A model generated the notes under the pieces. The model did not search any database. It had not been told where the DNA came from and saw nothing but the letters and a program-made list of their open reading frames with translations. Below are positions 1 to 64,000 of a DNA stretch of 64,000 nt, piece by piece (the first letter of the stretch is position 1; each line of letters starts with the position of its first letter). Both the position numbers and the translations under genes were made by a program. The DNA comes from Spirochaetia bacterium (GTDB lineage: Bacteria; Spirochaetota; Spirochaetia; CADAEX01): positions 1 through 64,000 of the forward strand of contig CAXXHA010000030.1 in NCBI GenBank assembly GCA_963662265.2, written 5' to 3'.

Positions 1-305
1 ATATTATTAAATCTTACTTTTTTAGGAGGAAACAATTCGCTTTTTATTAATTCTACAACTTTTTTATTTTCTTTGTTTATTTTTTTTATGGGTTCATTAT
101 TAATTATTATTGATTCACATATTTTTTTTAAGTCATCATTTTTTATTTTACTACAAATATACTCAAAATCTGATTCCTTACTATCAGCATAATTAATCAA
201 CCGATCTATTACATTTTTTCTATCATTTTTATATTCATCAATATTGTCTAAAATGAATACATTTCCCAGTAATTTTGCAATTTCTTTATCTTTATTTTTT
301 GCCAC
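1..305 (-). CDS. Cassette-borne hypothetical protein (third cassette), runs off the window edge
   Basis: GTG at 305 with a GAGGTG RBS upstream; frame is open to position 1 (MAKNKDKEIAKLLGNVFILDNIDEY...); not in the ORF track. Confidence 0.65.
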   Translation of the reverse strand, partial: MAKNKDKEIAKLLGNVFILDNIDEYKNDRKNVIDRLINYADSKESDFEYICSKIKNDDLKKICESIIINNEPIKKINKENKKVVELIKSELFPPKKVRFNN

Positions 306-383
306 AAATCACCTCTTTGTGTACTTTTATATTTCTAAAATTTTCAAAAAGCTGGTGTGCCCCATGAAAAGTAGACAACCTAA

Positions 384-1250
384 CTATGCAGCTATTGCTG
401 TTTGCTTTTCATATTCAGCCGGGCTTATATACCCAATTGCTGAATGTTTTCTTTTCCTGTTATAGAATATCTCGATGTATTCAAAAACACCAGCTTTTAA
501 TTCTTCAACGCTCTGATAGTTATTCGGATAAATTAATTCTACTTTCAGTCTGCTGAAAAATGATTCCATTGGGGCATTATCCCAGCAGTTTCCTCTTCTA
601 CTCATACTTAGCAGACAACCTTTTGATTGTGCAAAATCTATATATTTTTGAGCACGGTACTGTACTCCCCGATCTGAATGAAGTATTAATCCTTCAGAAA
701 ATCCTCTTCTTCCGAATGCTATCGATAATGCTTCAATTACAAGATTTTCCGTCATACTTGTATCTAATGCCCAGCCAACTATTTTTCTTGAATATAGATC
801 CATAACTGTGGCCAAATACATCCACTTGTTTCTTACCCAAATATATGTAATATCTGTAGTCCATTTTTTATTAGGATTATCTGCAGTAAAATCTCTCCAC
901 AATATGTTATCTGATACATTATTCATTGACTGGCTTTTCCGGCTATACTTAAACCCCTTACCATTCAAAGCCTTTATATCATTCTCTTGCATAATTTTAG
1001 CTATGAAGTTTGTTGAACATTTCCAGCCAAGTGAATTTAATTCTTCTGCTATTCTCCTTGAACCATAACGGGCTTTAAATGCCTCATAAGTATTTTTAAT
1101 CAGTTCTTCTATTTTCTCTTTATATTGATGTCTCTTTCCTGGTTTTCTATTTATCCACTTATAATATCCGGATCTGGAAACTCCAGGACTCTACACATCA
1201 GTGATATTTCATATTGACCTGTAAATTGATGCATTAATGCGTACTTCACT
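384..1250 (-). CDS. IS3 transposase OrfB (DDE core); apparent 1-bp indel near 1180
   Basis: W-T-T-D-I-T-Y, LHSDRGVQY and GNCWDNAPMESFF motifs; the N-terminal MCRVL..VSRSGYY motif is split between frames. Confidence 0.9.
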
Positions 1251-1554
1251 TCTGGTCGTTCGCAAAGTACGCAGCAGCTTTTTTTAAGAATTCTATTTCA
1301 TCTTTTAATTTCTTATTTTCTCTGCGTAGTTTTCTTACTTCTTCACTTTCATTTTTTGAATAATCAACTCCATTTAAGGAATTAAATTGTTTATCGCTTA
1401 GCCTGTTAAATTGACGCTTCCAGTTATAAATTTGCTGGGCGCTTATCCCCAGTTCTTCTGCTACTTTAGCTGCAGAACTACCCTCTTTTTCTGATCGTTT
1501 TACAGCTTCTCTTCTAAACTCTTCGGTATACGCCTGTACCTTTTTTCTTGCCAT
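1246..1554 (-). CDS. IS3 transposase OrfA (HTH)
   Basis: YTEEFRREAV, HTH, coiled coil, LKKAAAYF C-terminus; A7G slippery site at 1278-1285. Confidence 0.92.
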   Translation of the reverse strand: MARKKVQAYTEEFRREAVKRSEKEGSSAAKVAEELGISAQQIYNWKRQFNRLSDKQFNSLNGVDYSKNESEEVRKLRRENKKLKDEIEFLKKAAAYFANDQK

Positions 1555-1620
1555 TTGACACTCCCCTTATAATTATAATCTAACTATAGTTGGTGTCCAC
1601 TTTTTGTGGGGCAGTCCGAA

Positions 1621-1728
1621 GCATAACGCCCAGTTGAGCTGTTTGACTGCCCCGCCAGGGTTGGCGCGTGTTCTTGCATCAGCAAGAACCGTGACAAAAG
1701 TCAAATCTGCTCCAACTTTTTGTTATGC
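1621..1728 (-). repeat. Integron attC recombination site (108 bp)
   Basis: Minus strand: R'' GCATAAC, 5 nt, L'' GTTGGAGC (8 nt) ... L' GCTCAAC (7 nt), 5 nt, R' GTTATGC; internal TTCTTGC/GCAAGAA hairpin; closely similar to 2811-2910. Confidence 0.92.
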
Positions 1729-2678
1729 TCCATAATTATCTGTATATAATTTTATATACCCTCCAAATACCCAGCCTGATATTTCATTATTTTTATTTTT
1801 ACCCAAGGAAATAACATATCATCTATTGTATAAAGCCAATGGAGTTACTTCGATCATTTCAACTATGTCACCTTCCATTAGATGTCCAACTACTTCTGCA
1901 TCAAGAGTTGGTTTTTCTCTTATCCTCAAACGATTAGTTTTTGATGCTCCATATGTTTTTATTGAAAATTTATATTTAATATTTAATGCATTATTTTCTT
2001 TTAGTATTTTTACATAATTAGATTTTTCTCCATGATTTTTTGTTGCTATTGATAATGGAGTCATAAAATTATTCAAATGATTTACAATATCAATTTTTGC
2101 TCCATATTTTATAAGTAACTTCATAGCATCATAATTAGACCATTTTATGGATAAAATTAAAGGAGTATCATAAGAAACATTCATATTAATATAATCTGGA
2201 TCATATTCTAATTCTAAACATGTCTTGAGAAATAAGTTATTCCCATAATATATTGCTTTACTAATGAAATAACTAAAATCTTCATCACTTTGATTTCCAT
2301 TATAAAAGGATCAGCACCATAATCTAATAATACCTTAACCAGTTTTTCATTATTCTGTTCAGAAGCAAAATATAAAGGGTATCCGATTTGTGAATAATTA
2401 TAATTCAAATCAATATTTTGAATTATAAATAATTCTATTATTTCAATATTTCCAGATTCTAAGGCAATATGAAATATATTTTTATTATTTTTTTCATTAT
2501 CAAGAAATGGATTTAATCCATTTTGAAAATATTTCAATAATTGACTTACATTTCCAGATATTATTGCATCTTTTGCTTTTTTGTATTCTAAATTATCTGA
2601 ATATATATTATTTAAACCTATAAAATAAAAAAGAAAGAAAATTATTATTTTTTTATTAATTATTTTACTTTTTAACAC
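1723..2678 (-). pseudogene. Cassette gene: exported ankyrin-repeat + bacterial SH3 protein, split by frameshifts (possibly assembly errors)
   Basis: ORFs 2214-2678 and 1819-2184 carry ankyrin motifs and LRIREKP; another frame ends WVKI..SGWVFGGYI..YGA-TAA with the stop inside attC R''. Confidence 0.75.
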
Positions 2679-2810
2679 TATATATCCCCCACATTTTTAT
2701 ATATGAAATAGGTTTTCATAATTTTTAAATCATTATTTTATTAATATTACTATAAATGTTTATTTTTGTATAAATATTAATTCTTTTTCATCTCTTTCCC
2801 CGAAGGGGGT

Positions 2811-2910
2811 GCATAACGCCAAGTTGAGCTGTTTGGCGTCAAATGGCGCGTATTCTTGCGCATGCAAGAATCGTGACCATAGCCAAATCTGCTCCAACTT
2901 TTTGTTATCT
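2811..2910 (-). repeat. Integron attC recombination site (100 bp)
   Basis: Minus strand: AGATAAC-AAAAA-GTTGGAGC ... GCTCAAC-TTGGC-GTTATGC; the cassette ORF stop codon overlaps R''. Confidence 0.92.
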
Positions 2911-3920
2911 ATTCAATATATTCGTCGAAAACATAATCTTTCAATGTTTGGTCTAATTTTAATGCTTTTAAATATAATTCTTTTGCTTTTTCTTTATTTC
3001 CTTTATCATGTTCAATTTTAGCTAATACAATAAAAGCTTTTGGATCTGGATTATTCATTTCAACGGCTTTTTCCAATCTTTTATAGCCTTTTCATTTTCA
3101 TTGATTTCATCATATTCAGAACCACGATTATAATAAATATCTGCCCTATCTGTATCTTTTTCCAATATCATTGAATAATCTTTTATTGCTTTTTGTGTTC
3201 ACCGATTCGGCTGTATGATAAAGCTCGATCATGTAATGCATCTATATTGTTTTTTTCTTTTTCCAAATAATCAGTATACATTTGTATAGCATCATTATAT
3301 TTTTCAATTGAATTATATGCATAACCAAGAAAATATAATAATTCCGAATCACTATTGTCTATATTGTATGCTTCTTTCAAATATTGAATTGCTTTTTCAT
3401 ATTTCTTTTCATCAAATAATATTAATCCATATCTTCTTTTATAATGATATTCTGATAATCCTTGTTTGTATGATTTATATATTAATTTAGTAGCTTTTTC
3501 ATATTTTCTATTCTTATGTTCTATTTTTGCTAATTCATATTTATAAATCCATTATGAGGATAAATCGTAGATAGTATGAAAATAATTGGTTTATGTTCAA
3601 ATGTTTTTATATATTTAAAATAATCAAAAAGCATGTAAATTGCAGCTGCAAGTAAGATAATACTGCTAATTTCAATTTTTCCTAAATTATTAATAATTAT
3701 TCCAGGTATTGAAAAGATCAAAAAATAAAAAACCTGCTATAAATATTTTATTATTTTCTATGAAATAAAATAAAAAAGATAGTAAAAGTAATAATTCAGA
3801 TGATTTGATGAAAATAATACTAGGTGAAATTGTATTTTTGAATATTTTCAGCATAATATCCATGATTTTTAAAATAATTAATATACTAAATATAATTTTA
3901 TATGTTTTCTTTTTTATCAT
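2909..3920 (-). pseudogene. Cassette gene: N-terminal membrane region + TPR repeats, fragmented by frameshifts
   Basis: Hydrophobic ORFs 3690-3920 and 3530-3721; TPR fragment 3183-3380; terminal frame GNKEKAKELYLKALKLD...IE-TAG ends at attC R''. Confidence 0.7.
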
Positions 3921-3988
3921 TTTTTATCCTACTTTTAATTTTATCATATATTGAAACATTTTTCGTTATTTTCTCCCCCCGAAGGGGT

Positions 3989-4030
3989 AGATAACATACT
4001 ACATTCAACAGTTTTATCTTGTTTATTATC
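3989..4030 (-). other. Putative attI (primary cassette insertion site)
   Basis: GTTATCT core (3995-3989) is the exact complement of the first cassette's R'' AGATAAC; no attC L boxes upstream; marks the composition boundary. Confidence 0.65.
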
Positions 4031-4119
4031 TTCCCAAACACTACAAAACAGCTGTTCTGAAAAAACAACACAAAAACTGTTGTTCCGCCCATGATGCATG
4101 CTGCATATCACAACAGAAC

Positions 4120-4149
4120 ATTATATCACAAGTTATCTGCTAGTAACAA
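4120..4149 (-). promoter_or_regulatory. Putative cassette-array promoter (Pc-like)
   Basis: TTGTTA-N18-TATAAT with extended -10 TGnTATAAT, pointing into the array. Confidence 0.6.
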
Positions 4150-5034
4150 ACTTTATAAAGGAAGAGTCCTCTGGCAGGGGCTGTAGGGCCGGCTAATGAC
4201 CTGTCTGTCGCTTCAAGTATTTCCTTCATTCTCCCTCCGTCATCACCTTTTGCGTAAAGGTCAAGGACAGTGCCTGTTATGGAGCGCACCATTTTGCGGA
4301 GAAAAGCGCTTCCCTGAAATCTTGAAGACTATATAGGGGTATTCTGAATAGAAGGAGGCAGAGTATATTTCCCTTGTCATGGAAACACCCTCCTCCATTG
4401 GAGCTGAGAAAGTGGTAAAGTCATGTATACCGGTAAGAGGCGAAACTATTTTGTTCAACTTTTTTATATCAAGACTGTCCCTTACATAATGGCAGTAATT
4501 GTTCTGCCAGGGGAATGGTGTATTTCCTGAAGATATGTAATACCTGTATATCCTCTCCCTTGCGTCATAACGTGAATGAAAAGCATTATCAACTTCTTCA
4601 CTTTTCATAATCCTTATGTCTCTGGGAAGGAGTGAGTTGAGGGCAAGTGAGAAGTTTTCCTCAGGGATTGATTTTAAGTGGGTATGGAAATTTGCGACCT
4701 GTCCCTTTGCATGGACACCTGAATCTGTCCTCCCGGATCCTGTAAGCTTTATTTCCTTCTTATGGATTACAGAGAGCGCCTTTTCTATAGTGCCCTGAAC
4801 AGTGACTTCGTTGTTCTGGATCTGCCATCCGCAGTATTCAGTCCCGTCATATGCAATAGTGAGTTTTATGTTTCTCTTCTGACTAAAGCAAAAGCCGTCT
4901 TCTCTGGTGGTAGTCTCTGATTCGGGTATATTATTTAATCTCTTTTTAAGTGGCTTTTGCCGCTCCGTAAGCTCCCCAGGGGAGCGCGGCTTACTAACCA
5001 CCTGCTCTGCTGGTGGTTGTGAATTACTCATCAA
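4140..5034 (-). CDS. truA: tRNA pseudouridine(38-40) synthase; frameshift near 4308
   Basis: IAYDGTEYCGWQIQ, GSGRTDSGVHA; the alternative frame continues AFLRKMVRSITG...TAPARGLFLYKVCY-TAG at 4140. Confidence 0.92.
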
Positions 5035-5879
5035 ATTCCTTCAGTTCAGTTTTTATCTTGTCAAAAAGGTCTTTAGAGTTGTCAAGAATTGCAGCAGGCT
5101 TGTTTTTCGATGCTTTTCCCATGCCGAAGATACGGGCTATTGTCTTTTTGGCATTTTCAAGCGATGCTTTTCTCCTGACAAGATCATCTGTCGGGCAGAA
5201 TTTATATTCAAGATATGCAGTCATGTAGAGAGATCCGTCATATCCGTAGTTCTTGTCGAGGTCCGGTCCTAGGTTTTTAAGGCCGCTCATTGTCTCTGAT
5301 ACCATCCTGCTCGCCTGCTATTGCCTGCACATAGAAAAATCTCGATTTCCTGTAGAAGAGAGTTGCAAGATAGTCATAGTTTTCTGAAGGGTTTTTTGAA
5401 TGAAGATCATTACACAGCCATGCCGCGCGAAGCGCATATATACCGCTCTTTATGGAGGGGCTCATTATAGGGGTAAAATGGTTAGCAGCCTTCATTGCAT
5501 AGTAATATGAAGCAACCCCCTCTTTTAGTGTACGGGAAGCTGTAAAATCAAGGCCTGGGAGTATTTTAAGTAGCTCAGCCTCTCTTTCCTCGGTTTCAAG
5601 TTTTATTTTATCAGCTATGTCGCTGCTTATTTCAGAAAAATCCGCGCTGTTTGCCGCATAGAGGCAGTGCGGGCAAACTGTCATGTAATAGATAAGGGGA
5701 TTTATTTCTCCGTATTTTTTTGACGGAATATAAAGGCGCCTGAGTTCTGTTGTCAGGTCTCCCGCGTTGAGACGACCTCCCCCTGTCATCATTTCCTCTT
5801 TCTTGAACGATTTGCCGCATACAGGGCACTCGGTTTCAGTTTTTGACAGAAATGTACTTGCCGGTTTTCTTTCTTCCAT
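5024..5879 (-). CDS. DUF2225-family Zn-finger protein (spirochaete conserved), frameshift near 5290
   Basis: CPVC and VCPHCLYA motifs; overlapping ORFs 5277-5879 and 5024-5305 (GPDLDKNYGYDG). Confidence 0.75.
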
Positions 5880-5924
5880 TTTTTTACCTGTTTAAATACA
5901 AAATTGAATATTATTGCATTTGTT

Positions 5925-6296
5925 TTATTTCTCGATTATAACAACAGCAACTGCATTGTCCCTTTCATGCGTTAGTGACAGGTGCATGCTTTTGCCTCCC
6001 ATTTTCTCAAACGCTGATTTTGCTTTTCCATATACCCTGATATCAGGTTTTCCGTTATGGTTGTTCTCCACCTGGATTTCCTTGAGAGATATTCCCATAA
6101 GACCTGTGCCGAGCGCTTTACCGAAAGCTTCCTTTGCAGCAAACCTTGCAGCAAGTGAAAGATGCATGGAAACTCCCCTTTTTTCTGCATCCTTTATTTC
6201 ATCAGGATGAAAATATCTCTGGACAAGAAGCGGTCTTACAAGCCATTTTTTCATTCTGTCGATGTGTACAATATCAATTCCAATTCCAAGTATCAT
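5925..6296 (-). CDS. acpS: Holo-[acyl-carrier-protein] synthase
   Basis: GIGIDIV, LAARFAAKEAFGKALGTG, LSLTHE. Confidence 0.96.
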   Translation of the reverse strand: MILGIGIDIVHIDRMKKWLVRPLLVQRYFHPDEIKDAEKRGVSMHLSLAARFAAKEAFGKALGTGLMGISLKEIQVENNHNGKPDIRVYGKAKSAFEKMGGKSMHLSLTHERDNAVAVVIIEK

Positions 6297-6298
6297 TA

Positions 6299-7246
6299 TT
6301 ATCTCCTTGTTCTGCTCAAATATACTCGTACAGTCTCAGGTACAAAACTTATCACTTTGAGATCTCCTGTTCCTTTAGGAACAACAGCCATTGTATAAAT
6401 ACCGGTTTCATTTATCTCAGAAAGATCAACTGCAAGTGAAAAATCATCTTTGGTAAGTGTCTCAAGTATTGTCCTTTCAGCTTCAACCTTGAGGCTTCCG
6501 TTCTGCACGTTGAATGCAGCTTCAAATCCTTCAGGAAGGTTGTTTGCAGAGACTTTAACCGGTGCAAAAGTCTTCATTATAAGGCTCTTCTCAATAATCC
6601 CCTTAAACTGGACTTCTTTTCCTGCCAGGAAATTAACCATCTCGTTTTTATAATCAATCCTTACGGGAAGTATGAAGTTTTCAGATCTTCCTGAAAGGTT
6701 TATCTCTTCTGTTCTGAATACCAGTATTTTTTCTATAATCCTGGCAGGCCCTTCCACTGTTAGGTATTCAGGATTGAGAGAATAGTCTGCAAGTTCAAAA
6801 TTCTCTGCAGGGTAGCCCTTTATCTCTGCAACAACATCAACATTGCGTACAAGCTTTTTCTCGATATCAAGCATTATCTCCATCGGCTCTACCCTGATTT
6901 CAAGGGGATCCGCATAAAGAGCGTTGCCTGATCTTTCAATTACAACAGGTTCCCTGTATGAACCTTTTTTCCTGTGCCTTGAGAAGTCTGCATATGCCTT
7001 GAGATCCGCCTCTTCAACCATGAAGATGTTTTCTTCACTTCCCCTTAGAGTTATCCTTACATGTGTCGGATACCGCTCTGAGGCTGTAAAACTGCTTCCT
7101 ATAGACACTTCAAGAGGTATACTTAAGAAACGCTCCTCTGTTGTGTTTATCTTGTAGAAATAAAGAAGAAGGACAGCAAGTGCAAAAGAAAGGACCTTGG
7201 CAGGCCAGTTGTTTAAAAGCCTTTCTGTGATTTTTCTAATCTTCAA
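6299..7246 (-). CDS. cdaR: YbbR/CdaR family regulator of diadenylate cyclase
   Basis: N-terminal NWPAKVLS TM, YbbR-like repeats, overlaps the cdaA stop. Confidence 0.85.
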   Translation of the reverse strand: MKIRKITERLLNNWPAKVLSFALAVLLLYFYKINTTEERFLSIPLEVSIGSSFTASERYPTHVRITLRGSEENIFMVEEADLKAYADFSRHRKKGSYREPVVIERSGNALYADPLEIRVEPMEIMLDIEKKLVRNVDVVAEIKGYPAENFELADYSLNPEYLTVEGPARIIEKILVFRTEEINLSGRSENFILPVRIDYKNEMVNFLAGKEVQFKGIIEKSLIMKTFAPVKVSANNLPEGFEAAFNVQNGSLKVEAERTILETLTKDDFSLAVDLSEINETGIYTMAVVPKGTGDLKVISFVPETVRVYLSRTRR

Positions 7247-8042
7247 GCGTCACCTCTTTTGCCATCTCATCGCTTCCCTCCTTGACAGTAAGGAGCATCT
7301 TGAGAGTTCTTTTCAGTTCTTCATTATCAAGATCATAGTAAAGGCTTCCGTCATTGGCAAGCGATATGGCGCCTGTCTCTTCGCTGACAACAAGCACAAC
7401 AGCATCTGTTGTCTCTGCAAGTCCCAGCGCTGCCCTGTGCCTTGTTCCAAAACTTCTCTTTATATCAAGCTGCTCTGAGAGGGGGAGAAAACAGCCGGCA
7501 GCAACTATTGTGCTTCCCTGCATAACTATTGCCCCGTCATGAAGCGGTGTATCTTTTCCGAATATTGTCAGAATCAGGCTTGAGGAAAGATCTGCATTGA
7601 GCTTTGTCCCTGAATCAATTATATTTTTAAGCCCTATCTGCCTCATAAATACAATCAGGCATCCTCTTCTCATTGTGGATAGTATTTCCGCGGCATTCAT
7701 GACTGATTCAATCTCAAGCGATGTCGATGCTGTTGAAAGGCGGAAGAGCTTCCCCTGGCCGAACCTCGTAAACAGGTTTCTTATTTCCGGCTGAAAAACA
7801 ATAGTTATGATAATAATAAGAACTGTCCCCAGCTTGTTCATTATCCACAGCAGCGCCTCAAGGTTTAGAAAATAGGCAACAGCATAGATCATAGCCATTG
7901 CAACACTTCCCTTTATCAGCTGAACTGCCCTGGTGTGTATGAGTATCTTGTAAACCTGGTAAATGAGGAAAGTTATGACAAGGACATCGAGAAGGGGCCT
8001 TAATATATCTGACGCAAAATGTAGACTTTCCATTAATCTCAA
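7236..8042 (-). CDS. cdaA: Diadenylate cyclase (c-di-AMP synthase)
   Basis: 3 TM helices, VFQPEIR, TPLHDGA, GTRHRAALG, VVSEETG. Confidence 0.95.
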   Translation of the reverse strand: MRLMESLHFASDILRPLLDVLVITFLIYQVYKILIHTRAVQLIKGSVAMAMIYAVAYFLNLEALLWIMNKLGTVLIIIITIVFQPEIRNLFTRFGQGKLFRLSTASTSLEIESVMNAAEILSTMRRGCLIVFMRQIGLKNIIDSGTKLNADLSSSLILTIFGKDTPLHDGAIVMQGSTIVAAGCFLPLSEQLDIKRSFGTRHRAALGLAETTDAVVLVVSEETGAISLANDGSLYYDLDNEELKRTLKMLLTVKEGSDEMAKEVTLED

Positions 8043-8059
8043 AAAAATAACCTCTGTAA

Positions 8060-8887
8060 TTATGCTGAAGTAACAGCCCTGAATATTTTCAGAGAATCTG
8101 CAGTTTCCCTTACATCATGGACCCTCAGTATGTCGGCTCCGTAGCAGGCAGACATTACTCCTGCCGCAATAGAAGATTCAAGACGGTCTTCAGGCTCTTT
8201 CCCTGTAAGCATTCCGAGAAATGATTTTCTGGAATGGCCTATAAGTACAGGATATCCTGATTCCTTAAAAGTTTCTATATTTTTTATTATTGCAAGATTA
8301 TCTTCAAGCCTCTTTCCGAATCCAATCCCCGGGTCAAGGGTAATATGTTCCTTCCTGATGCCTGTCTCAAGTGCATACATGATTCTCTCTTCAAGGTATT
8401 CCTTTATCTCGAAAACTGCATCATTGTAATTCGGGTTGTTCTGCATATCGACAGGAAGTCCTTTCTTGTGCATCATAATAACATCTGCCTTGTGCTTTAC
8501 TATAACCTTTGCAAGTGAAGGATCGTCTGAAAGGGCTGAAATATCATTTATTATATCTGCACCGTTTGTGAGTGCCCGCTCTGCTACTTCAGATTTACGA
8601 GTATCGACAGAGAGGGGAAAATCAGTTTCCTTCCTGAATTCCTTTATAAAGGGAAGAATTCTGCTGATTTCTTCATCAGATTCAACATATTCAGATCCAG
8701 GTCTTGTCGACTCACCGCCGATATCAATAATATCAGCTCCCTCTTCAATCATCATAAATGCTGTATCAAGGGCATCTTTAAGCGCCGATTTCCGGCTCTC
8801 TTCGTAAAATGAATCGGGAGTACAGTTAATAATTCCCATAATAAGGGGCGTATTCCCTTCTTCAAGCAGGTTTCTTATCATTTTCAT
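8060..8887 (-). CDS. folP: Dihydropteroate synthase
   Basis: IMGIINCTPDSF, DIGGESTRPG, DPGIGFGK, SRKSF, LRVHDV. Confidence 0.96.
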   Translation of the reverse strand: MKMIRNLLEEGNTPLIMGIINCTPDSFYEESRKSALKDALDTAFMMIEEGADIIDIGGESTRPGSEYVESDEEISRILPFIKEFRKETDFPLSVDTRKSEVAERALTNGADIINDISALSDDPSLAKVIVKHKADVIMMHKKGLPVDMQNNPNYNDAVFEIKEYLEERIMYALETGIRKEHITLDPGIGFGKRLEDNLAIIKNIETFKESGYPVLIGHSRKSFLGMLTGKEPEDRLESSIAAGVMSACYGADILRVHDVRETADSLKIFRAVTSA

Positions 8888-9107
8888 CCCTAAAAGTATA
8901 AATATAAACCATTCATATAACAATAGCTGTTTTAAAGTTTAATTTTATATATTATTATGGATTAATAATTCTTCTTCATGGTATAAAATGGAGTCAGAAC
9001 TAAACAGCAGTCATATCGTTATATAAGTTACCTGCTGATCATAAACTACAGAAAATCCTGAAATTATCAGGAAAAATATATTTAACAAAATAACTCTGGA
9101 GATACAG

Positions 9108-11138
9108 ATGTCGCTCAGGAATATGCGGAATATCGGAATTATGGCACATATTGATGCCGGTAAGACTACTACAACAGAAAGAATTCTCTATTATACAGGA
9201 AAAAGCCACAGGATTGGCGAGGTAGATAACGGAAATGCAACCATGGACTGGATGGAGCAGGAACAGGACAGGGGAATTACAATAACCTCTGCAGCAACAA
9301 CATGTTTCTGGCATGATTTTAAGATAAATATTATAGATACTCCCGGCCATGTGGACTTCACAGCAGAAGTTGAAAGAGCTCTCCGTGTACTTGATGGCGG
9401 TGTTGCTATTTTCTGTGCAGTGGGCGGTGTTGAACCCCAGTCTGAAACAGTCTGGCACCAGGCTGACAAGTACCATGTACCGAGAATTGCTCTAATCAAC
9501 AAGATGGACAGAATCGGAGCTGACTTCTTTTCAGTTGTCGATGAAATCAGGGAAAAACTCGGGGGTAATCCCCTTCCATTAAATCTTCCGATAGGAAGCG
9601 AGAGCAATTTCGAAGGCGTTATTGATATAATGAAGATGAAGGAAATCAGATGGAATCAGGAGTCAAGCGGTACTGAAATGGTTGAATCTGATATCCATGA
9701 AGAGAGACAGGGTCTTGCAGACTACTGGAGGGAAAACCTCCTGGACCAGGTTTCAGCCTTTTCCGATGAAATAACAGAACTCTACCTCAACGGTGATGAG
9801 GTACCAGAGGATCTTATTAAGGAAACAATAAGAAAAGCAACAATAAATAACGAACTTCTTCCTGTTTTCACAGGAGCATCGCTTAAAAACATCGGTGTAC
9901 AGCCGGTACTCAATGCTGTAGTTGACTATCTTCCGTCTCCTGAGGATCTTAAACCTGCTGTAGGTCATCATGTAAAGAAAGAGGACGAGGTTGAGGTTCC
10001 ATGTTCAAAATCAGGACAGCCTCTTGCCCTTGTATTCAAGATACAGAGTGACAAGGATGCCGGTGCATACAGCTTTATACGTGTGTATTCCGGAACTATC
10101 AAGAGCGGTACAGCTTTCCAGAACCTGAACAAGGGAAAGAAAGAGAGGGTAAACAGGCTCTTGAGAATGCATTCAAACAGATCAGAAGCTGTTGATTCAC
10201 TCTCTGCCGGCGATATAGGGGTTGCAATAGGACTTAAATTTTCACAGACAGGTGATACCCTGGGAACAGATAAATTCCCTATAATCCTTGAAAAAATGGA
10301 TTTCCCGGAACCTGTTATCTCAATAGCAATAGAACCCAAGTCTATTTCAGAGGGTGACAAGCTTAAAGATGTAATCGCTATTCTTTCAAAAGAGGACCCT
10401 ACTTTCAAGATGAAGGAAAACGAGGACACCGGGCAGCTTATTATCTCGGGAATGGGAGAGCTTCACCTCGAAGTTCTTGTAACAAGGATGCTTAAAGAGT
10501 TCAATGTTGATGCGAATGTCGGAAATCCCCAGGTTTCATACAGGGAATCTGTTACTTCTGAAAATACACATGTGGAAAAATTCAACAAGGTAATTGCAGG
10601 AAATGAAAATACTGCAGAGCTTACATTAAGCGTTAAACCAGCTCCCAGGGGAGAAGGAAACTCTGTCAGCCTTGATAAGATTATCAAGAAGCTTCCGAAG
10701 GAAATTACTGCTGCAATTGAACGGGGTATTTCAGGCAGTTTTTCTGCAGGCATCCAGATGGGATATCCTGTAGTTGACACGACTATCACTGTTGAAGATG
10801 CTGTATATTCAGAAATGAACTCGACTGAATTTGCTTTCGAAGCTGCAGCTTCCATGGGATTTGACTCTGTATGCAGAAACGCATCCCCAATTCTTCTTGA
10901 GCCTGTTATGACAGTAGATATTATGTGTCCGAAGGAATATGTCGGAGATGTAATCAGCCAGCTTACAATGAGGGGCGGTCTTGTTGAAAGCCTTGAATCA
11001 AGGCCCGGCTCTGAACATGTAAGGGCACATGCGCCTCTTGCAAAAATGTTCGGGTTTACAACTCCATTGAGAAGTTCAACACAGGGAAGAGGTACATTTT
11101 CCATGGAATTTTCACACTTTTCAAAGAAAGAGGATTAA
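9108..11138 (+). CDS. fusA: Elongation factor G paralogue (probably spdEFG2/recycling type)
   Basis: [23 protein letters not shown]; domain IV lacks KQSGG. Confidence 0.9.
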
Positions 11139-11224
11139 TAAAACGGCTTAGCCTGGTATAAAAATAATTTAGTTATTTACTATTATATTTTCAGGGGCTT
11201 AACAGTTAATATCAATACTTGAAT

Positions 11225-11272
11225 AAAAGCATTCTTTGCCATGAATAAAAATCAGCAAAGGGTGCTTTTTTT
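11225..11272 (+). terminator. Intrinsic terminator after first EF-G
   Basis: AAAAGCATTCTTTGC...GCAAAGGGTGCTTTT followed by a T-run. Confidence 0.6.
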
Positions 11273-11490
11273 TATTATTTTTTTCTCAACACATACTTAA
11301 CAGGTACGCTTATTATTAACATTATATCGTCTGATTACTGTCTTAAGCTGACGGAGCTGATATAAAATTTTTGTATTTGCCCCTGATTTGTTAAAAATAA
11401 GCGTTTTATTAAAAATATATAAAAAAACAATATTTTTTCCAAAAAGATCTTGTATAAAACCAATAAAATACGCTATTGTTGAGATTTTTT

Positions 11491-11519
11491 TTGACAACTG
11501 CTTAACTCAGTGCTATCAT
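11491..11519 (+). promoter_or_regulatory. Sigma70 promoter for second EF-G
   Basis: TTGACA-N17-TATCAT with extended TG. Confidence 0.7.
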
Positions 11520-11551
11520 TGTGAAACAAGTTAATGATACAGGAGTCTTGT

Positions 11552-13630
11552 ATGAGTTTTACAACTGATGCTATTAAAAACACAGCCATTGCAGGGCATG
11601 TTGGAACCGGTAAAACATCACTTATCGAAAACATCCTTCTTGCGGGCGGAAAAATTTCCAAAGCTGAGCCGGTTGAAAGCGGAAAAACAGTCAGCGACTT
11701 TTCAGAAGAGGAAATTGAAAGAAATATCTCAATCCATTCAACATTGTCATTCATTGAATGGAATAACAAAAAACTTAATTTTATAGACACTCCGGGATCA
11801 TCTGACTTTATTGGTGAAGTTGTAACAGGATTCAGAGCCTGTGAAAACGCACTACTAACAGTTAGTTCTGATACAGGAGTCCAGATTGAAACAATCAAAA
11901 TCTGGAGAAGGCTTGATAAGAGGAACATGCCGAGAATGGTTTTCCTTACAAAAGCTGAAAAAGACAGAGCTAACTTCGAAAATGCATTCAACGATGTAAA
12001 GGAAAAGTTTGAAAAAACCCTCGTTCCCATATCAATTCCAATAGGAAACGGAGCAGATTTCAAAGGTATTATAAACCTAATAGAAAACAAGGCTTACATG
12101 GTACCTGAGACTCCGGGCAAGGAAACAGCTGTAGATATTCCTGCAGATTTGAACGACTATGTGGAAGAATACAGAACAATCATGATCGAAGCTGCGGCTG
12201 AAGGTGATGATGAAATTCTTGAAAAATATTTTGAAGAGGGAACTCTTACTCCGGATGAAATCAGAAAGGGGCTTGAAGAAGGTATAAAAGCAAATAAGAT
12301 TGTACCTGTTTTTTCAGGATCAGCGCTTCTCGGATCAGGTATTGCAAGTTTGTTAAACTTCCTTGTAAATGTTGCTCCATCTCCAAACGGTATTCAGGAA
12401 ATAATTCTTGATGAAAACGGAGAAGAAAAGCTTATCGATATTTCCTCAGATAAGCCAGTTTCAACATTTGTATTCAAGACAAGTATTGACCAGTTCTCAG
12501 GAAAACTTTCATACATCAAGGTTGTTGACGGTATACTTAAACCGGATACAGAACTTATCAATGTGAAAGACAGTAAAAAGGAAAAAATATCAAAAATCTA
12601 TTCTGCAGAAGGCAAGAAACTTGAAGAAGTCAAGGAACTTTATGCAGGTGACCTCGGAATTATAACAAAAGTTAATTCTGCGGAAACAAATGATTCACTC
12701 TGTTCTGCAGACAACAAGATGGAATTCGCACATCTTAAAGTACCGCATCCTGTTTACTCTCTCACAGTATCTGCAGCCAGCAAGAAAGAAGAAGATAAGT
12801 TAAATCAGTTCCTTCACAAGGCAGCTGAAGAAGATCTAACATTCCAGCTCAACTATAATACTGAAACAAAGGAAACAATTATTTCAGGTATGGGTGAGCT
12901 TCATATAAACATGATTCTTGACAAGATCAAGGATAAGCAGAAAATCTCTATCGAAACAAAGACACCTCAGGTTGCCTACAGAGAAACTATCACAAAGAAA
13001 GCATCCGGATCCTACAGACACAAGAAACAGTCAGGTGGACACGGACAGTTCGGTGAAGTACACTTTGAACTTCAGCCTATTCCAAGAGGCGAACACCTCA
13101 AATTCATCAATACAATCAAGGGCGGCGCAGTATCGAAAGGGTATGTTCCGGGAATTGAAAAAGGTATTGCTGAAGGAATGGAAGCAGGTGTTCTTGCAGG
13201 GTTCCCGGTAGTTGATATTGAAGTAAACCTTTTCGACGGTAAGGAGCATCCTGTAGATTCATCAGAAATGTCATTCAAGCTTGCTGCAAAGGGATGTATG
13301 AAGGCTGTTCTTGAAATGGCTTCACCTACCCTTCTTGAGCCTGTTATGAAGCTTACAGTATTTGTAGATGACCAGTATCTCGGAGATGTACTTTCAGACC
13401 TCAGCTCCAGAAGAGGCCGGGTACTTGGACAGGATTCAATCGGAGGCGGAATACAGCAGATCAATGCTGAAGTTCCACAGGCTGAACTGCTTAAGTATGC
13501 GATCGACTTAAGATCAATAACAGCAGGTACAGCTTCTTTCGAAGTTGAGTTTGACCACTACAACCCTATTTCAGGAAAGATTTCAGATACAGTTATTGCT
13601 GAAGCAAAAGCAAGAAGCGAAGCTGAATAA
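11552..13630 (+). CDS. fusA: Elongation factor G-like protein (EF-G II type)
   Basis: GHVGTGKT, DTPG, RHKKQSGGHGQFG, HPVDSSEMSF; AGGAG RBS before ATG 11552. Confidence 0.9.
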   Translation: MSFTTDAIKNTAIAGHVGTGKTSLIENILLAGGKISKAEPVESGKTVSDFSEEEIERNISIHSTLSFIEWNNKKLNFIDTPGSSDFIGEVVTGFRACENALLTVSSDTGVQIETIKIWRRLDKRNMPRMVFLTKAEKDRANFENAFNDVKEKFEKTLVPISIPIGNGADFKGIINLIENKAYMVPETPGKETAVDIPADLNDYVEEYRTIMIEAAAEGDDEILEKYFEEGTLTPDEIRKGLEEGIKANKIVPVFSGSALLGSGIASLLNFLVNVAPSPNGIQEIILDENGEEKLIDISSDKPVSTFVFKTSIDQFSGKLSYIKVVDGILKPDTELINVKDSKKEKISKIYSAEGKKLEEVKELYAGDLGIITKVNSAETNDSLCSADNKMEFAHLKVPHPVYSLTVSAASKKEEDKLNQFLHKAAEEDLTFQLNYNTETKETIISGMGELHINMILDKIKDKQKISIETKTPQVAYRETITKKASGSYRHKKQSGGHGQFGEVHFELQPIPRGEHLKFINTIKGGAVSKGYVPGIEKGIAEGMEAGVLAGFPVVDIEVNLFDGKEHPVDSSEMSFKLAAKGCMKAVLEMASPTLLEPVMKLTVFVDDQYLGDVLSDLSSRRGRVLGQDSIGGGIQQINAEVPQAELLKYAIDLRSITAGTASFEVEFDHYNPISGKISDTVIAEAKARSEAE

Positions 13631-13659
13631 TATAATTTCATAATTTAACCTCAAATGTC

Positions 13660-13692
13660 AGAGCCATCCTGTATTAACCGGATGGCTCTTTT
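13660..13692 (+). terminator. Intrinsic terminator
   Basis: AGAGCCATCC-loop-GGATGGCTCT-TTT. Confidence 0.8.
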
Positions 13693-13698
13693 AATTAC

Positions 13699-13833
13699 AG
13701 GATGTAATTCACCTGTACCTGCGGTCCAGTCGCAGGTGATTCCGATCCAGCCATGGATGAAACTATGCCGGCTTGCCAGGGACAACTGTCCCGCGATAGG
13801 CGGGGTGGCAGTAAAGCCGGCGAGGATGTAATT
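13699..13833. repeat. GC-rich structured element flanked by 11-bp direct repeats (MITE/REP-like or ncRNA)
   Basis: AGGATGTAATT at 13699-13709 and 13823-13833; internal hairpins ACCTGCG/CGCAGGT, ATCCA/TGGAT, GCCGGCTT/AAGCCGGC. Confidence 0.55.
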
Positions 13834-13836
13834 ATT

Positions 13837-14541
13837 TTATTTCTTTATGAAGTAGGATTCATAAATACCATGGTTCTTTTTAAGCCCCTTTTCCTCAAAA
13901 CGGGTTTCAGGCCTCCATGGAACTTCAACTTTTTTTAAAGCCTTTTCCTCTTCTGTTGCATATCCGGGAAAAGGAGATTCAAGTCTGCTGCATCCGCGGA
14001 GAACTTCCTGCATCTGTATTCCGTAATTCTCCCAGTCAGTAACTGCGTAGATATACCCCCCTTTTTTGAGGCGGGAGGAGAGTTTATCTGTAAATTCGGG
14101 ATTTATGAGCCGTCTTTTATTGTGTTTTTTCTTATGCCAGGGATCGGGGAAAAATATATGAAACCCGTCAAGAGAGTTTTCTGCTATCATATCATCGATA
14201 ATTTCAACCGCATCATGGTTGAATATCCTCACATTCTCAAGAGACCTGCTGCCGATATACCTGAGAAGATTGCCGACACCCGGCTTGTAGACTTCAATTC
14301 CAATATAGTTTGTTTCTTTGTTTTTCTCTGCAATTTCAGCAGTTGCAAAACCGTTGCCGAAACCTATTTCCATTACAACAGGATTATCATTATTAAATAT
14401 AGCTTGATAATCTGTTTTTTCTTTTCTGTATTCAAGGAGAAAGCGGGGGCCGAGAGTCTCAAAAGCCTCTTGCTGCCCTTTTGAAAATCTGCCCTGCCTT
14501 AAAACAAAGCTTTTTATCCGCCGTTGTGATTTTTCTGCCAT
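13837..14541 (-). CDS. trmB: tRNA (guanine-N7)-methyltransferase
   Basis: IKSFVLRQGR, MEIGFGNG, FFPDPWHKKKHNKRRL, TDWENY. Confidence 0.96.
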   Translation of the reverse strand: MAEKSQRRIKSFVLRQGRFSKGQQEAFETLGPRFLLEYRKEKTDYQAIFNNDNPVVMEIGFGNGFATAEIAEKNKETNYIGIEVYKPGVGNLLRYIGSRSLENVRIFNHDAVEIIDDMIAENSLDGFHIFFPDPWHKKKHNKRRLINPEFTDKLSSRLKKGGYIYAVTDWENYGIQMQEVLRGCSRLESPFPGYATEEEKALKKVEVPWRPETRFEEKGLKKNHGIYESYFIKK

Positions 14542-14620
14542 GAAAAGACTATAAAGAAATATTTGATCTGTTTCAATAATTCTTCAGCCCTAATTTGTCT
14601 GCTGCCTGCAGCAAATACAG

Positions 14621-16015
14621 TTAAACAGCTGTAACTCTGTTTTTCCCTTCAGATTTTGACATATACAGCGCCTTATCCGCGCGTCTGAAAATATCATGGT
14701 CTGTATCTGTTGGAAAGGATTCTGTTACACCGAAACTTGCTGTACATTTATATACTGTATTAAAATCATGATTATCTATAATGCTGCAGAGTTTCTCAGC
14801 AAGAAACACAGCCTTGTCTTTTTTTGTATCCGGGCAGACTATCAGAAATTCCTCGCCTCCCCAGCGGCCTATCGAATCAGATTCCCTGATATTATTTTTC
14901 AATACTTCGGTAAATTTTATCAGAACAAGATCTCCTGCAGCATGACCTTCCATATCATTTATCCTCTTGAAATTGTCAATATCTATGAGAATAACAGATA
15001 GCGGAGTATTGTAACGTTTAAGCCTGTAAAGCTCTTTTTTCAGCACTGATTCAATTTTCATCCGGTTATACAGCTTTGTCAGAAAATCAATCTGGGAAAG
15101 CTCTTCTAGTTCCTTCGTCCTCTGATTAACCTGCCGTTTCAATGCAAATATATATAAAAGTATAAAGATTGCAGCGAGAAATGCAACAAGAAAAACAACA
15201 CCGGGAATTACCCATCCAGGAATTACAGACTCAGGCTGTATCCATTTCTGTATAATCATTTCCCTGCTGTCTTTATCGAAACTGGTTATTGCATAATTAA
15301 GATATGCAAGAAGATCTGTATTCCCCTCTTTTACAGCAGCGTGAAGCTCCTCTGTATACAGTGTTTCTATAGCATGGAAATTTTCATGTTTCCCTGTTTT
15401 ATGAAGATAGTACATTGCTGTAGGGTAATCAGATACAAAAGCTGATATTTTTCCGGAAACCGCAGCTTTCAGCATATCCCAGGAATCTTTGAAACCTGTC
15501 AGTTTTACAGCCGGAAAATTCTTTTTTACAAAGTTTTCAGCATATCCTCTTTCAATAACACCGACATTTATATCACCTATATTGAAAAGGGAACTCACAG
15601 AAATTTCATTGGATGTAAACAGGCTGGTTGGCAGTGTAATTCCAAGCGGTACAGAAAAATCAAGATACTCATCCCTTTCTTCCGATTTAAACAGTCCTGC
15701 ATGAATATCAGCTTCATTATTTCTAACAAGATCAAGACTGCCTGCCCAGTCAGTCAGCTTAAACTCGATAGAAATGCCTGTTTGTTTTTCAAATTCTTTC
15801 CAGTAATCAATCAGCATTCCCTGGGGTTTTCCCTCATCATCAATATACGAATAAGGGCGGAAGGTTTCAGAATTGGTGATAATATATTCATTGACCAGCG
15901 GGTCAGTATAGAGAAATGAAGTGTGAAAAAATAATAAGAATATTAAGATCCGTTTAACAACAATAATTACAGCTCCTGATATAAAAATTATAAGCAACAG
16001 CAGAGCTGAATTCAA
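14621..16015 (-). CDS. Diguanylate cyclase with periplasmic substrate-binding (family 3) domain
   Basis: SBP domain, TM, DIDNFKRIND..GH..GD, RWGGEEF. Confidence 0.9.
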   Translation of the reverse strand: MNSALLLLIIFISGAVIIVVKRILIFLLFFHTSFLYTDPLVNEYIITNSETFRPYSYIDDEGKPQGMLIDYWKEFEKQTGISIEFKLTDWAGSLDLVRNNEADIHAGLFKSEERDEYLDFSVPLGITLPTSLFTSNEISVSSLFNIGDINVGVIERGYAENFVKKNFPAVKLTGFKDSWDMLKAAVSGKISAFVSDYPTAMYYLHKTGKHENFHAIETLYTEELHAAVKEGNTDLLAYLNYAITSFDKDSREMIIQKWIQPESVIPGWVIPGVVFLVAFLAAIFILLYIFALKRQVNQRTKELEELSQIDFLTKLYNRMKIESVLKKELYRLKRYNTPLSVILIDIDNFKRINDMEGHAAGDLVLIKFTEVLKNNIRESDSIGRWGGEEFLIVCPDTKKDKAVFLAEKLCSIIDNHDFNTVYKCTASFGVTESFPTDTDHDIFRRADKALYMSKSEGKNRVTAV

Positions 16016-16070
16016 TGAAATTCTGATCTAAAAATATTTTACCAGGTGAGTGGAAATATAAGTACGCAGC

Positions 16071-17267
16071 CTATACAAGCATCATTATATTTTCTTCAAG
16101 ACAGTCTGCAAGCTCCAGGCAGGTTTCCCTTACAGACCTGTTTCTGGATATCCTGGTAATCCGTTCTGAAAGAGATCCGGTTTTAAGAATATTTTCCACC
16201 GGCGGTATTTTAAGACCGGCAAATTCTTTGACCTGTTTGGCAAGAAGCATCCAGATTCCCCATGCGCTCATTTTCTCCTGCCCCTCTATTCCCAGAAGCC
16301 GGAGATATTCCCCGTTGTAAGCTATCCCCTTAAGTCCTTCCATGGTAATACTGTCAAAGATTTCAGAGAGGTTTTCATTACTGATTGACGCCTGTTTTTC
16401 AGCCCCATTGGGAGAGTTAACAAGCATCTCAAGAACATAAGTTACAAATCGTACAACTGCAAAATTCACGTGGGGAGATTCCTGCATATCAAATATTCTT
16501 ACAGAAAGTGTACCTTCATCAAAATTCGCAGTAACTGCCCTGCATTCATCTATCCGGCTGTTTCCTTTATTATCTTTACAGCACTTAAGACATTCAGTGA
16601 CACTTCCCTCGTATTCCTTTCTGTTTTTAAGCGGTTCCGGGATTATTGATCTGCAAGCCCATTCTTTCCTGTCCAGTTTATGTTTAAGAATTTCAAGTCC
16701 TGAGTCCAGAATTAATTCACCTTTACTGTCAATTACAGGAGATGCTGATGTAAGAGCCGGAAGAATCGGGAGAATAAGCCTTACAGCAGTATGGAGCCTG
16801 AAAAACTGATCTTCATTTTTAAAAGGGAGGAAAAATTTCATATAATGATAATTCATGTCAATTTCAGCAGGCAAAACATTTTTGTTTTCAGAATCATTTG
16901 TGGAAAAATTATCTGAACAGGGAACAGGGTAAACAGCTGAAGAAAAAAGAACAGCATTATACTCTTCAAGAATCCTGTTGGCTTCAAGTATCTGGCTGTG
17001 CAGTAATTTTTCAGCTTCACTTATATTCACTCTGCATATATCTGCAGAAAACCTCACAATATAATTGTATTCAGTGAGTGCCCATGAGATTTTCCTGTCT
17101 TCGTCAGAGGGTTTGAATATTTTGCACTGTTTAACACCGGAAGCTCTTTCAAGAAGTTCAGCAGCAAGCGGAACTGCCTTCATAGTATCTTTTTCAGCAA
17201 TTATATAATCAAGTTCAATTTTTCTTTCAGATAATAAAGAATAATAATCTTTATCGGCATCTTTCAT
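16071..17267 (-). CDS. Divergent glutamate-cysteine ligase family 2 (GCS2)-like protein
   Basis: LPF...FFRLHTAVRLILPILPALTSASP, IIPEP, VRIFDMQES resemble GCS2 family motifs. Confidence 0.65.
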   Translation of the reverse strand: MKDADKDYYSLLSERKIELDYIIAEKDTMKAVPLAAELLERASGVKQCKIFKPSDEDRKISWALTEYNYIVRFSADICRVNISEAEKLLHSQILEANRILEEYNAVLFSSAVYPVPCSDNFSTNDSENKNVLPAEIDMNYHYMKFFLPFKNEDQFFRLHTAVRLILPILPALTSASPVIDSKGELILDSGLEILKHKLDRKEWACRSIIPEPLKNRKEYEGSVTECLKCCKDNKGNSRIDECRAVTANFDEGTLSVRIFDMQESPHVNFAVVRFVTYVLEMLVNSPNGAEKQASISNENLSEIFDSITMEGLKGIAYNGEYLRLLGIEGQEKMSAWGIWMLLAKQVKEFAGLKIPPVENILKTGSLSERITRISRNRSVRETCLELADCLEENIMMLV

Positions 17268-17544
17268 AGAATACCCCGCTTTATTAAGTTTCAAATCGCA
17301 GCTGCAACAGTATTTCTTTATATTTCATGTCTATTTATGAGTCAATAAATAAACAGGCATAATTCTTAAATTCCTTATTTTTTCTGTCCTTACTTATTTT
17401 ATTGGTTGTTATTTAAATTTTCTGAATATTTTTTAATATAACAGCACCAAATCCGGGTGCATTTATGCATACTTTTTATCAACAAAGTCCGGAAAAATGT
17501 ATTATAAATTAATTAAGTAATATTAAAAAAAGAGGTATTTTCCA

Positions 17545-18714
17545 TTGTCAAACAGTAATCAATCTTATTTCCTTCCAAAAACAAGATCTTCGAAAGAAGA
17601 ACTTGAATCACAGATCAGGATATTCAGGAAAAATTCGCTGTTGAATAATCTTTTTGATGCAGTTCCTGATTTAATTATGATTATCAACAATAACAGGGAA
17701 GCTGTTTTTGTTAACAGAAATTTTCTCACCTACCTCAATATTGAAAATAATTCAGCTTTTTTGGGAAAACGTCCCGGAGAATTGGTAAACTGTGTTCATG
17801 CGAAAGAATTTCACGGGTGCGGGACTACTGATTTCTGCAGGGTCTGCGGGGCAGCAACAGCAATTCACTATTCACTTCAGGGAAAAGAAAAGTGTGAAGA
17901 ATGCAGAATTATTACAGCAGAAACAGGGTGTCCTTTAGATCTGAGAGTATGGACAACACCTTTTGTTGCGGAAAATGGTAATTTCACTATTTTTTCAGCA
18001 ACAGATATAAGCTTTGAAAAAAAGAAAGCCTCACTCGAACGTATTTTTTTCCACGATATTTTAAACACAGCGGGAGCAATTCAGGGTTTTGCCGAAATGC
18101 TTGAAGATGCAACACCGTTTGAAATCATAGAGTACAAAGAAATTATTATGAAAGCTGTAGAAAAACTGATAGAGGAAATTCATTCCCAGAAAGATCTTGA
18201 TAAGGCGGAAAAAGGAGAACTATGTGTAAAACAGATAAAGCTTGATTCCCTTGATGTACTTAAAGATATCTCTATCATCTATAGAACACATTTTGAGGCA
18301 AAAGGGAAGTTTATTAAAATAGAAAATAACGCGATAAACACAGTTTTTTATACAGATAAAGTTTTGTTAAAAAGAATACTCGGAAACATAGTTAAAAATG
18401 CGCTTGAAGCATCAGACAGGGGTGAAACAGTAACACTGAGCACAGATCATGATAAAAACAATGTATTTTTCTATATTCATAATAACTATTTCATACCTCA
18501 GGATATACAGCTTCAGCTTTTTCATAGATCCTTTTCAACAAAATGCAAAGGGAGAGGAATGGGAACATACAGCATGAAACTTCTCGGGGAGAAATATCTC
18601 AACGGGAAAATCAGTTTTAATTCAACACTTGACCGGGGAACTGTTTTTACAGCAGCCTTTCCCATAAAACCAGAAGAAAATATAATTACTGAAAATATTA
18701 AACTACCCTGCTGA
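17545..18714 (+). CDS. PAS-domain sensor histidine kinase
   Basis: RPGELVNC..GCG..C..CG PAS variant, FFHDILN H-box, NIVKNALEA, FSTK..GRGMGTY. Confidence 0.9.
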   Translation: MSNSNQSYFLPKTRSSKEELESQIRIFRKNSLLNNLFDAVPDLIMIINNNREAVFVNRNFLTYLNIENNSAFLGKRPGELVNCVHAKEFHGCGTTDFCRVCGAATAIHYSLQGKEKCEECRIITAETGCPLDLRVWTTPFVAENGNFTIFSATDISFEKKKASLERIFFHDILNTAGAIQGFAEMLEDATPFEIIEYKEIIMKAVEKLIEEIHSQKDLDKAEKGELCVKQIKLDSLDVLKDISIIYRTHFEAKGKFIKIENNAINTVFYTDKVLLKRILGNIVKNALEASDRGETVTLSTDHDKNNVFFYIHNNYFIPQDIQLQLFHRSFSTKCKGRGMGTYSMKLLGEKYLNGKISFNSTLDRGTVFTAAFPIKPEENIITENIKLPC

Positions 18715-18905
18715 AATAAATATTAGCAAGCTGTTTTATACTGCATAGCTTCATCATGGGCTAAAAAGCGAAAAAAAGGTTTAATGCTTCAATAATCAGA
18801 AACAGTAAACCTTTTTATTCCTTGAATAATTATTTTATTTAAGCCACCTGAAATCCAATAAGTGAAAATGTCATATCTTTTTTCAGTTAATTATATTCCG
18901 AAAAA

Positions 18906-20450
18906 TCAGACCCTGAAAAAACTCACTGCCCTGTTAAGCCCTTCTGATAAATTCCTCAGCTCTGCAGCCATTGCAGCTATTTCTTCGCTTGCAGAAGCAT
19001 TACTCTGAATAACCTGATCCATCTGCATAAGGGCGGCATTTACCTGATCAGCACCCTTGGACTGTTCATTGCTGGCAACCATTATTTCCTTTGATATTTC
19101 AGCCGAGTTTTGAATATTGGGTACCATATTTCTCATAAGCTCCCTTGTACTCTCTGCTGTTTTAACAGTTTCAAGTGCTGTTTCAATAATCTCATTGGCA
19201 GCAGCCTGGCTGTTTTCTGCCAGTTTCCTTACTTCGGCTGCTACAACAGAAAACCCTTTTCCAGCTTCTCCTGCCCTTGCAGCTTCTATTGCCGCATTGA
19301 GAGCAAGCATATTTGTGTTTCTGGCTATATCTTCAATAATTTTTATTTTATCAGAAATGAATTCAACAGAAGTGGCGGTATTTTCAACAGCTTTACCCCC
19401 TTCTTCAGCATTATCTGCAGCCTGGCTGATAATTTTTTCTGAATTGCTGGAGTTTTCAGAATTATGCTGTATGTTTGCCGCAAGCTCTTCCATGGATGCA
19501 GAGATCTCCTCGGTACTTGATGCCTGTTCGCTTGCCCCTGTAGCTACCTGCTGTGAAGATGATGATATTTCCTTAGAATTGTTATTAATATTTTCCGCCG
19601 AATCAATGATTTTCAGGATAGTACTGCGGAGCTTCAAAGCCATTTCATTAAATGATTCAGCAAGCTTTGCAGTTTCATCTTTTCCCTTTACCACGATTTT
19701 CACAGATAGATCACCGCCTGCAATTTTGGCTGCCTCTCCTGCTATATACTCTATCGGATTTGATATCTTTCTTCCAACAAACCAGGCAAGAGCTGAAGCG
19801 ATAAATATGAGTGTAAAATCCACGACTAATAATATTACAAGAACACTTAATACTTCTTTTTTCAAACGCACAATCTCTTCATTGATAATTGCGTCAATAT
19901 CATCAATATAATTACCGGTACCGACTACCCAGTCAAGCGGTTCAAAATACTGGCTGTAGGACCTCTTGGGAGATGCTTCTGTTTCACCCGGTTTGGGATA
20001 CCAGTATGTAGTAAACCCTGTTCCGTCCTTTGCAGCTTTTATGAGATCCCGGATCATATATGTTCCGTTTGCATCCTGAAGGTCCCATCTGTTTGTTCCT
20101 GCAAGAGACATATCAGGCATGACTTTTGTGATACCTTTTGAATCATATACAAAAATATAACCACTTTCCCCGTATTCGATACTGTTTACATAAGCTACGG
20201 CTTCATCGACAGCCGCTTTCATTCCTGTTTCATCTTTCTTGTTATATGCTTTCTCAACTATCTTCAAAGCACTTTCAACCTGGCTTTTTGCAAGCCTGTC
20301 AAAATCCTCCCTGAGTTTTCTGTCGAGAGTTTCAAGGTTTGTTTTCCCGATATAATTAATATACAGAACTGAGACTGTTCCAAGGACAGTTCCCAGAAGG
20401 AGCAAAGCAGTTATAACAAGAAGCATAATTTTCAGATGAATTTTTCTCAT
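18906..20450 (-). CDS. Methyl-accepting chemotaxis protein (Cache sensor, HAMP)
   Basis: Two TMs, YWYPKPG..PKRSY Cache motif, [21 protein letters not shown]. Confidence 0.95.
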
Positions 20451-20618
20451 ATAAACCTCACTTATTAAATCCTATTAAATTGAATTGAATTGAATTAAAT
20501 TAATTATAGTACACATCAACGTTAATTTCCTTTTTTATGAAAAATTAATATAAATAGATAACATTTTTATTTCATCCGGCTGAAAAATCATTATAATTAA
20601 AACAGGGAGAGGAAACCC

Positions 20619-22193
20619 ATGCCTATTATTGAAAGAAAAACTCTTGACAGGGTGCAAAGCAGAGATTTCCTGTATCATGATGCGGGAAATATGATTAAAG
20701 CAGGTCAGAAAGCTGAAAACAATGCGGGAGCACTCGGAAAATTCAATGTTTCTGTAATTACAGTCGTCAATCCGACCAAAGAGGAAAAAGCACAGACACT
20801 GGACAGTAAAATTCCCCAGCTTATACAACATTTTATAGAGAATAAAGCTTCTGAAAACAACGAGGATTTAAAAGTCAGACTCCGGGAAACACTGTCCAGC
20901 ATGTATGTCCCATTCAGCGAAAAAGACCAGGCATTTAATGTTCCCGGAAAAAAGAAATACCTGTCGGAGAATGAACTCCTCACAAGAAAACTCGAATCAA
21001 TAAATTTTGAGCAGGTTGAAGCAGGCAGTTCCAGGCTTATAAGTAAATATAAACTTAAATTTGCAGTCGATATAATAAAGGAAATACAGGCAGGCTACCA
21101 CAAACTCAAGCCCCTCGAACCGGGACAGAAAGAGCAGAGAGGGACAATGAGGCGGTTTCATGCAAATTCAATAAGACTCAGCAGCTGGTATGAGGATAAC
21201 CGCTTCAGAACAATGGGTGACGCACTGATAAACCAGGCAATCGATACAGCTTTATTATACCTGCATGTATTTACAAATATAAACAAGAAAAGAATTCTTG
21301 AAGACAGGCCTATGTCTGACTCGAGGTTTGATCCTTCAAAAAGGAAATCAAAAGAAGGGATCTACCAGTACACTGAGGATTTTATAACAGAAGCCACCAT
21401 AGGAATTCTTCTCCACAACATCGGCTATTCTCATCAGAAGGTACACCAGATTATTTCGGGAAAACCGGTTCTGACTCCGGGTAAGGTTCTTGATGATGAA
21501 AAAATAAAATTCATACAGAGATCGCTCAATGTAGGAAAACATCTACTCGACAGAGAAGATATTTCTTCAATATCGAGACTGATATGCACAATGCAGAAAG
21601 AGTATCCGGACGGAACAGGTTTTCCATCCCCGAATGAAAACCGTTATCTCTATGAATTTTTAAGGCTGTTTCACATTATCCAGTTCTACGACAGCATGAC
21701 AAATCCGGTTCTCACACGTTACCCCTACAGCAGGATGGATGTTATTGACTATATGAAGCAGCATTCGGGAGAATACAAGTACTCTGGAGAATCATATACA
21801 CCTCAGCCGCTTTTTGATTCTGGTCTTTTAAAAGAATTCCTTTCCATACTTGCCCCTTATGAAAAAATGGAAAAAGTTTATCTATACGAAAAGGGTATGC
21901 ACAACCAGCATATTTTTGTAGGCAAGGTTGTATCCTACCCTAATTCGCATGATCCTCTTATTTCCATACTCAAGGATGAGAGAAAAGGGAAAGAATACAG
22001 GGATGGTTCTCTCTTCATGCATATACCATCCTCGTCAATGATGGTAATGAAAAACGGAAAGACTGAAAGGATAAAAATGCCGTGGATAAGCAAAATTGAA
22101 ATATTTGACAGGAAAGTTGATGCCGGTGAAATCAAAGATTACAAAGACCCGATTTTCGGGGAAGTGAGACCGCTTCACAAGAGGTATAAATAA
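20619..22193 (+). CDS. Hypothetical protein with degenerate HD-GYP-like domain
   Basis: ILLHNIG, QKEYPDGTGFP and FYDSMT resemble HDIG, HHE..DGSGYP and D.YDAMT. Confidence 0.6.
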   Translation: MPIIERKTLDRVQSRDFLYHDAGNMIKAGQKAENNAGALGKFNVSVITVVNPTKEEKAQTLDSKIPQLIQHFIENKASENNEDLKVRLRETLSSMYVPFSEKDQAFNVPGKKKYLSENELLTRKLESINFEQVEAGSSRLISKYKLKFAVDIIKEIQAGYHKLKPLEPGQKEQRGTMRRFHANSIRLSSWYEDNRFRTMGDALINQAIDTALLYLHVFTNINKKRILEDRPMSDSRFDPSKRKSKEGIYQYTEDFITEATIGILLHNIGYSHQKVHQIISGKPVLTPGKVLDDEKIKFIQRSLNVGKHLLDREDISSISRLICTMQKEYPDGTGFPSPNENRYLYEFLRLFHIIQFYDSMTNPVLTRYPYSRMDVIDYMKQHSGEYKYSGESYTPQPLFDSGLLKEFLSILAPYEKMEKVYLYEKGMHNQHIFVGKVVSYPNSHDPLISILKDERKGKEYRDGSLFMHIPSSSMMVMKNGKTERIKMPWISKIEIFDRKVDAGEIKDYKDPIFGEVRPLHKRYK

Positions 22194-22281
22194 TATTTAA
22201 GTCATATAACCTATACCCTTGTGAAACAATATTTTTGCATATTACTCAGTATCACATAAAAGCTTAATTATATAATACACC

Positions 22282-25200
22282 CTACAGAAGCCGCGTCAGC
22301 CGCTCCCTGATAAACACAGACTTTTCCTTGAGCCCGATATTCCCGGTTTCCATCTTGAGGATATTGGGCTTTGCAGGATCTAGTTTCACCTTGCCCTGCC
22401 CCTCCTGTATTATTCTCATTACCTTATCAACAGAGATTATTGAAACCTTTGCAAATGTTATCTCAATAACACCCCGCCTTTCCCTGAGTGATGCAATAAA
22501 AAGCTTCTTGCAGATTATCCTTATCTCTGCAAGGGAAAGAAGGCTCTCGACCTCATCAGGCAGCGGTCCGAACCTGTCTTCAAGGACAGCAGAAAGCCGG
22601 TTCAGTTCACCGTCAGTTGATATTGCGGCAATTCCCTTGTAGACTTCCATCTTTTCAAGCTGGTCAGAGATATAATTATCAGGGATGTATCCTGAGTATT
22701 CAAGCTCAAGGTAAACTTCGGGTGCTTCCTCTTCACGGGAATCCTTGTCAAGTTCCTTGACTGCCTCGTCAAGAAGTCTCAGGTACATGTCAAATCCGAC
22801 TGATGCAATCTCCCCGCTCTGCTGCTTGCCGAGAAGGTTTCCGGCACCCCGTACCTCCAGGTCTTTCATCGCAATCTTGAATCCTGACCCAAGTTCAGTG
22901 TTATCTGATATTATCTGAAGCCTCTTGAGGGCGATTTCAGAAAGAGCCCTGTTTTCCGGGTACAGAAGATATGCATATGCAAGCCTGTCAGATCTTCCCA
23001 CCCTGCCCCTTAGCTGGTAAAGCTGGGATATTCCGTACATGTCTGCACGGTCTATGATAATTGTATTGACATTCGGAATATCTATACCGTTTTCAACAAT
23101 TGTAGTTGATACAAGGACATGCGCCCCGTGATGAATAAACCTCTTCATTGTCTCTTCTATCTGGGAGGAACTCATTCTTCCGTGGGCTGTTTCAATCATA
23201 AGTTCCGGCATCAGTTTCTGCAGGAACAGTTTTATGTTATCAAGGCTTTCTATCCTGTTATGAAGGTAGAAAACCTGTCCCCCCCTTTCAACCTCTTTCC
23301 TGATTGCCCTGACAACAGCTTCTTCGCTGAACTCATGTACAAATGTTTCAATAGGGCGCCTGTTATAGGGAGGGGTCTTAAGAATAGACATATCCCTTAT
23401 CTTTAAGAGAGACATATGAAGAGTCCTTGGAATAGGAGTTGCAGATAATGCAAGGCTGTCGATTGAATGCTTTATCTCCTTCATTCTCTCCTTGTCCTTT
23501 ACTCCGAACCTCTGCTCCTCATCTATTATCATGAGGCCGGGGTTCTTCATAATTACATCTTTCTGTATCAGCCTGTGTGTTCCGACAGCAATATCGACAC
23601 TTCCCTCTTCAAGCCCTTTGAGTACTGCCTTCTGCTCCTTCTTGGAGACAAAACGGGACATCATCCTGATATTTATGGGAAAGTTTTCAAAACGCTCCTT
23701 CATGTTGTCATAGTGCTGCTCTGCCAGAATTGTTGTGGGTGCCAGAAATATTACCTGACGTCCCGCCGATGCTGCCTTGAATGCAGCGCGCATGGCAATT
23801 TCAGTTTTCCCGTAGCCTACATCACCGCAGATAAGCCTGTCCATCGGGCGGGGTGACTGCATATCTGATTTAACATCTTCAATACATTTGAGCTGGTCCT
23901 CTGTCTCCTGGTAGGGAAATGTTGCCTCGAATTCAATCTGCCAGTCTGAGTCCTTGGAAAAGGAGAAGCCCTGAGCTTTTCTCCTCTTCGAATAAAGCTT
24001 GATAAGCTTGTCAGCTATATCCTCAGCAGCCTTCCTTACCTTGTTCTTCCTGTTCTCCCACGATTTACCCCCTATCCTGTCAAGACGGGGAGAAGAGCCT
24101 TCGCTTCCGATATACCTCTGTACAAGGTTAACCTGCTCAATTGGAATGAATATAGTCTCTTCTTCCGCGTATTCAAGCTGTATATAATCCCTTTCAGTCC
24201 CCGCAGCTTTTATCCTGTCGATTCCGAGAAAACGCCCTATACCGTAGTTTATATGAACTACATGGTCACCGGGGTTGAGGTCTACAAATGAATCAATAAC
24301 CTGGCTGGTGCTTTTCTTTACAGATGAGGGGACCCTCTTTTTCCTTCCGAATATCTCATTTTCCTGGATTGCCATGATTTTAAGATCAGGAAGGACAAAA
24401 CCTGATGAGATAGATCCTGAAACAACATTTATGTCGAAATCCTTCAGAATGCTTTCAATTCTCACTTTCTGGGAATCTGATGAAGAGAAAAGATAAATTT
24501 TATAACCGGATTCGAGAAGCCTTGTGAATTCATCTTTTACAAACTGGAAATTCCCGAAAAACGATCTTCCCGGTTCATAGTTATACCTTATAAGGTTTGA
24601 TATATCAGAGTTTCCGAGTATTGGAAGTACAATCTTCCTTTCCTCACCGAAAAAAGCTTTTTCATAATCAGGAAGAAGCTCTTCAGGCGGTATTGGATTA
24701 AGCTTCCTTCCCCCCGCTCTCCTGTAGAGTTCTGTATATTCCTTTTCTATCGATTTCCTGCTGTTGTCAAGAAGCTCTGAATCAACATAGATTACTGTGA
24801 CATTTTCCCCTGAATAATCAGTAATGATATTTTTATCTTCGAAAGCAAACGGGAAAAAATATTCCTCACCTTTTGCAGTCTTAAACTCAACAAGCTGCTC
24901 TTTTTTCTCATCTGTTATCAGTGATTTTTCAGACAGCTTTTTTATAAGCTCATCATTCCATATTATTTCACGTGAAGGGACCAGAGATATCTCATCAGTT
25001 TTTCCTGTTGAACTCTGGGTAAAGGGGTCGAAATACTTGATTTCCTCAACCTCGTCAAAGCTGAAGACAACTCTTACAGCTTCATCCATTCCGTACATGA
25101 AAATATCAAGAACTTCCCCCCTCAGTGCAAATTCTCCGTGGACACTAACCCTCGGGACCCTGAGATAACCCGACTCCTGGAGCTTAACCTCAAGATTCTG

Positions 25201-25668
25201 AATATCTATTTCATGTCCTTTTCTGATGTTTATTATATAGCTCTTCAGAAATTCAGCCGGTGGAAGGTATGAGAGATAACCTTTCAGAGATGTTGTAATT
25301 ATGTGTTTTGTCCCTTTCTTCTTTCCAAGTATGCTGCATATTGCAGATATTCTGTCGCCAGATATCCTGGATGAAGGGGAATCCTCGCTGAAAGGAAGTG
25401 TTTCCCATGACGAAAACCTTATTACATCATCATCCATCAACCTGGTATCATTGAAAAAAAGCCCTGCTTCCTTTTCTGTTGGAAAAACAACTACAATATC
25501 ACCCTTTGTATAGTTTTTCAGATCGCAAATCACGGAAGAGAGGACAGATCCCCTGATATTTCCGACATATAGAGGAAATTTCTTATCGATAAACCTTTTT
25601 ATCAGCTCTTTATGGGACTGAGTTTTTTTAAGTGCTTTTATTAATTCATTTAAAAATAATGTTATCAT
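22282..25668 (-). CDS. mfd: Transcription-repair coupling factor
   Basis: CGDVGYGKTE, IDEEQRFG, SATPIPRT, QLRGRVGRS, TRCF C-terminus. Confidence 0.97.
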   Translation of the reverse strand: MITLFLNELIKALKKTQSHKELIKRFIDKKFPLYVGNIRGSVLSSVICDLKNYTKGDIVVVFPTEKEAGLFFNDTRLMDDDVIRFSSWETLPFSEDSPSSRISGDRISAICSILGKKKGTKHIITTSLKGYLSYLPPAEFLKSYIINIRKGHEIDIQNLEVKLQESGYLRVPRVSVHGEFALRGEVLDIFMYGMDEAVRVVFSFDEVEEIKYFDPFTQSSTGKTDEISLVPSREIIWNDELIKKLSEKSLITDEKKEQLVEFKTAKGEEYFFPFAFEDKNIITDYSGENVTVIYVDSELLDNSRKSIEKEYTELYRRAGGRKLNPIPPEELLPDYEKAFFGEERKIVLPILGNSDISNLIRYNYEPGRSFFGNFQFVKDEFTRLLESGYKIYLFSSSDSQKVRIESILKDFDINVVSGSISSGFVLPDLKIMAIQENEIFGRKKRVPSSVKKSTSQVIDSFVDLNPGDHVVHINYGIGRFLGIDRIKAAGTERDYIQLEYAEEETIFIPIEQVNLVQRYIGSEGSSPRLDRIGGKSWENRKNKVRKAAEDIADKLIKLYSKRRKAQGFSFSKDSDWQIEFEATFPYQETEDQLKCIEDVKSDMQSPRPMDRLICGDVGYGKTEIAMRAAFKAASAGRQVIFLAPTTILAEQHYDNMKERFENFPINIRMMSRFVSKKEQKAVLKGLEEGSVDIAVGTHRLIQKDVIMKNPGLMIIDEEQRFGVKDKERMKEIKHSIDSLALSATPIPRTLHMSLLKIRDMSILKTPPYNRRPIETFVHEFSEEAVVRAIRKEVERGGQVFYLHNRIESLDNIKLFLQKLMPELMIETAHGRMSSSQIEETMKRFIHHGAHVLVSTTIVENGIDIPNVNTIIIDRADMYGISQLYQLRGRVGRSDRLAYAYLLYPENRALSEIALKRLQIISDNTELGSGFKIAMKDLEVRGAGNLLGKQQSGEIASVGFDMYLRLLDEAVKELDKDSREEEAPEVYLELEYSGYIPDNYISDQLEKMEVYKGIAAISTDGELNRLSAVLEDRFGPLPDEVESLLSLAEIRIICKKLFIASLRERRGVIEITFAKVSIISVDKVMRIIQEGQGKVKLDPAKPNILKMETGNIGLKEKSVFIRERLTRLL

Positions 25669-25765
25669 TTTTTTTTCCGAAAATAATATAAGGAAACCCC
25701 GAAATATTTTATCAGGGTATATTCTGTAATAACAAAACTGTTACAGCAGTTTCCGGCACATATTT

Positions 25766-25792
25766 TCAATATTAAATATTATGTGCCGATTA
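25766..25792 (+). promoter_or_regulatory. Putative sigma28-type promoter
   Basis: TCAA-N15-GCCGATTA upstream of the operon containing the PilZ gene. Confidence 0.5.
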
Positions 25793-25842
25793 GAAGGATC
25801 CTGTATATAAACCTTGATCCCTATTTTACCAGGAGAATAAAA

Positions 25843-26799
25843 TTGAAAAAATTATCCATAGCAATATTTCTTTTATTCATAACAGCAGCTTATGCGTTTT
25901 CAGTTTCAGACGATATAACCTGTAAAATCCGTTATTACAATAAAAAAATATATTATACAGGCGATAATGTCACGCTGAGAGTGGAACTTTTTAACAATTC
26001 ACCTGAAAATTTTACATTTCAGGTATCTGAACCCAGACATTATAATATAAAACTTACTTTAAAAGACCTTACAGGAAGAGAACTGGAAGACCAGTATAAA
26101 TTCAGCAGGGAACTTAATTCAGTTCAGCATGTGTACTACAGGAACATGACAATACTGCCGGGTGAATTTTTCGCTTTCAACATATACCTTGAAGATATGG
26201 TTGATATAAAAGAAGCAGGACTGTATTTTCTTCAGCTTGATTTTTTCCCCGGAATGGGATTCTCAAAACAGCCGATAAAATCAAACATACTGGATCTCTC
26301 AATCAGGCCGGATATCGGAGTCTCACAATACCAGAGAGTTATAGATGAGAAAACAGGTGAAATACTCAAGAAAGAGAAAAAGGGACCTGATGCGGTTGTT
26401 GAATATATGCTGAAATCCCTTCAGAAAGCCGAGTATGAGAAGTACTTCCTTTATCTTGATCTTGAAAAACTGATGCTTAAATCTGAAAGCAGAAGGGAAA
26501 GATACTCACGGCTGTCTGAAACAGACAGATACAATATGGTTAAGGAATACAGAGAATCACTACTCAATCTCATGCAGACAGATTACAGGACTGCAAAAAG
26601 TGAAGATATAATATATGTACCGGTGAGTTACACAATCAACAAAACATGGTATACTCAGGACCACGGTGAAGTTCTTGTTACTGAAAAATTTAAATATGAA
26701 GATCTGACAGAAATTAAAGATTATACATACAAGCTCACTAAAATTGACGACATCTGGATGATAACTGACTATATTGTTATCAACAAAGGGACAGAATGA
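25843..26799 (+). CDS. Exported hypothetical protein
   Basis: AGGAG RBS + TTG start, signal peptide, long ORF coupled to the next gene. Confidence 0.8.
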   Translation: MKKLSIAIFLLFITAAYAFSVSDDITCKIRYYNKKIYYTGDNVTLRVELFNNSPENFTFQVSEPRHYNIKLTLKDLTGRELEDQYKFSRELNSVQHVYYRNMTILPGEFFAFNIYLEDMVDIKEAGLYFLQLDFFPGMGFSKQPIKSNILDLSIRPDIGVSQYQRVIDEKTGEILKKEKKGPDAVVEYMLKSLQKAEYEKYFLYLDLEKLMLKSESRRERYSRLSETDRYNMVKEYRESLLNLMQTDYRTAKSEDIIYVPVSYTINKTWYTQDHGEVLVTEKFKYEDLTEIKDYTYKLTKIDDIWMITDYIVINKGTE

Positions 26800-27521
26800 A
26801 AATACTTGTTGTAGCAGATAAAGAAAAGATAACAGCACCGATAAAAAAGCACCTTCCCCCGCTTGGATTTGATTTCATTTTCTATACAAATCCGGTCAAA
26901 GCTATGGACAACTTATACGAAATATCTCCCGAACTGGTAATTTTCAGCGCAGAGGATTATCCCAGGCACTGGAAACCATTTCTGAAAGTACTCAGGGAAT
27001 ATTTTTCCCATGACAAGTGTGTATTTATACTGCTTAAGACATCATATTTTACTCTTGAAGATGCCGAGAAATCAGCATTTCTGGGTGTCAACGGTCTTGT
27101 TGATGAAGATCTTGACGAATATTCCCTTATTGACAGGCTGAAAGGTATTTTTTCGAGATACATACTTCCCCAGGAAACCAGGAGATACAGAAGATATTTT
27201 GTTACAGAATATGACGATGTAAGCATTCTTTTCAACCATCCCGATACTCTTGAACTGATACCGGGTAAAGTTGTAGAAATATCATCAAAAGGCGCAACAA
27301 TTCTTATCCCGGAACAGTACAGCAATCAGTTCGGACAGGGAAGCAAGATTAAATACTGTTCACTGAAAATAGAAGATAAAATAATTACAGTTGACTGTAC
27401 TGTACTCAGGTCGGAGTTTTATACAACTATTATCTTTGATACCATTGATCCTGAGGAAATGAATCACATACAAACTTATTTTGAAAACAGGGTATACAGA
27501 GAATTAAAGAAAAATGGATAA
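26796..27521 (+). CDS. Receiver-like + PilZ domain protein
   Basis: MKILVV receiver-like N-terminus; RRYRR and EISSKG PilZ motifs. Confidence 0.75.
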   Translation: MKILVVADKEKITAPIKKHLPPLGFDFIFYTNPVKAMDNLYEISPELVIFSAEDYPRHWKPFLKVLREYFSHDKCVFILLKTSYFTLEDAEKSAFLGVNGLVDEDLDEYSLIDRLKGIFSRYILPQETRRYRRYFVTEYDDVSILFNHPDTLELIPGKVVEISSKGATILIPEQYSNQFGQGSKIKYCSLKIEDKIITVDCTVLRSEFYTTIIFDTIDPEEMNHIQTYFENRVYRELKKNG

Positions 27522-28554
27522 CGATAATTATATTCAAAATCCGAAACCTCTTTTCTTCAATGATTTATTTAATTCAAAAGACAAAGATGGGACAGATATT
27601 GACAATAAAATTATCCAGTGTACATTATGCCCTCACAGGTGTTTAATAAAAAACAACAAATTCGGCATATGCCTCATACGGGGCAACAGGGATGGGAAAC
27701 TTTCAATACCCTATTACGGAAAACTCTCAGCACTTGCCCTTGATCCAATTGAAAAAAAGCCGCTTTACCACTATTTCCCCGGAAGCAGAATACTTTCTGC
27801 CGGATTTTTCGGCTGCAACCTGAAATGTCCTTTCTGCCAGAATTCATCAATATCAACACATGCAGATATAAGCTATGAAACATATAGTCCTGCTGATGTT
27901 CTTTCGATTATAAAGAATAAAGGTGGAATAGGACTTGCCTATACCTATTCTGAACCTGCAGTTCACATAGAATGGGTTACAGAAACTTCAAAACTTCTGA
28001 GACAAAACAATTATAAAAATGTTATTGTCACAAACGGAATGATCAATGATGAACCTGCCGATTACATACTGGAAAACCTTGATGCGGCAAACATTGATTT
28101 AAAATCATTCAATTCCGATTTTTACAAATCTGAATTATTCGGTGACCTTGAAACTGTTAAGAATTTCATAAAAAAAGCATCTTCGAAAATTCATATGGAA
28201 ATCACAACCCTTGTTATTCCGGGAAAGAATGACTCTAAAGAGGAAATCCTTGAAATTGCATCATTCATAGCATCAATCAGCAAAAACATACCATATCACC
28301 TTTCATGTTACTTCCCGTCATACAAGTATATAATCCCCCCCACCCCGGCTTCAGAAGTATTTACACTGGCAAAAGAAGCGTCAAAAATACTCAACTTTGT
28401 TTATACAGGGAATACAGGTTATAAAGAATCAGATACAAACTGCCCTTCATGCGGTGAAGTTCTTATTAAGCGGACTGGATATTCAGCCTATGCAGTTAAC
28501 CTTAAAAACAACAAGTGCAGAAAATGCGGCTTTGACACAGAAATCATAATTTAA
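27514..28554 (+). CDS. amrS: AmmeMemoRadiSam system radical SAM enzyme
   Basis: CTLCPHRC, DPIEKKPLYH, GCNLKCPFCQN, YTYSEP, NIDLK. Confidence 0.9.
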   Translation: MDNDNYIQNPKPLFFNDLFNSKDKDGTDIDNKIIQCTLCPHRCLIKNNKFGICLIRGNRDGKLSIPYYGKLSALALDPIEKKPLYHYFPGSRILSAGFFGCNLKCPFCQNSSISTHADISYETYSPADVLSIIKNKGGIGLAYTYSEPAVHIEWVTETSKLLRQNNYKNVIVTNGMINDEPADYILENLDAANIDLKSFNSDFYKSELFGDLETVKNFIKKASSKIHMEITTLVIPGKNDSKEEILEIASFIASISKNIPYHLSCYFPSYKYIIPPTPASEVFTLAKEASKILNFVYTGNTGYKESDTNCPSCGEVLIKRTGYSAYAVNLKNNKCRKCGFDTEIII

Positions 28555-28720
28555 TTTTATATTATCCTGTTTTTACCAAATATTATTCTGTTTTTCACAC
28601 AAATAACATGTCGGACCCTGTTTTTTAATATATGATATTTCATTATTTTATGATTAAAAAACAAACTTCATAATCTGTTTTCAAATGCATGATTTTGATA
28701 AGGATTTTTTCAAAAACCTG

Positions 28721-28749
28721 TTGACACTTTTTTCTAATTTGGGTATTGT
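28721..28749 (+). promoter_or_regulatory. Sigma70 promoter of tRNA gene
   Basis: TTGACA-N17-TATTGT. Confidence 0.7.
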
Positions 28750-28766
28750 AACTCAACATTTGATGA

Positions 28767-28839
28767 TCCCCTGTAGCTCAGTTGGTAGAGCGGGTGACTG
28801 TTAATCACTAGGTCGGCAGTTCGAGTCTGTCCGGGGGAG
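28767..28839 (+). tRNA. tRNA-Asn(GTT), CCA not encoded
   Basis: Acceptor stem TCCCCTG/CGGGGGA, D arm TAGCTCAGTTGGTAGAGC, anticodon loop CTGTTAA, GTTCGAG T-loop. Confidence 0.97.
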
Positions 28840-28883
28840 CTTTTAATTTACATCATTGCTTAGCTTGAAAGATACTTTAACAA

Positions 28884-28941
28884 TCAGGCATCTTAGTTTT
28901 ACATTTGTTGATATCTGTTGATTCAGGCATCTTAGTTTTAC
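28884..28941. repeat. 19-bp direct repeat x2
   Basis: TCAGGCATCTTAGTTTTAC at 28884-28902 and 28923-28941. Confidence 0.85.
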
Positions 28942-28949
28942 TTGAAAAG

Positions 28950-28987
28950 GCTTCTGATAAACTTTGTTTTTCAGAAGCATTTTTTTT
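28950..28987 (+). terminator. Terminator of tRNA transcript
   Basis: GCTTCTGA...TCAGAAGC followed by a T-run. Confidence 0.7.
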
Positions 28988-29153
28988 GCCCTGATACTAA
29001 AGCAGGTATACCAAACAATTCCATAAATGTTAAAAGTTTTTTATCACAATAATTTTTTAAAAATGATTTCATAAAAAATGCGGATACAATCATTTTGAAA
29101 TAACCATATCCGCATTCTAATAAAATATTTAAGGTTTGTAATTTGATTACTGC

Positions 29154-30320
29154 CTACTTATACGACTTTTCAATAATTGAAACAGCATCATCTTTTGTCA
29201 TCTGCACCGGATCAAGGCTGAAAAGACCTCCCATGTTTTCAAAAGCATTTTCAGCATATTTTTCAGAATCTTCCTTTTTAATTCCATATTCAGACATTCT
29301 AAGATCTGCCACTCCGCATTTCTCCTGAAGCTCTTTTAATGCTGCAAGGAAATCTTCAGGTTTATCGGCATCCCTCTTTCCAAGAGCCCGTGCCATATCA
29401 ATATACCTATCAGGCACTTTACCGGAAAAATATTCATGATATGCAAGTGATATCATTATAAGTCCCGCTCCGTGCGGAAGATCATGGTGAAAAGCGCTTA
29501 ATGCATGCTCAAGAGAATGTTCAGATGTACAGCTGGATGTAGATTCAACAAATCCTGATATAGTATTTGCAAGCGCAATGTCAGCCCTGGCATCAGCATC
29601 AGATCCGTTATTAACAGCCCTTGCCAGAGATCTCCCTATAAGCTCTATACTCTTAAGCGCATAAATATCGCTAAACGGTGTTGAAATATTTGCTATATAC
29701 CCCTCTACAGCATGAAATAGTGCATCAAAGCCCTGGTAGGCAGTGAGTTTCGGAGGAACTGTCATCATAAGGTCTGGATCAACAATTGAAATAACAGGAA
29801 ATGTTTTTTCATAACCGAAACCTATTTTTTCGTTTGTTTCCTCCCTTGTAATAACTGTCCAGGGATCTGCCTCGGTTCCGGTACCGGCAGTTGTTGTAAT
29901 GGCAATCACAGGCAGAGGATCATTTTCAACAGGTTTCTGCTTACCCGATCCTCCTGCAATAAAATCCCAGTAATCACCTTCATTTGTTGCCATTACAGAA
30001 ATACTCTTGGCTGAATCAATACTGCTTCCCCCGCCCAGGCCTATGACAAAATCACACCCCTCTTTCCTTGCAAGCTCTGCGCCCTCCATAACATGCCGGT
30101 ATGCAGGATTTGGTTTAATCCTGTCAAAGAGAACATATTCACAGCTGTTTTTTTCAAGAAGTTTTTCAACCCTCTCAAGATATCCCTGGCGTTTCATGCT
30201 TCCGCCTGCTGATATGACAATAAGTGCTTTTTTTCCGGGCAGCTTTTCTGTTCCGATTTTCTCTATCTGTCCCCTGCCGAAAAATATTTTTGTAGGCATG
30301 AAATATGTGAAACTATTCAT
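29154..30320 (-). CDS. Iron-containing alcohol dehydrogenase
   Basis: GLGGGSSIDSAK, TTAGTGTE, DALFHAVE, HSLEH, PHG. Confidence 0.95.
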   Translation of the reverse strand: MNSFTYFMPTKIFFGRGQIEKIGTEKLPGKKALIVISAGGSMKRQGYLERVEKLLEKNSCEYVLFDRIKPNPAYRHVMEGAELARKEGCDFVIGLGGGSSIDSAKSISVMATNEGDYWDFIAGGSGKQKPVENDPLPVIAITTTAGTGTEADPWTVITREETNEKIGFGYEKTFPVISIVDPDLMMTVPPKLTAYQGFDALFHAVEGYIANISTPFSDIYALKSIELIGRSLARAVNNGSDADARADIALANTISGFVESTSSCTSEHSLEHALSAFHHDLPHGAGLIMISLAYHEYFSGKVPDRYIDMARALGKRDADKPEDFLAALKELQEKCGVADLRMSEYGIKKEDSEKYAENAFENMGGLFSLDPVQMTKDDAVSIIEKSYK

Positions 30321-30469
30321 TTTCAATCCTCTTTCTTATATATAAACTAAGATATATACAAATATCTTAAACTGAAACCGAATAGTCAAATTTTCAGACA
30401 CAAAAAAAGCAGATACTGATATATAATCAGCATCCGCTTATATAATTTCTTAATTCAGTTTATTACGAA

Positions 30470-31198
30470 TCATAGGTTCTCAATCAGGAGAACTTCAAGA
30501 GATGTATCATCCCCGGGCGCAACAGTAAAAGGCTGGTTTGAAATTTTCACACCGCTTTTTTCCCATATTGTAGTAGAAGCCAATAGAGCAGGATTGCCTC
30601 CTGTTTCTGTATATTCCCAGTCATTGAAGTAATACCACCCTTTTTCAACACCTGATATACCTGGATGCCCACCTGTGTAATAATCAGGATCATAATATTT
30701 CATTTCCATGTATACATCAGATTCCGCATCCTGCATATCATCTATCGATGTTATCTCCTGGTTAAACACAAGCACATAGAGAAAATAATCCTTGTCAGCA
30801 GGAATACCCGGCACTGCAAATTCCCCTGTGTTCCCCCCGCTGTAATCCATTTTAAACTGGTAGAAAAACCTACCTCCGTCAAAACGGACAGCACCTTTGG
30901 TAAGCATGTCTTCCATTATTTCATCAGCTTCATCTTCATATTTTTCACTTAAAGCATAATTCATCTGATCATCAAAGTAGTCTCCCCTGTCATAAAGTCT
31001 CAGCATGTCTTTTAGAGGCTCCTCAAATGCGGCATCAACAACAACACAAACAACCCATACTGAATCACCTGCAGCTTTTGCAGGAAGGGTTGCATTCAGT
31101 GAAAGCGTTCCTGAATCTGGAGAAATCATCTGGTAGCAGCTGCTTAAAACAAGCACAGCTGCACTGAAAAATAATATTCTTAATAATTTTCTATACAT
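30470..31198 (-). CDS. Hypothetical lipoprotein
   Basis: Lipobox VLSSC. Confidence 0.8.
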   Translation of the reverse strand: MYRKLLRILFFSAAVLVLSSCYQMISPDSGTLSLNATLPAKAAGDSVWVVCVVVDAAFEEPLKDMLRLYDRGDYFDDQMNYALSEKYEDEADEIMEDMLTKGAVRFDGGRFFYQFKMDYSGGNTGEFAVPGIPADKDYFLYVLVFNQEITSIDDMQDAESDVYMEMKYYDPDYYTGGHPGISGVEKGWYYFNDWEYTETGGNPALLASTTIWEKSGVKISNQPFTVAPGDDTSLEVLLIENL

Positions 31199-31208
31199 AA
31201 CAAACCCC

Positions 31209-31904
31209 TTATGAACCTGAATATGTCCACTTGATTTTTACGCTTCCGTATTCAACTCCTGACTCACTGCCTGTTCCGGAAGGATTGTTATAAGGATTTC
31301 CTGAACCGCTTAAAATATCGCTTGTATCCGCGCTTACGCTTAAACCTTCTTCACGCCCTGCTGCTCCCCCCTCAGGAGGATTATTCCCGATTGAGGAACC
31401 TGATTCGCCACTCTTGTATGAAGCAGAGTGATTATTCCTGTTGCTTACAACAACCCTTCCGTTTGCGACTTTTATATTTACACCGTCAAAACTGAACTTT
31501 GTCCCGCGGACAGCAGCAGTTGAAACAGGTGTTTTTATAGTAAAATCATGTTTAAGACCTTTAGATGTCTTTACATCAGCGCTTATTCTCCCAAGCCTCA
31601 TATTAAGCTTTGTATTTACTGTTTTATTTTTTTCAGAAAGCTCATTGATGCTCATCCTTGTCAGCTGTTTTACAAATATTTCAGAACTCCCGAGATCAAG
31701 GACTGCTTCAGATTTAAAACTTGTTGATATAACTGCACCCACAGGAAGCTTCATTCCCTCAGAAAGTTTTTTCCATTCTTCTCCATCAATTCTGTATTTA
31801 ACATTCCCTTTCAGGGAAGTCACAGTAACTTCATTTGAAGCTGCTGAAATAAAAGATGCGGAAACTGCAACAAAAATTAATATAAATAATAATCTTCTCA
31901 ACAT
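31209..31904 (-). CDS. FecR-domain exported protein
   Basis: Signal peptide; FTIKTPVSTAAVRGTKF motif. Confidence 0.85.
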   Translation of the reverse strand: MLRRLLFILIFVAVSASFISAASNEVTVTSLKGNVKYRIDGEEWKKLSEGMKLPVGAVISTSFKSEAVLDLGSSEIFVKQLTRMSINELSEKNKTVNTKLNMRLGRISADVKTSKGLKHDFTIKTPVSTAAVRGTKFSFDGVNIKVANGRVVVSNRNNHSASYKSGESGSSIGNNPPEGGAAGREEGLSVSADTSDILSGSGNPYNNPSGTGSESGVEYGSVKIKWTYSGS

Positions 31905-31918
31905 ATTTTTCCCTCCTG

Positions 31919-33232
31919 TCAGAAACTGACTGATAAACTTGTACGGAAAGCAAATATTGATTCCATATTATCAGATGCCGCGCCGAATCCCCCTGTTGCC
32001 GGGAGAAAATACGCGCCGTTTAATTCAAGGCCGAGATCTGAAAAAATTCTCCAGACAAGTCCTGCTTCAATTTCTGTTCCAATATATAATCCGTCTGATT
32101 CAGTATCTGTATCAATCCAGTCTACAGAAACCGAATATGTCCTGAAAAAACCTCTAGCAGCAGTATAAGGCTGTATTGCAGATGCTGTTTCAGAACTGCT
32201 GTTTATAAAAGGCCTGAATGAATATTTAAGCTCCAGAAGACCGAGACCTGAAAGAGTCGGAGAAACTGAATTCGCAAGATCAGGCTTGCTCATCGGAACA
32301 AACCCCAGAACACCGAACGGAACATCTATTAAATCATCAATAGAAACATCTGGCGGAGCTCCTATAAGCTTAAACTGCCAGTTTGAACCGAAAAAGCTCT
32401 CTTTCAGATAGTTCAGTTTCAAGCCGAATATCAGTCCGATAGCATTCCTGTCGTCGATATCCGGGACTTTGAGAGATGCATGCTGAAGTATGAAAAACAG
32501 GTTCTGATACATGTTTTTTCCATAACTGCGGCTGGAATTAAATCCGAGATACTGGGTATGCATCACCGGACCTTCCGATTCATCCCTGAGGTCAAATACG
32601 GCAAGGCCGAAGAATGACATGGAATCAAGCCACCATAGTTCAGGAACAGTTATTGTTGACTGAAGAAATGCCTTTGCAGGTCCGAAAAATGTATCATCTG
32701 TCTCCAGCGACTCTTCGCTCATATCAAGAGATGTCATTCTGATATCACTCGAAGGATTGAGTAGCAGCCCTGTATATCCTGCTTCGACAAAGTATCTTAT
32801 TCCCGGGTACAGGAATTTAAAGGAAATACCGTCTGCTGTATGGGACAGGACTATCTCTGTAGGATCACTGAAATAAATTCTCCCACCCTCAGCTTCAAAG
32901 ACGGAATCGGAACCGACTGCTCCGGGAAAAGTTCCCCTGATACTCAGCATATCTATATTAAAAAGATATGCTCTTTCATCTGTATATTCATAACTGCCCT
33001 GGGCAGTAAAAGTTGTCTCATTTCCTGATTCAGATTCGTTGTAAGCTTCAAAAAGAAGTGCCAGCCGGTTCAGCTGCTCAATTTCAGTATCTGAAGATGT
33101 CTCATCAGAGACAAAATCAGTACTGTTTAAAAAAGTGCCGCCATAGTCATACTCAAAAGACAATACAAATGCGGGAAAAAACAAGGCTGAGAAAATAAGC
33201 AATACTGAAAGAAAGATGATTTTATTATTCAT
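31919..33232 (-). CDS. Putative outer-membrane beta-barrel protein
   Basis: Signal peptide, alternating beta patterns, GTEIEAGL, C-terminal Phe. Confidence 0.7.
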   Translation of the reverse strand: MNNKIIFLSVLLIFSALFFPAFVLSFEYDYGGTFLNSTDFVSDETSSDTEIEQLNRLALLFEAYNESESGNETTFTAQGSYEYTDERAYLFNIDMLSIRGTFPGAVGSDSVFEAEGGRIYFSDPTEIVLSHTADGISFKFLYPGIRYFVEAGYTGLLLNPSSDIRMTSLDMSEESLETDDTFFGPAKAFLQSTITVPELWWLDSMSFFGLAVFDLRDESEGPVMHTQYLGFNSSRSYGKNMYQNLFFILQHASLKVPDIDDRNAIGLIFGLKLNYLKESFFGSNWQFKLIGAPPDVSIDDLIDVPFGVLGFVPMSKPDLANSVSPTLSGLGLLELKYSFRPFINSSSETASAIQPYTAARGFFRTYSVSVDWIDTDTESDGLYIGTEIEAGLVWRIFSDLGLELNGAYFLPATGGFGAASDNMESIFAFRTSLSVSF

Positions 33233-33701
33233 TATCACCCTCCTCTCTTTCGAGAACACGCCCCAGAATTCTGAAAGCTCTTTCGCCTGATATATGCATT
33301 GTGCTGTAGGTTTTACCCTGTATAATCTTTTTGAACCTGAGTTCCCGTACTGCATACCGGGGACCTGGAAACAACCTGTACATCAGACCTCCTTCCATGC
33401 TGTACGCACTCATAACAATGTGGGAAAACTGACCAAGCGTTACAGGACTATCCCACTCCATAGCTGTATCAGGAAACATTTCCGACATTTTATCTGCCGC
33501 TTCCTGAAAAGATACATCTTCACCAATCACATCTGTTCCAAATAAAACGGTATAGGATGCGCTTCCGTATGAGATCCTGTTCTCTGTAAGTATTGAATCC
33601 ATTGCTGTGTTGAAATCTGCTGATGCGAAAAAAACTGAGGATAAAAAAAGAACCGGAATAAAACTGAATACCAGAACTTTTTTGCTGAGGATTAATTTCA
33701 T
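33225..33701 (-). CDS. Exported hypothetical protein
   Basis: Signal peptide; GGLMYRLFPGPRYAVREL segment; overlaps the next gene. Confidence 0.75.
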   Translation of the reverse strand: MKLILSKKVLVFSFIPVLFLSSVFFASADFNTAMDSILTENRISYGSASYTVLFGTDVIGEDVSFQEAADKMSEMFPDTAMEWDSPVTLGQFSHIVMSAYSMEGGLMYRLFPGPRYAVRELRFKKIIQGKTYSTMHISGERAFRILGRVLEREEGDNE

Positions 33702-33833
33702 TTCATTACCCTGTTTTTAATTTTTTCTTAAATAATATTTTTTAATTATATACTATTTTTACAAATTTTAAAACTCCGGTTTTATTTACACGATCTTGTT
33801 TACACATTTATATTTTCATGTAATCCTTTATCC

Positions 33834-34763
33834 ATGATTAATATCACCGGACAGTTACTTGCCCTTATTGCTGCGGTATGCTGGGCTCAGAATTCACTTA
33901 TCTACTCATGGATTGGAAAAAAAACCGGATCAAATGCGGTAGCTCATGTAAGGATATGGATTGCATTTCCGGCAATCATGATTGCAAACTTGTTTTTCAC
34001 TTCATCGATCTATCCGCTTAATTACCCTGCAGAGGTTTATTTATATTTCGGTATTTCCGGTTTTCTAGGGTTTTTTATTGCAGATATTCTTATTTTCAGG
34101 TCTTTTGTTTTCCTGGGTCCTGTCAAAACAATGGTTATAATGACATTTTCACCTGTTTTCAGTGCACTTATATCATGGATAACTATGGGCGAATCTCTCA
34201 ATATTCTGCAACTGTCAGGAATACTGATAATTATTTCCGGAATTATTCTTGTTGTATCTGATAAAACAAACAGTACAGATGATTCAAATCAATCATCCAC
34301 CCTATACAACAAACATTCATATTTAAAGGGGACTCTTTTGGCTTTTGCGGGAGCATTTACGCAGGCTGCCGGATTTGTTATAGCAAAATACGGGTTAACA
34401 GGAGCAGATGTATTTGTCCACCCGGTCAGTGCAAATGCAATCAGAATCTCTGCAGGGGGAATCGGACTTGCTGGTATGCAGCTTCTGAAAAAAGAGTTTG
34501 TATCAGATTTCAGGAAAATGAATAATATTAAAATTCTCTCTTTTATGGTTTTTGCAGCACTTGCAGGTCCTGTACTTGGAATCATACTTTCACTATATGC
34601 CCTTAGACTGGCTCCTGCAGGAATAGTTACAGCTCTTATGCAGATGAGCCCTGTTATACTCATACCGCTTGAATTCATTATTTTCAGAAAATACCCGTCT
34701 GTTTTTAAGATAGCTGGCGCTCTTCTTTCAACTGTCGGGGCTGCTGTTTTATTTGCATTCTGA
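33834..34763 (+). CDS. DMT/EamA family transporter
   Basis: About 10 TM helices in two EamA repeats. Confidence 0.88.
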   Translation: MINITGQLLALIAAVCWAQNSLIYSWIGKKTGSNAVAHVRIWIAFPAIMIANLFFTSSIYPLNYPAEVYLYFGISGFLGFFIADILIFRSFVFLGPVKTMVIMTFSPVFSALISWITMGESLNILQLSGILIIISGIILVVSDKTNSTDDSNQSSTLYNKHSYLKGTLLAFAGAFTQAAGFVIAKYGLTGADVFVHPVSANAIRISAGGIGLAGMQLLKKEFVSDFRKMNNIKILSFMVFAALAGPVLGIILSLYALRLAPAGIVTALMQMSPVILIPLEFIIFRKYPSVFKIAGALLSTVGAAVLFAF

Positions 34764-34777
34764 TATTTCAATAATAT

Positions 34778-34906
34778 TTTGTAACTTTATCAAAATTAAG
34801 ATGTTCTCTTTTATGTAATGCCTGTTAGGAATTATAATTTTTTACGAAAACTCTCCTAAATAATTTATTTCATTACAAAGGCTGTCGGGGGACAGCCTTT
34901 GTTTTT
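34778..34906 (+). ncRNA. Candidate small RNA 1 (ECF-type promoter to terminator)
   Basis: TTTGTAACTTTA-N7-TAAGATGTT, CTCTCCT motif, ACAAAGGCTGTC/GACAGCCTTTGT terminator. Confidence 0.5.
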
Positions 34907-34913
34907 AAACAGA

Positions 34914-35034
34914 TTTGTAACTTTAATACAGCTAAGGTGTTTATCTTTTAAACAAAGATTGAACCGTTAGAATCTTTTCATAATACTCCTTTTTTCCAGA
35001 GGCTTTTCAGATAACTGGAAAGCCTCTTTTTTTT
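34914..35034 (+). ncRNA. Candidate small RNA 2 (paralogue of the first)
   Basis: TTTGTAACTTTA-N7-TAAGGTGTT, ACTCCT motif, AGAGGCTTT/AAAGCCTCT + T-run. Confidence 0.5.
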
Positions 35035-35051
35035 GTGATATGTTGCATTTC

Positions 35052-35366
35052 ATGAAAAAGATTTTTTTAAGATTAGTTGTTGTTTCTGTTTACAGTTTTT
35101 CAATTATACTCCATTCATATTTATACAGAATTTCAGTCAGTTATTTCAGCTTGCAGTACAGAAAAATATGGGAACCGGTACTGTGTGTTTCAAATTTCAG
35201 CATCTATAACATATTGTGGTTTAACCTGAAAATTCTTATATTTATTATTATTCTTGTTCCTCTCTGGTTTACAGCTTCATTTATAATAAAAAAATATTAT
35301 ATTTTCTATTTCCCCGAGGAAAACAAAGATTTTCAGAATATTAAAATCTCCTCTATTCTCAAATAA
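35052..35366 (+). CDS. Small hypothetical membrane protein
   Basis: Two hydrophobic segments; weak RBS. Confidence 0.45.
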   Translation: MKKIFLRLVVVSVYSFSIILHSYLYRISVSYFSLQYRKIWEPVLCVSNFSIYNILWFNLKILIFIIILVPLWFTASFIIKKYYIFYFPEENKDFQNIKISSILK

Positions 35367-35484
35367 TCCATAATTTCAATAAAAAAACAGTTATTTCTTT
35401 TTCAATTCTATTAATTCAACATCATTAAAAAAGTTGTTGAAAGCAGGAGATTTTGCCGGTATCATAATTTAAGAGGAGGAAGTC

Positions 35485-35850
35485 ATGCTTAGTTTTGCAA
35501 AACTGAATAAAGCATTAACTGGAATTATTGATCAGTCTGAAGCTGCTGCTGCAGAAGATGTTGAAAAACTCAAAGATGAACAGCTTGCAACTCTGTTTAT
35601 ATCTACTGAAAATCTAATTTCAGCTTTAGAAAAGCTTACTTTGAAAATAGATAATGAAATAGCAACCAGGGGTGAGATTTTTCTTCCTGAAACCGGCCAG
35701 AAACTGGCAATTGAGACTGAAAGTGTTATAAAAGTAAAAAAAATGAGCAAAAAGGAAATCAGAGAACTAGAGAAACTTGAAGCTGAAAAAGCGGCAGCAA
35801 CTAAAAAAGCTCCTGCCGGAAAAAAATCAACTTCAAAAAAAGTAAAATAA
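35485..35850 (+). CDS. Hypothetical protein with Lys/Ala-rich basic tail
   Basis: Strong GAGGAGG RBS; C-terminus AAATKKAPAGKKSTSKKVK. Confidence 0.8.
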   Translation: MLSFAKLNKALTGIIDQSEAAAAEDVEKLKDEQLATLFISTENLISALEKLTLKIDNEIATRGEIFLPETGQKLAIETESVIKVKKMSKKEIRELEKLEAEKAAATKKAPAGKKSTSKKVK

Positions 35851-35973
35851 TCTAATTTTTTCCAGATTATAACTTTTTGTAATTTTATTTTTTTCTCAAT
35901 ATGTGTTATTATTTGTATTAATCCTGAATGAAGTCTGAATAGCACCACCATATTGAAAATCTGTCAGATCCCT

Positions 35974-36006
35974 AGAGGTTATAGCTAATATAACCTCTTT
36001 TTTTTT
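35974..36006 (+). terminator. Intrinsic terminator
   Basis: AGAGGTTATA-GCTAA-TATAACCTCT + T-run. Confidence 0.8.
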
Positions 36007-36108
36007 GTTATTATATCAATATCCTTAGTACAATATTCTGCTAATCAACTGCAATTTAAACAAATGCAGGATCAGGCAAAACATGTTATAATTTTTATAG
36101 GTTAATTT

Positions 36109-37005
36109 ATGAATATTAAAAGTCTTTTATTCCTACTTATCTCTATTACTTTAACATTCAGCTGCTACAATTCTTCAGTTCAGGAAGATAAAAATACAAA
36201 AATAATCAACCACAAATACGCATCACTCGAAAAGATAACAGATGGATCCATCAATCATGCAAAAGCAGTATTACATGTTGCCTATGGACACACTTCCCAT
36301 GGCAGTCAGCTTATAACAGGTATGGCAGGACTTGTCACATTTAAAGGTGATTTATATAAATATTCAAACGGGGGTGGAGTTGATTCTCTCGACTTGAGAG
36401 ACACTCCTTTTTCAGGGGCAAGTGATCTCGGTAATCCAAACCGAACAACATGGGCAGCTTCAACAAGAAATTATCTTGATTCTCATCCGGAAATTAATGT
36501 TGTAATCTGGTCATGGTGCGGACAGGTATCAACAGCTTCAGAATCTGATATTTTGACATACCTCACCCTGATGAATCAATTGGAATCAGAATATGCTGAA
36601 GTTGTTTTTGTCTATATGACAGGACATCTGGACGGATCAGGAGAAAATGGGAACCTGAATCTCAGGAATCAGCAGATCAGACAATTCTGTATTGATAATG
36701 ATAAATATCTGTATGATTTTGCTGATATAGAATCATATGATCCTGATGGAAATACTAATTATATGAAACTCAGAGCAAATGATGTCTGTTATTACGATAG
36801 CAGCGGAAACGGGACAACAGTAAGTTATGAAACAAATCCGCCTGATCCCTGTGAAGATTTGAACTGGGCAGAAGAATGGCAGAATTCACATTTACTTAAT
36901 GTTGATTGGTATAATTGTTCGTCTGTGCACAGCCGACCGCTTAATTCAAATCTTAAAGCATATGCAGCATGGAATCTTTTCTGTATAATAGCAGAGAATC
37001 TATAA
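36109..37005 (+). CDS. Hypothetical lipoprotein (possible hydrolase)
   Basis: Lipobox TFSC; AYGHTSHGSQL, WSWCG, YMTGHLDG, DFADIESYDPDG. Confidence 0.8.
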   Translation: MNIKSLLFLLISITLTFSCYNSSVQEDKNTKIINHKYASLEKITDGSINHAKAVLHVAYGHTSHGSQLITGMAGLVTFKGDLYKYSNGGGVDSLDLRDTPFSGASDLGNPNRTTWAASTRNYLDSHPEINVVIWSWCGQVSTASESDILTYLTLMNQLESEYAEVVFVYMTGHLDGSGENGNLNLRNQQIRQFCIDNDKYLYDFADIESYDPDGNTNYMKLRANDVCYYDSSGNGTTVSYETNPPDPCEDLNWAEEWQNSHLLNVDWYNCSSVHSRPLNSNLKAYAAWNLFCIIAENL

Positions 37006-37144
37006 TTATATAAAATCTATTTTTGTATCATTATTTCATTATAATTTTTTATTTAAACATCTTATTATTAATTATCTATTTATAAATATTCACTGTTTTG
37101 TATAAGATAGTTGTAAAATCACTGTAGATGGAATGGAGCAAATA

Positions 37145-37351
37145 ATGGCAGAAGAACGTTTTGAATCAATAGAAACAAAACTTGCATATCAGGAACTTAC
37201 TATAGCTGAACTCAACAGTGTTGTAATAGAACAGCAGAAAACAATAGACCGGCTCGAAAACCAGATCAGGGAAATTACTGACAAGCTCAATGATATTGCC
37301 GAACTGACAGGCAATGACAGAGGCGGAATACAGAAACCTCCACATTATTGA
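37145..37351 (+). CDS. slyX: SlyX family protein
   Basis: ETKLAYQE..I.ELN..V..QQ, C-terminal KPPHY. Confidence 0.92.
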   Translation: MAEERFESIETKLAYQELTIAELNSVVIEQQKTIDRLENQIREITDKLNDIAELTGNDRGGIQKPPHY

Positions 37352-37380
37352 TAAATACCGCTGTAATTGAAGGCAATAAT

Positions 37381-38259
37381 ATGATTGATATCAAGCTTAA
37401 AACATTTCTCGAAGTTGCAAGGATAAAAAACTTCACCAAAGCTGCTGATATTCTGTGTATTACACAGCCTGCTGTTTCTCAGCATATCAGGGCACTGGAA
37501 GATTTTTACGGGGTAAAGCTGCTTAAGAAATCAGGCAGAGTCATGGAACTGACAGAAGAGGGAAATTTACTTTACCAGCAGGCTCTGCAGCTGGAAAGAC
37601 TCAATAAAACTATTAAAAATGAACTTAGAAACTGTTTTTCTTCCAGGAAAATTTTCAATATCGGTGCAACACTAACTATTGGAGGATATTTTATTCCGGG
37701 AAAACTGGCTTCATATAAAAAAGAGCACCCAAATATAGATATAAAACTTCATGTAAACAACACTGAAACTATTATAAAAAAACTGTATTCAGGTGATATT
37801 GAACTTGCTCTTGTTGAAGGACCTTTTGACAGGTCAAAAGTCAAATACAGAAAGATCAAGGATGATGAGCTTGTTTTAATCGTATCAAAGGAACACCCTT
37901 TTTCCGGACGGGAATATATAAATATAGAGGAACTGCTCACTGAAAAAATCATAATGAGGGAAAAAGGTTCCGGTACAAGGCAGATTACAGAAGATTTTTT
38001 CATTAAAAAAGGGATTAATATTTCAGATCTCAATATAACAATAGAGATTGGTGATATCACGGCAATAATATCACTTGTCGAATCAAATCAGGGCTGTACT
38101 TTCATATCGAGGGAAGTACTGAAAAAATTCAGGGACAGAAATACTCTTAGAATAATACCTGTTAAAAACTGTTCTGTTTTAAGGGAATTCAATCTCCTCT
38201 TTCTGGACAGCTTTGAAAACGATCTTTTTGAAAGTTTTTTCTCATACTGCCTTGAATAA
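37381..38259 (+). CDS. LysR-family regulator (CysL/YeiE-like)
   Basis: NFTKAAD.L.ITQPAVSQHI HTH; MREKGSGTR. Confidence 0.93.
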   Translation: MIDIKLKTFLEVARIKNFTKAADILCITQPAVSQHIRALEDFYGVKLLKKSGRVMELTEEGNLLYQQALQLERLNKTIKNELRNCFSSRKIFNIGATLTIGGYFIPGKLASYKKEHPNIDIKLHVNNTETIIKKLYSGDIELALVEGPFDRSKVKYRKIKDDELVLIVSKEHPFSGREYINIEELLTEKIIMREKGSGTRQITEDFFIKKGINISDLNITIEIGDITAIISLVESNQGCTFISREVLKKFRDRNTLRIIPVKNCSVLREFNLLFLDSFENDLFESFFSYCLE

Positions 38260-38378
38260 ACCCCTGTCTGTCCTGAAAGACTGTATCACCTTTTTCACCG
38301 CACACCCATAAGCAGCTCTTATACTTCCATAATAAACTATAATTTCACATAATACTCATCTTTGTGTAATATAGCTTC

Positions 38379-39368
38379 ATGAAAACAATAATCAGACTTA
38401 TACCAGGTTTGCTGCTTATATCTGTTATTGCAGCTGTTTCAGTTTTAATAAACAAATGGATAGGCAGATGGTTTAATCCGGAAAATGTTACAATTGCAAT
38501 TATATTGAGTATTTTTATCAGCAGCTTTTTCAGGCCTGGAAAAATATTTTCCGAAGGTATCAGTTTTTCCCATAAAAAACTGCTTAACTGGGGAATTATA
38601 CTTCTGGGATTTAAACTCCATACAGCTGTTTTAACCAGAAGCGGCAGTATGATATTTTTACTGATAATATCATATGCTGCTGCATCTCTTTTTATTTCCG
38701 TCATTCTGGGGAAGTTTTTCAAGTTAGACAGAAAAACAGCTCTCCTTCTGGGAGCCGGCTCATCAATATGCGGGGCCTCTGCAGTAGCAGCTCTCGCCCC
38801 ATGTCTGAATGCGGAAAAAGAAAAATCCCTTATTGCAGTGACAGTGGTCAATCTTCTCGGGGCGGCAGGTGTTCTTATATATTCTTTCATTGCTGTTAAT
38901 TCAGACTGTTTGAATGAATATAAATTCGGAACATGGTCAGGGCTGACCCTTCATGGGGTAGCACATGCTGTTGCTGCCGCATTTGCAATGGGTAAAACTG
39001 CAGGTGAAGCAGGTACTGTAATAAAAATGGCACGGGTTCTTCTTATAATTCCGGTTTCTCTTCTTTTTATGTTTTTATCAGGCAGGAGGAAAGATAATGG
39101 AAGCAATATGAAAAATGTATTTCCTGGATATGTTTTTGTTTTTATTGCAGCAGCTGTCCTGAATTCAGTTATAACTATTCCGCAGCCTCTCCTTGCTGTT
39201 TTATCAAAACTAAGCAGTGTATTTATTCTATTTGCAATGACAGGACTTGGTTTGTCAATTAACGTGAAAACTGCGGCCGGTGAAGGTTCAAGGGCGCTTG
39301 CAGCAGGATCTGTTCTTTTTGCAGTGCTTTCTGTTTCAGGATATTACGCAGTATTCAGTTTTCTGTGA
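38379..39368 (+). CDS. YeiH/UPF0324 putative sulfate exporter
   Basis: GSSICGASAVAA, KMARVLL, AMTGLG. Confidence 0.9.
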   Translation: MKTIIRLIPGLLLISVIAAVSVLINKWIGRWFNPENVTIAIILSIFISSFFRPGKIFSEGISFSHKKLLNWGIILLGFKLHTAVLTRSGSMIFLLIISYAAASLFISVILGKFFKLDRKTALLLGAGSSICGASAVAALAPCLNAEKEKSLIAVTVVNLLGAAGVLIYSFIAVNSDCLNEYKFGTWSGLTLHGVAHAVAAAFAMGKTAGEAGTVIKMARVLLIIPVSLLFMFLSGRRKDNGSNMKNVFPGYVFVFIAAAVLNSVITIPQPLLAVLSKLSSVFILFAMTGLGLSINVKTAAGEGSRALAAGSVLFAVLSVSGYYAVFSFL

Positions 39369-39464
39369 TATGTCAGGAAAATATATTAAATCTTTTCCTG
39401 ATAATGCAGCTTTATATTTCAAGCTGCATCTTTTTAAAAAATTATCTCAATAGACTATCAGGAT

Positions 39465-40736
39465 TCAACACACTCTCAGGATCCTGCTTGAAGCGTGTAA
39501 TCTGTATCTGATATAAATAGCAACCTCATCAAGCATAGACTTGAATAAGCCGCTTTTACTTATATCTTCTTTAATTTTCAGTGGGAAAGTCTTGTAAATT
39601 TCATGTCCTGAATAAATATTCAAAACACCAACACTGCCGTCTTTTTTCAGGGGGGCTCTTACAGGTTCACGAATTTCAAAATCATAACTGAGGTTTTCAA
39701 GTCTGTTGAGAGGAACTGTAACAACTACATTTTCAGGGAAATCAATTTCAAGATATTTATTATTGCCTTTCCACAACCTTATCTGCTCCTTCAGTTCAGG
39801 TCTTATTGTTACTGTCCTAAAACTGCTGAACCCGTATGTAAGCAGAACTGCCGCATCAAAACTTCCACGTATCCTGCATTCCTTCGGTGTTTCCGCCCTG
39901 GAGCCCATGATAACCCCTATTAGGTGCATCCCGTCTCTTTCAGCACTCAGCGATACATTGAAACCTGATTCATCAATATAACCGGTTTTAAGACCTTCCA
40001 CCCCGTCAACCCTTCCTACCAGAAGGTTATGATTGTACTGTACAATTTTACCGTGAACCGAGCCATTGTTTTTACCGTAATTTTCAATTTCAGGATATGC
40101 AAATAATTTCAGAGAATGAAATTCTTCTATTGAGCCGGGGAAAAAATCAACATATTTTCTGATAAATTTCAGGAATTCTGAAGCTGTTGTCTGATTATGT
40201 TCACTGTATCCGGATGTATCGGCAAAATGAGTTTTCTCAAGCCCAAGCTGCTTCATTTCATAATTCATCCGTTCAATAAAACTATCCACATCTCCGCAAA
40301 TATATTTTGCAACTGCGACTGCTGCATCATTACCTGAAGGAATAGCAAGGCCAAGCAGGCACTCCCTCAGAGTAACTTTCTGCCCCTCCTCAATAAACAT
40401 CAAAGATGACCTTGGAGGCTGGTTTCTGAAATCAGCTTCACTGTCTACCGGGACATAATCATCGAGAGAAACATTCCCTTCTTCAATCTCCTTGAAGACA
40501 ATATAGTTTACAACAAGTTTTGTCATTGAGGCTGGAGGAGTTACAATATTACTCCCCTTTTCATAGAGAATTTTTCCCGTTTTATAATCTGCAAGAATTG
40601 CAGAATCACAGAAGAGAGAAGGCTCTGAAACTGCTGTATTTCCAGGTACTGCGCTTATATTTTTATTTATAGTTTTTTCAGCACATGATAAAAGCAAAAA
40701 TGATGTAAATAATAAAAGTAATATCTTTTTTGTCAT
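39465..40736 (-). CDS. D-alanyl-D-alanine carboxypeptidase (S11), lipoprotein
   Basis: PASMTK, SGNDAA, LKTGY. Confidence 0.93.
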   Translation of the reverse strand: MTKKILLLLFTSFLLLSCAEKTINKNISAVPGNTAVSEPSLFCDSAILADYKTGKILYEKGSNIVTPPASMTKLVVNYIVFKEIEEGNVSLDDYVPVDSEADFRNQPPRSSLMFIEEGQKVTLRECLLGLAIPSGNDAAVAVAKYICGDVDSFIERMNYEMKQLGLEKTHFADTSGYSEHNQTTASEFLKFIRKYVDFFPGSIEEFHSLKLFAYPEIENYGKNNGSVHGKIVQYNHNLLVGRVDGVEGLKTGYIDESGFNVSLSAERDGMHLIGVIMGSRAETPKECRIRGSFDAAVLLTYGFSSFRTVTIRPELKEQIRLWKGNNKYLEIDFPENVVVTVPLNRLENLSYDFEIREPVRAPLKKDGSVGVLNIYSGHEIYKTFPLKIKEDISKSGLFKSMLDEVAIYIRYRLHASSRILRVC

Positions 40737-40961
40737 TATTTTTTCCGTATTTTAATTATCAGGACAGATCCTGCATTTCAGTTAATTGATATAAACTTTA
40801 TTACCAATAGTCAATAGAATATAAACAGGCTGTATAAAACAATGCTTCCAAAGTTCTATACAGCCGTAGTTTTTTTCACCAGGTCTTTATTCCTGATAAA
40901 TCTTCAATAATTTATACTGATAATATTCCCTTATTCCCCTATTACCTCAATAAATCTCATA

Positions 40962-41459
40962 TTAAATATTCCTTAAAACATCTTCATAATCAGGTTCTGT
41001 AGATATTTCAGGAACAAGCTGACTATATTTTACAGTTCCCTCTTCATCTATAACTATAACAGCCCTTGCAAGCAATCCTTTAAGCGGGCCCTCTGTCATC
41101 CTAAGCCCGTACCTGTCTCCGAATACATAATCTCTCATTTCACTGAGATTGACAACATTTTCAATTCCCTCGGAAGAGCAGAACCTTTCATGAGCAAAAG
41201 GAAGATCCCTGGAAACAGCAAGAACAACAGTATTTTCAAGTGAAGCTGCCTCTTTATTGAATCTCCTTACCGAAGCCGCACATACAGATGTATCAAGACT
41301 CGGAAATATACTGAGAATTACTTTCCGCCCCCTGAAATCTTTAAGATGTATATCTGCAAGGTCTCTTCCTGTCAATACAAAATCAGGAGCTGCATGACCA
41401 GGTGACGGAAGTTCGCCGTTAGTATGAATCAGGTTACCCTGAATAGTTATTTTTGCCAT
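40962..41459 (-). CDS. tpx: Thiol peroxidase
   Basis: FPSLDTSVC, SRDLPFAHERFC, GLLARAV, EPDYE. Confidence 0.95.
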   Translation of the reverse strand: MAKITIQGNLIHTNGELPSPGHAAPDFVLTGRDLADIHLKDFRGRKVILSIFPSLDTSVCAASVRRFNKEAASLENTVVLAVSRDLPFAHERFCSSEGIENVVNLSEMRDYVFGDRYGLRMTEGPLKGLLARAVIVIDEEGTVKYSQLVPEISTEPDYEDVLRNI

Positions 41460-41780
41460 ATATTCCTCCAAAATTTTTATTTGAATAGAAATTTTTAATA
41501 CATATCTAATTTAATACAGGAATAATGAAAAACACAACTTTTTCTTGTTTTTTATCAATCTGTCCTGATTATAGGCAAATCCTGTATCCTGGTTTTATGA
41601 AATCATCACTTGTTATCAATATATAATTATTTTACGGACAGTAAATAAAGGAAAAATAATAAATCCTTATCTTAAATTACCTTGACAATAAACTTCCGGA
41701 GATTTCAGGTTATCTGTGATGAAGATTTTTTAACAAAAAAGCCGAAAATAATCATAGGACCAATTTCCCGGGGATATTAA

Positions 41781-44554
41781 ATGGATAAATTATTCAAAAA
41801 AGAACTGTCAGAATATGTTTCTGACTCCAATGAACTGATTAAAGAAATACAGACAGTTATAAGCAGCAAGAAAGACTATACTCTTAAAGATCTTGATTTT
41901 ATTGAAACCAGGCTTGAAAGAGCAGCATATCAGGCATCATTTCTTTCACTGACTGAAATTTCAGATTTTCTGCATCCGGTTTCCGAATATATAAGACAGC
42001 TTAAATTTTCGGGAAATATAACGAAAAATTCCTTTGACTTTGTCAATAAAATACTCAGAAAATTCTCAGAATTTCTGGGACAAATTGAAATTCATGAAAA
42101 AGAGGGTCTTTACATAGATTCATCTGAAGTAATACTTTCATCTTATTTTAAAAATATACCAGGACAGCAGCGATATAATGAATGCCTACGAGAAAAGACA
42201 GATCAGCTGCAGCAAGATCAACAGGTTCAAGAAGCTCTCTTTCAGGAAAAGACAGTGACTTCTCATGGTCAATAAACCTTCCCGGCAGTTATATTGCTGA
42301 AAACAGGGGCAAATACTATATTTCACTTGTTTTATCTTGATGCCTACAGGCAAAAGAGCCGTGATACACTTATTGATTCCCTTAAAAACCTTGATAAGAG
42401 AAACTACACTATTATCCACGGTCCGCTTCAGGTCCCTCTTAAATCAGCAGTAGACAATGAAAAACAGTCCTTCCCTACTACCTGCTTGTTAAAACAACAA
42501 AAAAAGCAGATAAATTCCTCAGGGAAAACAATATAGACGGTAAAGTCATCAGGGTCCTTCACAAGCCTGAGGATTACACAGAACCTGAAATAAAAACAAT
42601 ACAGAAAATTGCCTCCCCGGAAATTATCGAGGAGAAACAGGAAGAACATATTGATGAATCTCTTATTCCGGAAGAAACTCCTGCTGCAGATATTGAAAAA
42701 ACAGGCTACAAGAGTGCTATCAAGAAAGGGGAAATCCGCTTTTCAATAGGATTCAAGATGATTTCCATCATCTCTCTGATTATAGTAATGACACTTTCCG
42801 GAATGATTTTTCTTGCGACCTACTTCTTTCTGCAGGACAGCCGGGTGAGAATTGAGGAAAATTAACCTCAAAGTATCAGAAGTTATTTCGATGAAAGTTG
42901 AGGAAGACCTTAATTCATTCAGCAACGCGGCATCCCTTCTTATGCTGGGAGCAAACCAGGAAGGGGAAGGTAAAGAGGATTTTGTAAGGTATTTCTTCAG
43001 AAACCAGGAAAATGTTCTCTTTACAGGTATTCCTGAAGCAGAAGTCAATTTCTACAACAAGGATATAATGCTTGAATATATTATTGATGAAAAGTTCATT
43101 GATAACATAATTAGATGAGAATTCATCGGAAATAAACCAGGCCATGCAGGGAATAACATCAGTTATCAATGTATCCCCCTATTTCGGGCGTACCCATGAT
43201 GTGTCTGTCCATACCCTACAGGCAGGGAAGATCAGTGCTGCCCATGGTCATGGATTATAGACCTGAGAACAAGCTTCATGGAGCTTATAGATACATGAGG
43301 TATAACACTTACCTACATTGTAAACGAAAAAGGGGAACTGATCGCACATCCTGAAGAGGATATGGTAATAGATGGCTCGAATCTGAGCAGTCTTGAAGTT
43401 GTTGAAGATATGTTTAACCAGCCTGTAAGCTCCGGCCAGATAAGGTATACAACAGAATCGGGGCAGACAAACCTTGGATCATACAAGAAAATACCTACAG
43501 GAAGGCTTGGAATAATTACCGAGGTAAATGAAGATATTGCTTTCGAAGCAATCTATATCATACAGAGAAGAAACATATTACCTCATGATAATGGTTCTTT
43601 CGCTTGCAGTACTTATTGTATATTTCTTTTCAAAAACACTTACTTTCCCTGTAAGAAACCTTGTTGTCGCGACAAAAATGATTGAAAACGGGCCAGTTCA
43701 ACATAGCCCTGAAGGCAAAAGCCAAGGATGAAATAGGGGTTCTTACAAACGCATTCGTAGAGATGGGTAGAGGACTCGAAGAAAAGGAAAGAATGAAAGA
43801 TGCATTCGGCCGTTTCGTAAACCAGGAAATAGCAGAAATGGCAATGAAAAATGAAATACAGCTGGGCGGTGAAATAAAACAGGCAACTATATTCTTTTCA
43901 GATATCAGATCTTTTACAGCTATATCTGAAAAACTCACACCGTCTGAAGTAGTTGAGTTTCTGAATGAATACATGACTCTTATGGTTGATTGTGTAAACA
44001 AGAACCACGGTTTTGTAGATAAATACATAGGGGATGCTATCATGGCGGTATGGGGTACTCCGATATCCCACGGAAATGACACGGAAAACGCTATTAACGG
44101 TGCTCTTCAGATGCGGACAGCTCTGATGCGGTTCAATCTTGACAGGGGAAGCGACAAGAAACCTATAATAAGGATTAGCTGCGGTCTCAATACAGGGGAT
44201 GTTCTTGCAGGCCAGATCGGTTCCAACGAGAGGATGGAATATACAGTAATCGGAGATGCTGTAAACCTTGCATCACGTATTGAGGCTCTTAACAAGCCGA
44301 TGGGGACAGACCTTCTCATATCACAGAACACCGCTGATCTTGTTGAAGGGATTTATGACCTCGTCCCGATGAACAAGATCAAAGTAAAGGGAAAATCAGA
44401 ACCACAGCAGATTTATGCTGTTCTTGGAAGGCTTGATGATGAAAACAGGCCGAGGAGCCTTAAAGACCTCAGGCAGAAAGTTGGTATAATCGGCGACTTT
44501 GATAATATAGCAGATGTTGAAGAGAAAGAAGTAAAATATGAGATCATTGATTAA
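41781..44554 (+). pseudogene. Class III adenylate/guanylate cyclase (TM-Cache-HAMP-cyclase) preceded by an Hpt-like region; multiple frameshifts; may be one or two genes
   Basis: Fragments 41781-42275, 42294-42536, 42852-43118, 43362-43685, 43528-43731, 43682-44554; [33 protein letters not shown]. Confidence 0.75.
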
Positions 44555-47281
44555 GGATTTTCTTGCAGTAATAATCTCGGGAATTGTCTTTGTAACTGCA
44601 GGCTGGTTCTTCTATACAGATATAAACTCAACCCTTCAGAACACAGGCGGCGAGGAAATCGGGCTTATAATGTTCAAGAAAAACACTGCCCAGAGGAAAT
44701 ATTCAGGACGGGCTGTCTGGGAAAAACATAGAAACTGCGGCTCCTGTTTACAGTAACGATACGCTCCGGACCAGTACAGATTCAGAAGCTGTAGTTCTAA
44801 TGAATGACGGTACAGAAATAGTGTTGCAGGACAACTCTCTTATTGTTCTTGAATGGAGCGACAGGAGAAAAACATTGAATTCCTCGGCGGTAATATTTCC
44901 GCAAAAAATAAAAGCGAAGATATTGCAGGTGTAAAAATCAAGTCGGCTGATACTGTAATCTCTCTTGATGATGCAAGTATAAATCTTCAGGGGACTGAAG
45001 GAAATCTGGACCTGTCAGTTGTTGAGGGGAATATAGGCCTCTCCAAAGGTGATAAAATCCAGGAAGTAAAGGCAAACCAGAAAGCACTGCTTTCAGAGGG
45101 ATCTGATGATTTCTTGATTAATGAGATCACAATACGTCCCGATATCCCTGAAGATAATATGTATTTCCTCACGTTCGACAATAAGAAAGCTGTTAATTTC
45201 AGATGGAATTTTCTTAATCCGATTCCGGATCCTTCACTAAAAAATTGCAAAAGATATGGATTTCAAAAAAATTATATCTGATGAAATGTAGCTGATATCT
45301 ATTCCATCAGCAGGGAGCTTCAGGAAGGGACCTATTACTGGCAGATTTATTCATCTTCAGATCCCTCTCTGAAAGGTCCTATAAGGAGATTTGTTGTTAT
45401 AAACGACAGATATCCCGAAATGCTCACCCCGACAGAAGGTGTTGAAATCAAATACAGAAAAGAACTTCCAAAGCTCCGCTTCCTCTGGGAACAGGGAATA
45501 TTTCCGGAACATTACCTGCTTGAAGTTTCTCTTGACCCCAATTTTCACAGATAACGTTATATCTGAAAAAGTAAAGGGGAATTTCCACTTTCTTAACACC
45601 CTCTCAAGCGGAAAATATTTCTGGAGACTGACTCCGTTTTATTCACTTGGAAACATCGGTTATATTAAAAACAATAAATACCAGCCTTTTGAAATCATAC
45701 AAACAACTGCGCTCGAACCTGTTCAGCTTGTTTTCCCTCCCAATAATACTGAAATATCAACTATTGAAAGCAGCAAGGGATAAAATTCAAATGGAAAGAG
45801 GAAGCTGAGATAAAGTCATACCATTTCTATCTTTCGGAAGATACTGATTTTACAAGCACTATCTATAATGAACCGCTTAATGCGAATTCCTTTTCTGTTG
45901 AAGACAGGATTGAACCGGGAATATATTACTGGAAAGTCGGAGGAGTTACAAATGACAATGAAATACTGCCCCACTCCTCATACAGGACACTGTCAATTAA
46001 AGAATCAACCGGGGAAATAGAGCTGATAAACCCGGAAAACAAGGATCACTTTGAAATAGAAATGTTCGGCAACAGGACATTCACATGGGACAGTACTGTA
46101 GGTGAAAAAATACCGTTTTTTCACTCTTCAAGGATACTCCTGATTCATCCCCGATTATAGAGGATTATGTTTCTGGGAAATCAAGAAAGACAATGATACC
46201 GGCATCAGGTGAATATTTCTGGCAGGTATCTGTTGTTGATGAATACAATAATCCTGTTATTGACAGTAAAATATATTCTTTCAACACACGGACTCCAATT
46301 CCGTCACCTGTTATGATCTCCCCATCCCGGATGAAAGTGTATCAATTATAGGAGATGATACTCTTGACTTCAGCTGGGAGAAAACATATTCAGCTGATTA
46401 TTATTCTATTGAAATAACAAGAGAAAGTGACAGAAAACAGATCACAAGAATTGAAAATATTGAGAAAACAGAATTTTCTTTCGAAGATACAGAAATACTT
46501 ACAGAAGGGAAATACTCGGCAAGGCTTAAAGCGTATAAGAAAGCTGATCTAGGATGGAATGAATCTGCAAGCGAGGAAACAGTTGTACCTTTCAGAATAG
46601 GTGAACTTGTAATATATGATCCTCCTGTTCTCCTGTCACCGAGGAACAACTCTGTATCCGGCCTTGAAGATATATTAAACGGTAATTTTATTTTCAAATG
46701 GAACCACTCTCCCCTTCTACCTGAATATGAAATCACGATTTCAGAATCAATTGATTTCGACAGAAATCTTTCCGTTTTCGATGCGGAAGGGCTGCAATTC
46801 AGGCCTTCAACAATAAAACCTGGAAAAATACTACTGGAAAGTTAAGGGACTTGACAGCAAGAAATATTCAACACCAGAGTCCGGAATATACAGTTTCTTC
46901 ATTGATAATATAAAACCTCTTCTCAATCCTGTTATAACATCACCATACAAGAATGAAACAGTAAACATGGATAACAGGGATTCACTGAATATTAAATGGA
47001 ATGAATCACCTGAGGCTGACTATTATATTGTTAAACTCTATTCAAGTGATTCATCATCACCTATATTTTCAGATGAAAAATATAAAGGGACTGAACTTGA
47101 TTTCAATGAACTTGAAAAACTGGATACAGGTAAATTTTCCGTATCTGTACAGGCAATAAAAGAGCTGCCTGAAAATAAAAAGAGACAGAGCATAGAGGTA
47201 AGGCAGAGTTTCACAATAACTCTTACTGAGCCGACACAGGAAATTGAAATAATAACTGTTGATGAGCAGTTTATTTTCTGA
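44538..47281 (+). pseudogene. Large FecR-domain protein with repeated Ig/Fn3-like modules, multiple frameshifts
   Basis: TM + AQRKYSGRAVW, DTLRT FecR-type N-terminus; repeated G.YYW.V segments across frames; ends VDEQFIF. Confidence 0.7.
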
Positions 47282-47325
47282 GAAAAAATCAAATAATTAC
47301 AAAGTTATTAAACCTTCAGTAATTT

Positions 47326-47372
47326 TGATATACCCCCCTTTTGTTGGACAAAAATCCAAAATAAGGGGGTTT
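47326..47372 (+). terminator. Hairpin resembling an isolated IS3-family left end
   Basis: TGATATACCCCCCTTTTGTTGGACA...TCCAAAATAAGGGGGT-TTT. Confidence 0.5.
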
Positions 47373-47514
47373 TATTTTCTATAAACCTTTCATAATACCT
47401 TTTGGATGCAACTTATTGTTGATTTTCATTTTTCTATAAAACAAACGCCAGAATAATTACTTGCCTGATTGACTTATTATCTCAATTGCTGTTATTTTTT
47501 CTGCGGTAAAATAA

Positions 47515-49122
47515 TTGATTACAGCAGCATTTATCTCGGTTCATATAAAAAAATCTCCCCTTGCGTTTCCCCTGTCATCAGCTCTGCTTGCAGCATCTGT
47601 TGATGGAGATCCCCTTCTCTGTAAAAATATAAAAACAGCAGTAACTGATTTTTTCCTGGATGATGATATTTCACTTTCTGCAGAAAAAATTATAAGCATG
47701 AATACCGATATAGCAGCATTTTCTGTCTATATATGGAACAGGGATTATATTCTTTCCCTCATAAAAAAGCTGAAACAGATCAGGCCTGATATCTCTGTAA
47801 TAGCAGGGGGAGCAGAAGTAACAGCTGATCCCGTTTTTTTCAGAAACCACCCGGATATTGACTGGATAGTCAATGGTGAGGGGGAAGAAGCTGTTACAGA
47901 ATACTTCAGGACTGTTGTTAAAAATCTTTCAGAATCAGAAGAGCAAAATATATCAGTCTCCCCCTGCACACTGCCTTATTCGAAACCAGAAACAGAAAGA
48001 ATATCTGTTTCAGATCCGGCAATATACCCCTCCCCTATTCTTGTACATAAAATCTGTCTTGAAAACTATGACGGTATTCTCTGGGAGCTTTCAAGGGGAT
48101 GCCCTTTTAAATGCGGTTTCTGTTTTGAATCCAGGGGAAGTGAAAGGGTGAGAAAATTCCCCATTGAAAGAATAACTAAAGAACTGGATGTAATAAAGAA
48201 ATCAGGTATTGACCAGGTCTTTGTCCTTGATCCCACATTCAACATTGACAGAAAAAGGGCAAAGGAAATACTCACACTCATAAAAAACAAAGCGCCTGAT
48301 ATTCATTTTACTTTTGAAGCAAGAAGTGAATACCTGGATATTGAAACAGCAGAACTTTTTTCAGAAATAACATGTTCTGTTCAGATAGGTCTCCAGAGTT
48401 CTTCGGAAGATGTTCTTAAAAATGTCAACAGGAAACTGGACCAGGATGATTTTTACAGCAAGGTACTGATGCTCCATGAAGCAGGAGCAGTCTACGGATT
48501 TGATATAATTTACGGACTTCCCGGCGACACGCCTGAAAAATTCCTTGATACTGTTGATTTTGCTCTGTCAATGGCTCCTAATCACATAGATATCTTTCCT
48601 CTTGCAGTACTTAAAGGAACAGATATTTATGACAAAGCTGATTCATTCGGCCTGGTCTACAGAAAATCAGATCCCTACACAATAATAGAAACACCAGGTT
48701 TTACAGCGGAAGAAATAATATCGGCATCAGAAACTGCAGAAAGTATCAACCTTTTCTACAACAGGGGTAAAGCAGTTTCATTTCTCCCGCTGCTGCTTGA
48801 AAATACCAACCTCTCCCCTTCAGACTTCTTTACCAGTTTTTCAGTATGGCTTCTGCAAAACAAACAATTTTCTGATTTCGATACAGTATCAGAGACTGAA
48901 ATAACAAAACTTCAGACAGTTTTTGTCAAACAGCTTTTCAAAGATATGGATATGGAAGAATGCGGTATACTGGCATCTGATATTATTTTTTCAATGAAAG
49001 AGGAATACCGGGAATTCAATGAAAATCTATTGTCAGGCTTATTCAATATGGATAAGGTTTTTGAATACCTTGATTCAGGTGTTACCGATATTGAAGAACT
49101 TGTGTTTTTCACCAGAACCTGA
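47515..49122 (+). CDS. B12-binding domain radical SAM protein
   Basis: FSVYIWN, GGAEV, GEGE, ELSRGCPFKCGFC. Confidence 0.9.
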   Translation: MITAAFISVHIKKSPLAFPLSSALLAASVDGDPLLCKNIKTAVTDFFLDDDISLSAEKIISMNTDIAAFSVYIWNRDYILSLIKKLKQIRPDISVIAGGAEVTADPVFFRNHPDIDWIVNGEGEEAVTEYFRTVVKNLSESEEQNISVSPCTLPYSKPETERISVSDPAIYPSPILVHKICLENYDGILWELSRGCPFKCGFCFESRGSERVRKFPIERITKELDVIKKSGIDQVFVLDPTFNIDRKRAKEILTLIKNKAPDIHFTFEARSEYLDIETAELFSEITCSVQIGLQSSSEDVLKNVNRKLDQDDFYSKVLMLHEAGAVYGFDIIYGLPGDTPEKFLDTVDFALSMAPNHIDIFPLAVLKGTDIYDKADSFGLVYRKSDPYTIIETPGFTAEEIISASETAESINLFYNRGKAVSFLPLLLENTNLSPSDFFTSFSVWLLQNKQFSDFDTVSETEITKLQTVFVKQLFKDMDMEECGILASDIIFSMKEEYREFNENLLSGLFNMDKVFEYLDSGVTDIEELVFFTRT

Positions 49123-49339
49123 TTTTCAACCTTAAAGTCTTTTCCCAAAAAGCAGTCAGGTTTTATTTTTAATATTTTCATCAGCTTTTTTTATCTCTTT
49201 ACCCTCCGTAAACTGCTTTTTAGAATATTTTAAAGCTTTTTTTACTGAATAAGTTTAAACATCAGTTATTTTTATCAAGACAGCTTATGTTCAAATATGA
49301 TATAAATATAGTTACCAAAAATTATAAATGAGGTATGCA

Positions 49340-50119
49340 ATGAAAAAAAGAATCTTAATTACAGTCATTCTAATTGCTTTATGTACACTGGGTGTTTCTG
49401 CACAGTCTTTGAAAGGGATGTCATTAAACGGCTCTACCGGACTTATCAGTATACCTTCAGCAAGAATCGGCTGGGAAAAATCAGCAGATGTGGGAATTGA
49501 TATCGGCTACCATGCGATAATGGATGACCCTGACAATACAAGTATCCCGAAAGCATCTGTCAGCCTTTTTAAAATTACTGAAATTGCATTTGCTTATGAT
49601 ACACAGCAGGATTCAGACAATTCAGATATGCTTATTAATGCCAAGGTTAAACTTCCTATAAAAAGTTCTTCAGCTGTGGCAATCGGAATGAACTATCAGG
49701 CTCTCAAGATTGCTGCTCAGGAGGAATCTGTAAACCAGGTATATCTTGCAACAACATATCCCGGAGATTTCTTTAAGATGCCTGCAGAAACAACTGTTAC
49801 TATAGGTAAAACATTCGGAGATATAGCTCCTGATGATAATATTGACTTCGGTATGGGTTTTGACCTCCTGCTCTTCCCTTCAACTTTCAAGGGACTGATT
49901 CACTGGATCAACGACTTTGCTAACTTTTCATACAGTTTCAACGCAATGGGATCCAATGCAGGATACAGAGGCAGTTTCAACACAGGTATAAGAGTTGATC
50001 TTTCAACAATTCCGGCACTTGCTGAGTATAAATGTGTTATCGATGCCTTTATAACAGATACTCTTGATGAAAACAGGGCTTTTGCAATCGGAGGAAGCTT
50101 CGGACTCCCTGTTAAATAG
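49340..50119 (+). CDS. Exported/outer-membrane protein (YjbH-like N-terminal motif)
   Basis: Signal peptide; GSTGLISIPSA. Confidence 0.65.
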   Translation: MKKRILITVILIALCTLGVSAQSLKGMSLNGSTGLISIPSARIGWEKSADVGIDIGYHAIMDDPDNTSIPKASVSLFKITEIAFAYDTQQDSDNSDMLINAKVKLPIKSSSAVAIGMNYQALKIAAQEESVNQVYLATTYPGDFFKMPAETTVTIGKTFGDIAPDDNIDFGMGFDLLLFPSTFKGLIHWINDFANFSYSFNAMGSNAGYRGSFNTGIRVDLSTIPALAEYKCVIDAFITDTLDENRAFAIGGSFGLPVK

Positions 50120-50179
50120 AAACTATAAAGTATTTTTATCTTTTAATCTGAATATTTTTAAACAAATAATATTTTGCAA

Positions 50180-50213
50180 AAAAAATACCCCTTGAATTTT
50201 AAGGGGTATTTTT
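50180..50213. terminator. Bidirectional terminator
   Basis: AAAAAATACCCCTT...AAGGGGTATTTTT between convergent genes. Confidence 0.8.
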
Positions 50214-50238
50214 ATTTCGAAATTAAAATTATCTTTAT

Positions 50239-51585
50239 TTAATGTGTGGGCCCGATCATCTTTTCAGGCAGCCATGTGATAATTTCAGGGAATACCATGC
50301 AGAGTATAAGGGTAAACATGATTATCAGGATAAACGGTATTACCCCTTTTATTATATCTGTCATTGTAAGTCCCAGAGAAGGATCGGCTGTTCCTTTCAG
50401 AACAAATATTGACATTGCCATAGGCGGTGTCTGGAAAGCCATCTGAAGATTTATACAGATCATCATGCCGGCCCATAAGGGATTGAATCCCAGCTTGACA
50501 AAAATCGGAGAAAAAATCGGTACAATAATAAAGACTATACCGATCCACTCGATAAACATTCCAAGCAGGAATACAATAAGCATAATTACAGTAAAAGATG
50601 CCCAACGTCCACCGGGAACAGAAAGAATAAGCTTTGTTACAATATCACCGCATCCGGCACTCATGAAAACACCTACAAAAGCGTAACAGAGAGCCGCAAT
50701 AATTACTACAAATGAACTAACCTTCAATGTTTCAATAGAAGCATGCTTTATAAGTTTCCAGCTAAATTTCCTGTAAGCTATGGCAAGAGCTATTGCAGCA
50801 AGGGAACCTACAGCTGCTGCTTCGGTAGGAGGAGCAACACCTGAAAAGATAGTACCAAGAACTGCTATTATAAGTAGTACAGGAGGTACCATTGACTTGA
50901 GAAGATGAATAGCCTTTTTTGCATTAAAAGGAGTTATATCTTCGGCAGCCATTGCAGGTCCCAGTTCAGGATTGAATTTACACCTCAATACTATGTATAT
51001 GATATAAAGAGCAGAAAGTGTAAGTCCCGGGAAAACAGCACCCATAAACATCTGTCCTATTGAAAGACCTGCCTGCGGTGCATATACAACAAGCATGATA
51101 CTTGGCGGAATAAGAATTCCGAGAGTACCGGATGCTACTATGGATCCTGCTGCAAGAGGTTTGTTGTATCCCCTCTTTATCATCGGTTCAAGAGCTATAA
51201 GTGTCAGGATTGTTACAGAAGCTGCAATTACTCCCAGGCATGCCGCGAGTATTGTACCAAAGACTACTGTAACAACAGCAAGACCGCCCCGGAGGCTTCC
51301 GAGTGCTTCATACAGACTGTCATAAAGATCCCTCGTGATACCGGAATGCTGCAGTATTACACCCATGAATGTGAAAAGAGGTACTGCCAGGTACGGGTAG
51401 TTAAGAGAAAGCCCGTAAAACCTGCTGTACATTATGTGGTAAGCAACATCAGGTCCGAATACAAGCACCCCGACAACAAAAGCTACACTTCCTATAACAA
51501 AAGCAATGGGGAAACCGGTAAGTACAAGTCCGAATACTCCGCCGAGCATCAGAAATGTAATCAGTTCAGAACTCATTTCAATCAA
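50239..51585 (-). CDS. dctM: TRAP transporter large permease
   Basis: GTLGILIPPSI, PTEAAAVG, FQTPPM. Confidence 0.93.
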   Translation of the reverse strand: MIEMSSELITFLMLGGVFGLVLTGFPIAFVIGSVAFVVGVLVFGPDVAYHIMYSRFYGLSLNYPYLAVPLFTFMGVILQHSGITRDLYDSLYEALGSLRGGLAVVTVVFGTILAACLGVIAASVTILTLIALEPMIKRGYNKPLAAGSIVASGTLGILIPPSIMLVVYAPQAGLSIGQMFMGAVFPGLTLSALYIIYIVLRCKFNPELGPAMAAEDITPFNAKKAIHLLKSMVPPVLLIIAVLGTIFSGVAPPTEAAAVGSLAAIALAIAYRKFSWKLIKHASIETLKVSSFVVIIAALCYAFVGVFMSAGCGDIVTKLILSVPGGRWASFTVIMLIVFLLGMFIEWIGIVFIIVPIFSPIFVKLGFNPLWAGMMICINLQMAFQTPPMAMSIFVLKGTADPSLGLTMTDIIKGVIPFILIIMFTLILCMVFPEIITWLPEKMIGPTH

Positions 51586-52096
51586 TTTCTTCCCCCTTTA
51601 TAAGATAAAAAACATCCCTTACAAATCTTGCTAACCCCTGAAAAATCAGAAGAAGAAGACCGACTGCAAAAACTGTTCTGTACGGGGCAGCAGGCGGATA
51701 CCAGAAACTGGTAAACATTACTTCGTTTATTTTCCATGCCTTTACTGCCCATTTAGTCGCAAGTATGAGCATAACTGTCATAAGAGGGAAAAACAGAACA
51801 AGAGAACAGACTATATCCATTATTGCCTTTGTCTTTCTGGAAAAAGAGCCGTAAAAAATATCAACCCTTGTGTGCGAATCTTTGAGATATACATAGGAGG
51901 CACCAAGCATATAGGTAACTCCGCCGCACATACAAAGAACATCATAGGCCCATATTGTTGGTGCATTAAAAAAGTGCCGGGCTATCGCATCATATGAACC
52001 TACAAGCACAAGGAGAAAAGCAAACCATTTCCCCACAGAACCTGCAGTCATACTCAATGAATCTATCGTTTTAAGTATTTTTTTCAAAATGACCAT
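51578..52096 (-). CDS. dctQ: TRAP transporter small permease
   Basis: FNAPTIWAYD, HTRVDIFY, 4 TM. Confidence 0.92.
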   Translation of the reverse strand: MVILKKILKTIDSLSMTAGSVGKWFAFLLVLVGSYDAIARHFFNAPTIWAYDVLCMCGGVTYMLGASYVYLKDSHTRVDIFYGSFSRKTKAIMDIVCSLVLFFPLMTVMLILATKWAVKAWKINEVMFTSFWYPPAAPYRTVFAVGLLLLIFQGLARFVRDVFYLIKGEEID

Positions 52097-52122
52097 ACTT
52101 TATCTCCCTGTCATTCTATTGA

Positions 52123-53199
52123 TTAATTTGAGGATGAGTATGCTTCACCGTAATCTTTCATTGAAGTATAGATTTCACCGAAAATTGGAGATTCTTTAGC
52201 AGCTTTTTCCTTGTAGAATTTCGCAGCTTCCGCATTAAGAGCATCTTCAATATCTTTTGGAACTTTATGTACTTCAACACCGGCTTTCTTGAATTCTTCA
52301 ATTGCTTTTACAGACTCGTATACAAGATATTCATGCTGTGCCTGTGACCATTTGTCAATTTCTGTTTTAACAATTTCCTGAAGATCAGCAGGAAGTTTGT
52401 TGAAAGCTGACTTGCTTACAAAGAACACCTGGGGATCACTTGGCGCTCTTGCAGGTGAAAGGTACATATATGGAGCAACTTCATTGAAATGCATCTTCCA
52501 GTTTGTAGCTATTGTTGAATATTCAAAAGCATCGATTGTTCCTCTCTGCATTGCTTCGTAACATTCACCGCCGGGAATAATTACAGTTGCAGCACCCATT
52601 CTTTTCAGGATTTCTCCGCCGTCACCCATACATCTTGCTTTAAGACCTTTAAGATCTTTAAGGCTGTCAAGTTTTACTTTTGAATGAAAGAAAACTTCAG
52701 CAGGAAGAGGTGAAAGAGCACCTGGAAAAGTCATTGTGTCATAGTCACCCATCATCTTGTTCATCAGGTCAGCTCCGCCGCCGTAGTTGAACCATGTTCT
52801 CAGCGCTTCGCCGGGAAGTCCGCCAGGTCTTGAACTGATAAGACCAGCTGCCGGCCATTTATCAAGGTTATACATCGGGCATGTATAGCACATCTGAAGA
52901 ACACCTTCATTAACAGCATCAAGTTCCTTGTAAGCAGGAACAACTGAACCGCCTACAAAAGGCTTAACTTCGAGTCTTCCGCCTGAAGCCAGAGTAATAG
53001 CTTCACAGCATTTGTCATGATAAATCTGTGATGGGTCTGTTGCAGGACCATGTCCTGAAGATTTCCAGACAATTTTTTCTACTTTAGCAGCAGCTTCCCC
53101 GCTGTCAGCGCTTTCGCTTTTCTGACATGACATAAAACCTGTCATTAAAACAGCAACTGCAAGCAGTAAAACAATTTTTTTCTGAGTAAACATTTTCAA
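52123..53199 (-). CDS. dctP: TRAP substrate-binding lipoprotein (TakP-like)
   Basis: Lipobox FMSC; SGGRL, LKGLKAR, GTIDAFEY. Confidence 0.9.
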   Translation of the reverse strand: MKMFTQKKIVLLLAVAVLMTGFMSCQKSESADSGEAAAKVEKIVWKSSGHGPATDPSQIYHDKCCEAITLASGGRLEVKPFVGGSVVPAYKELDAVNEGVLQMCYTCPMYNLDKWPAAGLISSRPGGLPGEALRTWFNYGGGADLMNKMMGDYDTMTFPGALSPLPAEVFFHSKVKLDSLKDLKGLKARCMGDGGEILKRMGAATVIIPGGECYEAMQRGTIDAFEYSTIATNWKMHFNEVAPYMYLSPARAPSDPQVFFVSKSAFNKLPADLQEIVKTEIDKWSQAQHEYLVYESVKAIEEFKKAGVEVHKVPKDIEDALNAEAAKFYKEKAAKESPIFGEIYTSMKDYGEAYSSSN

Positions 53200-53268
53200 A
53201 ACCTCCTTGATTATTTCAATGTTTCTCCGGAAACAGAAACTATATCTGTTTCCATGAATATCAAAAAA

Positions 53269-54096
53269 CTACTCTACAAATAGAGAGCTTCCTGTCCTGT
53301 TATGAAAATACCTGTTTCCCGCTCCGCTGAGTTCACCCATAGCTTCCGCCCCGGTGCAGTGGGATACGCCTATCACTTCAACATTGTCAATAATATATTT
53401 TACAGATTTCTTAAGCGCTTCCCCCTTTGACTCAACAAGATGTGTTCCGCCGATAACAGCATGAACAGGTTTTTTAAGAAGCTTCACAGCTGTGCTGATC
53501 ATATTTTTTACGCCGGGGTGGGAACAGCCGAGTACAATTACAAGTCCCCTCGGTGTATCAACAGCAATCATGACTTCATCGCTGAAATCATCCCTCTCAA
53601 ATCGGTTTTCCCTTCTGACAACAAATCTCGGGTTGATTTTTTCATCATCAAATGTCCTGTCAAAAGAAGTAATGATATAAACTGATTCGGTGAGCTGTGT
53701 CAGCTGGTTGCCCAAGACTTCATATTTTATACTTTTCTGCTTCAGATATTCTTCAGTAAAATCATTTCCAAGAAATTCATATGAATTGTTCCGTAAAGCA
53801 TATTTTTCATTGAAAAAACCGCTGCCGACATATAGTCTAAAACTATCAGTCAGATTTATCAAAGATTTTAATCCCCCTGAATGGTCATAATGGCCATGGC
53901 TAAGGACAACAAAATCTGTATCTGATAAATCTATGTTGAGAAGCTTTGAATTATAGATAAATGAATCAGTAGAACCTGTATCGAAAATTATTTTTTTCCC
54001 GTCAGTTTCTATACAAAAAGAAATACCATGTTCAGTTTTCAGGGCAAGATGTTCCCCCTGGGTATTTTCTATCAGTGTGGTTATTTTTAGAGACAT
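53269..54096 (-). CDS. MBL-fold metallo-hydrolase
   Basis: EHGISF, FDTG, SHGHYDHSGG, GCSHPG, GGTHL, HCTG. Confidence 0.9.
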   Translation of the reverse strand: MSLKITTLIENTQGEHLALKTEHGISFCIETDGKKIIFDTGSTDSFIYNSKLLNIDLSDTDFVVLSHGHYDHSGGLKSLINLTDSFRLYVGSGFFNEKYALRNNSYEFLGNDFTEEYLKQKSIKYEVLGNQLTQLTESVYIITSFDRTFDDEKINPRFVVRRENRFERDDFSDEVMIAVDTPRGLVIVLGCSHPGVKNMISTAVKLLKKPVHAVIGGTHLVESKGEALKKSVKYIIDNVEVIGVSHCTGAEAMGELSGAGNRYFHNRTGSSLFVE

Positions 54097-54113
54097 ATAA
54101 CCCCCTCCAAATA

Positions 54114-54812
54114 TTATTCAGAAATTGAACCGAGAATATCCCCTATCGCATTTTCAAGATGCTCTTTCATTGCTTTTTCAGCTTTGACCGGGTCTCTGTC
54201 CTTTATTGCCTGAAGTATTTTCCTGTGCTCTTCAATTGTTTTTTTCTCTCTTCCCGGAATATGGAGACTGGAAATCCAGCCTTCGGGAAGGGATTTTGTC
54301 ATTGTCTTCATAAGAAAGTGAAGTGTTTTATTCTTGGTAGATTTACTTAAAAGCAGATGAAACTCTTCATCGCATTTAACAAGACCTGCAGTACTGCCCT
54401 GATCTGAGTTTGTGGAAAAATCCCTGCAGACCTCTTCCATTTTTGAAATATCATTTTTATCAGCTTTTTCTGCAGCAACTGCGGCTGCCTTGGGATCAAT
54501 TATAAGCCGGACTTCGAAATGGTCCTGTATTGACTGTTCATTGTGCTTGAGCCAGTCGGAAAATCCTTCGAATTCCTTCTCCATTTTGTCTGTGATAAAT
54601 ATTCCCTTCCCATGTTTTACAGTAACCTGCCCTGTCACCTCAAGCATCCTCACAGCTTCCCGCACCGATGATCTTGATACATGCAGCTTCTGCGTAAGAA
54701 TGTTTTCTGAATAGAATTTATCGCCGGGCTTGAACCCGTCCTCTGCGATCATTTTTTTTATTGCTTCAATTACACTTTCGAAAAGCCTCACTCTTTTTAC
54801 TGAATGCAACAC
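54114..54812 (-). CDS. GntR/FadR-family regulator
   Basis: VSRSSVREA wHTH; FCD domain with FH..L and EH..I. Confidence 0.92.
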   Translation of the reverse strand: MLHSVKRVRLFESVIEAIKKMIAEDGFKPGDKFYSENILTQKLHVSRSSVREAVRMLEVTGQVTVKHGKGIFITDKMEKEFEGFSDWLKHNEQSIQDHFEVRLIIDPKAAAVAAEKADKNDISKMEEVCRDFSTNSDQGSTAGLVKCDEEFHLLLSKSTKNKTLHFLMKTMTKSLPEGWISSLHIPGREKKTIEEHRKILQAIKDRDPVKAEKAMKEHLENAIGDILGSISE

Positions 54813-54820
54813 GAACCACC

Positions 54821-54889
54821 CTTGTCTACTTATATGATGTCTACTTATCAGACAAGTTAATTATATACATATTTTTACTGATCTGTCAA
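54821..54889 (-). promoter_or_regulatory. Promoter and FadR-type operator of the GntR-TRAP operon
   Basis: TTGACA-N18-TATAAT; near-palindrome ACTTATCAGACAAGT (54843-54857); TGTCTACTTAT repeated at 54823 and 54838. Confidence 0.65.
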
Positions 54890-54997
54890 AATAAATTTAA
54901 AAAAGCTGAAACCCCGCAGAATACCTGGAATTTCAGCTTCTTATTATCTTAAAAGATATCAGAAAATTATCTGTTTCTTGCCAAAAATTGAATCATT

Positions 54998-55405
54998 TTA
55001 ATTATACTGTCTTGTTATAGCCCACAATCCGGAAAGAATAATCATCTGCATTGAAAGATCCCTGAGCCATATCATGAATGTAGGCTCCATGAATGAATTA
55101 AGGAAAAACTGCATTACAATATTTATAATCCAGAGTACAGTTATTGTAATTGAAGCAAAGAAAAGGCTTCTTGGATTTGATTTAATAAATGTTCCCACAA
55201 ACAGGACAAGTCCGGAAAACAGCTGTATAAGGGCAACAACAACTCTCCACATATCATTTTTTCCAAACAGCTTCCCCACTCCCCTTATGAACTGAGCACC
55301 TGCTGTATTGTATCCTGTAAGAAAAAGCAAGCCTGACAGCGCGAAAAATAGCGCGATAAATATCTGTAAAAGAAATATAGATCCGTAACTGTTTTTATCT
55401 CTCAT
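54998..55405 (-). CDS. Hypothetical membrane protein (4 TM)
   Basis: AGGAG RBS, hydrophobic helices. Confidence 0.75.
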   Translation of the reverse strand: MRDKNSYGSIFLLQIFIALFFALSGLLFLTGYNTAGAQFIRGVGKLFGKNDMWRVVVALIQLFSGLVLFVGTFIKSNPRSLFFASITITVLWIINIVMQFFLNSFMEPTFMIWLRDLSMQMIILSGLWAITRQYN

Positions 55406-55558
55406 AAATAACTCCTGTTTTTATTATGCCGCCCCCGGCATTCTTTTAACAACTTGTAAAGTGATTATATATTTATAATACTTTGAAATGCAATTAATTT
55501 AATATTATTTTAACAATTTTCTAAAAGTATATTAATTAAAAAGAGGTAAATAAACAGT

Positions 55559-56281
55559 ATGAAAAGAATAATACAGATATCAGATATCCACTGCGGTTCA
55601 GGTTATTTTTCTCCTGAACTTATGGAAAAAACCATAAGTTATATCAATAATTCTAAACCGGATGCTCTTCTTATTACAGGAGACCTTACAACAGAAGGTT
55701 TCTATCATGAATTTGAAACAGCGCTTTCCTATATAAACAGGATGGAAGTAGAGAATAAGCTTATTGTACCTGGAAATCACGATGCAAGAAATGTAGGCTA
55801 CAGAAGCTTTGAAAAGCTTATAGGCCCGCCTGACAGCAAACTGGAAATGGGCAATATTCTGATCTGCGGCGCTGACTCCACAGAACCGGACCTTGATGAC
55901 GGCCAGCTTGGAAGACATCTTACAGGAGAATTGAAAGAAACATTTAAAAATTTCAATGGTGTTAAAATTCTTGCGATGCATCATCATGTAATATCTGTAC
56001 CCAACAGCGGAAGAGAAATGAATATACTGCGGGATGCAGGCGATGTACTTAAAATGGCTGTAAAATCAGGAGTTAACATAATATTATCAGGACATAAACA
56101 TATTCCGCATATATGGAATTTTGAAGGGATAAAAGTTGTAACATGTTCAACCACAACTTCACGGAGAATCAGAGGAATATACAAACCATCTTTCAATATC
56201 CTTGAAATTGATGATCATCTCAGGATAATCAAGAAAGAGGTTGAAGGTGATTCACATATAATTTATGAGGGGGAAATCTGA
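55559..56281 (+). CDS. Calcineurin-like metallophosphoesterase (CpdA/Icc-like)
   Basis: SDIH, TGDL, PGNHD, HHH, GHKH. Confidence 0.92.
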   Translation: MKRIIQISDIHCGSGYFSPELMEKTISYINNSKPDALLITGDLTTEGFYHEFETALSYINRMEVENKLIVPGNHDARNVGYRSFEKLIGPPDSKLEMGNILICGADSTEPDLDDGQLGRHLTGELKETFKNFNGVKILAMHHHVISVPNSGREMNILRDAGDVLKMAVKSGVNIILSGHKHIPHIWNFEGIKVVTCSTTTSRRIRGIYKPSFNILEIDDHLRIIKKEVEGDSHIIYEGEI

Positions 56282-56446
56282 TTATTTCAGGAAAATTAAA
56301 ACAGGTCAGAAAATAATGCAAAAAGAACTTTAAGCTATTATCCTGAATTTTATGATAAATTGAAAAATGTATTCCGCAAAGATGAAAAAACTGAATCATG
56401 TCTGTTTCCAGACTATTATGGGGACAGGCTTCAATCGGAGAAATAG

Positions 56447-56875
56447 ATGAATAAAAAGAAACTCCTGTTTTTATGCACAGGGAACTCCTGCAGGAGCCAG
56501 ATGGCAGAAGGCTGGACAAGAGTATTGAAAGGCGATATTTTCGATGTTTTTTCTGCCGGTATTGAAACACATGGTCTTAATGAAAATGCAGTAAAAGTGA
56601 TGAAAGAGGCAGGAGTAGATATTTCAGGTCACAAATCACAGAATATAAGAGAATTCCTTGATACAGATATAGATTATGTTGTAACAGTATGCAGTCATGC
56701 AAATGAAACATGCCCTGTATTCCCCGGAAAAGCCAAAGTCATTCACAGGAGTTTTGATGATCCTCCGGCAATGGCAAAAGAAAAAAACACGGAAGAGGAT
56801 AAACTTGACTGCTACAGAAAAGTCAGGGACCAGATCAGGGCATTTGTAAATACACTGCCGGATGCTCTTGATTAG
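56447..56875 (+). CDS. arsC: Arsenate reductase (thioredoxin-type, LMW-PTP fold)
   Basis: CTGNSCRSQMAEG, VTVC..A.ETCP, DDP. Confidence 0.9.
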   Translation: MNKKKLLFLCTGNSCRSQMAEGWTRVLKGDIFDVFSAGIETHGLNENAVKVMKEAGVDISGHKSQNIREFLDTDIDYVVTVCSHANETCPVFPGKAKVIHRSFDDPPAMAKEKNTEEDKLDCYRKVRDQIRAFVNTLPDALD

Positions 56876-57006
56876 GTGCTTTTTACCTGTACTCAGGATA
56901 TTTTTATTTATTTTAAAACAATAAAATACACTTTATTTAAATATCTCATTGCCGCTCAAATAATATGTAATATATTAATATATAGCACATAAAAAGAGGT
57001 TGTTAT

Positions 57007-57369
57007 TTGAAGAAGAAAATTCTTATAATTGAAGATTCAGTCTTAAGCAGAACATATATGAAAAACTATCTTGAAGAAAAAGATATTGATATTGTTGAAG
57101 CAGTAAACGGAATAGACGGTCTGGAAAAAATAGAACAATTCAAACCGGATCTGATTTTTCTCGACCTGATGATGCCTGAACTGGATGGATTCGGAGTACT
57201 TGAAAAACTGAGAGAAATCGGCTCTGAAATACCTGTAATAACACTGACATCTGATATACAGGAAACAACAAGAAAACGCTGCTTCAACCTAGGTGTAAAA
57301 TATTTCCTGAACAAGCCGGTTAACAAGGAAAAATTCCTTATGATTGTTGAATCAATTCTCAGGGTATAG
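57007..57369 (+). CDS. Single-domain response regulator (CheY-like)
   Basis: IIEDS, DLMMPELDG, KP. Confidence 0.92.
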   Translation: MKKKILIIEDSVLSRTYMKNYLEEKDIDIVEAVNGIDGLEKIEQFKPDLIFLDLMMPELDGFGVLEKLREIGSEIPVITLTSDIQETTRKRCFNLGVKYFLNKPVNKEKFLMIVESILRV

Positions 57370-57457
57370 AAAAGTAGTTCTTTATCCTGTTAAATATTAT
57401 TTTCTGGTAGTTCTTCCAAAGAGCAGCCGGATTGATATCATTTAGAAGAGGTAATAC

Positions 57458-58888
57458 ATGGAACAGGATTATATTCCGGATTTGTCTAGGTTGAAAACAG
57501 TTCTTGATTTTCTTTCAACTTCGATGAACCTGGGAATCTGTTTCATTGACACGGATTTAAAAAATATTCTGTACAAGTCAGACAGGAAAAATATATGCAC
57601 AGATATCAAATCATCCAGTGATATTAAAAACATTTTTTGCATAGATCTGATCAAAAATCTTAGTGATAATGAATATCCGGAATTCCTCACATGCAGTAAA
57701 AATCTCACAATAGTACATTTTGCCGTAAAAAACAACAACCTGCTTCTCGGCTGGATAATTATGGGACCGGTGATTCTCAAAGACATCGAAAATCCTCAAT
57801 TGAATAAAATCCCTGAAATTCCTGGAATCCCGGATATCCCTGTATTAGATTCAGATACTCTGGAAAGTAAAATCATCAGGATAAAACCCATGATGCAGTT
57901 GATTATTGATCTTTTCTATGAAAAATACCTTCTGAACAAGGAAAAGAATTTAATAAAATATAATCTTGAAAAACAGAAGCTTACAGAAAGGGAACTTAAA
58001 CAGACAAACTCTGAACTCGAGACAATTTTCACAAACAGCCAGGTTGGCATTATGTATCTCAAGGGAGGACGCTATTTTTTAAAAGGCAACAAGAGACTTG
58101 CAGATATACTGGGCTGGGATAATCCTGATGAAATGACAGGAATAAATATGAGAAAACTCCATATTTCTGATGAAACATTTACCTATTTCGGCGAAAAATA
58201 TTTCAACAACCTCGCCCACGGTGAAAGAATTCATATTGACTATCAACTTGCAAAAAAAGACGGAACACCTGTCTGGTGCATACTGTCAGGCAAGGCAATT
58301 GACAGGAATAATCCGGCAGATCTTAATAAAGGGGTTATATGGATAATTGATGATATTTCTGACAGAAAAGAAGCTGAGAAAAAACTCAAAAAACTGGCAG
58401 TAACAGATTTTCTTACTTCATTGAAAAACAGGGCAGGTTTCCACAGGGAACTGGAAAAGGAAATCCACAGGTCAGGCAGGCAGCATAAAGCTCTGTCACT
58501 GATGCTTATAGATCTCGATTATTTTAAAAATATAAATGATACATACGGCCATGATGCCGGAGATGCAGTCCTGGTGCATTTCAGCAATCTTCTTGAAAGT
58601 ACTTTCCGGGATATAGATATATCAGGCAGAGTGGGAGGAGAGGAATTTGCCGTTATAATGCCTGACACGACTCTGGAATCAGGCAGAAAAGCTGCAGTGA
58701 GGCTTAAAAGAAAGCTTGAAAAAGAAAATGCATATTACAGAAATATAAAAATCCCGTATACCGTGAGTATTGGAATCTCTGAATATTCAGACGAAAGCCT
58801 TGATGATTTCTACTGTATAACTGATAAAAAACTGTACAGAGCGAAAACTTCCGGCAGGAACTGTATCTGTACTGAATTGCAGGATTAA
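57458..58888 (+). CDS. PocR-like + PAS + GGDEF diguanylate cyclase
   Basis: LLGWIIMGPV PocR-like segment, PAS/PAC, RVGGEEF. Confidence 0.88.
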   Translation: MEQDYIPDLSRLKTVLDFLSTSMNLGICFIDTDLKNILYKSDRKNICTDIKSSSDIKNIFCIDLIKNLSDNEYPEFLTCSKNLTIVHFAVKNNNLLLGWIIMGPVILKDIENPQLNKIPEIPGIPDIPVLDSDTLESKIIRIKPMMQLIIDLFYEKYLLNKEKNLIKYNLEKQKLTERELKQTNSELETIFTNSQVGIMYLKGGRYFLKGNKRLADILGWDNPDEMTGINMRKLHISDETFTYFGEKYFNNLAHGERIHIDYQLAKKDGTPVWCILSGKAIDRNNPADLNKGVIWIIDDISDRKEAEKKLKKLAVTDFLTSLKNRAGFHRELEKEIHRSGRQHKALSLMLIDLDYFKNINDTYGHDAGDAVLVHFSNLLESTFRDIDISGRVGGEEFAVIMPDTTLESGRKAAVRLKRKLEKENAYYRNIKIPYTVSIGISEYSDESLDDFYCITDKKLYRAKTSGRNCICTELQD

Positions 58889-58984
58889 CTACAGATTATT
58901 TATTTATCCTTTATTTTCAACTCATATAAAACACAGCATCTGTTTTTCATCCCCTATTATTTCAAAAGAGTTTAAACTGCCTTG

Positions 58985-59011
58985 TAAAGTAAATTTTCAC
59001 CTTTCCGATAA
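58985..59011 (+). promoter_or_regulatory. Sigma28 (FliA)-type promoter
   Basis: TAAA-N15-TCCGATAA upstream of the flagellar rod genes. Confidence 0.7.
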
Positions 59012-59101
59012 TTTAAAGTAGGAACATAAATAGTTTCCATCTACGCATCTGGATAAATACTTATTCAGCTGTTTCAGTATAAAACTTTCGGGAGGGGTTT
59101 T

Positions 59102-59947
59102 ATGATCAGGGGCCTTTACACAGGCGCGGCAGGAATGGTCGCTCAAATGCACAAAATGGACGCTCTGTCCAATAATCTCGCAAACGTCAATCTTAACGGT
59201 TACAAAAAAGACACTTCAATTCACAAGGCATTTCCTGAAATGCTTATAAGAAGAATGAATGATAACGGTGTATATAAATTCCCCATGGGATCTGCAGATA
59301 TTGCCCCTATAGTCGGGAAAATCGGTACCGGCGTTGAACAGAATGAGGTTTTTACAGTTTTTACCCAGGGAGCGCTTAAGGAAACTGAAAATCCATTCGA
59401 TATGGCGCTTGAGGGAAAAGGCTTTTTTGCAGTAGATACACCATACGGTGAAAGATATACAAGAAACGGGGCATTTACACTGGGAAAAGAGGGGATGCTT
59501 CTTACAAAAGAGGGATATCCGGTACTTGGAGAAAAAGGACCGATCCATATAAAAGAAAATAATTTCATTATTGACCAGAAGGGAAGAATTTTCAAAAATT
59601 CAAAATTCCCTGATGATCCGCAGCGTCTCATTTCCATGATTGAAAATGAATGGGATGAAACTGAACTCATTGATACTATCAAGCTTGTTGATTTTAAAAG
59701 AGACAGATATTTAAGAAAACAGGGGAATTCACTATGGAAAGATACCACGGAATCGGGAGCAGCAACGATAATGACAGATACTGCACCGAAAGTAAGACAG
59801 GGATTTATCGAAGGGTCAAATGTTAATCCTGTAAAAGAAATGGTTAACATGATTGAAGTAAACAGGGCTTATGAAGCAAACCAGAAGGTTATTTCAAGTC
59901 AGGATTCACTGACAGGTAAGCTGATTAACGATGCTGTTAAATTATAG
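59102..59947 (+). CDS. flgF: Flagellar basal-body rod protein FlgF
   Basis: GLYTGAAGM, SNNLANVN, YTRNG, EGSNVNPVKEMV; upstream of flgG. Confidence 0.85.
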   Translation: MIRGLYTGAAGMVAQMHKMDALSNNLANVNLNGYKKDTSIHKAFPEMLIRRMNDNGVYKFPMGSADIAPIVGKIGTGVEQNEVFTVFTQGALKETENPFDMALEGKGFFAVDTPYGERYTRNGAFTLGKEGMLLTKEGYPVLGEKGPIHIKENNFIIDQKGRIFKNSKFPDDPQRLISMIENEWDETELIDTIKLVDFKRDRYLRKQGNSLWKDTTESGAATIMTDTAPKVRQGFIEGSNVNPVKEMVNMIEVNRAYEANQKVISSQDSLTGKLINDAVKL

Positions 59948-60006
59948 TCTTTAGTAATTTAAAGCTGATTTTTCTTTAAGCCTATTTTATTTGAGGAGAT
60001 AATATA

Positions 60007-60801
60007 ATGATGAGATCATTATGGACTGCCGCTTCAGGAATGGTTGGACAGCAGTTTAACATAGATACAATTTCAAACAACCTTTCAAACGTTAACACAA
60101 CAGGATTCAAGAAAAACAGGGCGGAATTTGAAGACCTGCTTTACCAGACAACAAGGATTGCAGGTACCCCTGCAACAGAAGTTACGGTTGTCCCCACCCC
60201 CACCCAGGTTGGTCACGGGGTAAAAGCGTCTTCCACCCAGAAAATATTTACTCAAGGGTCATTGCAGGCAACAGGTAATGTTTCTGATATGGCTATCCAG
60301 GGTGAAGGATTTTTCAGAACCCTTCTTATTGACGGAACATACGGCTATACACGTGACGGTTCCTTTAAAATTGATTCAAACGGACAGATAGTAAGTTCAA
60401 ACGGATACAAACTCATGCCTGAAGTAGTCCTCCCTGAAAACTTTGTGAGGGAATCTCTTACTGTTTCCCAGGATGGCCGTATAAGCGTAAAAGTAGCAGG
60501 AAGCAATGATCCTGTAGAAGTTGGCCAGCTTGAACTCTACAGGTTTGTAAACCCTGCCGGTATGAATGCAATTGGTGAAAACCTTTATAAGGTCACAAAT
60601 GCATCGGGAGATCCCATAGGGGGAAGACCGGGATATGACGGAATGGGTACAATAATCCATAAATTCCTTGAAATGTCCAATGTATCTGTAGTTAAGGAAA
60701 TGGTTAACATGATTGTTGCCCAGAGAGCATACGAACTCAACTCAAAAGCAATACAGACCAGCGACAACATGCTTGGAATAGCAAACAACCTGAAGAGATA
60801 A
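60007..60801 (+). CDS. flgG: Flagellar basal-body rod protein FlgG
   Basis: SLWTAASGM, FEDLLYQ, YTRDGSF, AQRAYELNSK. Confidence 0.95.
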   Translation: MMRSLWTAASGMVGQQFNIDTISNNLSNVNTTGFKKNRAEFEDLLYQTTRIAGTPATEVTVVPTPTQVGHGVKASSTQKIFTQGSLQATGNVSDMAIQGEGFFRTLLIDGTYGYTRDGSFKIDSNGQIVSSNGYKLMPEVVLPENFVRESLTVSQDGRISVKVAGSNDPVEVGQLELYRFVNPAGMNAIGENLYKVTNASGDPIGGRPGYDGMGTIIHKFLEMSNVSVVKEMVNMIVAQRAYELNSKAIQTSDNMLGIANNLKR

Positions 60802-60812
60802 GGCACATATAA

Positions 60813-61133
60813 ATGAATATTACAGATAAATCAATGATTATGAACAGCAGTTCCGACCTGAACAGGATTAAGGCATTGTCAGATAAAACATCAAAGCTTT
60901 CAGGAAAAAACAAGGAGCTTATGGATGCATGCAAGGATTTTGAAACTCTTTTCGTAAAACAGATGCTTGATTCCATGAGAAAGACAGTGCATAAGGCTGA
61001 AAAATCAGAGAACAATGCAGGTCAGAAATACTTTGAAGATATGCTTTATGATAATTATGCAAAAAAAATAACAGATACCGCAAACCTCGGTATTGCAAAA
61101 ATGATGTATCAGCAGCTTTACAAATCTGTGTAA
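60813..61133 (+). CDS. flgJ: Single-domain rod-binding protein FlgJ
   Basis: ACKDFETLFVKQMLDSMRKT, GIAKMMYQQL. Confidence 0.88.
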   Translation: MNITDKSMIMNSSSDLNRIKALSDKTSKLSGKNKELMDACKDFETLFVKQMLDSMRKTVHKAEKSENNAGQKYFEDMLYDNYAKKITDTANLGIAKMMYQQLYKSV

Positions 61134-61154
61134 AGCTGCATTAATATCCCCGTT

Positions 61155-62156
61155 TTGAAAAACAATAAAGAACACACACTCAAACTTATAATCTCCACTC
61201 TTTTTGTTATAATATCCATGCTTGTGATAATCCTGGTAATTCTAATACCTGAAGAAAGTGAACATATAAATGAATATTCAGATCCTGTAGCTTCTTCTGA
61301 AGAGAATACTGCTTCAGATACACAGTATGATTCAACTGAATCAGTAAATAAAACAACTGAAAAGAATACAATTCCTGTAGAAATATCAGATATTGCTTCT
61401 GCAACACACCCTGTTGAAGAAGAAAAACTTTTACAGAAGAAAAGCAGAATCATTGAAAACAGGACAAAATCAATAGTCAAAAAAAAGGAAAAGAAGCTTT
61501 ATTTCATTATTGACGATGCAGGCTACAATATTAATCAGCTGAAACCTTTCCTCGAATTTCCCGGTAAAATAACCATAGCAGTTCTTCCCGGACTTCCCCG
61601 CTCTGCCGACTGTGCAAGAATGATAAATGCAAGCGGCAAACAGGTGTTTCTTCACCAGCCGATGGAGGCATTCGGAAAAAACAATCCCGGTCCCGGAGCT
61701 ATAATGCTTGGGATGAATGAGAGTGAAATAAAGGAAATTCTTGTCAGTAATCTTGATTCTCTCCCCTTTGTTTCAGGATTCAACAACCATATGGGTTCAG
61801 CAGTTACCTCAGAGCCTGATATGGTAGAAACTATCCTTAAAACCGCAAAACAGAAACAGATAATTTTCACAGACAGCTTTACAACATCCCATTCCAAATG
61901 CAAAGAAGTTTCTGAAAAACTGGGTATCGCTATTGCAAAAAGAGATGTATTTCTGGATAATGTCGACAACAGGGAAGCTATAATGGAATCAATGAATACA
62001 GGACTTAATATTGCAGAAAACAAAGGACATGCCGTAATGATAGGGCATGTCTGGTCTTCAGAACTCGCAGATACTATGATGGAAATTTATCCAAATCTTA
62101 TAGAAGACGGATTTACACTCGAAGAAATGTCTGATCTTATTCTTGGAGACATGTAG
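61155..62156 (+). CDS. Divergent polysaccharide deacetylase family protein
   Basis: IIDDAG, LHQPME, NNHMGS, RDVFLDN, IGH. Confidence 0.9.
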   Translation: MKNNKEHTLKLIISTLFVIISMLVIILVILIPEESEHINEYSDPVASSEENTASDTQYDSTESVNKTTEKNTIPVEISDIASATHPVEEEKLLQKKSRIIENRTKSIVKKKEKKLYFIIDDAGYNINQLKPFLEFPGKITIAVLPGLPRSADCARMINASGKQVFLHQPMEAFGKNNPGPGAIMLGMNESEIKEILVSNLDSLPFVSGFNNHMGSAVTSEPDMVETILKTAKQKQIIFTDSFTTSHSKCKEVSEKLGIAIAKRDVFLDNVDNREAIMESMNTGLNIAENKGHAVMIGHVWSSELADTMMEIYPNLIEDGFTLEEMSDLILGDM

Positions 62157-62157
62157 T

Positions 62158-63171
62158 ATGCTTATACTGGGAATTGAAAGCTCCTGTGATGAGTGTTCAG
62201 CTGCAGTAGTCAAAGACGGTGAAAAAGTTCTTTCAAATCTTGTAGCTACCCAGATAGAACTTCATAAACCATACATGGGTGTTGTTCCTGAAGTGGCATC
62301 CCGGATTCATGTCGAATGGATTAACGGTGTCGTAAAAGAGTCTTTAAAGGAAGCAGGTGTCACACTTGATGATATAGACGGCATTGCTGTAACAAACAGG
62401 CCGGGACTTACAGGCTCTCTCCTTGTGGGACTTTCCTTTGCAAAAGGTCTTGCAATGTCTTCTAAAAAACCTTTTACAGGTGTTGACCATATTTTCGCCC
62501 ATATATATGCAGCCCATCTTGAAAATGAAATAAGCTATCCCTACCTCGGTCTTCTGGTCTCAGGTGGGCACACTATTATTGCCCTTGTAAAGGGATATGA
62601 TGACATGCAGGTTCTGGGAACAACCATAGATGATGCATGCGGCGAAGCTTTTGACAAGGTAGCCAAATTCTACAACTTCGGCTATCCGGGGGGAGTAATA
62701 ATAGACAGGATGTCCAGAGAGGGTGATGATAAGGCTTTCAGTTTCCCGGACCCTTCACTTCATAAGGGAAACCACAGATATGATGTATCATACTCAGGAC
62801 TTAAAACAGCTGTTGTAAACCAGCTCAAAACATTTCACAATGAAGGGCATGAAATTAATGACAATAATATAGCAGCGTCCTTTCAGAAGGCTGCTATAGA
62901 TATGCTTCTTAAAAGACTGTACAAGGCAAGCAAAGATACAGGAATAACAAAAATAGTAACAGGAGGGGGGGTAGCTGCAAATTCATACCTAAGAAGCTGT
63001 CTTGAAAACAACAGTGAACTGACTGTTTATTCTCCCTCTCTCAAGCTCTGCGGAGATAACGGGGCAATGATTGCAGGGCTGGGATATCATTATCTTAAGA
63101 ACAACACAGGTTCAGATTACACTCTAAATGTCACATCAAGAGTTTCCGCTTTCAGGAAAAGCTATCCCTAG
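62158..63171 (+). CDS. tsaD: tRNA N6-adenosine threonylcarbamoyltransferase
   Basis: GIESSCDE, GVVPEVASR, H..AH, LVSGGHT, DDACGEAFDKVA, DNGAMIA. Confidence 0.96.
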   Translation: MLILGIESSCDECSAAVVKDGEKVLSNLVATQIELHKPYMGVVPEVASRIHVEWINGVVKESLKEAGVTLDDIDGIAVTNRPGLTGSLLVGLSFAKGLAMSSKKPFTGVDHIFAHIYAAHLENEISYPYLGLLVSGGHTIIALVKGYDDMQVLGTTIDDACGEAFDKVAKFYNFGYPGGVIIDRMSREGDDKAFSFPDPSLHKGNHRYDVSYSGLKTAVVNQLKTFHNEGHEINDNNIAASFQKAAIDMLLKRLYKASKDTGITKIVTGGGVAANSYLRSCLENNSELTVYSPSLKLCGDNGAMIAGLGYHYLKNNTGSDYTLNVTSRVSAFRKSYP

Positions 63172-63440
63172 TTTGCTTTGATACAGCAATTTCCAGCTGC
63201 TTTCTCCTGTTTTAAATCAGTATTTTTCAAGTTAATCAGATTTCAACATCCAGGTTTTAATAAATATCCTTTTAGAATATTTCCGGATATTTGCCTGATT
63301 ACAACGTGCGGCTTTTAATGTATTAAGCTTAAATATTTATCAGTAATAATTACTATTATTTATAGTATTTTTATTTACATTGCGAAATTTATATATTATA
63401 TTCCTATTAAATCAATATAATTTAAACAGGGGTATTACAG

Positions 63441-63617
63441 ATGGATAACAGGGAAAAAATTCTTGATGCTATGAAGAATGCCGGTAAACCGCTCAAGGCA
63501 GGCGAAGCTGCCGATCTTGCAGGTTTAAGCAAGGCTGATGCAGATAAAGCTTTCAAGGAACTCAAGAAAGAGGAACTTATTATATCTCCCAGGAGATGTT
63601 ACTGGGAGCCTAAATAA
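63441..63617 (+). CDS. Small winged-helix protein (58 aa), absent from the ORF track
   Basis: MDNREKILDAMKNAGKPLKAGEAADLAGLSKADADKAFKELKKEELIISPRRCYWEPK; AGGGG RBS; followed by a terminator. Confidence 0.85.
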   Translation: MDNREKILDAMKNAGKPLKAGEAADLAGLSKADADKAFKELKKEELIISPRRCYWEPK

Positions 63618-63619
63618 AT

Positions 63620-63646
63620 AAAAGCAGCCTTTTCCGGCTGCTTTTT
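63620..63646. terminator. Bidirectional terminator
   Basis: AAAAGCAGCC-TTTTCC-GGCTGCTTTT. Confidence 0.8.
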
Positions 63647-63712
63647 CTGTTTAAAAACAAAATATTTTGTAAGTTCAATATATCATCAGATATTTCCCGA
63701 TTATTATTCTAT

Positions 63713-64000
63713 TCAATGTTTTTTTAATATACCTTCAGCTGCTCTTATTCCGCTTGCCCAGGCACCTGTAATACCCCGGCTTGTACCTGCACCATCACCA
63801 ATCAGGTAGAGATCTTTCTTTGCCTGAAAATATTCATCCATAAAATCAGGTTTGTTTGCATACATCTTGATTTCAGGATAATACATTATTGTACTTGGGT
63901 GAAGAATTCCTGGAGTTATGGTATCGAGGATTTTCATTGACTTCCAGATAGACCTCAGTATTTTATCCGGCATGACAAGTGATATATCCCCCGGTGTGCA
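63713..64000 (-). CDS. C-terminus of FAD-dependent oxidoreductase (partial)
   Basis: YYPEIKMY, LIGDGAGTSRGITGAWASG. Confidence 0.75.
   Translation of the reverse strand, partial: CTPGDISLVMPDKILRSIWKSMKILDTITPGILHPSTIMYYPEIKMYANKPDFMDEYFQAKKDLYLIGDGAGTSRGITGAWASGIRAAEGILKKH

Follow-up and report, generated by a model that had tools for sequence, protein, structure and literature searches.

Behind the housekeeping gene truA we found a cassette array that we take, with a probability of about 70%, to be a satellite attI dock that holds at least three cassettes and lacks an integrase gene of its own, and for which the genome's single IntI, encoded on another contig, likely acts in trans. We favor this reading because its attC sites share a family with those of the main array on contig C8, the proximal core fits the attI consensus of the genus, and the first cassette of another strain differs at exactly G|TT. 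The window is the whole stretch of DNA analyzed, 64,000 nucleotides from the start of contig C30 of genome G000. Its features are as follows:

4140..4881, minus strand: truA (tRNA pseudouridine synthase), over the PF01416 and TIGR00071 cut-offs; reading frame interrupted around 4290 in the present assembly
4120..4149, minus strand: promoter-like TTGTTA-18-TG-TATAAT, a candidate cassette promoter by consensus match only, overlapping the truA 3' end
4027..4119, minus strand: spacer with AACAG/CTGTT-rich repeats, resembling repeats before intI on C8 and in G001 and G009
3993..4026, minus strand: satellite attI, crossover G3995|TT, from attI homology and sequence divergence past the core in runs X3 and X4
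2817..3994, minus strand: cassette 1, hydrophobic N-terminus and TPR repeats; ORF split by assembly indels, stop overlapping R''
2811..2910, minus strand: attC, 100 bp, from R/L geometry, fold, and covariance model
1627..2816, minus strand: cassette 2, ankyrin repeats and a weak SH3b match; ORF split by assembly indels, stop TAA within R''
1621..1728, minus strand: attC, 108 bp, from R/L geometry, fold, and covariance model
353..1618, minus strand: IS3-family element, orfA 1246-1554, orfB ending at 384; NF033516 at 251.3 bits (cut-off 160)
1..352, minus strand: cassette 3 body, an ORF that has no Pfam match and is truncated at the start of the contig; the first bases of the cassette (1619-1626) lie ahead of the IS

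The two attC sites that the initial annotation had described were borne out by their boxes, folds, and covariance scores. On the minus strand, which is the top strand here, the attC at 2811-2910 consists of R'' AGATAAC, 5 nt, and L'' GTTGGAGC, followed further on by L' GCTCAAC, 5 nt, and R' GTTATGC. The attC at 1621-1728 has R'' GCATAAC and R' GTTATGC, and its L boxes are identical to those of the other site. Both sites have R and L boxes, an extrahelical base (the canonical extra G in L''), and a folding bottom strand, with z-scores of -5.75 and -6.58 that were equalled by 0 of 200 shuffles. A covariance model trained solely on 28 attC sites of contig C8 assigned them 97.2 and 115.4 bits, placing them in the C8 family, and matched no other locus in the 64-kb window. 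As initially described, both cassette ORFs end in or on R'', and the start core of each cassette is complementary to its own R''. The latter rule was also true for 22 of 29 scored C8-array intervals shorter than 2.5 kb and is therefore an ordinary cassette signature. The broken cassette ORFs largely reflect assembly indels. The window cassettes are not copies of C8 cassettes, with which they have leaders alone in common. The array possibly continues on contig C2, where a degenerate attC is followed by an rpsA-like gene. Runs X6 and X7 gave nothing further. Joints in run contigs whose sides were shorter than 50 nt link copies of attC, and we did not interpret them as excisions. A misassembly between truA and the array is not indicated, as a contig of run X1 covers 2879-6500, across the junction.

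The truA gene is the last of a housekeeping run (acpS-DUF2225-truA) and matches the intact G001 gene at 88%. Its stop codon occupies 4142-4140, which places the -35 element within the last truA codons and not, as had been proposed, at the stop. The promoter-like site (4149-4120) had been called a strong extended -10 promoter about 130 bp upstream of the core; it does match the consensus at 10 of 12 positions, with TG, and lies 125 nt from the crossover G, but finding a single match of this kind in 500 nt does not exceed chance (shuffle mean, 1.3). No terminator was found in 3900-4400. The spacer has marginal homology to the C8 platform (local alignment score 40, equalled by 4 of 300 shuffles). 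The motif AAAACTGTTG, considered as a possible genome-wide regulator box, has 22 matches, many of them inside coding DNA.

G000, G001, and G002 each have one gene that passes the cut-off for an integron integrase, and in all three intI lies upstream of attI and divergent from it. The G000 gene encodes a complete IntI (TIGR02249, 382.6 bits; cut-off 265) at the head of an array of 40 attC sites on contig C8. Aligned to IntI4 (PDB 2a3v), it has the catalytic residues and the IntI insertion. On the 88-kb contig C30, tblastn and profile searches found no intI remnant or IntI match upstream, and the distal side ends at the contig end; no intI lies between truA and the array. Given that G000 is 90.6% complete and that the window contig ends inside cassette 3, the genome may still hold a second intI.

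By its sequence, the proximal core is a true attI that matches the intI-linked attI sites of three genomes, in agreement with the attI-like site of the initial annotation. It shares 16, 16, and 18 of 24 positions with the intI-linked attI of G000, G001, and G002, respectively. It is nearer to a satellite site of G002 (29 of 34 bases; 20 of 24 positions; score reached by 0 of 500 shuffles) than to its own main attI on C8 (16 of 24). A profile of the three intI-linked sites only placed it third among the non-training sites of 118,929 GTT scanned, behind two unrelated repeats on contig C1, and a profile of the five non-window sites placed it first among those of 118,918 GTT (23.4 versus 18.1). 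Clear homology of the platform to attI is limited to about 34 bp. Against our reading also stands the greater similarity to the G002 satellite, as attI sites are described as co-evolving with their integrase (PMC8946536). The core had also been described as free of attC arms, and this held: although the segment 3989-4138 has inverted 7-mers at its two ends, it folds at only z -1.94, does not pair those ends, and was rejected as an attC.

Other sites of this type were found in G002, which has a single IntI and attI-consensus sites at 0.931, 1.313, 1.327, and 2.825 Mb, each with attC hits behind it. The array at 1.327 Mb has a start core complementary to its first R''; that at 1.313 Mb has an imperfect first R'' and weak attC hits (20-26 bits). 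A CBASS defence operon is located at a G002 satellite. No second attI was found in the single contig of G001 at up to 3 mismatches, nor was an attI-like head found in the stretches scanned at the 1.97-2.15 Mb array of G009 and at the lone attC sites of G001.

Cassette turnover at the satellite attI is the new element here. In run X3, from a different study, a contig of 3,567 nt matches 3991-6223 with 0 substitutions and continues past 3991 with 1,337 other bases, and run X4, from the same sample, has the identical loose end at the core; the evidence is thus from one sample, at a contig depth of 2-4. The X3 platform carries a different cassette, which begins exactly at G|TT and whose start was absent from G000 at up to 5 mismatches. 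Cassette 1 is also present in X3, there behind an attC. Together with the consensus match, this divergence at the core marks G|TT as a point of cassette entry. A different first cassette at the same G|TT, combined with the attI homology, indicates that the satellite attI has exchanged cassettes, and its occurrence at the same base in a near-identical strain suggests that a distant single integrase likely serves more than one dock. The difference reflects past exchange and says nothing on present activity. Variable content behind truA, which the initial annotation had anticipated, was thus seen within the species but not among relatives, as G001, G002, and G009 hold no array there. In the literature searched, we found no description of a satellite attI dock or of the attC-homing IS3 clade described below, although IS tables, supplements, or ISfinder entries could list the latter.

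By analogy with known integron chemistry, IntI would bind the double-stranded window attI and recombine it with an incoming attC in the form of a folded bottom strand, placing the new cassette first. The candidate promoter at the truA end, or operon read-through, may then transcribe the first cassettes.

Alternatively, the platform could be the relic of a second complete integron whose intI was deleted when the platform came behind truA, leaving an inert site at which strains differ through exchange before the loss or through homologous recombination. We consider this improbable. The AACAG/CTGTT motifs of the spacer do resemble those preceding intI on C8 and in G001 and G009, the window attI is no nearer to its own main attI than to those of other genomes, and intI loss is among the CALIN origins listed in PMC4889954. 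However, tblastn finds no remnant of the gene on C30, the three G002 satellites likewise have none at the loci tested, and two strains whose platform and operon sequences (2.2 kb) have 0 substitutions nevertheless differ exactly at G|TT, which points to a recent, site-specific change.

A chance secondary site, that is, an attG hot spot behind a resident promoter rather than a dedicated dock, appears less probable still. In favor of it, IntI uses many GWT sites and places close to promoters for cassette insertion (10.1101/2022.09.11.507474), an array behind truA is missing from relatives, and 13 of 118,917 GTT sites, the window site included, reach 16 of 24 to the C8 attI. Such insertions resemble the window in having cassettes off the main platform whose expression is possibly driven by a resident promoter, but the attG consensus of that study is short (GWT and small motifs) and unlike attI, and the native sequence would be unlike attI beyond the core. 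The window site instead shares about 34 bp with true attI, including the match to a cassette-headed G002 site at an unrelated locus, and the entire 145-bp platform segment is missing behind truA in G001, G002, and G009, so that it came from elsewhere as a foreign segment rather than being already present there.

Least probable is an integrase in unassembled distal DNA, where the contig breaks off in cassette 3, or service by the 289-aa tyrosine recombinase of contig C10, which aligns with the IntI profile in two parts and lacks the insertion, since intI lies upstream of and divergent from attI in the genus (3 of 3), also points toward attI in the Treponema type (PMC3607928), and the window attC have the canonical extra G and belong to the C8 family. 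The initial annotation had offered an integrase in trans or at the distal end; the former is supported by the complete IntI on C8, the shared attC family, the attI homology, and the conspecific cassette swap, while the latter gained no support.

The IS3-family element at 353-1618 and the third cassette at the contig start were absent from the initial annotation. Over about 1.3 kb, the element has orfA (HTH) and, overlapping it, orfB (rve DDE). Its insertion point lies after GTTAT, at 5 nt within the R' box of the attC, and is flanked by a 4-bp target duplication (GCTT at 1619-1622 and 349-352); the duplication was exact in 10 of 14 copies examined. An IS3-family element of an attC-homing clade has jumped into the head of cassette 3. 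Its duplication rebuilds the R' box, which likely keeps the upstream attC in working order, and the element would then travel within the cassette. IS3-family elements typically have 5'-TG at both ends, a feature that is not strictly defining. Here the right end is TG and the left end CG, and left ends in the clade are CG, CA, CC, or AG; on its transposase, the element is assigned to IS3 as an atypical clade. Insertion into the attC R' box recurs across this clade, defined on a quick tree, in hosts ranging from spirochaetes to Vibrio: a script placed 16 of 18 of its loci there, compared with 0 of 41 outside it. In G000 alone, one of three copies is at an attC, and the targeting became clear only once relatives were added. 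Exact IS-end patterns had no match in viral and metagenome contigs, and a phylum sample of 400 other genomes held no relative at E 1e-85. The IS1111-attC group has a DEDD (IS110/IS1111) transposase (PMC11187229), and membership in it was rejected because the element exceeds the cut-off of an IS3 profile. Like that group and the group IIC-attC introns, it is a mobile element homing to attC in one orientation; it differs from them in its IS3 DDE transposase, 4-bp duplication, insertion after the fifth R' base, and whole upstream attC.

Compared with known systems, the array resembles a CALIN in carrying two or more attC sites, with no intI upstream on its contig and an IntI elsewhere in the genome (PMC4889954). 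The same study treats CALINs as remnants or cassette donors and already proposed their mobilisation in trans, whereas the window array has an attI homologue at its head and, in another strain, has received a different first cassette. Like sedentary chromosomal integrons (the C8 locus and Treponema integrons; PMC3607928), it has canonical attC, a G|TT attI, AT-rich co-oriented cassettes, and a homogeneous attC family, but it lacks the adjacent intI of a complete integron, with truA in its place 145 bp upstream of the core. PMC3607928 gives one attI per integron; in contrast, G002 has four attI-headed arrays for one IntI.

With somewhat less than even confidence, we propose that the genus has a distributed integron, in which one IntI would serve a number of dedicated attI modules (35-270 bp) that relocate separately, sit behind resident promoters, and would each still take up cassettes, whole defence operons such as the CBASS among them, and which the widespread IS3 clade with its modified left end would exploit by reading the R' box, as a third kind of attC-homing element. 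This clade offers a testable DDE transposase with a fixed attC target and may partly account for the load of IS3 elements reported from cassette arrays (PMC11089894). The six natural attI variants of one genus form a ready test set for IntI specificity. CALINs are more numerous than complete integrons and their origin is described as open, and attI is seldom searched for because its sequence is mostly unknown (PMC4889954). Should some CALINs prove to be live satellite docks, a single integrase could express several first cassettes simultaneously from different promoters, and integrase-less arrays would not be dead ends.

We found that the site behind truA is a real satellite attI, a cassette docking site without an adjacent intI, with exchanged cassettes; it is a variant of the known integron and CALIN (attC clusters without an integron integrase) type. 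This verdict is based on turnover of the cassette, seen in a second strain, on a relative with four docks and a clade of IS3 elements, with thin strain sampling. The window opens contig C30 of the source genome (G000; 3.77 Mb in 41 contigs, 90.6% complete). On the minus strand, folP, dacA, ybbR, acpS, DUF2225 and truA are followed by a 145-bp spacer and then the cassettes, and GC content, about 0.42 in the truA operon, drops to 0.16-0.35 on the left side of position 4000. A tandem pair of elongation-factor-G-like genes lies at 9108-13630. The features of the cassette end are:

353-1618: IS3 element
1621-1728: attC site
2811-2910: attC site
3989-3995, minus strand: core of the satellite attI, crossover G3995|TT

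Both attC sites had the box and spacer geometry described in the initial annotation, and they folded far better than shuffled sequences (z -5.75 and -6.58). A model built from 28 sites of the main integron array on contig C8, leaving out those of the window, scored them at 97 and 115 bits, with no other match in the window; they belong to the same attC family. The overlap of the cassette stops with R'' and the complementarity of the start cores to R'' were also borne out, and 22 of the 29 scored C8 intervals below 2.5 kb obey the same rule. A misassembly at the truA/array junction, which had been considered, can be dismissed because a contig from sequencing run X1, which may be the source sample of the assembly, covers 2879-6500 (0 substitutions, 7 gaps); this also indicates that most frameshifts are assembly indels. 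The proposed strong extended -10 promoter has a good consensus (10/12 with TG), but a single such site equals the shuffle expectation, so its strength was not upheld. No terminator was found in a search of 3900-4400. The AAAACTGTTG motif, repeated in the satellite spacer (window 4059-4087) and on either side of intI (L003:870-900, 2170-2227), is a candidate regulator site.

Six PF00589 matches were identified in G000, and only one, a 406-aa protein at C8:77642-78862, exceeded the integron-integrase cut-off. Aligned to IntI4, it contains the IntI insertion, and it is the one IntI in the assembled DNA. Its gene lies divergently to an attI at C8:77482 and stands at the head of an array holding 40 of the 44 genome-wide attC-model matches, the others being in the window (2), on C2 (1) and on C5 (1). 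A search of C30 found no IntI remnant. In the relatives G001 (1 contig) and G002 (3 contigs) too, a single gene passes this cut-off. Gene-less cassettes carrying an attC of a long subtype are repeated at C8:47868-48306, 69685-70122 and 77045-77482, one of them heading the main array. A third relative, G009 (L049, L068, L209), has a frameshifted intI immediately preceded by an IS-like gene; a long attC array is some 1.5 Mb distant, and a scan of selected stretches yielded no attI head. On C2 of G000, a degenerate attC is located behind a short-chain dehydrogenase gene (L013:1004-1109), and the same contig has an rpsA-like gene, which in G001 is behind truA. This attC is possibly the eroded distal end of the truA array.

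As judged from its sequence, the proximal core of the window is an attI. A block ending TGAAT..AT|GTT is common to the three intI-linked attI sites of G000, G001 and G002, to which the window site is homologous (16/24, 16/24 and 18/24 bases). Only 13 of 118,917 GTT sites reach 16/24 to the C8 attI, the window site among them. With a profile of the three sites it ranked third among non-training sites; the two ahead of it lie in a duplicated non-coding stretch of about 400 nt (C1:117229 and C1:121055 in G000) with no attC match behind. When two G002 satellites were added, the window site ranked first (23.4 vs 18.1). Past about 34 bp, likeness to the C8 platform was marginal (score 40, equalled by 4 of 300 shuffles).

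In the comparison proposed in the initial annotation, the truA 3' flank differs among relatives, and G001, G002 and G009 have no attC behind truA, which argues that the platform is recent and, among the genomes compared, confined to this species. In G002 and G009, truA adjoins what we take to be udg, followed in G002 by a presumed priA; in G001, truA precedes genes that we take, from likeness, to be, in order, NYN-like, rpsA-like, deaminase-like and udg-priA.

Four attI-consensus sites were identified in G002, at 0.931, 1.313, 1.327 and 2.825 Mb, the last adjoining intI. The 0.931 Mb site has about 140 nt in common with the 2.825 Mb site (score 126; the best shuffle gave 58) and stands at the head of 12 or more attC sites. 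Those at 1.313 and 1.327 Mb (L212:7980-8255 and L208:4360-4634), 13 kb apart, have in common a non-coding module of 274 nt (82% identity), and both are followed by attC matches, weak at 1.313 Mb. The 1.327 Mb site is identical to the window site at 29/34 bases. Its first cassette (L208:4634-9746) is a 5-kb four-gene CBASS (cyclase, E1-E2, JAB, SAVED effector) whose start core is complementary to its own R''. Across the four genomes the attI pattern gave 8 matches (7 array heads and 1 by chance on G000 C1) vs 6 for the reversed control; it was drawn from known sites, where its matches are non-independent, and the 1.313 Mb site is new. The pattern matched only the main site in G001 and nothing in G009. 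At L112:14900-16323 in G002, a satellite attI follows a sequence resembling a tRNA 3' half where phage-like genes end, which suggests that it is carried on an integrated element.

The stretch is partly present in seven sequencing runs from two studies, six of which were compared with the window. A 3,567-nt contig from run X3 of the second study agrees with the window over 3991-6223 (0 substitutions, 3 gaps) and then differs over 1,337 bases beyond 3991, a differing cassette at G|TT seen in one sample at depth 2-4. Run X4, from the same sample, has an identical 30-base loose end, and the break is at the core. The start of the new cassette is absent from G000. The window's own first cassette occurs in X3 with an attC L'/R' arm ahead of it in place of attI; since its depth is twice that of the platform, and run X5 contains it without the platform, this copy is perhaps in another array or strain.

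The IS3 element is placed after GTTAT of an attC R', with GCTT duplicated. G000, G001 and G002 contain 14 complete or nearly complete copies, not counting two short end remnants. GTTAT immediately precedes the four duplicated bases in 12 of them, the duplication is exact in 10 and an attC adjoins in 9; the left end faces the core in all 12 copies with GTTAT. Of the remaining five, two are inside arrays but abut another IS at its end, two are at R'-like sequence elsewhere than in an array, and one has lost its left flank. As there are 10,671 GTTAT 5-mers in G000, the 5-mer by itself is not enough for this target bias. We retained 80 of 587 metagenome relatives plus 5 named records. In a quick tree, the relatives of 51-70% identity group with the spirochaete copies in a single clade of 26 rows (SH-aLRT 100), which includes Vibrio campbellii, V. 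alginolyticus, Pseudoalteromonas and metagenome records. The left end could be scored at 18 of the 23 non-spirochaete loci of the clade, and GTT-purine was at the same offset in 16 by script and visible by eye in the other two; these kin are non-independent, with widely different flanking attC sites. Outside the clade the count was 0/41 scored loci (of 62). The strict attC fold test was passed by 8 of the 16 loci, several having too little flank. Clade members (window 353-1618; L069-L088; L120-L137; L203-L206) have a non-TG left end, lie after the fifth base of the attC R' and show a 4-bp duplication. In the G001 array (L075, L082, L064:10577-17438), other elements with IS110-like ORFs break attC on the R'' side, with IS3 on the opposite side of the same sites. 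A solitary attC in G001 (L115:14600-15110) adjoins an IS91-like transposase remnant and also carries an IS3 insertion.

Published work has put forward four origins for CALINs and treats their exchange with resident integrons (PMC4889954); in-trans mobilisation (PMC9668308, 10.1101/2025.06.18.660453), secondary attG insertion sites (10.1101/2022.09.11.507474), Treponema integrons (PMC3607928) and IS3 within arrays, attC target unstated (PMC11023631, PMC1382264, PMC11089894), are described. Among sources represented mostly by titles and the start of abstracts, subscription papers lying outside, none on integrase-less attI docks or attC-targeting IS3 was found. Integron recombination joins a double-stranded attI to a folded attC bottom strand (PMC8946536, PMC11023631). 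By the same chemistry, the C8 IntI would recombine the double-stranded satellite attI with folded attC bottom strands. Expression of the first cassettes would come from the promoter-like site where truA ends or from transcription reading through from the operon. The window site is nearer to another species' satellite than to its own main attI, which suggests that satellite attI sites have a separate history.
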